A stretch of 57,407 nt of DNA, the filler included, from Squatina squatina (lineage: Eukaryota): the NCBI GenBank assembly GCA_031763465.1. It is 3 parts of 3 records of this genome, joined end to end, with 100 filler letters (N's around TTAATTAATTAA, not from the genome) between each part and the next. Parts side by side here need not be neighbours in the genome. Positions count along the whole stretch, not along the records: positions 30,079 to 57,407 come from JARFOE010000079.1; 2 more parts are not named here. One strand, 5' to 3'. Below the pieces are notes generated by a model. That model had not been told where the DNA came from and did no database searches. It saw only the letters and a list, made by a program, of their open reading frames with translations. A program made the translations under genes and the position numbers. Of the stretch, positions 1-57,407 are shown piece by piece; position 1 is the stretch's first letter; each line of letters begins with the position of its first letter.

Positions 1-1869
1 ACACAATTGACTATTTTACAGCTCAGCTCGTCGAGATTTTCACAGATGAGTTCAAAGACGAAAAACAGTGTGCCAACAGCTGTTCAATTTAAAGATTAGC
101 ATTGACAATTTACTGCAACACACAAACCAGTTCCAATACAGACTGGGGCCTCACATTACAAAAATGGGAGATGTGATGGTCTACAGAGTACAATTGAAGA
201 AGGAAATATTGTAGCCTCGAATACTTTACAAAAATGGTTACAACATTTCCTTCTTCAAGGTGGGGAAGACGGAATACACTGAATAAGGAACTTCAGGCAA
301 TAGAGATGGAAGTGCTGTTGGTCCAACAAACAATTAGAAATAAATTTTAGTTGATTTTGTAGAATCCTTTTTTACTTGGATGCCAGGGAGTTTCAAAATT
401 AAAATGATGCATGTGACAGATCCATAAAGCAAAACAGTTACAGAAATAGTGAAATATAAAGTTATGGGGGCAATAACTTTTACTCCAAAAGACACCATTT
501 CTGAAAACTTGCAGTCCACTAATAATGATAAACTTTGGAGCTCTTTCCATGGATTATTGTGTAAATGCATCCTCCTGCTCTTCCTGCAGCATTGATGTAA
601 GCCACAAAGATCAGGAAAAACCCAAGGTTTGATCACTGTTCTGTGGCAAGTTAGGAAATCTCATTCGGGGTAGTAGATAAGTGTGCTCCCAACACATCAG
701 CACCCCTATATGGTCAGAGGAGAAGCAAACGAAATCTTTAAAAATATATATCGGTCATGATCACCATGCAGTGCTGGAAAGTGCACAAATGTAGATGTGG
801 AGTGAGGACAAGATCAGGACTGTCTGCGATACCATGAACAAATAATTTTCTAACACTCACCGTCAAGGGTCACTTGGGTACCCAAGAGCTGCTGGCACTC
901 ATATCCAACAAGATGAAACCCTCATATGAAAAAGGGAGGAGAAAAATGGCAAACACTACAGTTGAATCCACATGCAAAATATGCAGTCCAGATAAATTCC
1001 TAGTAATGCCCCGACGCAGGCAAATTGTTCCCAAGTCCCAGTTTTGTTCCTTACATAGTCAGTGAAAGTATAGCCAGTCCTGTTTTAGGTGAATCTTGCT
1101 ACATCTCTTCCAATTTATTGAACAGAACCCAACTGTATAAACGACACTCGACAGTGATTAGCTGGTCTGGACCACATCAGTTATTTTTAAGCTGAAAGCA
1201 ACACGCAAGATAATACTGCTAATGGAACTCCCTGAATTGTACCTTTATTCATCAACATGTTCCCTATAATAAACATGCTCTTAATAGGTCTCGAATTCTT
1301 TCCAGTCATAAATTCTTTCCCCAAGACAACACTTTACCAGTGTAATATACTGCAGGCAGAAACACAATTCTGCTGTGCATACTTTAACCTAATGTAGACA
1401 TAATAAAATCACATCAGCTTTTACACAGGGCTTCCCTCGTCAGCTCTGACAGATGTATGCAAATACTATCTAGTCCCTTGTTTCACCCCTTGCTGTTTTT
1501 ACAATAATCCAGCAGTGCTTAAGGCCATTTTTTCAATGCCAGCCACATGCAAGACAGTGTTCGGGCACCCCAAACTTAATTTCAGTCCTCACTTCACATT
1601 CTGCAAACTTATGGCAACCATTTAGAGTCTTGCAAAACATAAGCAGACATTCCAATCTTGTTGATTCAGTGGTTTTCCCATTTTCCTGTTTCTGTCCTAA
1701 TTGAAAGTAATATTCCTGTAAACGATAGAAACCCTATAGATACCTGTAGGGTCGACAAATATGTTGCTTTGTTTCTGTGTTCTTCTTCTGTATGGAGGGG
1801 GAGCAGCATAGATTTGATTTTTTTGGGAATGAGATACATGATGATACATTGTGGTATTCTTGTCAACAG

Positions 1870-2001
1870 TACGGAGGTCTGGAGTCTATCATCACCGCAG
1901 TGATAGATGAGTATCCTCATCTGTTTGCTAAAAGGAGGGAGCTGTTTGTTCTGGGACTGGTCATTGTGTGCTTTATGGGCTCTCTCAGCACCCTTACTAA
2001 T
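1870..2001 (+). CDS. SLC6A4: Internal exon of a serotonin-transporter-like SLC6 gene (end of TM8 through TM9)
   Basis: caacag|TAC...AAT|gtaagt, 132 bp, phase 0-0. [44 protein letters not shown] aligns to recalled human SERT [44 protein letters not shown]. Which paralog it is remains uncertain. Confidence 0.85.
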
Positions 2002-2189
2002 GTAAGTCCAATCCTCAAAAATACCTTATGGTAATTTCCTATTTATTTGATTTCAGATTGTCTGCAAAATTGAAGAACACCCAGTGTTAGTCGTTGAATT
2101 GTAGAATTTACGTCATGCATGAAAAGAGAAGAGTATGCGTGTGTGTGTTTTTGGAGAGGAGGCAAGGCAACAAACTTGCAAGGCAGTTG

Positions 2190-2515
2190 TTGTAATGCCT
2201 TACCACATCCACAGGAGACCTTCACAGCTACTTTTCAAGTGTAGTCACTGTTATGTATGCAAACATGGCAGCCAATTTGTGGACAGCAAGATCCCACAAA
2301 CAGCAATGTGATAAATGACCGGTTAATTTATTCGGGTGGTGCTGGTTGAGGGATAAATGTTGGCCAGTAAACGAGGAGGATTCCCTTCCCTGCTTCAACT
2401 AGCGCTGTGGGATCATTGAAGTCCATCTGGAGAGGCAGAGAGGACCTTGGTATAACACACCATCCAAAATGCAGCCACCACCACCAACAACACATCACTC
2501 CCTCAGTATGCTAAA
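2190..2515 (-). mobile_element. Degenerate Deu-domain tRNA SINE
   Basis: Reverse complement resembles the copy at 55650-56090 (gcagccaatttg...cagcaagatcccacaaacagcaatg; cactccctcagta). Boundaries approximate. Confidence 0.75.
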
Positions 2516-2759
2516 GAGGCCCAGCCCTGAAAATGGACTGGGCCTCTAGCTGGGACTTGTGGATGACTGATGGTTGTGTTCCACCGGCAGGTCATCTGAA
2601 GGCCACACCGGGGATAATCTACCCCACGGATTCAACACTTTCAAGTCAGGTACAGCCCCNNNNNNNNNNNNNNNNNNNNNNNNNNNNNNNNNNNNNNNNN
2701 NNNNNNNNNNNNNNNNNNNNNNNNNNNNNNNNNNNNNNNNNNNNNNNNNNNNNNNNNNN

Positions 2760-3126
2760 CCATAAGTTGTTGCTCGAACTGCGGGTGCTGAGCCTTCCTT
2801 CCACGTCCAGGAGCCTTGGCTTGCTTGCCTTGGGGCTTTAGCTTGGTCCTTTGAGTTTCGCCAAAGTCGAATTTTTGCCTCGTTAACATCAAATTACCAT
2901 GCTGCCGCTCTGTTTTCAACAACTTTTATCACCTTAAGTTTGAAGGCTGCCATGTAACTTGCTCGTTTCGCTGCCATCATAACGGTTAAAATGAAGAATC
3001 CCGCCTTATCTACTGCAAAAGTCTTGGTGCATATTATACATGGTGATAACACAAATTTGACACTTTGTTCATGAAAATCGGAGTGCGTATTATATTTCAG
3101 GGCATATTATAATCGGAAAATTACAG
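2760..3126 (-). mobile_element. 5' end of a degenerate pogo/Tc2-type DNA transposon with a Brinker-type DNA-binding domain remnant
   Basis: Minus strand reads TA|CTGTAATTTTCCGATTATAATATGCCCTGAAATATAATACGCAC, a Tc2/pogo-like terminus after TA. From ATG 2980: MMAAKRASYMAAFKLKVIKVVENRAAAW*FDVNEAKIRLWR, then after a frameshift GRGRKAQHPQFEQQL, resembling the POGK BrkDBD. Truncated by the gap. Confidence 0.75.
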
Positions 3127-3553
3127 TAAGATTAGGTATTGCTGAAACATAACCAGATTTTAAAAAATAAAGAACGGTTGTTGGGAGAGAAAGCTCAGAA
3201 TTCGATGAGGCCTGGTCAGCCTTGAAAATAGAGCCCAAGACTCTAAAGTGTGCGAAATTCTCAGGTGAGCTCGCAAGGTTTTGGCGCAAGTGATGTTAAA
3301 TGTATGTTTAGTTATTGTCAGTAATTGTGATCATATGCTTAATAAATCTGTGAATGGCTACTTGTTATGTTGTGAACCCTATTATATTGGGGATAATTTA
3401 TAAGTAAGGACTCACATCCTCCAACAAAAACTATAAGTTGATTTAAAAGCTACGAGTGCTCATTCCTTGGGTTCATACATACACGTATAATTTTTAGGCA
3501 GTTTTTGTGCCATTGCCATTACAGCTCAAGTCACTGACGCACAACAACATTCA

Positions 3554-3880
<327 letters not shown>

Positions 3881-4379
3881 TTAAAAAATAAAATGAAATT
3901 GCATCTTTACAGTTCAATATTGTTGATTTTTTTCTTCCTCAAAGGAATTATTGGAGCAATTTTTAAAATTTTACTTATTTCATGCATAAAATTATTTTTT
4001 GAATAACTTATGGATTTACGTTGCTCAAATATTCTTTGATCTAGAGCACCGTTCTGATGTTTGGCTGGCAATCTGGCCAGTGCCTTTAAGGCCACTGCTC
4101 CAAGTAGGCAAATCCAGGTAATTGTAGCTACTTACAAACTTGAGGTCAGAAAGCAGTTGCAAGATCTTTAATATTTCAGGGTCTACGTTAATAACTGGCT
4201 TTTTGTTTTGAAAAAGTGTAACCTTAAGAAAAGGGTGCAGAATGCAAAATTACCTCTATGTACCATGCAAGCAGTGACATTATATTTATTAACTCCAGTT
4301 ATGCTATCAATTTGGCCATTGTACTGTGATCATTTGCATTACATTGACACCAGAAATGCACTAAGATCACAAAAACATT

Positions 4380-4735
4380 TAGGGCACGAAATTTATCCGC
4401 ACCCCGGGGCGGGAGATGGCACTTCTTGCGCCGGCTCCCGCCCCACCCATCACAGAATTTGTAGCTCCGGGGCGGAAGCGAGGCACAGCAATGTCGGCAT
4501 CGCTCCTGGCCGGAACTGGGGCGGCTTGCCCAGTACGTCGCTGGCGTGGCCTCAGCATCACGCCAGTGTCGTCATTTGCGCCGCGTCAGCGTGCTGCACA
4601 CTGACATCAGGCGTACTGCCAGGCCTCCCCTAAAGGGGAGGGCCGCCGGCTATCCTGGCGGCGCCCTGCGGCCCGACACTGGGCCACCAGGGACGCCGGT
4701 GACTGGGCCAGCAGCATGCCAGGCGAGAGGATGGC
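4380..4735. mobile_element. GC-rich non-autonomous element (MITE-like), truncated by gap
   Basis: Abrupt switch from AT-rich intron to CpG-rich sequence starting gggcacgaaattt; similar start motifs at about 12398, 51673 and 53570. Confidence 0.45.
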
Positions 4736-5030
4736 NNNNNNNNNNNNNNNNNNNNNNNNNNNNNNNNNNNNNNNNNNNNNNNNNNNNNNNNNNNNNNNNN
4801 NNNNNNNNNNNNNNNNNNNNNNNNNNNNNNNNNNNCCTATGTATCTGCTACGAACAAAAACTGATATCCCATCACAAGCAGTGCAGATGGTAATGATGTC
4901 AAGTAAAGGCCCAGTGTCCACAGCCACAATGCCACTTTCAGAGACAGGGGAATTAGGGGATGCATATGCTATATAAATTGGATTCCGACAGTTCCAGGCA
5001 TAGCCAAAGCCAGTAGGGCATTGGCAAGGC

Positions 5031-5651
5031 TGTAAGTGAGCTTTAAATTCATGAATTTGACACTCGCAGGAATCCAGTAGGATCCCTGGACAAGCCTGTG
5101 GATAGAGAATTCGAGGCTTAGGTGTGGCCTGTCTGGGTCAGCTGAGATCTGACCGGGGGCCAACAGGGGGAAGTGAAGAGGAAATATAAAAGAGTGTTCA
5201 GCATTTGCAGGGGACATCGGTTTTAGGAAAAATGAATATCAGTTTCCCATACTGAAAATGCATGATTAAGTTAAAATATAATGGAATGCTGTTTGACGAA
5301 GTTTCGGAAAGATTAGCAAGTACAATGGTCTCGGTTAACGACGTCTTGGAACAGTCAAAAGTAAGGAAATGCTTAAATGAGGAGAGGAGATGTCATTCAT
5401 TAATGAACAATGTAAACTGCTAAACTGGTTTAACGAATGTGTCAAGTCACTGTCATTTATGAACAGCAGGATGAAGGGGAGGAGATGTTATCCAAAACCC
5501 CAGAATCATGTATAAAACTCGATGTCATTTTGAACTCAGAGATCCCTAGGACTGGGGTTTTCCCCTGCATGTGGGCTTCCCGCATGCCTGTAATAAAGAT
5601 TCTTTCGTGACCACCTTCCTGGACTCCGAGTGGTGATTTTGACCCACAACA
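5031..5651 (+). mobile_element. Putative solo LTR (ERV-like)
   Basis: Starts TGTAAG, has TATAAAA at 5511 and AATAAA at 5592, ends ...GACCCACAACA (TG...CA). No clean TSD; the 5' boundary is uncertain. Confidence 0.5.
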
Positions 5652-5915
5652 CAGACCTTTCAGGAGTGAAATTAGGAAACACTTCTACACACAAAGGATG
5701 GTAGAAGTTTGGAACTCTCTTCCGCAAATGGCAATTGATGCTAGATCAATTGCTAGTTTTAAGTTGGAGATAGCTAGCTTTTTGTTAACCAAAAGGTATT
5801 AAGAGATATGGGGCAAAGATGGGTATATGGAGTTAGATTGCAGATCAGCCATGATCTCATCAAATGGCAGAACAGGCTCGAGGGGCTGAATGGCCTACTC
5901 CTATTCCTATGTTCT
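5652..5915 (+). mobile_element. CR1 LINE 3' end
   Basis: aggaaacacttctacacacaaagg...tggaactctct...gaggggctgaatggcctactcctattcctatgttct; the same tail recurs many times in the window. Confidence 0.85.
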
Positions 5916-7552
5916 TAATAAGTAGTTGAACATAGCAAAAAATTTACAGCATATATTTTAACAACTATTTGCAAATAATTCTTAACAATTGGCACAACCC
6001 AGTGAAACTGAAAGTAGATTTGTTAATGCCTGGTTTGCACCCTACAGTCCACAACTGTATCAATAAAAATATAATCTTTTGAATGAACAGGAATAGCAAA
6101 CCCATCATGTTACTTTAAAGTTGAGGAAAGCAGACACATAATGGTGGAAATTACAGTTTGCCTTCATAAATATATGCAACTTATACAATTAGCCTGGACT
6201 CCAAAAATTACAAATTTGCTAAAGAACAGGTCAAATTGGACCAAAACATGAGCAGTTCACCAAAGAGTGAAAGAAATAGGATGGAATAACCCAGCATAAA
6301 CTAGCACGAGGCATCTAATCACAGCCCATACCTGTAATAGGACAGATGCCAATCAATATGGGATGTGGATAATAAGCAGGGCTAGACGGCTAAAGAATGC
6401 AATTGGCTGAGTGATAAGTTTCAACATCTGTTATAAAGAAGCTGTGGAGTAAGTGACATACAAAATCAAAAGAGGTGGAGAAGGAAGAGGTAGATGGAGA
6501 GGAACAATGGTAAAGACATGAAGAAAAACCAAGCAGAATATATTTGGAAAGGAGTTAGGAACAAAGAGAAGCAAAATAGGCCAGGGTAGAAAGGAGAGAT
6601 ACAAGCACATGTAAGGAATGAAAAAGAGATATGGAGCTGACGATACAAGAGAAGAGAAAAATATATGAGATAAAGTATCGAGAGAGAAATGTGGGGCGAG
6701 TTGTTGAGAGAGAAACAGATTTGAGATAGCACGAAAGGTAGAGAACGAGCGAGAGGGAGAGAGCAATGAGACTGCACATATGAACGTGGGGAACATAATA
6801 GAAAGAAAATAGGCAGTACTAAAAGTTATGCGTCAGGGTCAACAGGACTGGGAGTGAGTATAATTCAGATTCTTCTAAAACCCAAATCAGCCAACAAAAA
6901 TAATCTTGATAATATGTATTCCCAGGAACATCCTGGTACTGGAGCCTTCCATATTTGATTATAACAATTATACACACTTTCAGTTCTATCTCAATTTTGA
7001 GATGTGAAAACCCCACCTATGACAAAAGTAAATATAACAAAATAAATATAACTAGCAGATATCCTATGCTGTCACTTAGGGTAAATATAAAATAGCATAA
7101 GGATAGGATTGTTGTATCATGTAATGCACAATAATGTATTATTCTGCTAAAACTGTTAAGGCCACAAAGTGAATGCTCAGTAAACACAGGCTCAGACCAG
7201 AACTCAATGGTTGTCTGATCATGGAATGGCTCAGATTATAAAGTGCAAGTCAGTTTCAGGCAGCAGGTCAGAAGCACTCAAAGAATGACCATCTGGATTG
7301 TCTTTGTGTGCCAGATGTACCATTTTTAATATACTAACAAATATCCTGTGGCACTGCTCATGGCAAGTTAGAAAATGGGCTGTTTTATAAGGGAAAGATA
7401 TTAAAATAGAATACAATGCATTATTCTGCTGCTAAAGTGTAGGCATGCATCTCTCCAAGGCCAAGTGAATACTTTGGAGTTAGTACACAGATTACTGAAG
7501 AGGCTGGAGATACTGTAGTTCCAGTATTTTCTCCTCGAGTCTGTACATTTCA

Positions 7553-7870
<318 letters not shown>

Positions 7871-8889
7871 TTACTATGTTATTCCTTTCAAAAAAAATCA
7901 TTGTCAAGCACATTTAAGGAAATTAATGCAATCAGTCTTTGCTCACACTCCAGCACTGCTGCAAAATAGAACAATGTTTCTGCCTTCTGCTAAGCAAAGC
8001 ATAGTCAGATATTGCAACTCTTCGAGCAGTATTGAATTTGTGGGTGAGGGAGGAAAAGAAAGCTGACTATTGATCTAGAGTTAGATGTGTGGCATCACTG
8101 GTTATAAGCACCACCCCTGCTCCCACCCTCCAAGCTCCAAATCATCACTGGTGCAAATTAAAAGCCAAATACACACACAACAGAACACACTAGAATAAAG
8201 TAAAATCAGAAATGCTGACCATACTCAGCAACTTCATCAGCATTTGTAAAGAGAAAATATAAATGAAACCATTCAGATGTAAACCCTCTGACAGTACTGG
8301 AAAGTAGTAAATAAGCATTCCCCTTTATAGGACTGTACAAAATAAAAGGTGGGAAGAAAAACAGGTAAAAGTCAAGTACATTACTGCTGTCACTTAGAAG
8401 CAGTTGATGGTTTAATAGTCTTGGCATGGAAGAAAACAGTGAGAATATATCAATGTATGGCAATAGAGGGGCACGCAAAAGAAACCACATTTAGAAGTAA
8501 CTCCAGGATGGAGAGAAATGAATGGGAGTTGGACAAGAGAAACAAGCAAGACAATACAGCCTCACTCTGAAATTGCTAAAGCCTATATTCAGATCAGTGT
8601 GCCCAATAGAAAAAGAAGATACTGTTCCTGTCTGCAATGAACTGGTTTGGAACAGTGTAGGTGGCCAAAATCTGAAGGATCACAATGGGAATGAGTTGAA
8701 AAGGTGAACCACAAAGAAGCCAAGGTTGCACTAGGAAATAGAACAGAGATGCTTGGTAACCAAGTCTTCCAGTCTGGCTTTGATTTTCCCCAAAGCAAAG
8801 GAGACCACGATGTAAGCAGCAAGTAAGATATTCTAGATTAGAGGAAGTATACATAAATCACTGTCTCACATGGAAGTGTTTAGGACCCT

Positions 8890-9411
8890 AGCTAAGGACA
8901 TGGGAGGAGGTAAACTGATGGGTATTGGGTCTGCTGTGGTTGCATGGGAAACTTTTGGGGAAGAGCGACAATCATAGCTCCAAGAGTATCTCCGGAAAGC
9001 TGAAGGGGAAGGAAAGATATGCTTGGTTGTGGGATCATATTATAGATACCAAACAATGAGCTGGTAAATGCAGATGCAAGGTGAACTTTGGTGTTTTTGT
9101 AAATGGAAGCAGAAAGGGCTTGAACAGAGTCATGGGAAACTTGGCAAACAATACCAAAGGCCCAGTCAACAGACGAGGAAAACAGACAGTTCGAAGCTCT
9201 CGTTTGAAAAGTGCAGTCATCAGAGTAGATACAACAGAGATGGAAAAACTGAGAGAAAAGGATGGAAGTATGTGAATAGAAGCATAATCCAGGAAGATGT
9301 GGACTTGTAATTGGTGGAAATGGAGACAAGTCCAGGAATGGGTGGCCACAGTCAGAGAGTGACCATGTAAAGGTGAGCGATGGGTAGAGATTAGAAGCGT
9401 GGTCAACTAAA
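8890..9411 (-). mobile_element. Degenerate Penelope-like retroelement (RT C-terminal region)
   Basis: Fragments LTFTWS...PFLDLS and SILFSQFFHLCCIYSDDCTFQTRAS resemble the PLE motif SIPYSQFLRLRRICSD; frameshifted. Confidence 0.75.
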
Positions 9412-9816
9412 TNNNNNNNNNNNNNNNNNNNNNNNNNNNNNNNNNNNNNNNNNNNNNNNNNNNNNNNNNNNNNNNNNNNNNNNNNNNNNNNNNNNNNNNN
9501 NNNNNNNNNNNNTAATGTAACTTCAAGAAAACCGTGTTTATCCATACCCTACAAAATAAAATTGAATTTAAAGAATATTAAGAAATGATGACGCAGTCGC
9601 ATCTATGTAACATTTCATTGGCTTTTTACTATAACCTATTAGCATGTTTTGCAGAAGAAACTTTTTTTAATTACAAAGAATATTAAGTACTTGTAATTAC
9701 TTAGACTTGCATAAACTAGTAATAAAATAATGTCTCATTTGTTGCTTCTGATTCGATCAAGATTTGCAATAAATACTGTCATTTACAGAGGTTTCACAGT
9801 AAACTTTTCTACACAG

Positions 9817-9901
9817 AGGCTGGCCAACCTGAGGTACCCTTAGACAGACAGTTTCTAGTGAATGAGCTGAATACAGTTGAAGATTCAAGCACAAAAACTG
9901 T
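9817..9901 (+). CDS. CEP20: CEP20/FOPNL internal exon (not in the ORF track)
   Basis: acacag|AG GCT GGC...ACT GT|gtaagc, 85 bp. (E)AGQPEVPLDRQFLVNELNTVEDSSTKT(V) vs recalled human ESGQPVVPLDRQFLIHELNAFEESKDNT. Phase joins the next exon. Confidence 0.9.
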
Positions 9902-10692
9902 GTAAGCAATTCCTAAAGTTTTTTTTTACTAAAAATAGCAATATAGCAATGGGTTGTATGTTTTATTTCTTACTTTTGATTTCGAACAGTATGTCCAAAT
10001 ATTATAAAATATGCAACTTCTTACAGATGTCCAATAATGACAGTATCACTTTATTATCTGAACAATGGGATGAATGAATAGATGCTTTAAAACTGGTGAA
10101 GTATTTTGAAATGTAACCCTGGAATACTAATTTAACTTAATACATTTATCAAGAGAAAATTATTATCGACATGTGGAATTTATTTGTGCAATTTGAAAAC
10201 CGTTAATACAATGAGATAAAATACCTGCCAGCATTTGGTATAACTCTAAATGAATACCTTTCTCAAAAATAAAGAAAAGAATTGGCTATTGTGGCAGTCA
10301 GAAATCTGTTCAAAAATTCATCTTATGTCCTCAGCACACCTTTGGATGCAGAAACATCTTGGAAGCTTTTCTATACAGTAAACTATTCGACCCTCTGCTA
10401 AGATTTGCTAAACTAAAACTGTTGAAGCCTATGAAAATCAGAGCTCATTTTTATAGTGTATTTTCAGTATGCTTCTAATTTTGTTATGTAAAAGGTTTCA
10501 TGGGCTGATTTTATGTGAAGAATGGCATACCTAACTGAACCCAAACCTGTACTGTGGCACAGTATGTCTGATTTGAATATTGTAATTGTTTTAATCACTA
10601 ATTTAAAATTATTTTGATACAAATGCAGTAAATTATCATTAAACTAAATAAATTTTAATCTGTGATTGAAAAGTATTTTTGTCTGCTTTAAG

Positions 10693-10829
10693 GCCTCTAC
10701 TCTATGGAATTCTAGCTCACTTTGTAAATGAGAGCAAAGAGGATGGAGCAAAAGCTCTGATCAAAGGTGCATCTATGCCCAACATAAAGAAAGTAACTTT
10801 AAGGCAACCAAATGAGAAACGCAGTCCAG
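10693..10829 (+). CDS. CEP20: CEP20/FOPNL penultimate exon
   Basis: tttaag|G CCT...CCA G|gtaggc, 137 bp. PLLYGILAHFVNESKEDGAKALIKGASM vs recalled human PLLYGILAHFLRGTKDGIQNAFLKGPSL. Confidence 0.9.
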
Positions 10830-11247
10830 GTAGGCCATTTGAAATTGAACTGGGTGGGGCTGGGAATATGTTGCACAGCGCAAAATTTATCAGTACTCTG
10901 TAACTTTATTCTAATATTCAAGACTACACATCACATTTTGTTGCAAAGATGTGTGTACTTAAGATAAAACAAACAACTAAAACACCCAATTGAACACTTG
11001 CTAACCAAGAATCAATCCTGAAATGTATTTATATCTTCAACTTTTCTGTTATCAGTGCATTGTAATATGGTTTAGAGTGCTCGTGAACAATTGTATATTG
11101 AATTCCCTGCCATGGGTTAAATTTACAGTACTTGCAACAGTTCAGATTGCCCTTTTTATCTTGTCACTTCTACCCCTAACCATATCCACTTTCCTCCTTC
11201 AGTTTTGTGGAGGCAGTTTTGTTAAAAGTGTAGATTTTTTTTTTCAG

Positions 11248-11321
11248 GTGACTTGCCTGAATCTGGTAGATTAGCAGGAAGAAGCTTTGAAGACCACTTT
11301 GTTCTCCGAGGTGGACATTGA
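11248..11321 (+). CDS. CEP20: CEP20/FOPNL terminal coding exon
   Basis: Poly-T tract then cag|; phase-compatible with the previous exon; (G)DLPESGRLAGRSFEDHFVLRGGH-TGA. Similar in length to the recalled human C-terminus but low identity. Confidence 0.7.
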
Positions 11322-11692
11322 TTACAGTTGACTATCCTTTACCAGTTTGTTATCCAACATCTTGCAGTTTTGTTAGCTGTAAAGGTAAATGTATAGCATT
11401 CTACAAAGCAGGAATGCAATTTGATGCCCTGTTCAACTCTTTTTTTAGTTTCTCCTTAAATTGATATCATATGCAGCTTTATTTGGAAGATCTAAACTTT
11501 GGCTAGCTACCAGTAATGAGAACAGCCTCGGACTGCTATGGATTAACACAAGAGCATTTGTATCATGCTGCTAACTCTCATACTGCAAACAAATGCATGA
11601 AATTATCACTTGACTGAAGGTTTTTAATGTGTTAATATTCCTTTTGTGTCGAGGCTGCATTGTTACAATTATTTTTAATAGCCTATTTTCAC

Positions 11693-11698
11693 AATAAA
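11693..11698 (+). promoter_or_regulatory. Candidate polyadenylation signal of CEP20
   Basis: AATAAA about 370 nt after the predicted stop codon. Confidence 0.4.
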
Positions 11699-11836
11699 CT
11701 AGTTTACTCTTGNNNNNNNNNNNNNNNNNNNNNNNNNNNNNNNNNNNNNNNNNNNNNNNNNNNNNNNNNNNNNNNNNNNNNNNNNNNNNNNNNNNNNNNN
11801 NNNNNNNNNNNNTTGATAGGTCATTACTAAGACATA

Positions 11837-12184
11837 ATGGCACAGAAGTCTGGCAGCCAGGGTGGAGATGCTGACTCATTTCTCTTTGTGGATAAAAACT
11901 TCAACAACCCACTCGTCCAGGCTGACTGGTCAGCTAAGAAATTGGTCTGGGTGCCTTCGGACCGCAATGGCTTTGAAGCTGCAAGCATCAAGGAGGAAAA
12001 GGGGGATGAAGTTATTGTTGAATTGATGGAAAATGGAAAGAAAGTTACAGTTAATAAAGATGACATCCAGAAGATGAATCCCCCAAAGTTCTCCAAAGTT
12101 GAGGACATGGCGGAACTGACTTGCCTGAATGAAGCGTCGGTGCTGCATAATCTGAGGGAGCGCTACTACTCAGGACTTATCTAT
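11837..12184 (+). CDS. MYH11: Smooth-muscle myosin heavy chain, first coding exon
   Basis: Acceptor AG at 11818-11819, ATG at 11837, donor TAT|gtgagt. MAQKSG...[27 protein letters not shown]...[23 protein letters not shown] and synteny with CEP20-ABCC1 favour MYH11 over MYH9 or MYH10. Confidence 0.9.
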
Positions 12185-13334
12185 GTGAGTAAGCCATTCA
12201 GTTATATTGAGTGTTTGAAAGCATGCTGAGCAGAAACCCTCTAGTAGTCTTGAGCAAACATTAGGCATGGCACATCAAAACTGAAAGAGCGTGGAAATAG
12301 AGTAATTCCTGAAAATATAGTTGTAATAAAGTTCAGAAGCTACTGTGCACAAGAAAAAAAATCTAAATCAATTGAAACTCAAACCTCTAGACATTATGAG
12401 GTTGATATTCTCTGTCGGCATGGCAGGAATGGGCAATAGCATTCTGACAATCGGGGCACTGAACTTACCGCCCCTATTTCATTTCAGGCAAGCACCTCAT
12501 TAAGGCAGCAAATCAGGCTCCTATGACATACATAGGACCCCCACTCAAATGTCAGGTACTAATGGCAGAGTGTACTCTAGTCATTGGTACTAGACGTAGA
12601 GCGGCCTAATTAGTGGTCCTTAAAGGGACAGCTGTGAGCCACTTACAGAAATGCCAATGTTCCTTTTGGCACACACAAATCATCCTACCCAATGTGGGCC
12701 CCTCCATATTCCCCCTCCCACGATTGTCTCCCCCACTTGACTTCCAACTTGCTGCTCAGCTCTGCAAAGGAGCAGCTGGATTTTCCGCCATCCCCGCTCT
12801 GATCGGCAAGGTGCCTGTGAGAACTCTGCTCAGCACGCGTAGTTGACCAATNNNNNNNNNNNNNNNNNNNNNNNNNNNNNNNNNNNNNNNNNNNNNNNNN
12901 NNNNNNNNNNNNNNNNNNNNNNNNNNNNNNNNNNNNNNNNNNNNNNNNNNNCAGATGTTCGGAAGCCTGGTCTCTTTATGTGCAGGCTTGCATTACCCTG
13001 GGCCAGGAGGACGTATAAGGAAAGGGTTGAATTGCTGTATAAAGTTTCATGCTGCCCTGCGGTGATTTAAGGGCCAGTACAGGGACAAATGCGACACACA
13101 CAAGCCCAGAGCTAACAACTAATCAGTTGCATGTCTTAGTAAATCATCCCTACCCATGTTATTTTATCGAACATACGGTATTATTCGGCTCTTATTCACT
13201 CGTTGTGAATAGATTACAACGTTTGTAATTAAGAACAACGGGTGGTGCAAAATTTACAGGTTTATCCTGATGACAGAAGATGTCACATACGTCATTTGTC
13301 ACAGCAGAACATAATAATTATACTGTATTGAGCA

Positions 13335-13395
13335 AGAGAGAGAAAGAGAGTGAGTGTGAGGGATAGAGGGTGAGAGAGAGAGCGAGAGAGTGAGA
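13335..13395. repeat. Imperfect (GA)n microsatellite
   Basis: agagagagaaagagagtgagtgtgag...gagagagagagcgagagagtgag. Confidence 0.8.
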
Positions 13396-14653
13396 ATACC
13401 AGATAGGACGCACTGCCATTTCATAGCCATACAGTTCTACTTGAACACATTAGTGACAAACCCACTCAAGCTCACACGTGTAATTTGTAATTTCATACCA
13501 GGAACATGATGGTGTGTGACTTATGCTAGGACTTTAAATGATGACATTAATAAAGAATGATTCTCCCATTTGTAAGGTAGTATTTCAGGTGGGCAGAGTG
13601 ACTGGTGACTTCACATGAAGTGTGGGGGGAGTGCTGCCACCAGAACACGTATAGCAGTAACAGGCCCAAGCAGAAAGAGCAACTTGTGGGAAGCAGTGAG
13701 GAAAACTGGTGCACTGGCCACTAATTGCAGACACCTTCTAAGGAGTGTCATTGCTCCGCATATCCTAAAAGGGCAAACTAAATCTGTAAAGTAACTGTGC
13801 CCAAATCAACCCTGTTCTACACATTAATGCTCAGCTCTTTAAATACCGTCTGTTGACATCTTATAGTGGGCCCCTGCTATATTATATTGAATGACAAACA
13901 GATACTCAGCACAATGGCTCAAATTGGGCCGGTGCACTTAATTACTCTACTGTGTAGTCAGTGAACATTGACAAATGTGTAAACGAATATCAAATTTCTA
14001 CTTTTCTACTTCAGCATTTGTGATTCATTCCCAAATTAATGAAACAGCGAAGGCAAAGAAGGCTGCCTTTGGCTTTCCATTTTAGTTTTACTTTTTGGGA
14101 GGTATATCCAGTCCCTACAGGAAACATATTTTGGACTGTCAGTACAGTTAGTATTTATAAATAGCAGCCACTCAATAACATTTCCGTGTGCCCATCATAA
14201 TGCCGTGATCTTTACAATATGGTTAGCCTTCAGAAGGGAATTACTCCAAAGAGCACCAAATAAGGAAAAGTCCCAGTGATCCAGCAGAGAACTGAAGATA
14301 GGTAATCTGCCTTATGAAAGACAGGAAGTACAAACTGTTTGACACTGGTCACAAAGTAATTATTTATTTGTAGAAATACAGAATTTCCATGGACGTTTAG
14401 TGCTTCTAAATGACTTGTTCCTGAGAAATGCAAAATAATGAGCAGAAATTGCCCGAATTAACAAATCCTTTCCATGTTGGCATGGCTTTTCGTTTTTTTG
14501 GGACAAAGAGATAATAAGCTTTTCTAAATGGTACAATCTGCTTAACTGCAGGGATAGAAAATCTGATCTGGACTAATTCCAGTTTTCTGTTACCAAGTCA
14601 CATCAGATTNNNNNNNNNNNNNNNNNNNNNNNNNNNNNNNNNNNNNNNNNNNN

Positions 14654-14665
14654 TTAATTAATTAA
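14654..14665. other. Artificial linker TTAATTAATTAA inside an N44/N44 spacer
   Basis: Exactly 44 N on each side; palindrome with stop codons in all six frames. Confidence 0.95.
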
Positions 14666-14879
14666 NNNNNNNNNNNNNNNNNNNNNNNNNNNNNNNNNNN
14701 NNNNNNNNNGTAGAAATCTGCAGTAAGGATATCTTGCACCTTTAGAGTGCAAAAGATTAATCCCACAAGTTTTTAAGATACGTATTGAAGTGATGAATTA
14801 CTCTTCATGGAGAGATGAATTAATGCTCTGCACTATAAAAAAAATCCTATCAAAAGAGGCAAATATAATCTGCATAAAC

Positions 14880-15028
14880 AAAATACCGTGGATGCTGAAA
14901 ATCTGTGATGCAACAGAAAATGCTGGAAGCACTCAGCAGATCAGGCAGCATCTGTGGAGAGAGAAAGAGAGTTGTTTCNNNNNNNNNNGCAGCATCTGAT
15001 GAGTATTTCCAGCATTTTCTGTTTTTAA
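14880..15028. mobile_element. Inverted-repeat (hairpin) element, Penelope terminal-repeat-like, centre lost in a 10-N gap
   Basis: acagaaaatgctggaagcactcagcaga on the left pairs with tctgatgagtatttccagcattttctgt on the right. Confidence 0.65.
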
Positions 15029-16579
15029 TAATCTGCATAAAAGTCTCTTATCAATAGCTTACTGTCTGTAAATTGCAAATAACTAAACCACAATGAAAAT
15101 CTGACAGTAACTGTTCTAATCACTGTCCTTGCACACATAATAGGCGAGATCGGAGCATTTCTTCAACTGTCCTAATTTTGTTGAAGCAAATTTCTACAGG
15201 AACTATTCATTTGTTAAATTATGAGTCACGAAAACAGCAACAATGTATGTGGCTCCATAATCTTTATTAATAAAACTGTACAAGCAATCCATGTTTACAC
15301 AAAAATCTCATTAAAAACACTGTAGGATCATTAAATGGTGTCACAAATTTGTAATAAAAACAGTATTGCTGGAAAGGTACACCTTGTCTGTTGGTGTCTG
15401 AGGAGGGTCGAGACCTCCCCAAGACGGAACAAAAGGAAAAGGGAAGGGAAGAATGATATGCTAGCTATATTCACAAGGCATATAGAGTATGAGCAATGAC
15501 AGACAGGTAACGATCATCGTGACTGTCCCACACAATTGCGATACCATGTGCATCGCAATATATACACTCCACCAAAACAGGCCAATTTGGGAGGAAATAA
15601 ATCTGGGAAATTCCTCTCCAAGCCATCTAGGCGATCGAAACTAGTCCATGAGATCTCTGGCCTTGAAATTCCCTGCAGNNNNNNNNNNNNNNNNNNNNNN
15701 NNNNNNNNNNNNNNNNNNNNNNNNNNNNNNNNNNNNNNNNNNNNNNNNNNNNNNNNNNNNNNNNNNNNNNNNNNNNNNTACTTCATTTCTTGTATTAGAT
15801 TATTTTCAGTTTAACAAAATGGACGCGTGTTCTGAATTTTACAAGTAGTTATTAAATAAAGATCAGGTTTAGAAATCAATGAAAGGTAGAAAATTACCCT
15901 CTTTGGTTTTGACAAATTTTAGAAATATTTACTTTATTACCTTCAATCTGCTGGTCAGTCGATCTCAGCTCTATGAGACCACGCCTTTGATAGCAGATGC
16001 ATTAACTCAGTAAGCATTTAGCCTTTTGAAAATCAATGCACTGATTACACTGTCCCCAAATGATTTTAGAAATATTTATTCTTTCAACCTCAAACCAATT
16101 CCCAGGTTTCAGCAGTCTGATTAAACTGTCTGTCACTTCACTTCCTGGGAAATGAAGAAGCTTTGTCAACTCTAAAGTGAGCCCACGTCATGGACAGTCC
16201 ACTTTTGTCTTATTTTCACAACACACAGCGTGAGGCACCAATTCAATTCCTCAAATAATTACAATTTCAAACATCTAAATGCACATACCTAATTCTCTTT
16301 TGCCTAAAACAGTAACAACTAACTGAACCTAGACAAAAATGAGCTATGATGGACAGGTATTTAAGTCAGTTCCATATTTTAGTTCATACATGGATCCAGC
16401 ATTAGTTAGTAATTCTGCCTGGATCAAACCAAACATAAATTGATTCACGTTCAATCTGCATTAGTTTTATGGTTCTAGCCGAACCACTGCTGAAACCTCA
16501 GCAAGTATAAAAGATTGATTCTGTATAGCCCAAACACTAGATTTTGGTTTCAGAGAGAAATATAAAAAAGTGCCTTTAC

Positions 16580-16728
16580 CTGAGCATTAGGTTCATGAGC
16601 TGCAGACCCTCTCCTTTCAGAAATCGATCCCTATTTGAGCTCAACATCAGGCATGAGCAAAGACTATCAAACAGGTTCTCCATCATCTCGAGCTCCTCAT
16701 TTGTACTGGGGTTATGACGTTTGAACAA
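16580..16728 (-). CDS. CTNNBL1: CTNNBL1 internal exon (not in the ORF track)
   Basis: ttttag|TTG...CTC AG|gtaaag, 149 bp. LFKRHNPSTNEELEMMENLFDSLCSCLMLSSNRDRFLKGEGLQLMNLML(R), near-identical to recalled human CTNNBL1. Confidence 0.95.
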
Positions 16729-16929
16729 CTAAAAAAGGATTTTAGATAAGATTTTTATTCACACAGCATGCAAGATTTTAGAATCAGATCAAAGATGTTT
16801 CTTAATGGAAAAACTACTGAAGAGCAAGAGGTTTGGAAGCTGCAGGTGTACTACAATATGTAAAAAGAAAACATATGCACATATATAGCGTCTTTCGCAG
16901 CTTCAGGAGTTCCAAAGCACTTGACAGCA

Positions 16930-17480
16930 GGTGCATGGAAACACCACCACCTGCAAGTTCCCCTCCAAGTCAAGGGCAATTAGGGATGGCAATAAATGCT
17001 GGCCTGGACAACGACACCCACATCCCATGTTTGTATTAAAAAAATTTACAGGCCCACTTGGAGGTGAGCAGAGTTGGGAGCTGCTGGTAAGTATAAAAGC
17101 GCGGGCTTTGTTTTTGCCCCTCTCAGAGGTCAGCGTTCCACAGCTACNNNNNNNNNNNNNNNNNNNNNNNNNNNNNNNNNNNNNNNNNNNNNNNNNNNNN
17201 NNNNNNNNNNNNNNNNNNNNNNNNNNNNNNNNNNNNNNNNNNNNNNNAGGCTCCCCTCTAAGTCCCACACCATCCTGACTTGGAAATATGTCGATGTTCC
17301 TTCATCTTTGCTGGGTCTAAATCCTGGAACTCCCTGCCTAACAGCGCTGTGGGAGTACATTCCCCACACGGACTGCAGCTGTTCAAAAAGGCGGCTCACC
17401 ACCACCTCCTCAAGGGCAATTAGGGATGGGTGATAAGCAGTGGCCTGCCAGTGACGCCCACATCCCAGGAACAAAAACAT
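16930..17480 (+). mobile_element. Two retroposon 3'-tail fragments (about 16930-17030 and 17248-17480)
   Basis: Both carry caagggcaattagggatgg...gcct...gac(a/g)cccacatccc; a related tail is on the minus strand at about 36065-36219. Confidence 0.65.
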
Positions 17481-17539
17481 TTGATTGAAACATTCTCCAC
17501 ACTTCAGGCATTTAACTCACACGAGAACAGGGAAAAATA

Positions 17540-17888
17540 TCACATGTGATCAAGGAAGGCAAAATTAGCCATAAGATTAGCCAAGCAATCTCTGGAAAAG
17601 AAAGTGGTGCATAATTGTGGCAGTAATAGCAAAAGCTTTTTTAGCTATGTCAGAAGTCAACAGACCATTAAGAATTGTATAGGGCCACTAAAGGATACTG
17701 TAGGACAGATTGAAATTGATTCTCATGGTTTGGCAGAGCTGCTAAATGACTATTTTGCATCAGTTTATACTCCTGTAGATGAAGCTTTGTTTCCAAATGA
17801 GGGGTGCTCAGTATTGAGTAGCATTATTAATACTAAAATAGATAGTAATATCATCTTGGATAGATTAGGAAAGCTCAAAATTGATAGG
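17540..17888 (+). mobile_element. CR1 LINE ORF2 fragment (between endonuclease and RT)
   Basis: NSKSFFSYVRSQQTIKNCIGPLKD...AELLNDYFASVYT. Confidence 0.85.
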
Positions 17889-18856
17889 NNNNNNNNNNNN
17901 NNNNNNNNNNNNNNNNNNNNNNNNNNNNNNNNNNNNNNNNNNNNNNNNNNNNNNNNNNNNNNNNNNNNNNNNNNNNNNNNNNNNNNNNNNNNNNNNNNNN
18001 NNNNNNNNNNNNNNNNNNNNNNNNNNNNNNNNNNNNNNNNNNNNNNNNNNNNNNNNNNNNNNNNNNNNNNNNNNNNNNNNNNNNNNNNNNNNNNNNNNNN
18101 NNNNNNNNNNNNNNNNNNNNNNNNNNNNNNNNNNNNNNNNNNNNNNNNNNNNNNNNNNNNNNNNNNNNNNNNNNNNNNNNNNNNNNNNNNNNNNNNNNNN
18201 NNNNNNNNNNNNNNNNNNNNNNNNNNNNNNNNNNNNNNNNNNNNNNNNNNNNNNNNNNNNNNNNNNNNNNNNNNNNNNNNNNNNNNNNNNNNNNNNNNNN
18301 NNNNNNNNNNNNNNNNNNNNNNNNNNNNNNNNNNNNNNNNNNNNNNNNNNNNNNNNNNNNNNNNNNNNNNNNNNNNNNNNNNNNNNNNNNNNNNNNNNNN
18401 NNNNNNNNNNNNNNNNNNNNNNNNNNNNNNNNNNNNNNNNNNNNNNNNNNNNNNNNNNNNNNNNNNNNNNNNNNNNNNNNNNNNNNNNNNNNNNNNNNNN
18501 NNNNNNNNNNNNNNNNNNNNNNNNNNNNNNNNNNNNNNNNNNNNNNNNNNNNNNNNNNNNNNNNNNNNNNNNNNNNNNNNNNNNNNNNNNNNNNNNNNNN
18601 NNNNNNNNNNNNNNNNNNNNNNNNNNNNNNNNNNNNNNNNNNNNNNNNNNNNNNNNNNNNNNNNNNNNNNNNNNNNNNNNNNNNNNNNNNNNNNNNNNNN
18701 NNNNNNNNNNNNNNNNNNNNNNNNNNNNNNNNNNNNNNNNNNNNNNNNNNNNNNNNNNNNNNNNNNNNNNNNNNNNNNNNNNNNNNNNNNNNNNNNNNNN
18801 NNNNNNNNNNNNNNNNNNNNNNNNNNNNNNNNNNNNNNNNNNNNNNNNNNNNNNNN

Positions 18857-19415
18857 GGGAATACAACCCTAATTTGTCTAATCTTGCCTCGTAATTTAAC
18901 CCTTGAAGTCTTGGTATCATTCTGGGATACCTACCCTACACTCCCTCCAAGGCCATTATATCCTTCCTAAGGTGTGGTGCTCACAGTACTCCAGGTGTGG
19001 CCTAACTGGGGTTTTGTATAGCTGCAGCATAGCTTCGACCCCATTGTATTCTTGTCTTCTAGATATGAAGGCCAGTATTCCAATAGCCTTGTTGATTATT
19101 TTCTGTGCCTGTTAATGACATTTTAATGATCTATGTGCCTGGACCCCTAGGTCTCTTTGGACCACCATTGTTTTTAGCTTTACACCATTTAGAAAGTACC
19201 CAGTTCTATCGGTTTTAGGTCCAAAGTGGATGACTCACACTTGCTTACATTGAAATCCATTTGCTACAGTTTTGCCCAATCTATCAATATCCCTTTGTAA
19301 TTTTATGCTTTCATCTACACTGCCTACAATTCCGCCTATCTTTGTGTTGTGTCATCTGCAAATTTGGATATATGACTATTTGGATATATGCTATCATCCA
19401 AGTCGTTAATAAATA
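18857..19415 (-). mobile_element. CR1 LINE RT C-terminal fragment
   Basis: Minus strand gives KFADD-like and PHLEY motifs and MIPRLQGLNYEARLDKLGLYS. Confidence 0.85.
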
Positions 19416-21715
19416 CTGTGTATTCCCAGCATTGTGTGTTTTATTTTAATGAACTGGATACAATTAGTGCAAAAAAATATAAATCAGAAGAAGGGGCACA
19501 AATATAAATATGGGTAAACTGGATGCATAAAAAGATGCTAACTGAGGAGTGACATAATGGCAGGGAAAGAAGCAGGCAATAAACTGGTGATGTGTACAAG
19601 TTTCCAATCAGGAATTCAGAACCTGCAGGACTTTGCGCGCACCACCATGTCTTACCCTTCTGTGGTGCAGCACATTGGAGCACGGACTCATTAGAGAAAT
19701 GTAGAATTGTATCTATTAATTAGAAAAAAAAGATTTTGCCGAAGTTCCTGTGAAAATGTAGTGCCTAAATCATGTGCAACAGAAGATTTCAAGTTTTCAA
19801 CACAAACATTAAAGCTGGTGGTTGTGCATAACTGCAAACAGACCACTAATGAACTTGGACTGTGTAGTTATCTTCTTTAGAAACTTATTCAATTTAACTA
19901 TTACTGCCAGAATACTTTGTCTGAAAATAGTGGTTATGGCTAATAATTGTCAGGTAGTTTGCTATAGAACCTACATTAGTAAAGCAAGGCCAAATGTATG
20001 GAAATCTGTTTAATACTTCAATGATAACATAAAAAAAAAATCATGAGTCTCCATTCAATTTAGAATTTTTATCTGCATGCCACTAATTAAATTTTGTTGT
20101 GTGTCATTTCACTCTTTCCAAATAAAATGTTACAAAACTTTCAATTTCATTTTGCATGCACCCAGTTCTCCGGAGAATCATGCAACAAGAATAAAAAGCT
20201 TAACAGAAGCCCATTCTACTTATGCCAGCACTGATCTGAGGCAGCACTTTTTCTGTCCCAGCAAAACTAGAATTTGTAGCTCGGCATAAACCATTGAATA
20301 AAGGCTACTTCCACTTTCTAGTATTCAGAATTAGAAATTCACAGAAATCATTTCTGCATGTGTTTTATGACAGATAATGGATTCCTTTTTGAAAAGTGTA
20401 GCAGGCATTCAACACTAGAAAGTGAGCCACAGACTTTTATTCTTATCTGTCTTCAACAGCAGACTAATAGCACACTAACAGAATCAATGACCACACTATC
20501 ACTCTAAGGAACACAGAAAGTATAGTGTCATACTCAAAACTTTTGTCTAAAATCCATTCTGATACAAGAATTTCAGATAAATACTAGAAAGAGCAACCAA
20601 AAAACGGATACCACTGAAAAAATAAAGACCGCATTTGAGCAGAAAACTGGGGGAAAAAAATCTGATATTTGTTGTTTACTGCAATGGACTAGTAACTCAT
20701 CTCAGCCATTACTTTATACTGCAGAGTCACAGCAATCCAAATAATTGTTGATTCTCAAGTAGGAAGAGGGAGGTAAAATCTGGTAATTCCACCCCACACC
20801 CCGCCCCCAGAGCTTTTAGAATGGGATTTAATCTTAATTAAAATGCTTAACTGAAGATTACATTGCACTTCATTTAGATCCATTTTTAAGTTCAGACTAT
20901 ATGTTTTTAACTGGATTCTAATGGTTCTTATCCATGGGGCACAGTTGGTGAACGCTCAACAAAATTAATCTTAACTCAGTAATCACTGTCTCACAACAAT
21001 AACCTCTCTAAACTCAATTTGTAGCATGTTCCGATGCATTAGTTTAAACTTAGTGCTANNNNNNNNNNNNNNNNNNNNNNNNNNNNNNNNNNNNNNNNNN
21101 NNNNNNNNNNNNNNNNNNNNNNNNNNNNNNNNNNNNNNNNNNNNNNNNNNNNNNNNNNNNNNNNNNNNNNNNNNNNNNNNNNNNNNNNNNNNNNNNNNNN
21201 NNNNNNNNNNNNNNNNNNNNNNNNNNNNNNNNNNNNNNNNNNNNNNNNNNNNNNNNNNNNNNNNNNNNNNNNNNNNNNNNNNNNNNNNNNNNNNNNNNNN
21301 NNNNNNNNNNNNNNNNNNNNNNNNNNNNNNNNNNNNNNNNNNNNNNNNNNNNNNNNNNNNNNNNNNNNNNNNNNNNNNNNCTACCAGTCACTGAGACAAT
21401 CTTCCCACTTTAGCAAACTCCAGACATCCAGATGGATTGAGCTGTCATAACATTACAGCAGATACTGTCAGCTAGGTTGTACAGATTTCATATCTCATCT
21501 GAGATTTCCACTTTGCTGCTTCACAGCACAGTCTGCAAGTTAAATCTGTTTACTGTGTTCTGCCAGACTGGGTTTGAAGGTTAATGCAGAATATTCAGTA
21601 CAACTGGCATAGTTTTCTTAAAAGTAACCGTCTTAATACAATTCAAGCCTAATGTAAATTCAATTGCAGTCTACTTGTGGTGCATTTATTGAACACTTTA
21701 AATTGTAATAAGTCA

Positions 21716-22110
21716 GCCTGGCTTAGTCGGCAGCACTCTCACCTCAGACAGCAGGTTGTGGGCTCAAGCCCACTTTAGTACTTAAGCGCATAATCTAGGC
21801 AGTCAGTTCAGTACAGTACTGAGAAAGTAATGTAGTACTGAAGATGTTGCTCAGGTGGACATACAAAACCCCATTGCACGGTTTGAACAACCAGAAGTTC
21901 TCCAAACGTGCTCCCTCAATCAACGCCACTGTCATAGATTAACTGGTCATTCATCGCAATGCTGTTTGCAGAACTGGACGGTGCACAAAATGGCTCCCAA
22001 ATGTGCCTACATAACAAAAGTGACCTCATTAAAAAAGTTATTCAATAGATGTGCAGCACTTTGGGACATCCTAAGTGATATGATGAGGCATTATATACAA
22101 GTTCTTCCAT
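21716..22110 (+). mobile_element. Degenerate Deu-domain tRNA SINE
   Basis: tRNA-like head (ggcttagtcggcagcac...ggttgtgggctcaagccc), tgctgtttg...gtgcacaaaatggct core and tail like the copy at 55650-56090. Confidence 0.75.
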
Positions 22111-22293
22111 CCATTTCTGCTGATATGAAAAATATATTCTGAAGTTACTTCTTTATCAAAAATGCAGTTTGAATTGCTGAGAATTCAGGTACAATTTACT
22201 TCTGATTGATAAAGGAAAGAAAATCACTGAAGTACTGCAATGAGTTAAAAATACCGACCAAGTCGGGAGCTGGAGGCCAGAGCAGATACTCAC

Positions 22294-22352
22294 TGATAGC
22301 TGCTGCAACAACACATCGATCCCTTCCTGGTCACCAAGTAATTCCCTGTTGA
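22294..22352 (-). CDS. CTNNBL1: CTNNBL1 internal exon, splices directly to 16580-16728
   Basis: tttcag|TC AAC...TCA|gtgagt, 59 bp. NRELLGDQEGIDVLLQQLS vs recalled human NRELLGELDGIDVLLQQLS. Confidence 0.93.
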
Positions 22353-24794
22353 CTGAAAACAGTGGAACCACTTGTCAAATCATACAGCATTAAACATGGA
22401 TACACTGTGCATAATCAATACTGCATGACATATTATAAAAGCAACTAAAGACACAAATTAATTAGAAGGATGGAAACCCTCCACCAGAATAATAAAGACT
22501 TAGTCACAAAATTTAAATAAGATTATTTAACCACTAAAAGTGCTTGTAAATAGTTATTTTTAATAATCAAGACACCTGCTGCATAAGTAACCATACAAAC
22601 CAAGATATTCTTCAACACGTGCACAATGCACAACAGTTAAATTAGATTAAATNNNNNNNNNNNNNNNNNNNNNNNNNNNNNNNNNNNNNNNNNNNNNNNN
22701 NNNNNNNNNNNNNNNNNNNNNNNNNNNNNNNNNNNNNNNNNNNNNNNNNNNNGATGTATAAGAGTGTGTCATAGAATCCACGCTTCATTCCCTGTGCTAA
22801 ATGTGTACACAGATGGGTTTGCATCTGTGCAGACTGACAGACAGACTGGCACACAAGAAATGATTTTAATTAGGTAATTTTTATGCTATTGATTTTTCAT
22901 TGTGATATACACTCACGACAGAAATCTGGCAAAATGTAAAGAATGATCTAGTCCTGCCAGCTGTGTAAGGAACGGACATTAATTTTAGCATTGACCCACT
23001 ATACGGGTCAAATGTAAACACTGGTGGCTAGCAGAATGCCATTAAATGTAAACCCCTTTGAGTGTCCCAAGCAGTTACACATTTTTCAGCAATCTCAGAG
23101 ACATTGCATGCATCTTCTTCTCACTTTCTCCTCAATTCTCACCTTTGCACCCAAAAATAAATCAATAGAACTGTTATTTTTCAAATTTTTAAAAATCCTA
23201 TTATCTAAAGCAGGTAGTGGAAATTAAAACAGTATTAACCTATTGCAGCTTCTAATCAACACAATTAATAGATTGTGAACCTTAAAACAGAATAAGCTGA
23301 ATGGTGCAGAACTATACATGTGTTTGTTTTAGCTTTTCCTGTAGATAACTGGCAAAATTATACTTCCAAAACATGAGATTTGAGATTCTGGCCTACCATT
23401 TATTTGCTGGGCACGATCATGTGTATTCGGTGAATAATGAACATGAACAAGCTCCTTAAATCTACTGTTAACATACAGTGCTGCAAGACACCGACCGAAC
23501 ACACATTTCACCAGGAAACTGCACAATATTTAGCAATGTTTAATGTTCTCAATGTTAAACTGTAATGATAAAAAGCAATAAAAATTACCTAATAACTGGC
23601 AGACTCCTATAAAAAATAGTCCTACAATTCTTAAAATGGTGAAAAAGCAGTAAGACAGACAAAAAAATACTAACTTAATTATTGAATGGAATGAAAAAAT
23701 AAAAGATACTTGATCTATTTGTACTTTATATACAGTTTAATGCACTGTACAATGCACTAGTACTTCATGCATTCCTTCCCTTGATTCCTGAATCTCAGCT
23801 TTGCTGTCCAGAACGATCAATGAACAGAGAAAAGGCACGCAAGGGCAAATCACCTTGCACCATTCTCAAATGCCTCCTAGTGTTTGCCTCATGTGTCTGT
23901 AGCTGGCAAGGTGACAGGTATTTTAACAGTGTGTGTGACACACAACTGCTGCTATTTTTATACTTGAATTTACATTATCCTTAAATCATACAATCTGGCC
24001 ACTGGATTTACACAAATCCCCCAAAACGTATTCTGAATTTTTTGTCCTTATAATTATAATTTCTAATCTCTACGGTTTTAAACAAAAGAATAAAAATGGA
24101 AAAAATATGTATTTCACAACACAATGATTAAACATATCCATTCAATTGTTTTTTTAAAAAACGCCTTCATTAAAGTATTTACTTGCAGGTTACAACCTCT
24201 CCCAAAAGCCTAGGCTTGGACTTGAATCATTTGCCCAAAGCTATTGTGCAGTCCGAGAACATGCAGTGTACCTAATTTCCCAGGATGCATCAGTACCATC
24301 CAGTCCTTTGCATTGATGGGATATTTTTGTTTACCTTCAATTAATTTGGAAAAAAAAGTGGAGGAAGGATGAGGGACACTGAGGTTTCAGGGCCTCCAGC
24401 TTCTCAATACCCACTCTTGGGGGCAGCAAGGAGAGTGGATGGAAATTTCAGGATGAGGTGAGTGACAGTGGAGCAAGGGTGACAGGAGGTTACAGGGATT
24501 GAGTGGCTTATTCAAAGGGGAAGAGGTAGGGGCAGTCACAGAAGTGAGGGGATGGTAGGAAGAGGAATGCAAAGTAGGATGGCGAAGGGGCAAGGGAAAC
24601 GAGTGGAAGGCGGCCACATTTTCCACACAACCCCCATCCCAAAAATCAGCCTGCAGCAGTTCCTTTCGCCAGCTATGCCATACAACCCACCATCTGAAAG
24701 GAAAGAATGAGAGAACCGCTTGAGAACAAAGAAGAAAAAGGACGAGTCAAGGGGAAAAAAAAACAGGAGAGAAAGAGACAGAAGAAAGGAAAAT

Positions 24795-25408
24795 CAGGCT
24801 TGACAAATCTAATGACATTTTTTTGAGGATGTAACTGGTAGAGTAGATAAGGGAGAACCAGTGGATGTGGTTTATCATACTGTCAGAAGGCTTTTGATAA
24901 GGTCCTGCATAAGAGATTAGTGTGCAAAGTTAATGCACATGTGATTGGGGGTAAGGTACTCACTTGGATAGAGAACTGGTTGGCAAACAGGAAGCAAAAA
25001 GTTGGAATAAACGGGTCTTTTTCCGAGTGGCAGGCAGTGACTAGTGGAGTACCGCAGGGATAGGTGCTAGGACCCCAGCTATTCACAATATATATTAATG
25101 ATCTAGATGAGGGAACTAGATGTAATATCTCCAAGTTTGCAGACGACACAAAGCTGGGTGGGTGTGAGTGCTGTTGGGAGGATGCAGAGAAACTCCAGCA
25201 TGATTTGGACAGGTTGGGTGAGTGGGCAAATGCATGGCAGATGCAGTACAATGTGGATAAATGTGAGGTTATCCACTTTGGTGGCAAAAACAGGAAGGCA
25301 GATTATCTGAATGGCAATAGATTGGGAAAAGGGGAGGTGCAATGAGACCTGGGTGTCCTTGTGCACCAGTCGCTGAAGGTAAGCATGCAGGTGCAGCAGG
25401 CGGTTAAG
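24795..25408 (+). mobile_element. CR1 LINE RT fragment
   Basis: GVPQG*VLGPQLFTIYINDLDEG...ISKFADDTKLGG...WQMQYNVDKCEVIHFG; contains stops. Confidence 0.92.
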
Positions 25409-26964
25409 NNNNNNNNNNNNNNNNNNNNNNNNNNNNNNNNNNNNNNNNNNNNNNNNNNNNNNNNNNNNNNNNNNNNNNNNNNNNNNNNNNNNNNNNNNNN
25501 NNNNNNNNCAAATTTGGAAGCTAATTTGCCTTTTTATCTGGAAAGGTGTTTCTCTGCCTCAGTTTCAAAAGCATGCTAACTCAGTGACAAGCATTGACAT
25601 TCATTCAAAATTAAATTCAAAAGTTCATACATTTCCAACATAGTCCCACAAAAGGCAAAGCAACCTTTTGAGCAAGCCTTAAAAAGGAAGAAAAATGGAT
25701 TCTTCTCTGAATTGATAAACCTAATAGCAGCATACAGGTTTTAACAGCTTTTTCTCAGATGGACACAAGCAGGAGTCACAACAGATGCAAGTGACTTGAA
25801 AAATGCCATTGCTGAAAAATTGAATACTTTTTGCACTTTATGCACCCAATGTTATGCCCAGATTAAGTGGGCTAGATAAAAAAAAGGAAAGGTTGCCTGC
25901 ACTCTGCTGCAGCAATACTTAAACCCAACCTCAGAAGAGAATCAGCTACGTTATCAGTGTGACTTTTCCATTTTTCTTTGCTGTGGACTTGCAGCCGCTT
26001 GAGATCATCCAAACTCATTTTATGTGGGGCTCTTGCAGGCAGGCAAAAAGGGCATTTTATCCCATTCACATTAGCTGAATCCAAATGCAGGTCCTAAAGG
26101 TGAAAGGACAGCATGTCTACTCACTGTACTCGGCAGGCATTGTTATAATTAAACTGGACAGTTCTTTCAATCTCATTACATCAGAACATTTGTTTTCCCG
26201 CTCATTTTTTTTTCACATTTGCACCATCTTCCCCCAACCAGAACAGATTGTAATTTTCAGGCAAGTACTAGAATGTTTCATCTGTCTCATTGAGGCATGT
26301 TAGTGGAAGCACCACCAAAGTTACAAGGTGCTTTCAGAAAATATAAGTAAAAATGTTATTATACATGACACATTTTAATGAGTATTTGCATTTTTCAATG
26401 TTTATGAGAGCTGAAATTACTTGTTTTAAAATACAAAAATCAAATGATCAGTCGCAGGCTGGTATGCAAAGAGCCATCAGTACAGACTCCAGTACAATAT
26501 GCAGCGGGTCTCCGTTAAAAGGCGCAAAAGCGCCATTAATATTAACTTCCCATAATATACAAACTATTTTCATAATGTTTGGATAATATATTTCTTGGCT
26601 GACAGAATGTGCAAGAATCAATATATTCCATGGAATAATTGCATCATCTCAGTCTATACTTCTGCTTAAATCCTTCAGTCTCCTTCCCAATCAGAAATTT
26701 ATATGGTTCAGTTTTGAAGAGTTAAATGACATAGCACCAACTGTTTTTCCTTTCTAGTCCAAAAAGCTGAGGTCAGGTAATTTAGCATCGATCAGGAATT
26801 GAACCGAGCAATTTCCTGGTCTGTAAGGCTGAGTACTGCATTTACTGAGAGCCCTGATATTTCTGTTTTTTAATGAGCCTCTGAAGAGATCTTAGAGCTG
26901 GGTGTTATTTGCATTGCCTCCCCTGAGCTTCTTGTACTTCACACTATTCACCAGCTGAAGGAAC

Positions 26965-27279
26965 TTGGTAGTGTAGTGGTTAAGTTGCAGGCCTAATAAT
27001 TCTAGAGGTTTAGGACTATTGATCCAGAGATGTGAGTTCAAATCCCACCATGGCAGCTGTGGAATTTAAATTCAGTTAATTAAAAAGTTTTTAAAAAATA
27101 GCTAGTGTCAGTAATGGTGACTATGAAACTATCAGATTGTTGTTAAAACCCCATCTGACTCACTAATGTCCTTTAGGGAAGGGAATCTGCCATCCTTACC
27201 TGGTCTTGCCTATATGTGGACTCCAGACCCACAGCAACCAGCAATGTGGTTAACTCTTACCTGCTCTCTGAAATGGCCT
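26965..27279 (+). mobile_element. tRNA-derived SINE, MetaSINE-like core
   Basis: A/B-box head (ggtagtgtagtggtt...gagttcaaatccc) followed by cactaatgtcctttagggaagggaatctgccatccttacctggtc. The family name is from memory. Confidence 0.65.
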
Positions 27280-28624
27280 NNNNNNNNNNNNNNNNNNNNN
27301 NNNNNNNNNNNNNNNNNNNNNNNNNNNNNNNNNNNNNNNNNNNNNNNNNNNNNNNNNNNNNNNNNNNNNNNNNNNNNNNCAGCGGAATAAAACTGAAATC
27401 CCACAGATGTCACATAGCATTGCCTTTTTAAGTCAACCTTAATATGTACAAACCAAAGACAAGGTGACACCAGCAATAAAGCTGGACCTTTTTCATGGAA
27501 TTACTTGATAGAAAAAGACTGACACCTCTTCCAGCAAATGCTGCCCCTTCTGTAATCACGAGAGAACAAGGGCAGACTACGGTGCAGCCACCATGGCAAG
27601 AGAGATGGATTGTAACTGTTATAACTAATGGCAGATAGATGAATGATTAATGAAACCAGGTTGAGCCTAATAACAAAATCTACAATTCTTGCTAGAAAAA
27701 AATTACATTCCCTGTGGTTAGTTTGAAATTTCAGATCCTCATTCACCCTCCATGTCTGCTTTTATTTTGCTCCGTCAGACACAGTAAAGATTTTAAAGAC
27801 TTATTTTTTTTTATATAGTTGAGGTAAACCCAGTCTGATTGCTATAACCAGGACCACTATAATTCTAAGGCACTTCAAGGCCAATTTCTGCAGTAAAGCC
27901 AATCAAATGATGCGATGTGAGACTATAGATTGTACAACAAGTCTCTTGTTTGGGGACATCTCAATCTCAATGAAATACAGATTTCGAAAATACTGTATAA
28001 AACATTGCTAAAATGTTTGCTTTTGCTTAGAAAAATTGGACAGTTCAAACTGTTTAAAAAGAGTTTATTATGTTTAAACTTTGAGTACTCATGTTGTGCT
28101 TAGCTGTTTGCAGTAATAGCTTCAATTAGCACCTTGCCATCTCACCTGTACTTTTCACCTCACCAGGTAAGACATTAAGTGATAGGTAACCAAAATTTAA
28201 TGTATCAATACCAATAATTGATGTTCCACTTCTGACTTCTGTCAGTTGACACCAATCTTCTAATTTCCATTGATTTGCTGCTTGCTAATCTCAATGAACT
28301 TCACATCTTGCATACTTGACTCAAGAATTTCTACAGAATTAGTTGACTGAGTATCTAACATTCAAGTAGCGACGCAGGTTAATAAGGCCATTAAAAAAAA
28401 CAAAGCACTGGGGTTCATTTCGAGAGGGATAGAATTGAAAAGCAGAGAACATAGAAACATAGAAAATAGGAGCAGGAGTAGGCCATTTGGCCCTTCGAGC
28501 CTGCTCCACCATTCAATATGATCANNNNNNNNNNNNNNNNNNNNNNNNNNNNNNNNNNNNNNNNNNNNNNNNNNNNNNNNNNNNNNNNNNNNNNNNNNNN
28601 NNNNNNNNNNNNNNNNNNNNNNNN

Positions 28625-28912
28625 TAACCTTCTTCAGCCCTACAACCCTCCGAGATCTCCGCGTTCCTCCAATTCTGGCCAGTTGCGCATCCTCGATTTG
28701 AATTGCTCCACCATTGTTGGCCATGCCTTCAGCTGCCTAGGCTCTAAGCTCGGGAATTCCCTCTCTAAACCGCGATAGTTCTCTCTCCTCCTTTAAGACG
28801 TTTCTTAAAACCTATCTCTTTGTCCAAGCTTTTAGTCATCTGTCCTTGGTGTCAAATTCTGCTTGTTAACACTCCTGTTAAAGGTGCTGTATAAATGCAA
28901 GTTGTTGTTGTT
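28625..28912 (+). mobile_element. L2-clade LINE 3' end
   Basis: gccttcagctgcctaggctctaagctcgggaattccctc...tataaatgcaagttgttgttg; same family as the copies at 33803, 46956 and 56590. Confidence 0.85.
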
Positions 28913-30022
28913 AATCTCCCCTACTATCTCATGTGTGGTAAACCATTGTGCCAACATGACGTTGGTCAAAATGTGGGAGTTCTGTTAAGACCATTACAAG
29001 TTCGGAAACACAATGATAATTATGCAAACAGCAATGCAATCTATCCACTGCATGATTATTGAACAAAAGCAATCCAACCCACACCTTGTGCACAGGTGGA
29101 CTGAGAACTGCATGCATGCAACTGATTGCCTTGTGGACATATGGAAAGTCTTCTATCCAGCAAAAAAAAACCTCATGTTTAATTTCATGTTGATGCTGAG
29201 GGGTACTTGAAAAACAGATGTTAACTTGTTTTCTTCATCAAAACATATGTTAGTTGTGCCACACACTGGGAGATAGATGCTGGACTAATCCTCATATCCC
29301 CTGCAGGGAGCAGGAAAATTAACATAGCCATAAAAATTCCAGTGTAACAGTGAACATGGCATGCACCTGGGTTTGCTCGCTGTGGCTTTACTGTCATTGA
29401 TATCACCCTGTCAACTTTCACATAGCCTAACACTACACAGTTATGTAAGGTCTGAAACACTCAGGTATTGTGTTGCACTGTAGAGAGGACCTAAGTCTTC
29501 CAGATCCTGGCACTTGAGTGCTTGCTATTTATAAAAGTGCCTGCTATAGAGACAAAAACATAAAAGCACGCTGCCAGATAAACATTGCTAACATTATACA
29601 TCCATCTTTACCTAAGTATGAAATAGTTCAAAGCAAATTGAAGGAAAAGGGAGTTAAAATTTGTTGAACTACAGGTGAATTGAATATGGAGAAAACCCTT
29701 AAAACAACACCTCAACACCTCAAAAATGTAATTGGACAATGAGCCTGTAACTCCCAACAGTGAACTGATAATCAAGTCCCACTGGACCTAAAGAGAGAAT
29801 GTTACCAGTAGACCATCATAGACATTAAAGAAACACATAAAGATATTTTATAAAGGCATTTACATGTACCATTAATGAAAGCCCACAGCAAGACATGCAA
29901 ATAAAATATTTGGTATTCTAACTACATAGAAACATAGAAAATAGAAGCAGGAGTAGGCCATTCGGCCCTTCGAGCCTGNNNNNNNNNNNNNNNNNNNNNN
30001 NNNNNNNNNNNNNNNNNNNNNN

Positions 30023-30034
30023 TTAATTAATTAA
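30023..30034. other. Second artificial linker TTAATTAATTAA inside an N44/N44 spacer
   Basis: Identical structure to the linker at 14654-14665. Confidence 0.95.
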
Positions 30035-30207
30035 NNNNNNNNNNNNNNNNNNNNNNNNNNNNNNNNNNNNNNNNNNNNAAGGTAAGGGATAAATCGAGTT
30101 GAGATACACATCAGCCATGAAATAACTGAATGGTGGGTCAGACTCGAGGGTCAGAATGGCTTCCCTCCTGTTCCTGTTTACCCCCTCCCCACCCAGAAAC
30201 AACGTAC

Positions 30208-30576
30208 CTGACACTGCGAGGTGGTCTTGCAGACACGGAGCCCAGGTCAGGCTCAGATAGTCATTGTTCGGGACGGGGGTGGGAGTGCCCAGCTCTGTGA
30301 GGCTCAGGACCTTTCTCAGGTCTCGGAAATCAGTCACCAGCACTCGCCCATTCGAGGACAGCCTGGCCACCTTCGAGTGCCCAGGTGCCCATCCCATCGT
30401 CCAATGGCAGGCGCCGCCACCGCCCCTGCTCGCAGGCAAATCCGAGCATCCAATCAGACTCGGGCGCTGCCGGGTATCAGCCAACCACAGGCGACCGTTG
30501 AGGGAGCAGATTGAAAAGGTGGATGGTTCGAGAAACTCCAGCTCACTGACTGGCTCGCAGTCGTGGTTGTCTGCCT
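30208..30576 (-). CDS. WDR73: WDR73 large internal exon
   Basis: ccacag|AG GCA...TCA G|gtacgt, 369 bp, phase 1-1. ELEFLEPSTFSICSLNGRLWLADTRQ...LSSNGRVLVTDFRDL...LTWAPCLQDHLAVSG vs recalled human [25 protein letters not shown]...LGSDGRLCLLDPRDL...VTWAPGLKNCLAISG. Confidence 0.85.
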
Positions 30577-30680
30577 CTGTGGAGAGAATCAACACTCCTG
30601 TTACTTGGGACCAGACTGCAAGCGTCCAGATCAGAACTAATCTAGCCTAGGGCCAGCCTGTCACTCCTCCAACTTCTTCA

Positions 30681-30825
30681 CTCCCACTGTACAAAATCCC
30701 AATGGACCCAACCCCTTCCCATTCTCTCCCACTGTACAGAATCCCAATCGACCAAACCCCTTCCCATTCCCTCCCACTGTACAGAATCCCAATGGACCCA
30801 ACCCCTTCCCATTCCCTCCCACTGT
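30681..30825. repeat. 45-bp minisatellite, at least 3 copies, runs into gap
   Basis: actgt(aca) recurs at 30686, 30731, 30776 and 30821. Confidence 0.9.
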
Positions 30826-30925
30826 NNNNNNNNNNNNNNNNNNNNNNNNNNNNNNNNNNNNNNNNNNNNNNNNNNNNNNNNNNNNNNNNNNNNNNNNNNN
30901 NNNNNNNNNNNNNNNNNNNNNNNNN

Positions 30926-31110
30926 TATAAGGTTGAAAGCTCATTTCAGGGTCAAATTTGACACCAAGGCTGTGAACAGTTTGGTTCAGCTTCGGGCAGA
31001 AGTTGGGGAGAGGGATGGAGTCAATAGCTAGCGAACAGATTTTGTGGTGGGAACTGAAAACAATGGCTTCAGTCTTCCCAATATTCAAATGGAGAAAATT
31101 TCTGCTTATC
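30926..31110 (-). mobile_element. L2 LINE RT C-terminal fragment
   Basis: NFLHLNIGKTEAIVF...TVHSLGVKFDPEMSF. Confidence 0.8.
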
Positions 31111-31534
31111 CTCACTCTCTCAGTGACAATTTTAAATTGATGACCACTCATCACTGACACCCCAGCAAAAGCAAATAGTCTTTCCTGTTTCACTTTATCA
31201 AAACACTTTGCAAACTTACAAATCTTAATTGAACCTCTTAGATTTTTCTGCTTCATCGGAAATAGTTCCTGAATCTCATAACTATCTAACTATATAGTTA
31301 CATAACTATAACTATAATTTTCCATCGCAGGCATTATCCTGGTAAAGTTACACTGTATGGTCTCGATGACTTTAATATCTTTTCTGTAATGGATTGTTCA
31401 AAATGGCACACAGTACTGAACTATGGCTTAACTATTGCCTTGTACAAGTGTATCATTGACTCTTGTACTCTACATCTCTATTGACAATTTATGGTTGTGT
31501 TTGCTGCAGGTTGGGTTGGAAGCAACTCTGAAGG

Positions 31535-32027
31535 ATGGTGACCATCAAGATGATGTTGCTGGGCAACGAGCTTGCGGGGAAGACCTCAATGATTGTGTGC
31601 TTGACCACCAGTGTCTTCCCCAGGGACAGTCTGCCCACCGTCTTCGACACCTTCAGCACCCAGATAACCTTGGACGAGCGAATGGTGATCTTGAACCTGT
31701 GGGACACGGCGCCCCAGGAGGAACACCGTCTCTCCATCCGGCAGTTCTACTACCCCCATACGGACATCTTCATCATTTGCTTCTCCATCTGTGACCCGGG
31801 CTCCTTCGAGGACATTTGGAATGACTGGTACCCCGAGGTCAAACGTCATCGTCCCAGTGTGCCTGTGCTCCTGGTGGGAACCAAGAAGGATCTCCGGCAT
31901 GACCCGGCCACCATCCTGAGCCTGCTCAAGCGCGAGTTGGCACCGGTCAGTTACCAGCAGGGCGCCAGCCTGGCCAAGAGGATGAACGCGGTGAAGTACC
32001 TGGAGTGCTCGGCGCTGCTCCGGGAGG
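31535..32027 (+). CDS. Atypical RhoG-like small GTPase, 3' end lost in gap
   Basis: Acceptor tgcag| at 31509, 25-nt 5'UTR, then 164 uninterrupted codons collinear with RhoG ([24 protein letters not shown]). P-loop reads GNELAGKT and G3 reads DTAPQE. Confidence 0.88.
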
Positions 32028-32425
32028 NNNNNNNNNNNNNNNNNNNNNNNNNNNNNNNNNNNNNNNNNNNNNNNNNNNNNNNNNNNNNNNNNNNNNNNNN
32101 NNNNNNNNNNNNNNNNNNNNNNNNNNNGAACGATCCTATTGTTATTTTTCTTCAGAGGAGCCGCTCTTCCCAGATGCTTGGCGGCGGAGAGAAGGGAGGA
32201 AGGGGTGGGGGTGGAAGGGAAACTGAATAGTGGGAACCGGTGCAATTGCAGACTTTAATCAAGCCATTAATTTTCCCTCTCAAAAGCTGGACAAAGATGA
32301 GCTCAGCCCATCGAGCGTGGCGACTTTCCAACTGGAAGCAGAGCCTGGTCCGAGATCGCGATGTTCTGTCCGTGCAGTGGTCCGGGGTGGGGGCGGGGAG
32401 GTGGGGCAAGATGGAGGAGCCTTCC

Positions 32426-32702
32426 TCACAAGAGCATACAACTTCTTTTGCCTTTCACCGGAGCCGGGTTAATGACAGCCCTTACCGCTTCAGCAAAGAC
32501 ATCTTTGATTCCTTCCTGGTTGAGCGCGGAGCACTCCATGTACTTCACGGCCTGGATCTGCTTGGCGAGGCCGTTGCCCTGGTGTTGTGAGATGGGTGCC
32601 AGGCTCTGCTCCTTCAGCTTCTTGATGGTTTCCGGGTCGCTCCGCAGATCCTTTTTGGTGCCCACCAGGAGCATGGGCACGTCCGGGCAGTGGTGGGTCA
32701 CC
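32426..32702 (-). CDS. RHOG: Canonical RhoG, C-terminal half
   Basis: [20 protein letters not shown]...[24 protein letters not shown], with CAAX box; matches the recalled RhoG C-terminus. Confidence 0.92.
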
Positions 32703-32802
32703 NNNNNNNNNNNNNNNNNNNNNNNNNNNNNNNNNNNNNNNNNNNNNNNNNNNNNNNNNNNNNNNNNNNNNNNNNNNNNNNNNNNNNNNNNNNNNNNNNN
32801 NN

Positions 32803-33386
32803 GTGTTCATGCGAGACAGGGAGAATTTGAGCATGTCATACTGTCGGCCGTTGAGGCACTCCGGGCAGGAGCAGGAGATCTTGTGAGGGTTGGGGATGAC
32901 GTGTCCTTTCTTCATCAGCAGGTCCACAATCTCAAACAGGTCCTTCTGGCAGGCCAGGGTCAGAGGTGTGACCCCTGGCGCGAAGCGGGAGCTGTCGATG
33001 GAGTGGTCGAACAGCGCCAGGGAGAAGGACATGATGTCCACCTTGTTGTGGCTCACCCCTTTCTGCTGGTCCAAGCGTTCCAGCAGCAGCCTGACCACAT
33101 TGATGAGGTTCATATCCACGGCCACCAGCAGGGCCTCGTGGATCTGGCGGAAGTCGAACTTGACGAAGCGGAGGAGGCCCACGATGATCTCCTCGCTGCC
33201 CATGCGGATGGCCAGGTTGAGGGCCTCCCTCCACAACCGGTCCTCCGCATCGTCCAGCTGCCGCAGGATCCCGTCGCTGGTCTGCAGGAGCTTGTAGAGC
33301 TTCGGCAAGTTCCCGTCGTAGATTGCGGCAATCAGGCTCGGCGGGAACTTCATCTTTTTCCCGACAATCTCCCTCCAGTTGTCCTC
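32803..33386 (-). CDS. TRPC2: TRPC2 ankyrin-repeat exon, 3' truncated by gap
   Basis: Polypyrimidine tract then cag|GAG. WREALNLAIRMG, VKFDFRQIHEALLVAVD, SRFAPGVTPLTLACQKDL and LKFSLSRMN match recalled TRPC2-specific motifs; no stops. Confidence 0.93.
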
Positions 33387-33644
33387 CTGAAAAGGGGGAA
33401 AAAAAAACAAACCCCACCCGATGGGTGAAGGCATCAGAGCAGCGACGGCGGGTGGGGGTGGCGAGGGTCAAACCCCAGGGCTCACGGCCCTCGAACTGCC
33501 ATTCCAATCCAGCCCAGGCTGGGCCGTCCGGCACCCTATCCTGCTCGCTCCATGGGCCCCGGAACTAGACAACGCACCGGGGGGGAGAGGGGGGAGAGAT
33601 AGTCTGTCAACAGGGGAGGGTGAGAGGGTTTGTGTATTGGGGCA

Positions 33645-33799
33645 GGGCCGAACCCTGGGGTTAAAGGGGAGGGGCCGATCTCTGGGGTTAAAGGGGAGGG
33701 GCCGATCCCTGGGGTTTATGGGGGAGGGGCCAATCCCTGGGGTTAAAGGGGAGGGGCTGATCCCTGGGGTTTATGGGGGAGGGGCCGATCCCTGGGGTA
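33645..33799. repeat. G-rich 27-28 bp minisatellite, about 5.5 copies
   Basis: Unit ggggttaaaggggaggggccgatccct, with a tttatg variant. Confidence 0.9.
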
Positions 33800-33802
33800 A
33801 TT

Positions 33803-34250
33803 TTCACCCATCATCCCCTGTGCTCGCTGATCTACATTGGCTCCTGGCCCGGCAACACATCGATTTAAAAATTCTCCTTATTTTCAAATCCCTCCATGGC
33901 CTCACCTGCCCCCTCCCTGTCTCTGTAATCTCCTTGAGCCCCACAACCCTCTGAGATCTCTGCGCTTCTCCAGCTCTGTCCTCCTTCCCATCCCTGATTT
34001 TAATCGCTCCACCTTTGGTGGCCGTGCCTTCAGCTGCCTGGGCCCTAAGCTCTGGAATTCCCTCCCTGAGCCTCTCCACCTCTCTCTCCTCCTTTAAGAT
34101 GCTCCTTAAAACCGACCTCTTTGACCAAGCTTTTGGTCACCTGTCCTGATATCTCCTTATGTGGCTCGGTGTGGAATTTTGTCTGATAATCGCCCCTGTG
34201 AGGCGCTCGGGATGTTTTACCAAGTTAAAGGCGCGGGAGGAATGTGCTGT
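33803..34250 (+). mobile_element. L2-clade LINE 3' end
   Basis: PVLADLHWL...FKSLHGL...GGRAFSCLGPKLWNSLP followed by the family tail. Confidence 0.88.
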
Positions 34251-34928
34251 TTTGCATCTCTCCTGAGTTGTATTTGCAGAGAGGTTTGCCACTATTGTAA
34301 AAAGTCAGGATCTACCCCCAATGGAAAGAATTACAGCTCTTGAATCTCAGAGACCCGCTAATGCAACACACACCCCAGCCCCTTTCTCTGTACCATTCTC
34401 CTGCTCTCTCTCTCTTAACCAGCTGAGCCATAGTGTGGGAGGGGCTGTGGAGGGGGAGCGAGGCGGGGAGGGGGAGCATCGATCCTGAGTGGCGGGGGTG
34501 AGATGTCAATCTCTGTTTTTTTAATGTGAAGAATCTAAGTGAAGGGTCGAGGATGGCAGCTGAGTTCGGAGGCCAAACGGGATTAATCCGGGAACAATCA
34601 TTCGCTTGGCTTTCCATTGCCTCTGGAATACGGGAGAGGGTTGGGCAGGAACCAGGCGGCTAAAATTATACTGCCAAGGTGATGTGCTTCAGTGTCAGAA
34701 CAGAACAGTAATTCTGATATACTTCTAGACTCATAGAATCTTATAGCACAGGAGGAGGCCATTCGCCCCATCATGCCTGTGCTGGCTCTGTGAAGGAGCT
34801 CTCCAATTAGTCCCACTCCCCCTGCTCTNNNNNNNNNNNNNNNNNNNNNNNNNNNNNNNNNNNNNNNNNNNNNNNNNNNNNNNNNNNNNNNNNNNNNNNN
34901 NNNNNNNNNNNNNNNNNNNNNNNNNNNN

Positions 34929-35110
34929 TCAAATGGAATGCAAAAAACAAACTTGGAATTCAGAAAACAGAGAGGAAATGCAGAAATCAAACAGAATTCA
35001 AAAATCAAACATGGAATTCAGAAATCAAGCATGGAATTCAGAAATCAAACGGAATTCAGAAAGCAAAAAGGGAATGCAAAAATAAAACAGGGAGTTCAGA
35101 AATCAAACAT
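34929..35110. repeat. Degenerate ~20-bp tandem repeat
   Basis: Unit like atggaattcagaaatcaaac, about 9 copies. Confidence 0.85.
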
Positions 35111-35714
35111 CTTTTTGTATCTGCTTTAATGCATGCCAGGTCTAGGGAGTTATGTTTAAAACCAATGTCTCTCAGTAAACTTTGCACTTCATCAAACTGT
35201 CTGCACTTATCAAGCAGCCCTACTGGTAAATCAGGATAAACAGGAGAATGCTTGCCAGCGTATTAGATGTCTCCTTGTTGACACACAGCTTTCACTATTC
35301 TTTCTTTCACTGGAAACCTGAGCATCTGCAAAATGAAGGCCTGAGGTGGTTTGGTGCGGTGGGAATGCTTTGTTGCTGAACAATGCACTTGGTCAATCTG
35401 CAACATAGGCAGGGTTCAAACTGCAGTTCATTTCAGGGCTTTTTCCTATAACACGAGTGGGTTAATGCCCTCCATTGAATGTCTGGGATCTCAAGGATGC
35501 AGCGGTTATTCTTTGAGCTTCAACTTCAACTATGTGGGCACTTCATTGTGCTATTTTGATTTCATAGACTCTCACAGCACAGAAGGAGGCCATTCGGCCC
35601 AACGTGCCTGTGAGCACCCAGCCTGTTGCAGGGGTCTGGGACATCACTGATCAAATGTTGAGATGAGTGTGTTTCCCCTGCTTGCTCAGTGCTTCCATCC
35701 TTTGTGTCTTTTAG

Positions 35715-35936
35715 GCGGAATATTCTAACAAAAAACACCGGCCGATAGGAATTGGTGTCCAGGGGCTGGCGGACGCCTTCATCCTGATGCGCTACCCCTT
35801 TGAAAGCGAAGAAGCTCAGAAACTCAACATCCAGATCTTCGAGACCATTTACTACGCAGCACTTGATGCAAGCTGCACCCTGGCCAAGGAACATGGCCCT
35901 TATGAAAGTTACCAGGGCTGCCCTGTCAGCAAGGGG
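35715..35936 (+). CDS. RRM1: Ribonucleotide reductase large subunit, internal exon
   Basis: ttttag|GCG...GGG|gtgagt, 222 bp. [31 protein letters not shown]...PVSKG. Confidence 0.96.
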
Positions 35937-36064
35937 GTGAGTAACTCCAGTGAAGCAGATTGCCTCCAATGCAAGGCATTCCTGGCACAGCTTCACATTC
36001 TACCGGCGTTGCTCCTCAGATCCTATAACTATTCAGATTCCCGACATCTTAGATTTGATTAATT

Positions 36065-36219
36065 TATGTTCTGGATTGGGTGTCGCTGGCAAGGCCAGTA
36101 TTTATTGCCGGTCACTAGCTGACCTGGGAAGGTGGTAGTGAGCCACCTTCTTGAACAGCTGAGGGTCTTGCTAGGCCCACTTCAGAAGGGCAGTTAAGAG
36201 TCAACCGCTTTGGTGTGGG
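36065..36219 (-). mobile_element. SINE 3' part, same family as 26965-27279
   Basis: Reverse complement gives cccacacc...ggttgactcttaactgcccttctgaagtgggcctagcaag...ggcaataaatactggcc. Confidence 0.65.
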
Positions 36220-36537
36220 NNNNNNNNNNNNNNNNNNNNNNNNNNNNNNNNNNNNNNNNNNNNNNNNNNNNNNNNNNNNNNNNNNNNNNNNNNNNNNNNN
36301 NNNNNNNNNNNNNNNNNNNTAATTGGATCGCTCTTTCACAGAGCCAGCACAGGCACGATGGGCCGAATGTGCTGTCGTTCTATCATCTGTAACGAGAGGC
36401 AAAACTTTGTTTAGATTCTGTCCTTTCTTGCACTGTTGGTGTTTCGTGTTAAACTTGTTGGACCTTTGCTTGTTGCGAATTCTTGACTTGACGATGCCTG
36501 CTAATCTCTTGCTCTTTATACACTCCTCTCCACATAG

Positions 36538-36673
36538 ACACGGTGTGAGGAACAGCTTGCTGCTTGCCCCAATGCCGACTGCCTCAACAGCCCAGATCCT
36601 GGGTAACAATGAGTCGATTGAACCATACACCAGCAACATCTACACGCGCCGAGTGCTCTCTGGGGAGTTCCAG
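36538..36673 (+). CDS. RRM1: RRM1 internal exon
   Basis: acatag|A CAC...CAG|gtcagt, 136 bp. [45 protein letters not shown]. Confidence 0.96.
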
Positions 36674-36781
36674 GTCAGTCACCTTTATATAACGGGGTGA
36701 AAGTAATGTGGGAGTGCTGTAAGGGAATGCGAACAATGGGTGGGTGCAGGCAGCTTGTGATGCTGTGTGTAATTCCTGCAG

Positions 36782-36877
36782 ATCGTGAACCCTCATTTAC
36801 TGAAGGACCTGACTGAGCGTGGGCTGTGGAGCGAGGATATGAAGAACCAGATCATTGCTCAGAATGGATCGATCCAG
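36782..36877 (+). CDS. RRM1: RRM1 next exon (not in the ORF track)
   Basis: ctgcag|ATC...CAG|gtagga, 96 bp. [32 protein letters not shown]; follows a 108-bp intron. Confidence 0.95.
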
Positions 36878-37159
36878 GTAGGAAACGCTGCACCTTGCTG
36901 CCCTCCTTGTTCACTCCAGTTGCTGGGGTTTGTGTAATTCTAATTGGTCCCGTATCCATCTTATCTCTGAGCTTGGTGTCTTGTTACTAATGGGCTGTCG
37001 GACAGGGAGAACAAGTTCTGCTGAAGCAGATTCATTTCAGTGTGTTTTTAAATTCATCACCTTAAAATTCCCCCAGTGTTCCCACCCCCAGTGACAAGAC
37101 CTGTAATGACCAAACCTTCACCCCAGTGTTACACAGCTCTCGACACAATGCAAGCTTGA

Positions 37160-37580
37160 AACAAAGGAGAGGAGGCCATTCAGCCCTTTGAGCCTGTTCC
37201 GCCATTCGGTTAGATCGTGCCTGATCTGTATCTTAACTTCAACTTGCCCACTTCGGCTACGTAACCCTCAATGTCCCCTCTAATTTTCTTTTGGGCTGCG
37301 CAGCCCCTTTAATGGGCCGTGTGGCCCATTTAAAATTCTGCACATGTGCAGCTTTTCCCATTAAAGGGAACATTGGTAACCCTTAATACCCTGGCCTAAC
37401 ACAAATAGATCGATCTCAGTTTTGAAATTTTCAATCGACTCCCAGCCTCAACAGCTTTTTGGGAGTGTTCCAGATTTCCACTCCCCTTTGTGTGAAGAAG
37501 TGCTTCCTGACATCACCCTGAACGGCCTGGCTCTAATTTTAAGATTATCCCTTGTTCAGGATTCCCCCGATGTTCTAGCT
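37160..37580 (-). mobile_element. CR1 LINE 3' end, interrupted by a MITE
   Basis: gaggaggccattcagcccttt...gttccagatttccactcccctttgtgtgaagaagtgcttcc. Confidence 0.8.
37269..37375. mobile_element. 107-bp hAT-type MITE with perfect 8-bp TSD
   Basis: TIRs CAATGTCCCCTCTAA and TTAAAGGGAACATTG; GTAACCCT at 37261-37268 and 37376-37383. Confidence 0.9.
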
Positions 37581-37704
37581 NNNNNNNNNNNNNNNNNNNN
37601 NNNNNNNNNNNNNNNNNNNNNNNNNNNNNNNNNNNNNNNNNNNNNNNNNNNNNNNNNNNNNNNNNNNNNNNNNNNNNNNNCCGATGGAAATCTTCCCTTT
37701 GTAG

Positions 37705-38216
37705 CGCACCTGAACGGAGCGGGAGGCTCGAGCTGTCAGAACCACGATGATAATGACGGCTGCTACCTGCAGGTGGGCAAGCGGAGGAACACCATGGAGA
37801 TGGCCACACTAACCCCCAGCACCAGCGCCAAGCTGGACCGTGTCCGCAGCAACGCCTCCGAGTCCAAGTTGGTGGCCAAGAAGCGGGTGATCCGCATGCT
37901 GATAGTCATCGTGGTGATGTTCTTCATCTGCTGGATGCCCATCTACAGCGTCAACACCTGGCGCGCCTTCGACGATGCCAACGCCATCCGACGCCTCTCG
38001 GNNNNNNNNNNCCTGCTGTGCTACACCTCCGCCTGCGTCAACCCCCTGGTCTACTGCTTCATGAACAAGCGCTTTCGCAAGGCTCTGCTCACTACTTTCG
38101 CCCGCTGCCTGCGGCCGCTCAGGGTCTTCAAAAATCTGGAGGAGGAGCCGGGGGCCACAGGGACTTCTCTGTCCAAGTTCAGCTACACCACCGTCAGCAC
38201 TGTGGGACCCCTGTAA
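37705..38216 (+). CDS. CCKBR: Cholecystokinin B receptor terminal exon (ICL3, TM6, TM7, C-tail); 10-N gap at 38002-38011
   Basis: tttgtag| acceptor; DGCYLQ, AKKRVIRMLIVIV, CWMPIYSVNTWRAFD, SACVNPLVYCFM. The C-terminus SKFSYTTVSTVGPL* is CCKBR-like, and FHIP1B is adjacent as in human. Confidence 0.88.
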
Positions 38217-38349
38217 AGGCAGGCTCCCTCACTCCCTCACTCCCCCACTNNNNNNNNNNNNNNNNNNNNNNNNNNNNNNNNNNNNNNNNNNNNNNNNNNN
38301 NNNNNNNNNNNNNNNNNNNNNNNNNNNNNNNNNNNNNNNNNNNNNNNNN

Positions 38350-38981
38350 AGTACTCCAGGTGTGGCTTCACCAATGCCCTGTATGATTGTAGTAAGACGA
38401 CCTTACTCTTATACTCTAATTCCTTTGTAACAAAAGTGAACATACGATTTGCTTGCTGTCCCTGCATGTTAACTTTCTGTGATTTGTGTGCAAGGACAGC
38501 CAGGTCCCTCTGAATACAAACATTTCCCTGTCTCTCACCATTCAAATAATATTCTGCTTTTTTGTTTTTCTGACCAAAATGGATAACTTTACACTTCCCC
38601 ACGTTGTATTCCAATTGTCATGTTTTGCCCACTCAGTCAACCTGTCTATATCTCTCAGCAGCCACTTTGCATGCTCTTCACAGTTTACATTCCCACTTAA
38701 TTTTGTATCATCAGCAAACATGGATACGTTACACTTAGTCCCTTCATCTAAGTGATGAATATAGATTGCAAATAGCTGAGGCTCAACCACTGATGCTTGC
38801 GGTACCCGGCTAGTTACAGTCTGCCAATCCAAAAAAGTCCTCTTTAATCCTACTCTGTTTTCTGCCCATTAACCGATTCTCAATTCATGCCAATATATTA
38901 CCCCAAATCCCATGAGTTCTAATTTTGTGTAATAACCCCTTAGGAACATCCAAATACACCACATCCACTGGTTCCCCCCTA
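38350..38981 (-). mobile_element. CR1 LINE RT fragment
   Basis: VPQASVVEPQLFAIYIHHLDEG...FADDTKL...YRALVKPHLEY. Confidence 0.9.
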
Positions 38982-39346
38982 NNNNNNNNNNNNNNNNNNN
39001 NNNNNNNNNNNNNNNNNNNNNNNNNNNNNNNNNNNNNNNNNNNNNNNNNNNNNNNNNNNNNNNNNNNNNNNNNNNNNNNNNAGGTGAGGCCAGAATCAGA
39101 TCAGCCATGATCTGATTGAATGGCGGAGCAGACTCGAGGGGCCGAATGGCCGACTCCTGCTCCTATTTCTTATGTTCTTACGTATCCAGGGCCTAACTAA
39201 AGCACCCAAAACACCCCAAACCAGGAAACACGGCACAATCTCAATCCAACACACGGCACAATCCCAATCTAACCAGGACACACAGCCCAATCTAACACCA
39301 CCGCGCAGCCTCTACTGTACGGGTACGGACGTGGTGATGTCCTTAC

Positions 39347-39475
39347 CTGTGCCCAGTGGTTTTTAAACACCATGAAGCAGGTCTCGGGGTCGGCTGTAAC
39401 TGGGGTCTGGGGGCCTGAAGCCCGGCTCGCCCTGTTGCCGGCTCCTCTGGGGTTCAGCTTAGTCAGCCAGCTCAT
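39347..39475 (-). CDS. FHIP1B: FHIP1B (FAM160A2) first coding exon
   Basis: ATG at 39475 to CAG|gtaagg. MSWLTKLNPRGAGNRASRASGPQTPVTADPETCFMVFKNHWAQ vs recalled human MERMNWLSRLASRGPGHRIPQGANLQTPVMADPETCLMVFKNHWSQ. Confidence 0.9.
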
Positions 39476-39915
39476 TCTTTCCACAGGCTCCGGAGTGTGG
39501 GTGCCGGGTGGGAGAGGAAGGGGTAGGATGGGTGTGAAGCAGGGGTCGGGGAAGGGGGAGTGGGTAGAGGGTGGGGGAATAGGGGGTTAGGAAGAGCAAG
39601 GGGCAGTGGGGTATAACTCTCACCGCAGCAGTGTGTGTGGACACTATCCAGTCAGTTTCCTGCTTGTAGCCAGTATCATCCTGTCTGGAGGTGCCCCTTC
39701 TCCATGCTGCCTCAGTCAGGGGGCATCACTGGAAAAAACAGATATGAAAGCTTTAATTCATGAGGAGGTAGACAGGAGAAAGCTGCAGCATTCTGGGGAC
39801 AGACAAATTCTGCCANNNNNNNNNNNNNNNNNNNNNNNNNNNNNNNNNNNNNNNNNNNNNNNNNNNNNNNNNNNNNNNNNNNNNNNNNNNNNNNNNNNNN
39901 NNNNNNNNNNNNNNN

Positions 39916-42900
39916 CAGGGGTACTGAGGGAGTGCTGTATTCTCAGAGGTGCTGAGGGAGTGATGTATTGTCAGAGGTGCTGAGGGAGTGCTCTATTGCC
40001 GATGCTGCTGAGGCTGTGCTATCTTGTCAGAGGTGCTGAGTTTGTGCTGTATTGTCAGAGGTGCTGAGGGAGTGCTGTATCGTCAGGGGTACTGAGGGAG
40101 TGCTGTATTCTCAGAGGTGCTGAGGGAGTGATGTATTGTCAGAGGTGCTGAGGGAGTGCTGTATTGACAGATGCTGAGGGAGTGCTGTGTTGTCAGGGGT
40201 GCTGAGGGAGTGCTGTATTGACTGAGGTGCTGAGGCTGTGCCGTATTGTCACAGATGTTGAGGGAGTGCAGTCTTGTCAGAGGTGCTGAGGGAGTGCTGT
40301 ATTGTCAGGGGTGCTAAGGCTGTGCTGTATTGTCAGAGGTGCTGCTGGAGTGCTGTATTGTCAGAGGTGTTGAGGGAGTGCTGTCCCGTCAGGGGTACTG
40401 AGGGAGTGCTGTATTGTCAGAGGAGCTGAGGCTGTGTTGTATTGTCAGAGGTGCTGAGGGAGTGCTCGATTGCCGATGCTGCTGAGGCTGTGCCGTATTG
40501 TTAGAGGTGCTGAGGGAGTGCTGTATTGTCAGGGGTGTTGAGGGAGTGCTGTATTGTCGGGGATGGTAAGGGAGTGCTGTATTGTCAGGGGTGCTAAGGC
40601 TGTGCTGTATTGTCAGAGGTGTTGAGGGAGTGCTGTATTGTCCGAGGTGCTGAGGCTGTGCTGTCTTGTCAGGGGTGCTGAGGCTGTGCTGTCTTGTCAG
40701 GGGTTGTGAGGGAGTGCAGTCTTGTCAGAGGTGCTGAGGGAGTGCTGTATTGTCAGAGGTGTTGAGGCTGTGCTGTATCGTCAGAGGCGTTGAGGGAGTG
40801 CCATAATGTCGGGGATGCTGAGGCTGTGCTGTATTGTCAGGGGCGTTGAGGGAGTACTGTATTGTCAGAGGTGTTGAGGGAGTGCACTATTGTCAGGGAT
40901 GCTAAGGGAGTGCTGTATTGTCAGAGGTGCTAAGGCTGTGCTGTATTGTCAGGTGCTGAGGGAGTGCAGTATTGTCAGAGATGCTGAGGGAGTGCAGTAT
41001 TGTCAGGTGCTGAGGGAGTGCTGTATTGTCAGAGGTGCTGAGGGATTGCTGTATTGTCGGGGATGCTGAGGCTGTGCTGTATTGTCAGAGATGCTGATGG
41101 CGTGCTGTATCGTCAGTGGTGCTGAGGGAGGGCTGTATTGTCATGGGTGCTGAGGGAGGGCTGTATTGCCAGAGATGCTGAGGGCGTGCTGTATTGTCAC
41201 TGTTGCTGAGGGAGGGCTGTATTGCCAGAGGTGTTGAGGGATTGCTGTCTTGCCATGGGTGCTGAGGGAGTCCTGTATATTCATGGGTGCTGAGGGAGGG
41301 CTGTATTGCCAGAGATGCTGAGGGATTGCTGTATTGTCAGAGGTGCTGAGGGAGGGCTGTATTGTCAGAGGTGCTGAGGGTGTGCAGTATTCTCAGAGGT
41401 TCTGAGGGAGTGCAGTATTGTCAGAGGTGCTGAGGCTGTGTTGTATTGTCAGAAGTGCTGAGGGAGTGCTCTATTGACGATGCTGCTGAGGCTGTGCTGT
41501 ATTGACTGAGGTGCTGAGGCTGTGCTGTAATGTCAGAGGTACTGAGGGAGTGCTGTATTGTCTGAGGTACTGAGAGCGTGCAGTATTGTCAGAGGTGCTG
41601 AGTTTGTGCTGTATTGACTGGTGCTGAGGGAGTGCTGTATCGTCAGAGGCGTTGAGGGAGTGCCATAATGTCAGGGATGCTGAGGGAGTGCTGTATTGTC
41701 AGGGGTGTTGAGGGAGTGCTGTATTGACAGGGATGCTAAGGGAGTGCTGTATTGTCAGGGGTGCTTAGGCTGTGCTGTATTGTCAGGGGGGGTTAGGCTG
41801 TGCTGTATTGTCAGAGGTGCTGAGGGAGTGCAGTATTGTCAGAGGTGCTGTGCTGTATTGTCGGGGATGCTGAGCGAATGTAGTATTGCCAGAGGTTCTG
41901 AGGGAGTGCTGTATTGTCAGAGGTGCTGAGGGAGTGCAGTATTGTCAGAGGTTCTGAGGGAGTGCAGTATTGTCAGAGGTTCTGAGGGAGTGCAGTATTG
42001 TCAGAGGTTCTGAGGGAGTGCTGTATTGTCAGAGGTGCTGAGGCTGTGTTGTATTGTCAGATGTGCGGTGGGAGTGCTGCATTGTCAGAGGTACTAAGGC
42101 TGTGCTGTATTGTCAGAGATGCTGATGGCGTGCTGTATTGTCAGTGTTGCTGAGGGAGGGCTGTATAGCCTGAGGTGCTGAGGGAGTGCTGTATTATCAT
42201 TGGTGCTGAGGGAGGGCTGTATTGCCAGAGGTGCTGAGGGATTGCTGTATTGTCATGGGTGCTGAGGGAGTGCTGTATTGTCATGGGTGCTGAGGGAGTG
42301 CAGTATTGTCATGGGTGCTGAGGGAGTGCAGTATTCTCAGAGGTGCTGAGGGAGTCCTGTATTGTCAGGGGTGTTGAGGGAGTGCTGTCTCGTCCGAGGT
42401 GTTGAGGGAGTGCTGTATTGTCAGAGGTGCTGAGGCTGCGCTGTATTGTCAGAGGTGCTGAGGGAGTGCTGTATTGTCAGAGGTGCGGTGGGAGTGCTGT
42501 ATTGTCATTGGTGCTGAGGGAGTGCTGTATTGTCATGGGTGCTGAGGGATTGCTGTATTGTCATGGGTGCTGAGGGATTGCTGTATTGTCATGGGTGCTG
42601 AGGGAGTGCAGTATTCTCAGAGGTGCTGAGGCTGTGCTGTATTCTCAGAGGTGCTGAGGGAATGCTATCTTGTCAGAGGTACTGAGAGAGTGCTGTATTG
42701 ACAGGTGCTGAGGGAGTGCTGTATTAGAGATGCTGAAATTGTGCAGTATTGTCAGAGGTGCTGAGGGAGTGCTGTATTGTCAGAGGTGCTGAGGGAGTGC
42801 TGTATTGTCAGAGGTGCTGAGGGAGTGCTGTATTGTCAGCCGTGCTGATGGAGGGCTGTATTCTCAGAGGTGCTGATGGAGTACCGTATTGTCAGAGATA

Positions 42901-43640
42901 CTGAGGGAGTGCTGTATTGTCACAGTTGGTTAGGGGGTGCTGTATTGTCAGAGGTACTGAGTGAGTGCTGTATTGTCAGAGGTAGTGATGGAGTGCTTTA
43001 TTGTCAGAGGTGCTGAGTCTGTGCTGTATCGTCAGAGGTGCTGAGTCTGTGCTGTATTGTCAGAGATACCGAGGGAGTGCTGTATTGTCAGAGGTGCCGA
43101 GGGAGTGCTGTATTGTCAGAGGTGCTGAGTGAGTGCAGTATTGTCAGAGGTACTGAGGGAGTGCAGTATTGTCAGAGGTACTGAGGGAGTACTGTATTCT
43201 CAGAGGTACTGAGGGAGTGCTGTATTGTTGGGAATGCTGAGGGAGTGCAGTATTGTCAGGGGTGCTGAGGGAGTGCTGTATTGTCAGAGGTGCTGAGGCT
43301 GTGCTGTATTGACCGAGGTACTGAGGCTATGATGTATTCTCAGAGGTGCTGAGGGAGTGCTGTCTTGTCAGAGGCACTGAGAGAGTGCTGTAATGTCAGA
43401 GCTGCTGAGTTTGTGCTGTATTGATAGGTGCTGAGGCTGTGCAGTATTGTCAGAGGTGCTGAGGGAGTGCGGTATTGACAGGTAGTGAGGGAGTGCTGTA
43501 CTGACAGGTAGTGAGGGAGTGCTGTATTGTCAGAGGTACTGAGGCTGTGCCGTATTGTCAGAGGTGCTGAGGGATTGCTGTATTGTCAGAGGTGCTGAGG
43601 TTGTGCTGTATTGTCAGAGGTACTGAGGGAGTGCTGTCTT
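39916..43640. repeat. 28-bp satellite array, about 130 copies, gap-bounded on both sides
   Basis: Consensus GTGCTGAGGGAGTGCTGTATTGTCAGAG, head-to-tail, with recurrent variants and occasional 26-bp units. Confidence 0.97.
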
Positions 43641-43740
43641 NNNNNNNNNNNNNNNNNNNNNNNNNNNNNNNNNNNNNNNNNNNNNNNNNNNNNNNNNNNN
43701 NNNNNNNNNNNNNNNNNNNNNNNNNNNNNNNNNNNNNNNN

Positions 43741-43825
43741 AAAATCAGGGATACGCAAGAGGACAGAGTTGGAGGAGCGCAGAGATCTCAGGGGGGTGGG
43801 GGAGGAGGGGTTGCAGGCTGTAGAA
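43741..43825 (-). mobile_element. L2 3' fragment
   Basis: Reverse complement ctgagatctctgcgctcctccaactctgtcctcttgcgtatccctgatttt matches about 33950-34000. Confidence 0.8.
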
Positions 43826-44506
43826 GCAGGAACACTTGCTGTTTTTTGTTTAACTCCCTTACCTCCCCTCCGATTCCAGGAGGTTGTTTTTGTAGCACCC
43901 TTTAACGTCGCGGAGACCGGAGCAGCAGCCTTCCCTGGTCGAATACCCCTACCACCGCCCCCCGCACCCGCCCTCATTTAGAAAAAAATATATATCTAAA
44001 GGGAATCGCACAATGTAAACTGATCAAACTGCTGCCGTTCCCTCACAGGGGTCTCGGAAGCTGGGAGCTGCAGACCAGAGAACTTGAAAGGAGGGGGTTT
44101 TTAGTCGAGGAAGGAGAGGGAGACGGAACAGAAGATGGAGAAATGGCCACGCCCGCGGACCATCACTCCTTGCGAATCCCCAGCAACCACACAACTGACA
44201 CTATGGAATGGCAGGAGTCCTTGGCGAGTGCGGGAGCCAGTGGCAGCAACAGGAACGCCACTCGTTATTTAAAAGATTTTAATACGTTTTGTAAAACTGT
44301 TGTAGTATAGAGGGTGCTGAAGGAAACCTGTACATATTTTACAATCTGCATCCCACCTCCCCACACAATCTGAGAACCAGTTTATTTAATTCAACCCTGA
44401 CTTCCGNNNNNNNNNNNNNNNNNNNNNNNNNNNNNNNNNNNNNNNNNNNNNNNNNNNNNNNNNNNNNNNNNNNNNNNNNNNNNNNNNNNNNNNNNNNNNN
44501 NNNNNN

Positions 44507-44928
44507 GTACCCTGGAAATACTGCACATTCCCAGTGATCCCCGGGAAATGCTGACACACTCCCGGGGACACCCTGTAAGTACTGAAACACTCACGGGTAC
44601 ATCCTGTAAATACTAACACACTACTAGAGATCCCCTGTTAAAACTGTCACACTCCTGGGGGCCCCCTGTCAATAATGACACACGCCTGAAGACCCCTGTA
44701 AATACTGGGACCCCTTGTAAGTACTGACAAACTCACGGGTACCCCCTGTAAACACTGACACAATCACGGGTACCTCCTGTAAACACTGACACACTCACAG
44801 GGACCCGCTGTAAATACTGACACACTCTCGGGCACCTCCTGTAAATACTGACACAATCATGGGTAACCCTTGTAAACACTGACACACTCCCGGGGACCTG
44901 CTGTAAATACTGACACACTCCCGAGGAC
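44507..44928. repeat. ~30-bp minisatellite, about 14 degenerate copies
   Basis: Unit like cctgtaaatactgacacactcccggggac. Confidence 0.9.
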
Positions 44929-45754
44929 TGTCGGAGGTTTCTGCACCGGATCTGTACCCTCTTACTAACAGTTCGTGGACATCAGGAATTATGAGAACAA
45001 AACTGGACATGGCACAGGGTTTCGGGGCTCNNNNNNNNNNNNNNNNNNNNNNNNNNNNNNNNNNNNNNNNNNNNNNNNNNNNNNNNNNNNNNNNNNNNNN
45101 NNNNNNNNNNNNNNNNNNNNNNNNNNNNNNATCTGGTGTCTTCACTGAAGCACACTAATCTGTTCTCCCGCAGACTGATTGGCATAAAGTGAAGATGCCT
45201 CGGGGGAGTGACAGTGTTGATGAGGAGGCTGGACCTGCGGTCCTCTCTCAGGATGACAGCACTCCTTATCCCGGCAGTGGTACTCTGCCATTGCAGCTGT
45301 CCATGGCTGTCACCCAGGCAGCCATGACTGCCGCCGTTCCTGCGGTGGAGCAGTCTGAAGCCGACCCTTCCGGAGCAGAGCTGCTTGAGGGCAACCAAAA
45401 AAGACACCTGTGGTGACCCACCCATCTTCACAGCAGCCGAGCAGTAGCCCTGCCGCAGCCACAGAAGAGTCACTTCGGAGGAGTCAAAGAGTAGGCAAAT
45501 TAAAATAAGGAAATGCACAAGAGTGAATAGAAAGAGCAGTTTGTAATTGTTGGGTGCTTCTGGGCACCTCCCCAAAAGAGCACACGAAGTTCAAGAGCCG
45601 CCGGCTGGGAAAAAAACCCTCAGCGCCCTGGGAGCGCCTCCATAGTGGTCGCAAACCAGGCGCACAAGACCCATCAATTTTGGGCCCAGAGAGTTTAACG
45701 GTAGCAGTGCAGCAGAGAATAAGGTCAAAGCAGGGAATGATGGTAAAAAAAAAA

Positions 45755-46228
45755 AATTAAAGGCTTTTTAGCTGAACACACGAAGCATTTGTAACAAGAT
45801 AGATGAACTAGTGGCACAAATAGAGATAAATTGGTTTTATCTAATAGCCATCACAGAGACATGGCTGCAAGGTGACCAATGTTGGCAACTAAATGTTCCA
45901 GGATACTTTACGTTTCGAAAAGANNNNNNNNNNNNNNNCCCTGACAATAAAGTATGACGTAAGGACAGTAGAGAGAAAGGATCTTGGCTCGGAAGATCAG
46001 GAAGTAGAATCAGTATGCGTGGAGATAAGGAATAACAAGGGGCGGAAAACACTGGTGGGAGTAGTAGACAGGCCCCCTAACGGTAGCTATACCGTTGGAC
46101 AGAATATTAATGAAGAAATAGTAGGAGCTTGGAACAAAGGTAATGCAATAATCATGGGCAACTTTAATTTTAATATAGACTGGACAAATCATTGGCAAAG
46201 GTTGGCTGGAGGACGAATTCATGGACTG
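45755..46228 (+). mobile_element. CR1 ORF2 endonuclease (APE) N-terminus, degenerate
   Basis: NTRSICNKIDEL...LIAITETWLQG...ESVCVEIRNNKGRKTLVGVVDRPPN...IIMGNFN. Confidence 0.88.
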
Positions 46229-46504
46229 NNNNNNNNNNNNNNNNNNNNNNNNNNNNNNNNNNNNNNNNNNNNNNNNNNNNNNNNNNNNNNNNNNNNNNNN
46301 NNNNNNNNNNNNNNNNNNNNNNNNNNNNCCAGTTACAGAGCTGCAGTCAGGAAGGTTACTAAATGTTTGACTCTGATTCTTTGCTGTTTTGTTAGGTAAT
46401 CTTCACAAAGCTAAAGATTATTTTATTTTATCATTATGCACCTAGTCTGCAAGTATTTTAAATCTTGTGGGAGGGGAGCTGTTAATTATGAAGTATTACA
46501 AGTT

Positions 46505-46855
46505 ATTTACAGTACAGAAACAGGCCATTTGGCCCAACAGGTCAATGCCAGTGTTTATGCTTCACACGAGCCTCCTCCCACCCTTCTTCATCTAACCTCT
46601 TTTACATATCCATATATTTCCATTTCCCTTGTGTGAGTCTCCCTTATCTAGCAACCCCTTAAACACATCTATACTATTTACCTCAATTACTCCTTGTGGT
46701 AGTGACTTCCACATTCAAGCATTCTCTGGGTAAGGAAGTTTCTCCTAAATTCCCTATTGGATTTATAAGTGACTATCTTATATTGAAGGCCCCTAGTTCT
46801 GGTCTCCCCCACAAGCGGGAACATCTTCTCTCCATCTACCCAATCAAAGGTTTTC
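46505..46855 (-). mobile_element. CR1 3' end
   Basis: acagaaacaggccatttggccc...ttccacattc...tctgggtaaggaagtttctcct. Confidence 0.75.
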
Positions 46856-46955
46856 NNNNNNNNNNNNNNNNNNNNNNNNNNNNNNNNNNNNNNNNNNNNN
46901 NNNNNNNNNNNNNNNNNNNNNNNNNNNNNNNNNNNNNNNNNNNNNNNNNNNNNNN

Positions 46956-47290
46956 CAGCCCTACGACCATCCGAGATCTCTGCACTCCTCCAATTCTGCC
47001 CTCTTGAGCATCCCCGATTTTAGTCGCTCCACCATTGGCGGCCGTGCCTTCAGCTGCCAAGGCCCTAAGCTCTGGCATTCCATCCCTAAACCTCTCTGCC
47101 TCCCTACCTCTCTTTTCTCCTTTGAAGATGCTCCTTAAAACTAACCTCTTTGACCAAGCTTTGATCTGCCCTAATGTCTCCTTATGTGGTTCAGGGCCAA
47201 ATTTTGTTTGATAACACTCCTGTGATGGGCCATGGGATGTTTCACTACATTAAAGGCGCTATATAAATATAAGTCATTGTTGCTGTTAGT
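46956..47290 (+). mobile_element. L2 3' end
   Basis: Same family as 33803-34250. Confidence 0.85.
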
Positions 47291-47294
47291 AAAA

Positions 47295-47552
47295 GAACCA
47301 TAGGGAAATATGGGAGAATTTGTTTTACAAAGCATGTTGTTATGATCTGGAATGCACTGCCTGAAAGGCTGGTGAAAGCAGATTCAACAGTAACTTTCAA
47401 AAGTGAATTGGATAAATACTCGTAAAAGAAAACATTGTGGAGCTATGGAGGAAAGAGCAAGGGAGTGGGACTAATTGGATAGCTCTTTCAAAGAACAGGC
47501 ACGGGTACAGTGGGCCAAATGGCCTCCTTCTGTGCTGAATGATTCTATATAT
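47295..47552 (+). mobile_element. CR1 3' end
   Basis: tggaatgcactgcctga...gggccaaatggcctccttctgtgctgaatgattctat. Confidence 0.8.
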
Positions 47553-47658
47553 CTCTGANNNNNNNNNNNNNNNNNNNNNNNNNNNNNNNNNNNNNNNNNN
47601 NNNNNNNNNNNNNNNNNNNNNNNNNNNNNNNNNNNNNNNNNNNNNNNNNNNNNNNNNN

Positions 47659-47835
47659 ACCCCCACCAACCCACCTTCTCCCCAACCCCTCAACCCCACT
47701 CACCAACCATTTTCCCCAGATCCCTCAAACCCACCCACCCACCTTCTCCCCATATACCTCAACCCCACCCACCCACCTTCTCTCCATATCTCCAACCCCA
47801 CACACCCACCTTCCCCATATCCCCCTCCCCATTCT
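47659..47835. repeat. C-rich degenerate tandem repeat
   Basis: Repeated aaccccacccacccaccttctccccatat-like units. Confidence 0.8.
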
Positions 47836-50054
47836 TCTGCTCTCCCAAAGCTCAAAAACTGGGATGCTTAAGCCCCTGCCCTTTATACTTCCTGGGTCTG
47901 GAGGAATAGGGATGGCTGATTCCAGATTGGTGTAAAAAGTCTGCTCCCTGATTGACAGATTTAGACCAATCAGGATGCAGCCTTTTCCAATATTCCAGAC
48001 CCTGGTAATTCAAATGGTTGAAATGGAGTCAAAATTGAAATCAGCTTTGTGCACATAAGTATACAAAGATGAAAGGAACCTTTCAGGGGCTTCACAGGCC
48101 ATATATAAGGGAGGAGAAATTGGGCTACTTTGTGCCTCCCGTTAGTGCCCCCAGGGGTGCAAATGAGTTTGCGACCTGGCAAGAACAGCACTCCCCGCTA
48201 AATTCGGCTGGGGTTTTGCGGCGGCGGTAACATGTAGGGTGGATTTGGCTTGTGAGCCATGTCTTGGATACCCCTTCCCTACAATATATTATCAACAGTT
48301 GATTAAAATTCTGTGAACCAAACCCCAGATGGCTCATTGAAGAACTAATTAAACCACATCAATATAAAATCAATTGAGCTAAAAGGCAGTGACAGCTTCA
48401 GAAAATCACAGTATCATGAGATACAGAAGCATTCTATTTTGCTTAGTACTCATAGAATGATACAGCACAGGAGGCCATTTGGCCCATCGTGCCTGTGGCA
48501 GCTCTTTGGTGGAGCGATCCAATTAGTTCCACTCCCCTGNNNNNNNNNNNNNNNNNNNNNNNNNNNNNNNNNNNNNNNNNNNNNNNNNNNNNNNNNNNNN
48601 NNNNNNNNNNNNNNNNNNNNNNNNNNNNNNNNNNNNNNNGAGTATTATGGCTGCGCGCTACAACAGGGGACCAACTGATTGAATCAACTCAAAAGGACAC
48701 CGATTGTACTTTTAATGACTATAATCCTTCGCCAGTTACAGATGATTGAGGCTCCTTTCGCAGTGTTATCACTATTAATAACTTCACCTTCATTCTTTCA
48801 ATGGAATAAATAAGCACCTTGTTTTTTTAATTTATTATGCAGATAGACTTTATGTGATTCCTGTTTGATAATACAATCTGTATTAGTATCGATGGTTTCC
48901 CAATGTCAGACTATATGCCAACGGGGCAATTGTATTTTGGGCGTGCTGTTGTATTGTACGCTGGGTGGGATGGGGCGCAGTCCCAGTGTCGCCTCTCTGT
49001 TTCCTCCGTGGTTTTAAATGAACTGTGATGTACGAAACCTCTTTGGAGTATAAATAAATGATTATAGTTTATCTCTGGAGACAATCTTCATTCAGTGCAC
49101 GCTGTGGCCCAATTCTCTCTCTCTATCGGGATGGGGGACATTCAGTAAGAAGGGCTGGTATCGCGCAGTCCCTCTCCCCCAGGGAGATTTTGGCAAACAA
49201 ATTTCAACAGAGTAATTGTGAGGCAGTACATTTTGGTAAGAAAAATAAAGAAGTTGGTCACATTACTTGGAAAATAAGAATCTAANNNNNNNNNNNNNNN
49301 NNNNNNNNNNNNNNNNNNNNNNNNNNNNNNNNNNNNNNNNNNNNNNNNNNNNNNNNNNNNNNNNNNNNNNNNNNNNNNNNNNNNNAAAACAAACCCCCGA
49401 AACAGTCGCCAGTCCCCTCTCCTGGTCTGACGGCTGTATTCCAACCGACAGAAATAGATGGAAAGACAGTAAACTCAGGCTGGAAACGGTGAGTTTTCCA
49501 GATGCTTGTTAAGGTTTGGAAAAATCACAAAAATGAAACAAGCGATACTATAAATGTTCTGTGCCTTGTTTTAAACAGTCACAGTGTCAATTTGTCACAT
49601 ATATCATAATTGCACACTATTTGGATTTTTTTTTCGATGTTCTAAGCTGCAGCACTGGATTCCAGTTCAGCAAATGGGGATGAGATTAATTTAGCCTCAG
49701 AGAAGCGGCTTGCACATAAATGGCCAAATGTAACACATTGGAGGAGCTGGGCAGGCTCATTGTAGCTAGGCTGAGGACTCGTCCATTAAGTGGTCGGTTA
49801 GCGAAGCCATCCAGATCAAGAAAGTCCCAGGTTCCATCTCTGGGACATCGGCTGATGTCAGCCAGGGGAGCAGTTGGAATGCTGCAGTTTGCCTCAGGTC
49901 CTTTCTCCTCCTCACCCCTGCCCCACCGTAGGAGGGGATATTACACCATCCCACGAATTTGCGTGTCATCCTTGCGCTGAACCCAATCACTATTGGGTGA
50001 GCTCTCCTGGAGATGTGCCAGTGTGTGTAGGTACCCACATGGCATCCAATCATA

Positions 50055-50267
50055 GCAATCTACAGACAGGCCATTCGGCCCATCGTGTCTGTGCAGGCCC
50101 AAAAAGAGATATCCAGCCTAATCCCACTTTCCTGTAGGTCATCCAAGTACTTTTTAAAGGTTATGAGGGTTTCTGCCCCTACCACGCTTCCAGGCAGTGA
50201 GTTCCAGATCCCCACCACCCTCTGGGTGAAAAAAGTTCTCAACCCCCCCTCCAATCCTTCTACCAAT
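50055..50267 (-). mobile_element. CR1 3' end
   Basis: FFTQRVVGIWNSLPGSVVGAETLITFKKYLD. Confidence 0.85.
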
Positions 50268-50367
50268 NNNNNNNNNNNNNNNNNNNNNNNNNNNNNNNNN
50301 NNNNNNNNNNNNNNNNNNNNNNNNNNNNNNNNNNNNNNNNNNNNNNNNNNNNNNNNNNNNNNNNNNN

Positions 50368-51264
50368 CCCAATGGCGACGGGCACCACCTGCTAATATTC
50401 CTCAGCTTTCTGTTGGTTTATGTGATCATCCTCGCGGCCAATCTAACCATTATGTTCTTGGTCAAGACGGAGTCCCATCTGCACAGTCCTATGTATTACT
50501 TGCTCTGCATTCTCGCCGGCATCGACATCATTCTGAGCAGCGTGACCATTCCCAAGATTTTAGCCATGTACTCGTTTCAGTCCAGCTCGATTTCCCTGGA
50601 GGCCTGCGTCACCCAGATGTTCTTTGTCTACTGCACGGCGTTGAGTGAATCGACGCTTCTGGTCGCCATGGCTTATGACCGGTATGTGGCTATTTGCCAG
50701 CCCTTCAGCTACCACAAGCTGAAGTTCCAACACCTTATCCTGGTGGTGGCCCTGGTTATTTTCCTCCGAGCCGTGTGTTTCGTCGCAGTGGCAGTGTTGC
50801 TGACCCAAGCCACGTACTGCGGCTCCAACTTTATCCAGAATTGCTACTGCAATTACGGTTCTCTCTCCAAGCTGGCCTGTGGCGGCGTGACTGCGAGCGA
50901 TGCCATCACCTACCCCTTGTCCTTTCTCATCACGTTACCAGACAGTTCCCTCATTGCCCTTTCCTACGTCAAGATTTTCAAAGTGGCCTTTAACGCCGGG
51001 CAGGGCGAGGCCCGTAGCAAAGCTCTCAACACCTGCACCACCCATTTCTGCATCCTGATGCTGTTCTACACCAGCGCTCTGTTCGAGTTCACCATGTATC
51101 TTGTCCCCAGCCTCTTCTCTCCCGAGCTCCATTTCGTGGTGGCTGTCACCTTCGCGATTTTCCAACCCGTCTTCAACCCCATCATATACGGCGTGAGGAT
51201 GAAAGAAATCAGGAACAGCTTCCTGAAACTGCTGGGCAGGCAGAGAGTTAGAGATGGACCGTGA
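50368..51264 (+). CDS. Olfactory receptor (OR-family GPCR), intronless, N-terminus lost in gap
   Basis: Frame open from the contig edge (PNGDGHHLLIFLSFLLVY...). OR motifs LHSPMY, MAYDRYVAICQP, SY.KIF, KALNTCTTH and PVFNPIIYGVRMKEIR; no internal stops. Confidence 0.95.
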   Translation, partial: PNGDGHHLLIFLSFLLVYVIILAANLTIMFLVKTESHLHSPMYYLLCILAGIDIILSSVTIPKILAMYSFQSSSISLEACVTQMFFVYCTALSESTLLVAMAYDRYVAICQPFSYHKLKFQHLILVVALVIFLRAVCFVAVAVLLTQATYCGSNFIQNCYCNYGSLSKLACGGVTASDAITYPLSFLITLPDSSLIALSYVKIFKVAFNAGQGEARSKALNTCTTHFCILMLFYTSALFEFTMYLVPSLFSPELHFVVAVTFAIFQPVFNPIIYGVRMKEIRNSFLKLLGRQRVRDGP

Positions 51265-51312
51265 ATTAATTAATCCGCTGTAAGCGCTTTCTTTTTCAGT
51301 AGTCTGTCCGTG

Positions 51313-51389
51313 ACATAGAAACATAGAAACATAGAAAATAGGTGCAGGATAGGCCATTAGGCCCTTCGAGCCTGCACCGCCATTCAATA
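51313..51389 (-). mobile_element. CR1-type 3' tail with (acatagaa)n
   Basis: acatagaaacatagaaacatagaaaataggtgcagga...; the same tail is at 28448-28524 and 29924-29978. Confidence 0.85.
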
Positions 51390-52388
51390 NNNNNNNNNNN
51401 NNNNNNNNNNNNNNNNNNNNNNNNNNNNNNNNNNNNNNNNNNNNNNNNNNNNNNNNNNNNNNNNNNNNNNNNNNNNNNNNNNNNNNNNNCATTAAATGAA
51501 GACTCGTCCCTGCAGTTTGTGCAGCAAAGCCTTGACCGAGTTCAGAGTATTCAGCATCTCGACACGCAAGGATCCCAAGATCTCCTGAAGTTAACAATTC
51601 GGTACGAATTTGCAGTGATCCAATTGCTCGGGTTTTTTTCCCCTGTCATCTTGTCCGATCATGTTGGTGTATAGAGCTGGAATTTTGCCAGCGCTCAGAG
51701 GGCGGGTTTGGAGGCGGACCCCCTGGCAAAATGGTCCTGATTGACAGCAGGTCGGGATCCCACTCCAAACCCGCCCCCTTGTAAGTTTCTCAGCTGTCAG
51801 GTTTGCCGGTGGATCGCAAACCTGACACCAAGTGGCAGGCCAGTTAGTTAAAATATTTATCAGGTAATTAAAGTGTTTCAGAGGATTAAAAGCAGATACT
51901 TAACATTTTACCAAACTGCTGCCCGGTTTCCCGTCGCTCCTGGAACACGCCAGGTAAGTGTGTCGGGTTCTCTGTCAGTCTCCATTCCTTTTACTAGTTG
52001 ACAGTTTGCAGTGAACTCTGCTTGCCAAGCAGAGTTCACTNNNNNNNNNNNNNNNNNNNNNNNNNNNNNNNNNNNNNNNNNNNNNNNNNNNNNNNNNNNN
52101 NNNNNNNNNNNNNNNNNNNNNNNNNNNNNNNNNNNNNNNNGAAAATTTTGCAAACACATATCAATTTAATACAATCACCGTTGTAATATTTTGCATATTG
52201 CTGTAACAATGATTTTGTGTGTTTTCTCAGCTTAATCTATCTCTGCTTTATTATAATGCGATTCAGTTATTGCAATGAAGCACAATTAAATGTGACCTTA
52301 TTGTGAGCAACTTTTTTTCTTAGTTATTTCTGCCAGAATGGAGACAAAACTCTTGTGTTGATTTGTCCTAACTTCACAGATCACATGA

Positions 52389-52553
<165 letters not shown>

Positions 52554-52743
52554 TAGTTGTTTGGGAAAACGTTTGCAAAGATTGTTCAAGTTGGGCAGAT
52601 GTGACATGGTTCTGTTTGATCAGATCCACTGTTTTGCCTGCAATTAATTTCCTTGAAGAGGGCTTCCCAATATGATCACCCAAAAATCAGATGTATTTGA
52701 TTAAACAACATAAAACTGGCGGAGTAGAAATCTCTCAGCTGTA

Positions 52744-52748
<5 letters not shown>

Positions 52749-52778
<30 letters not shown>
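52749..52778. repeat. (GT)15 microsatellite
   Basis: Perfect gt run. Confidence 0.95.
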
Positions 52779-52782
<4 letters not shown>

Positions 52783-53569
52783 TAAGATTGTTGCATTTAA
52801 TTAGTTAGAATGAAAATCGGGAAAGGTTTGCTGGAATAGAAACATTTAAAAACACACACTGAAGCATTTAATGTTGTAAATGTTTTGGGACATGTCTTTT
52901 TAACACTTTTAAAGCTACTTTTAAAGTAGTATTTCAGTAGCAGCTATTAATTGTGGATATAGAAGCAGTTAAATGGTAAAAACTTAAGCTTCTCGGATAA
53001 TGTCAGGCTGATTCTTGGTACCAATTCTTTATACTCCTGCCCACAAAATAGAAGTACTCTGAACTATTCTGCCGTACAAAGTTTTGGAGGCAGTCACCTG
53101 TATCTTTTCTATTAGACAGGATAATAGCGCACACAGCAGAGAAAATCAACCTGCAAAGCTTGCTGACTGTCTCCTGCCCGACGTTAATTTCTCTCCCCCT
53201 GTCCCTACTAGGACAGCCATTGGCCAACTCTTTCCTGCTCACTGCATGCAAGGAAGCGGAACTTGAATTCCCAGCCGATTTCCCTCTCATCTACTCCCTT
53301 TCCCCTCACTGTCCAGGACTTTAGGGTGAACCCTAATGGGAAAGATGGGAAAGTCCTGAGGTCTTCTAATGGAGAGAGAGCATCCGGTTGTGGCCTGATC
53401 CCTTACCTGTTGAAGGCCTTGTTAAAAATTTGCTGCAGTTGTCAGAGTTTTTCCACCCTTTTAAGTGGCCTCCTGTCTCTTCTGGTGCTACAGCATTGTC
53501 TGGATTTCCATCAGTGCCACTGATCAGTACTGTCATTTGAGAGTTTTCAAATGTAAGAACGAATATATT

Positions 53570-54288
53570 GGCTCAGATTTTGCATTGAGGATAATGGTGA
53601 GGCTCACCGTTATTGTGGAGCAAATTGGAGAGCAACTTCTGGAGTCTGCACATGCGCAGTTAAACGCAGAAATCTGGAAATTGCTGTCCGATTTGCCCTG
53701 CTCCTCCACAAGCTTCGCTACACGTGTACCTCGGCATTCACATACATGCAAGGGCATGAATTTGCTAGACTCACCCACTAGTTGCCCAGTAAACATGGCA
53801 AAAAATGTTACAGCAGGTGCATTCAGGTGTAAGTGATTTTTTAACGCCGTGATAACTCATAATTATTGCCAAACCTCCTCTCTGGCACTAATAATTTAAT
53901 TTTGTAAGTGTGAAGTCTCATTCCTTCAGAATTTATTTACTGTTGGAGACTTTTTTAAAAATAAAATATTTTTTTTAATTTTTCTTTCTGTCTCTTATCT
54001 CTCTCTTAATCCTATCTTTCTAACTCTCTTTATTTTACAGTGAATTAAATACTCTAATTTATACTTCCTGGTTTGGACTGCATGGTGCAGTAAGGATTCT
54101 TCAATCTGATTAGTTGAAGAGCCTTGCTGTTGCTTACCCTGCTCATACATGCCATAGATCCCCTGTAGAGGGCGCAGCGCTGGATTAGATGCCGAAAACC
54201 TCAAAAGCCTGTGAAAACTTTGTGGGCAGCTGTCAGCACAATGAAGATCGAGCACCTTCCCTTTGCCTCTGACTGTAAAATTCAGGCC
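53570..54288. mobile_element. Old MITE-like element with degenerate TIRs
   Basis: Left end ggctcagattttgcattgagg; right end reverse complement ggcctgaattttacagtcagagg. Confidence 0.45.
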
Positions 54289-55291
54289 TTTGTGACTTAA
54301 AACATGACCACTTTCAGATCTGCCACATTTGAATTGTGCCTGAAGAAAGCATTTTGACCTATATGACATTCGAATGAACTACTGGTAGTCAGTGGTCTGT
54401 TACTGGTGGCAGCAAATAGAGATGAAGAGATTATCAAGCACTAAATTGGCACCAATATGCTTAAAATAAACCTAATAATCCGAGCATATCCTTTCACCTA
54501 ATAATTCCACAATTATAACACTGTCTGCATTTCTATATTCAATATTCAATATATGTTGCTCTGTAGCCATCTATATAACTGTACAACAGAAAATGATTTT
54601 GAATTAAGCAGTTGCCTCCAGAGGTCACAGTTGAACTAGGTCTAGAAATTCAAAAGTATAATTAACAATGTTACAATAACTACACACATATTGCACTCGA
54701 TTACAACTCTGCATATTTCTCTCAACTTCCAGATAACCTTTCACACATACATTCTTCAGTACAAAATGTAGGATTATAGAAAGAATCTTAAAATGTGAAC
54801 AATTTTCCAGTAATTACAGCAGTCAACTTCATTAAACTAAACAATTGCCATGTAAATATTTCTACCAAATTAATAGAAACATTTTTTAATCTAGATCTAC
54901 AGTCTTTAATATAAAAGCAGTACTTTCTGGCCAGGGCTCACATGGTAAAATCTGAGTGTTAACTCTAATATCACAAACCTCACTCCATCAAGTCTAAGGA
55001 GCAAAACTCGAGCACACCTGGCACACAACTAACTTAAACCATCCATCGCCAGATCTTGATGGCCTGTATTAAGCTCCAGCACGCTTGCTTTTGTCTACCA
55101 AAACGGTCCAGTAGTCTCAGACCATTCTGGAGAACAAAGATCATCAACCCCAGGGTCCTTTTTTCTACTCTTAACTGCTGCCTTAAACCCTNNNNNNNNN
55201 NNNNNNNNNNNNNNNNNNNNNNNNNNNNNNNNNNNNNNNNNNNNNNNNNNNNNNNNNNNNNNNNNNNNNNNNNNNNNNNNNNNNNNNNNNN

Positions 55292-55480
55292 TAGATTAAA
55301 GTCACCCATGATAACTGTTGTACCTTTATTGCACACATCCCTAATTTCCTGTTTGATTCCATCCCCAATCTCACTACCACTGTCTGGTGGCCTGTCCACA
55401 ACTCCCACTAGCGTTTTCTGCCCCTTAGTGTTTCGCAGCTCCACCTATACAGATTCCACACCATCCAAGCTGATGTCCTT
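55292..55480 (-). mobile_element. CR1 APE fragment
   Basis: ELRNTKGQKTLVGVVDRPPDSG...VIMGDFNL. Confidence 0.88.
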
Positions 55481-55649
55481 ATGTGAAGGTAACTACAGAA
55501 CGTATGGCTTCAAAATGATAACTTGATTACTTCTGTGCACTCTAGTGCACTTACTGTCAGCCATCTAACCCTTCTCCACATGAAGTATATAAATAGGCTT
55601 GATTTCTGCAGCATGGCACTACTCTTTGCCTGTGAAGATGTAATGTGTC

Positions 55650-56090
55650 AGCAGTGGCTCAGTGAGTAGCACACCCTCCTCTGAGTCAGAAGGTTGTGGG
55701 TTCAAGTCCCACTCCAGCGACTTGCGCACAAATCTATGACACTCCCAGTGCAGTACTGAGAGTGTGCTGCACTGTCAGAGGTGCCGTCTTTCGGATGAGA
55801 CACTAAACCGAGGTCCCGTCTGCTCTCTAAGGTGGATGTAAAAAAAAATCCCATGGTACTGTTTCGAAGAGGAGCAGGGGAGTTCTCACTGGTGTCCTGG
55901 CCAACATTTATCACTCAATTGAAACAGATGATCTGGTCTTGTCCCATTGCTGTTTGTGGGAGCTTGCTGTGCGCAAATTGGTTGCCGCGTTTCCCAAATT
56001 AGACTCCAAAAGTACCTCATTGGCTGTAAAGTGCTTTGGGATGTCCGGTGGTCGTGAAAGGCGATATAGAAATGCAAGTCTTTCTTCAAT
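55650..56090 (+). mobile_element. Near full-length Deu-domain tRNA SINE (SacSINE1-like)
   Basis: A box gtggctcagtgagtagc, B box gggttcaagtccc, core cattgctgtttgtgggagcttgctgtgcgcaaattggttgccgcgtttcc, and L2-like tail tgtaaagtgctttgggatgt...aaaggcgatatagaaatgcaagt. Confidence 0.85.
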
Positions 56091-56146
56091 TGGATTTGTT
56101 CTATGTAAAATAAATCCTTAAACCAGCTCCTTCTTGTTTCCGACAG

Positions 56147-56238
56147 TTCCCCAGCCATTGGTGGACCTTCACCTGAAGTTGATGAGGAAGATTGGGAAGT
56201 CTGTGAGCTTTGATCGATGGGAAAAGTACGTTCTCAGG
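56147..56238 (+). CDS. RSF1: RSF1 exon in the N-terminal (DDT) region
   Basis: cgacag|TT CCC...AGG|gtaaac, 92 bp. PQPLVDLHLKLMRKIGKSVSFDRWEKY(V/L)LR vs recalled human PKELVELHLKLMRKIGKSVTADRWEKYLIK. Confidence 0.88.
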
Positions 56239-56589
56239 GTAAACTACTTTACATTGNNNNNNNNNNNNNNNNNNNNNNNNNNNNNNNNNNNNNNNNNNNN
56301 NNNNNNNNNNNNNNNNNNNNNNNNNNNNNNNNNNNNNNNNNNNNNNNNNNNNNNNNCTGAAGTTGATGAGGAAGATTGGGAAGTCTGTGAGCTTTGATCG
56401 ATGGGAAAAGTACCTTCTCAGGGTAAACTACTTTACATTGTTCCTGCTATAGTCTTAATGTCATTCAGAATTGATCATGTGAGAACAGATTAAACTAGTA
56501 AAACTAGCAGTGCCCATCTCCTTTTGAAATGGTGTCCTAGATGAGAGCAGTTTTTAAAAAAAAAAGCTCTGTGAGGTCATCCAAAAGTC

Positions 56590-57175
56590 TGCTGCCCGTG
56601 TCCTAACTCGCACCAAGTCCTGTTCACCCATCACCCCCTGTGCTCGCTGACTTACATTGGGCTCCCGGTCCGGCATCACCTTAATTTTAAAATTCTCATC
56701 CTTGTTTTCAAATCCCTCCCTGGCCTCGCCCTTCCTAGCTCTGCAACCTCCTCCAGCCCTACAACTCTCCGAGATACCAGCGATCGTCCAATTCTGGTCT
56801 CTTTTAATTTTAATTTCTCCTCCATTGGCAGCTGCCTTGGCCCTAAGCTCTGGTATCCCTCCCTAGACCTCTCCGCTTCACTACCAATGTTACCTCTAAT
56901 TTTTGGTGGAGGCCGTGCAGCTCATTCAAGATTCGGCGCTTGATCATTTTTTCCATTTAAAAGCCGGTAAGCCAGCTGTGTGGGATATCCAGAGTGCTGC
57001 GTGGCCACTTAGCTTAAAGAAAGCACTGCTGGTTCTTCTCTTTTAAGACGCTCCTTAAAACCGACATCTTTGACTGAGCTTGTACTTATGTGCTCGGTGT
57101 CAAATTTTGTTTGATAATGTTCCTGTGAAGCATCTTGGGACATTTACGTTAAAGGTGTTTTATAAAGTTGTTACT
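56590..57175 (+). mobile_element. L2 3' end with a MITE insertion at 56885-57028
   Basis: L2 sequence is interrupted by caatgttacctctaa...ttaaagaaagcactg, which resembles the TIRs of the 37269-37375 MITE. Confidence 0.8.
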
Positions 57176-57407
57176 TTTCATTTTCTTTCGATTACAAGTC
57201 AAGATGAAACTTGTGCTATATAAGAAATGAGAGGGGAAAAGGAGAAGCCTGAGGGGATGACGCAATGCACTGTTGAAAGGGAAGAGTGTTATTGACGGCA
57301 CCCTGTAGGTCACCTCCTTGTAGGCTGTACATAATTGGCCTTGGTGAATGTAAAAACAAATAATGAGCACAATACGCCTACAATGAGTCATCGACTTCTT
57401 TGTCTGC

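Follow-up and report, generated by a model that had tools for sequence, protein, structure and literature searches.

A RhoG paralog of cartilaginous fishes without Gly12 and Gly60: a candidate GTP-binding, GTPase-deficient atypical Rho protein

In the window, that is, the whole stretch of 57,407 nucleotides of Squatina squatina DNA analysed here, a RhoG-like reading frame at 31535-32027 lacks the glycines of both positions 12 and 60, and the question arises whether such a frame is a working gene and, if so, what kind of G protein it encodes. Translation of 31535-32027 gave an open frame of 164 codons from the ATG at 31535 with zero stops, which covers, free of introns, codons 1-164 of 192 of an atypical RhoG paralog (31535..32026, plus strand). 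As stated in the original prediction, codon 12 is GAG (31568) and codon 60 is CCC (31712), giving E12 and P60, and K16, T17, D57, A59 and Q61 stand at the places given there. The term catalytic glycines has to be corrected, G12 and G60 being, as is generally known, backbone or steric residues rather than catalytic ones. The top PDB match of the frame was RhoG (181.8 bits), followed by Rac2 (174.8) and Cdc42 (147.2), and the Pfam Ras profile was matched with 120.7 bits. The alignment to the PDB RhoG bore out the predicted collinearity and the one-residue insertion in switch II; the Rho insert is full length and collinear with that of RhoG. All motifs lie on the plus strand. The P-loop GNELAGKTS (31562..31588) keeps G10, G15, K16 and T17, while E12 (31568-31570), L13 and S18 are new. 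Switch I (31616..31654) keeps F28, P34, T35, V36, F37 and D38 and carries Y32S (31628-31630), N39T and Y40F. The G3 motif and switch II (31703..31756) read DTAPQ (P60 at 31712-31714) followed by H64, the one-residue insertion, S66, Q69, F70 and Y71, and the G4 motif TKKD (31880..31891) and the G5 motif CSAL (32006..32017) were read from the sequence. Y32S, C18S and R66S are thus further replacements relative to RhoG; of the residues of classical cycling RhoG, G12 and G60 are lost and Q61 is kept.

The predicted splice acceptor was also found. A pyrimidine-rich tract with AG at 31508-31509 forms the 3' end of an intron (31486..31509, plus strand; sequence and contig alignments), and the 25 nucleotides between this AG and the ATG, the 5' UTR portion of this exon (31510..31534, plus strand; contigs X1 and X6), hold no upstream ATG. 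The DNA-type contigs X2, X7 and X8 match the window from 31486, through the acceptor. X1 and X6, which come from one study and whose RNA type is a guess by the tool, begin at 31508/31509 and are preceded by 141 and 142 differing letters, which is consistent with alternative 5' exons being joined to this acceptor. Inner parts of the gene are covered by X9 and X11, from a second study, and X12 matches, over a short length only, a different Rho gene. At the other end the contig stops at 32027 and an assembly gap of 100 N follows (32028..32127), so that the final 28 codons, CAAX box included, are absent from the window; when orthologue C-termini were searched against the window by tblastn, they matched only canonical RhoG, and the 3' end of the paralog was not found there. 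The gene had been called intact: this is shown only for its full-length orthologues, such as P0122 (93% identity) and Heterodontus P0002 (89%). The CAAX box could likewise be recovered from the orthologues only, reading CVLT in 23 and CILT in 1 of 24 full-length sequences.

In order to place the gene, its surroundings were annotated. Runs of N number 42 in the window, and two 12-base linkers are flanked by N. The latter (14610-14709 and 29979-30078) consist of 44 N, a 12-base AT linker and 44 N and are probably artificial record joins. The first record carries ABC-transporter and myosin exons, unrelated to the RhoG locus. The third record (30079-57407) consists of short pieces in a row, most of them set apart by 100 N. 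Here the 3' half of a canonical RhoG ending in CMLL, likely the parent locus, occupies 32426..32701 on the minus strand; it is 90% identical to Hypanus RhoG P0011 and 73% to the second shark paralog, RhoG2 or rhogd (P0394). A TRPC channel exon with Ankyrin and TRP_2 domain matches follows at 32805-33467 (minus strand), presumably of TRPC2 and of interest for shark chemosensation. An olfactory receptor frame lies at 50368-51264 (plus strand; Pfam 7tm_4, 231 bits), and further neighbours are a WDR73 exon, a ribonucleotide reductase exon and a rhodopsin-class receptor. The neighbours, presumably TRPC2, RRM1, CCKBR and FHIP1B, are in our assumption those of a region like the human RHOG region. Since the order of the pieces in the third record may be reference-guided, a shared neighbourhood in the window is, taken alone, weak evidence.

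A single-sequence search returned 9 clusters at 62-89% identity, the next being canonical RhoG, down at 55%. Expansion of the clusters gave 21 named shark and ray species with the labels 'RhoG-like' or 'member Gb', and a profile search added the chimaera orthologue, Callorhinchus milii XP_007904918; full-length orthologues are thus known from 22 named species. Residues were counted in 24 elasmobranch rows (the window, the 21 named species and 2 further rows; the redundant rows P0127, P0130 and P0133, all E12/P60, were omitted) and compared with 36 canonical RhoG rows of our own choice. G10, E12, L13, G15, K16, T17, S18, F28, S32, P34, T35, F37, D38, W56, D57, H64, the insertion, S66, R68, F70 and Y71 are invariant in the 24 rows. 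At position 60, 21 rows have P, the 3 skate rows have S and 0/24 have glycine; position 67 is I, V or M, and position 103 is mostly R, H103 being lost. In canonical RhoG, G12, Y32, G60 and R66 are kept in 36/36 rows and the C-terminal residue is Leu in 36/36. The chimaera orthologue has A12, S18, S32, A60, H64, the insertion, Q69, F70, Y71 and CVLT; its W56 is replaced by R, and its G4 and G5 motifs read TQID and SAR. What is constant in the family is the loss of Gly60, not P60. The search for orthologues with the predicted pair thus gave E12 in 24/24 and P60 in 21/24 elasmobranch rows, therefore chance or a base-call error was set aside; among the differences listed between the window and contigs of three related organisms, none falls in codons 12 or 60. 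A change from Gly to Pro takes two base changes via Ala, and judging from the codons the chimaera A60 may be a possible intermediate. Among the 150 matches listed in a search of 50% cluster representatives, in which relatives more than 50% identical to RhoG would stay hidden, one clade member (P0003) and no intermediate form appeared, and the ESM Atlas search gave generic Rho clusters only. The fixed changes fall on 11/36 conserved sites of the P-loop and switches and 12/80 elsewhere, an enrichment which is not significant (Fisher p 0.077); strand beta1 is likewise rewritten in the clade.

The same data bear on the possibility that the frame is a pseudogene or an assembly artefact of the Squatina squatina genome. 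Its absent 3' end, the fragmented scaffold and 9 amino-acid differences from the window common to organisms B and C would be in line with it. However, there are 164 codons without a stop or frameshift and full-length orthologues in the 22 species, and selection could be measured. Of contigs from 8 runs aligned to the window, four, representing three organisms, served for Nei-Gojobori counts against it. Among the differences listed, X2 showed 14 synonymous and 10 non-synonymous changes (dN/dS 0.19), X8 21 and 9 (0.11), X7 18 and 11 (0.16), and X6, over 147 codons, 18 and 10 (0.14). If every unlisted difference was taken as non-synonymous, the worst case, dN/dS was 0.17-0.29 with Fisher p <= 0.002. 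On the window's own side (changes common to X2 and X8) there are, beside the 9 non-synonymous differences, 12 that are synonymous (dN/dS 0.21, p 0.0005). Because transition bias is left out of account by the method and GC3 stands at 0.85, these values may be somewhat low. The range of 0.11-0.19 against three relatives is far from that of a young pseudogene; the gene is not one, and it is under purifying selection. Pseudogene or artefact is thus extremely improbable, and the original view of a constrained derivative rather than decay is upheld by the orthologues in 21 elasmobranchs and the chimaera, the dN/dS values, the splice-type joins and the conserved CAAX box. The window frame is the coding exon of a third RhoG paralog in cartilaginous fishes.

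The origin of the paralog was traced with trees from which RhoH, Rnd and RhoU were absent. With the P-loop and switch columns removed, five chondrichthyan rows formed a clade (100/99, 100/100), which sits on a long branch within the RhoG group. That group was separated from four Rac rows at 100/99; the Rho-family phylogeny suggested earlier thus places the window clade with RhoG, not Rac. In AU tests, placement with chondrichthyan RhoG gave p 0.49, with RhoG2 0.44 and basal to RhoG 0.23, and grouping with the P60 rows of salamanders gave 0.31 and 0.15. Since no placement was rejected, these tests do not pick the sister group of the clade. The paralog is on the same chromosome as canonical RhoG in 13/14 species (indirect evidence, from contigs of equal size); the exception is Cetorhinus, where canonical RhoG is on a separate 81.6-kb contig. 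The RefSeq accession distance to canonical RhoG is 3 in Mustelus, 7 in Hemiscyllium, 8 in Scyliorhinus torazame, 9 in Amblyraja and hundreds in five other species. Scyliorhinus torazame also has four extra RhoG-like annotations (P0424-P0428) on three other large contigs, possibly retrocopies. Identity with RhoG2 was ruled out by a separate canonical rhogd, which is present in sharks and rays on other contigs and groups with bony-vertebrate RhoG2 at 99/97. A retrocopy origin was set aside as unnecessary, because the gene has an intron upstream and one coding exon is already the structure of RhoG itself. The simplest reading is a local RhoG duplicate which predates the split of sharks and chimaeras.

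Other RhoG duplicates have changed at the same sites. G60P, which the original prediction did not know from a described Rho protein, also occurs in salamanders, where three RhoG-like proteins (P0207, P0209, P0388) carry S12 and P60. They have a shortened, degenerate switch I, no switch II insertion and a Leu-ending CAAX box, and in axolotl the accession of the copy lies 5 away from that of canonical RhoG. These rows group with amphibian RhoG (85/69; joining the shark clade, p-AU 0.15), while in a 70-row tree with all columns they adjoin the shark clade (93/85), possibly through long-branch or motif attraction. The salamander state is probably independent of the shark gene. A motif pattern could be read in 407/460 proteins, and all 27 true P60 rows, which represent at most two independent origins, are without G12; an apparent G12/P60 row (P0246) proved to be a pattern artefact. 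Two E12 rows of frog type fall within frog RhoG. Frog-type P0141, P0409, P0159, P0180 and P0218 are fast-evolving RhoG duplicates with E12, G59 or S60, and in bullfrog three duplicate accessions are consecutive after canonical RhoG. The RhoG-like killifish/poeciliid proteins P0165, P0171, P0184 and P0197 have R61 and a changed switch I, and the two of them placed in the tree fell in the RhoG2 clade. Myxocyprinus P0186, another RhoG-like protein, has A12 and Q59, and its branch in the tree is long.

As to function, a GTP-binding, hydrolysis-dead, regulator-insensitive and probably farnesylated Rho protein with a partner surface of its own is, by analogy with known proteins, on balance the probable reading. 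The predicted retention of the nucleotide-binding residues was borne out: G15, K16, T17, F28, T35, D57, S158 and A159 are invariant in the 24 rows and in the chimaera. Q61 is kept in 23/24 rows (Narcine has R61) and in the chimaera. D118, the G4 Asp, is kept in 23/24, P0122 having Glu; the same G4 change to Glu, at window position 31891, is seen in organism B (run X7). With G1, T35, D57, G4, G5 and F28 intact, Mg-GTP binding would be likely, and the motifs by which a class (ii) pseudoGTPase is recognised (G1, T35, D57, G4, G5) are kept (definitions in PMC12490416). The N-terminal class (ii) pseudoGTPase of p190RhoGAP is modelled as binding GTP/Mg constitutively without catalysis, its GTP being structural (PMC6523970), and would provide the same model of binding without catalysis; it is a domain of a large protein, whereas the shark paralog is a free-standing, prenylatable Rho of 192 residues. 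A nucleotide-free class (i) pseudoGTPase, of which only the fold remains, could be argued from the G4 Glu in one lineage and from TQID and SAR in the chimaera. It is highly improbable given the invariant residues above, such domains, AAGAB for example, being described in PMC12490416 as without conserved G motifs.

The orthologue P0002 was modelled with a 150-row alignment, a 24-row alignment having given pLDDT 44. The model (mean pLDDT 88.4, pTM 0.86) showed a normal G domain with the insert helix at 124-132 and switch II as one helix (63-75), the switch blocks reaching a pLDDT of about 63 (residues 61-70). Its top Foldseek matches were Rac and RhoG (rmsd 1.1-1.5 A, TM 0.89). The model is nucleotide-free and silent on catalysis, and the low switch values count against our reading, as do the insignificant concentration of fixed changes and the G4 Glu of P0122 and organism B.

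Residues 12, 60 and 32, where mutants of KRAS and H-Ras are known, are all changed in the shark paralog. The nearest measured analogue is KRAS G12D/G60R, likewise with an acidic residue 12 and a non-glycine 60; its intrinsic GTPase and NF1 binding were completely lost, PI3K binding was lost and RAF1 binding reduced (bioRxiv 10.1101/2024.10.22.618529). In H-Ras, G60A and Y32F lead to state 1, and hydrolysis is drastically impaired (PMC4867591). KRAS G12D/G60R and H-Ras G60A are, however, laboratory Ras mutants with Arg or Ala instead of Pro and a native switch II. By this analogy, the side chain at 12 would block the arginine finger of a GAP, and without the G60 amide and Y32 the gamma-phosphate contacts would go, so that hydrolysis and switch closure would fail; the proline ring at 60 could also lower GTP affinity and favour GDP. 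It is odd for a dead enzyme that Q61, T35 and A59 are kept, unlike in Rnd. A GTPase that still cycles, if slowly, under a GAP and a GEF which co-evolved with it would account for these and for E62, E63 and R68, which are kept as well. It would agree with Ala only at 12 and 60 of the chimaera, whose A12/A60 form is milder and where cycling may persist, and with the RGK proteins, which retain low activity (PMC2174817). But in Narcine Q61 is replaced, hence dispensable in at least one lineage, and all KRAS G12 substitutions except Pro are transforming, consistent with a GAP block (bioRxiv 10.1101/2024.10.22.618529), which makes such a slow cycler distinctly unlikely.

The surfaces for regulators and effectors appear to be altered as well, as had been predicted for GEFs and effectors. 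ELMO is contacted by V36, F37, Y64, R66, L67 and L70 of RhoG (PMC7351999) and in addition by W56, T69, P73 and Q74 (PMC10023680); judged from the residues, V36 and F37 are kept and H64, S66, I/V/M67 and F70 stand for the others. A constitutively active RhoG which drives ELMO-DOCK-Rac like a G12 mutant would be suggested by E12 and by the retained V36, F37, D38, W56 and P73 of the ELMO interface. Yet R66, which forms a salt bridge with ELMO E13, Y64, L70 and T69 are replaced in 24/24 with the register shifted by one, and G60R is a second-site suppressor of KRAS G12D (bioRxiv 10.1101/2024.10.22.618529), so this reading is very unlikely. GDI contacts include Y64, R66, L70 and H103, and GDI-1 requires an Ala-Tyr-Arg triplet and H103 (PMC8253491). 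The loss of Y64, R66, L70 and H103 would thus remove GDI and ELMO contacts. RhoH, with S66/I67 as in the shark paralog, is a GDI-1 non-binder in Table 2 of that paper; against a loss of GDI binding, it complexes with all three GDIs in vivo (PMC8253491).

An 'off-shaped' inhibitor, state-1-like or GDP-preferring, could dampen RhoG and Rac by occupying a GEF or a shared regulator. T35, V36, F37, D38 and W56 are kept in elasmobranchs, and H-Ras G60A is reportedly dominant negative. In H-Ras either G60A or Y32F is enough to favour state 1 (PMC4867591), and G60R suppresses KRAS G12D (bioRxiv 10.1101/2024.10.22.618529). On the other hand, KRAS G12D/G60R engages SOS poorly, SOS-mediated exchange being below the intrinsic rate of G12D (bioRxiv 10.1101/2024.10.22.618529). 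The chimaera has R at 56, and the fixed new residues of switch II suggest a new partner. DH-domain GEFs use D65, R66, Y64, L70 and N39, all of which are replaced in the shark paralog. We regard such an inhibitor as unlikely. Under the GTP-binding, hydrolysis-dead reading, the new fixed face of switch II (H64, the insertion, S66, Q69, F70 and Y71) would serve a partner not used by RhoG.

The CxxT end, in place of the CxxL of RhoG, would direct farnesylation. Both Thr-ending human Rho proteins, TC10 and RhoD, are listed as farnesylated in Table 2 of PMC8072805, although RhoD is listed as geranylgeranylated too, which counts against the inference. The output of Rnd and RhoH is controlled by expression (PMC13236570; PMC8305018). 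Taken together, the switches, the CAAX box and the pocket lead us to propose a farnesylated membrane scaffold that would be hydrolysis-dead and insensitive to regulators, probably ignoring the GAPs, GEFs and GDI of RhoG, and the output of which would be set by how strongly it is expressed.

Compared with RhoG itself, the paralog is alike in its PDB match, intact insert helix, tree group and chromosome, and differs in sequence (about 55% identity), in the loss of G12, Y32, G60, Y64, R66, L70 and H103, in the switch II insertion and in the CAAX box. With RhoH, Rnd1-3 and RhoBTB1/2 it shares the loss of G12 and R66 and, probably, farnesylation and expression control. Rnd, RhoH and RhoBTB lose Q61 and keep G60, whereas the shark paralog keeps Q61 and loses G60. 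The G3 motifs of GTPase-deficient Rho proteins are AGNDA, SGSPY and FGDHH (PMC8072805 Table 3), and G60 is kept in all human Rho motifs tabulated there, the GTPase-deficient ones included. RhoH has a shortened Rho insert, a C-terminal LFSINE insert and a CKIF box (PMC8072805); identity with RhoH was ruled out by the full Rho insert, the lack of the RhoH C-terminal insert and the 192 residues ending in CVLT. The fast-cycling RhoU/V type, with F28 replaced and G12 kept, was ruled out by F28 in 24/24 and the loss of G12. The RGK proteins (Rad, Gem, Rem) resemble the paralog in that G12 and the G3 glycine are both replaced; binding of GTP and GDP is retained in them and hydrolysis is slow (PMC2174817). 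They belong to the Ras branch and have a DXWE motif, a calmodulin site and long termini, none of which is present in the shark paralog. By analogy, the paralog likely works like a GTPase-deficient atypical Rho, yet it is not Rnd, RhoH or RhoU/V.

The gene had been called a candidate undescribed GTPase. RefSeq already annotates it as RhoG-like, so this does not hold for the annotation; a published description of the shark gene was not found among titles and the beginnings of abstracts, most subscription papers lying outside this scope, and the whole word RhoG is absent from PMC5499878. Literature data on G60P were not found in the same search. No human orthologue was found, the distribution being in non-model lineages. 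GTPase-deficient Rho proteins are already a known class, and RGK proteins provide a precedent for losing G12 together with the glycine of G3 (PMC2174817).

What the finding may mean can be put as follows. We propose tentatively, and with somewhat less than even confidence, an atypical Rho subfamily which predates the shark-chimaera split and in which switching was abolished through loss of G60 (Gly to Ala to Pro), G12 and Y32, salamanders having converged on the same state. Substitutions at G60 are otherwise familiar mostly from disease and from the laboratory. Here a natural series exists, with A12/A60 in the chimaera, E12/S60 in skates, E12/P60 in sharks, E12/P60/R61 in an electric ray and S12/P60 in salamanders; being under purifying selection, it would allow a test of the role of G60 and of the change from switch to scaffold. 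If the proposal is true, the path from a RhoG duplicate to a locked, regulator-proof G protein that engages a new partner can be taken more than once, and a vertebrate atypical Rho hidden behind the label 'RhoG-like' would be added to the family.
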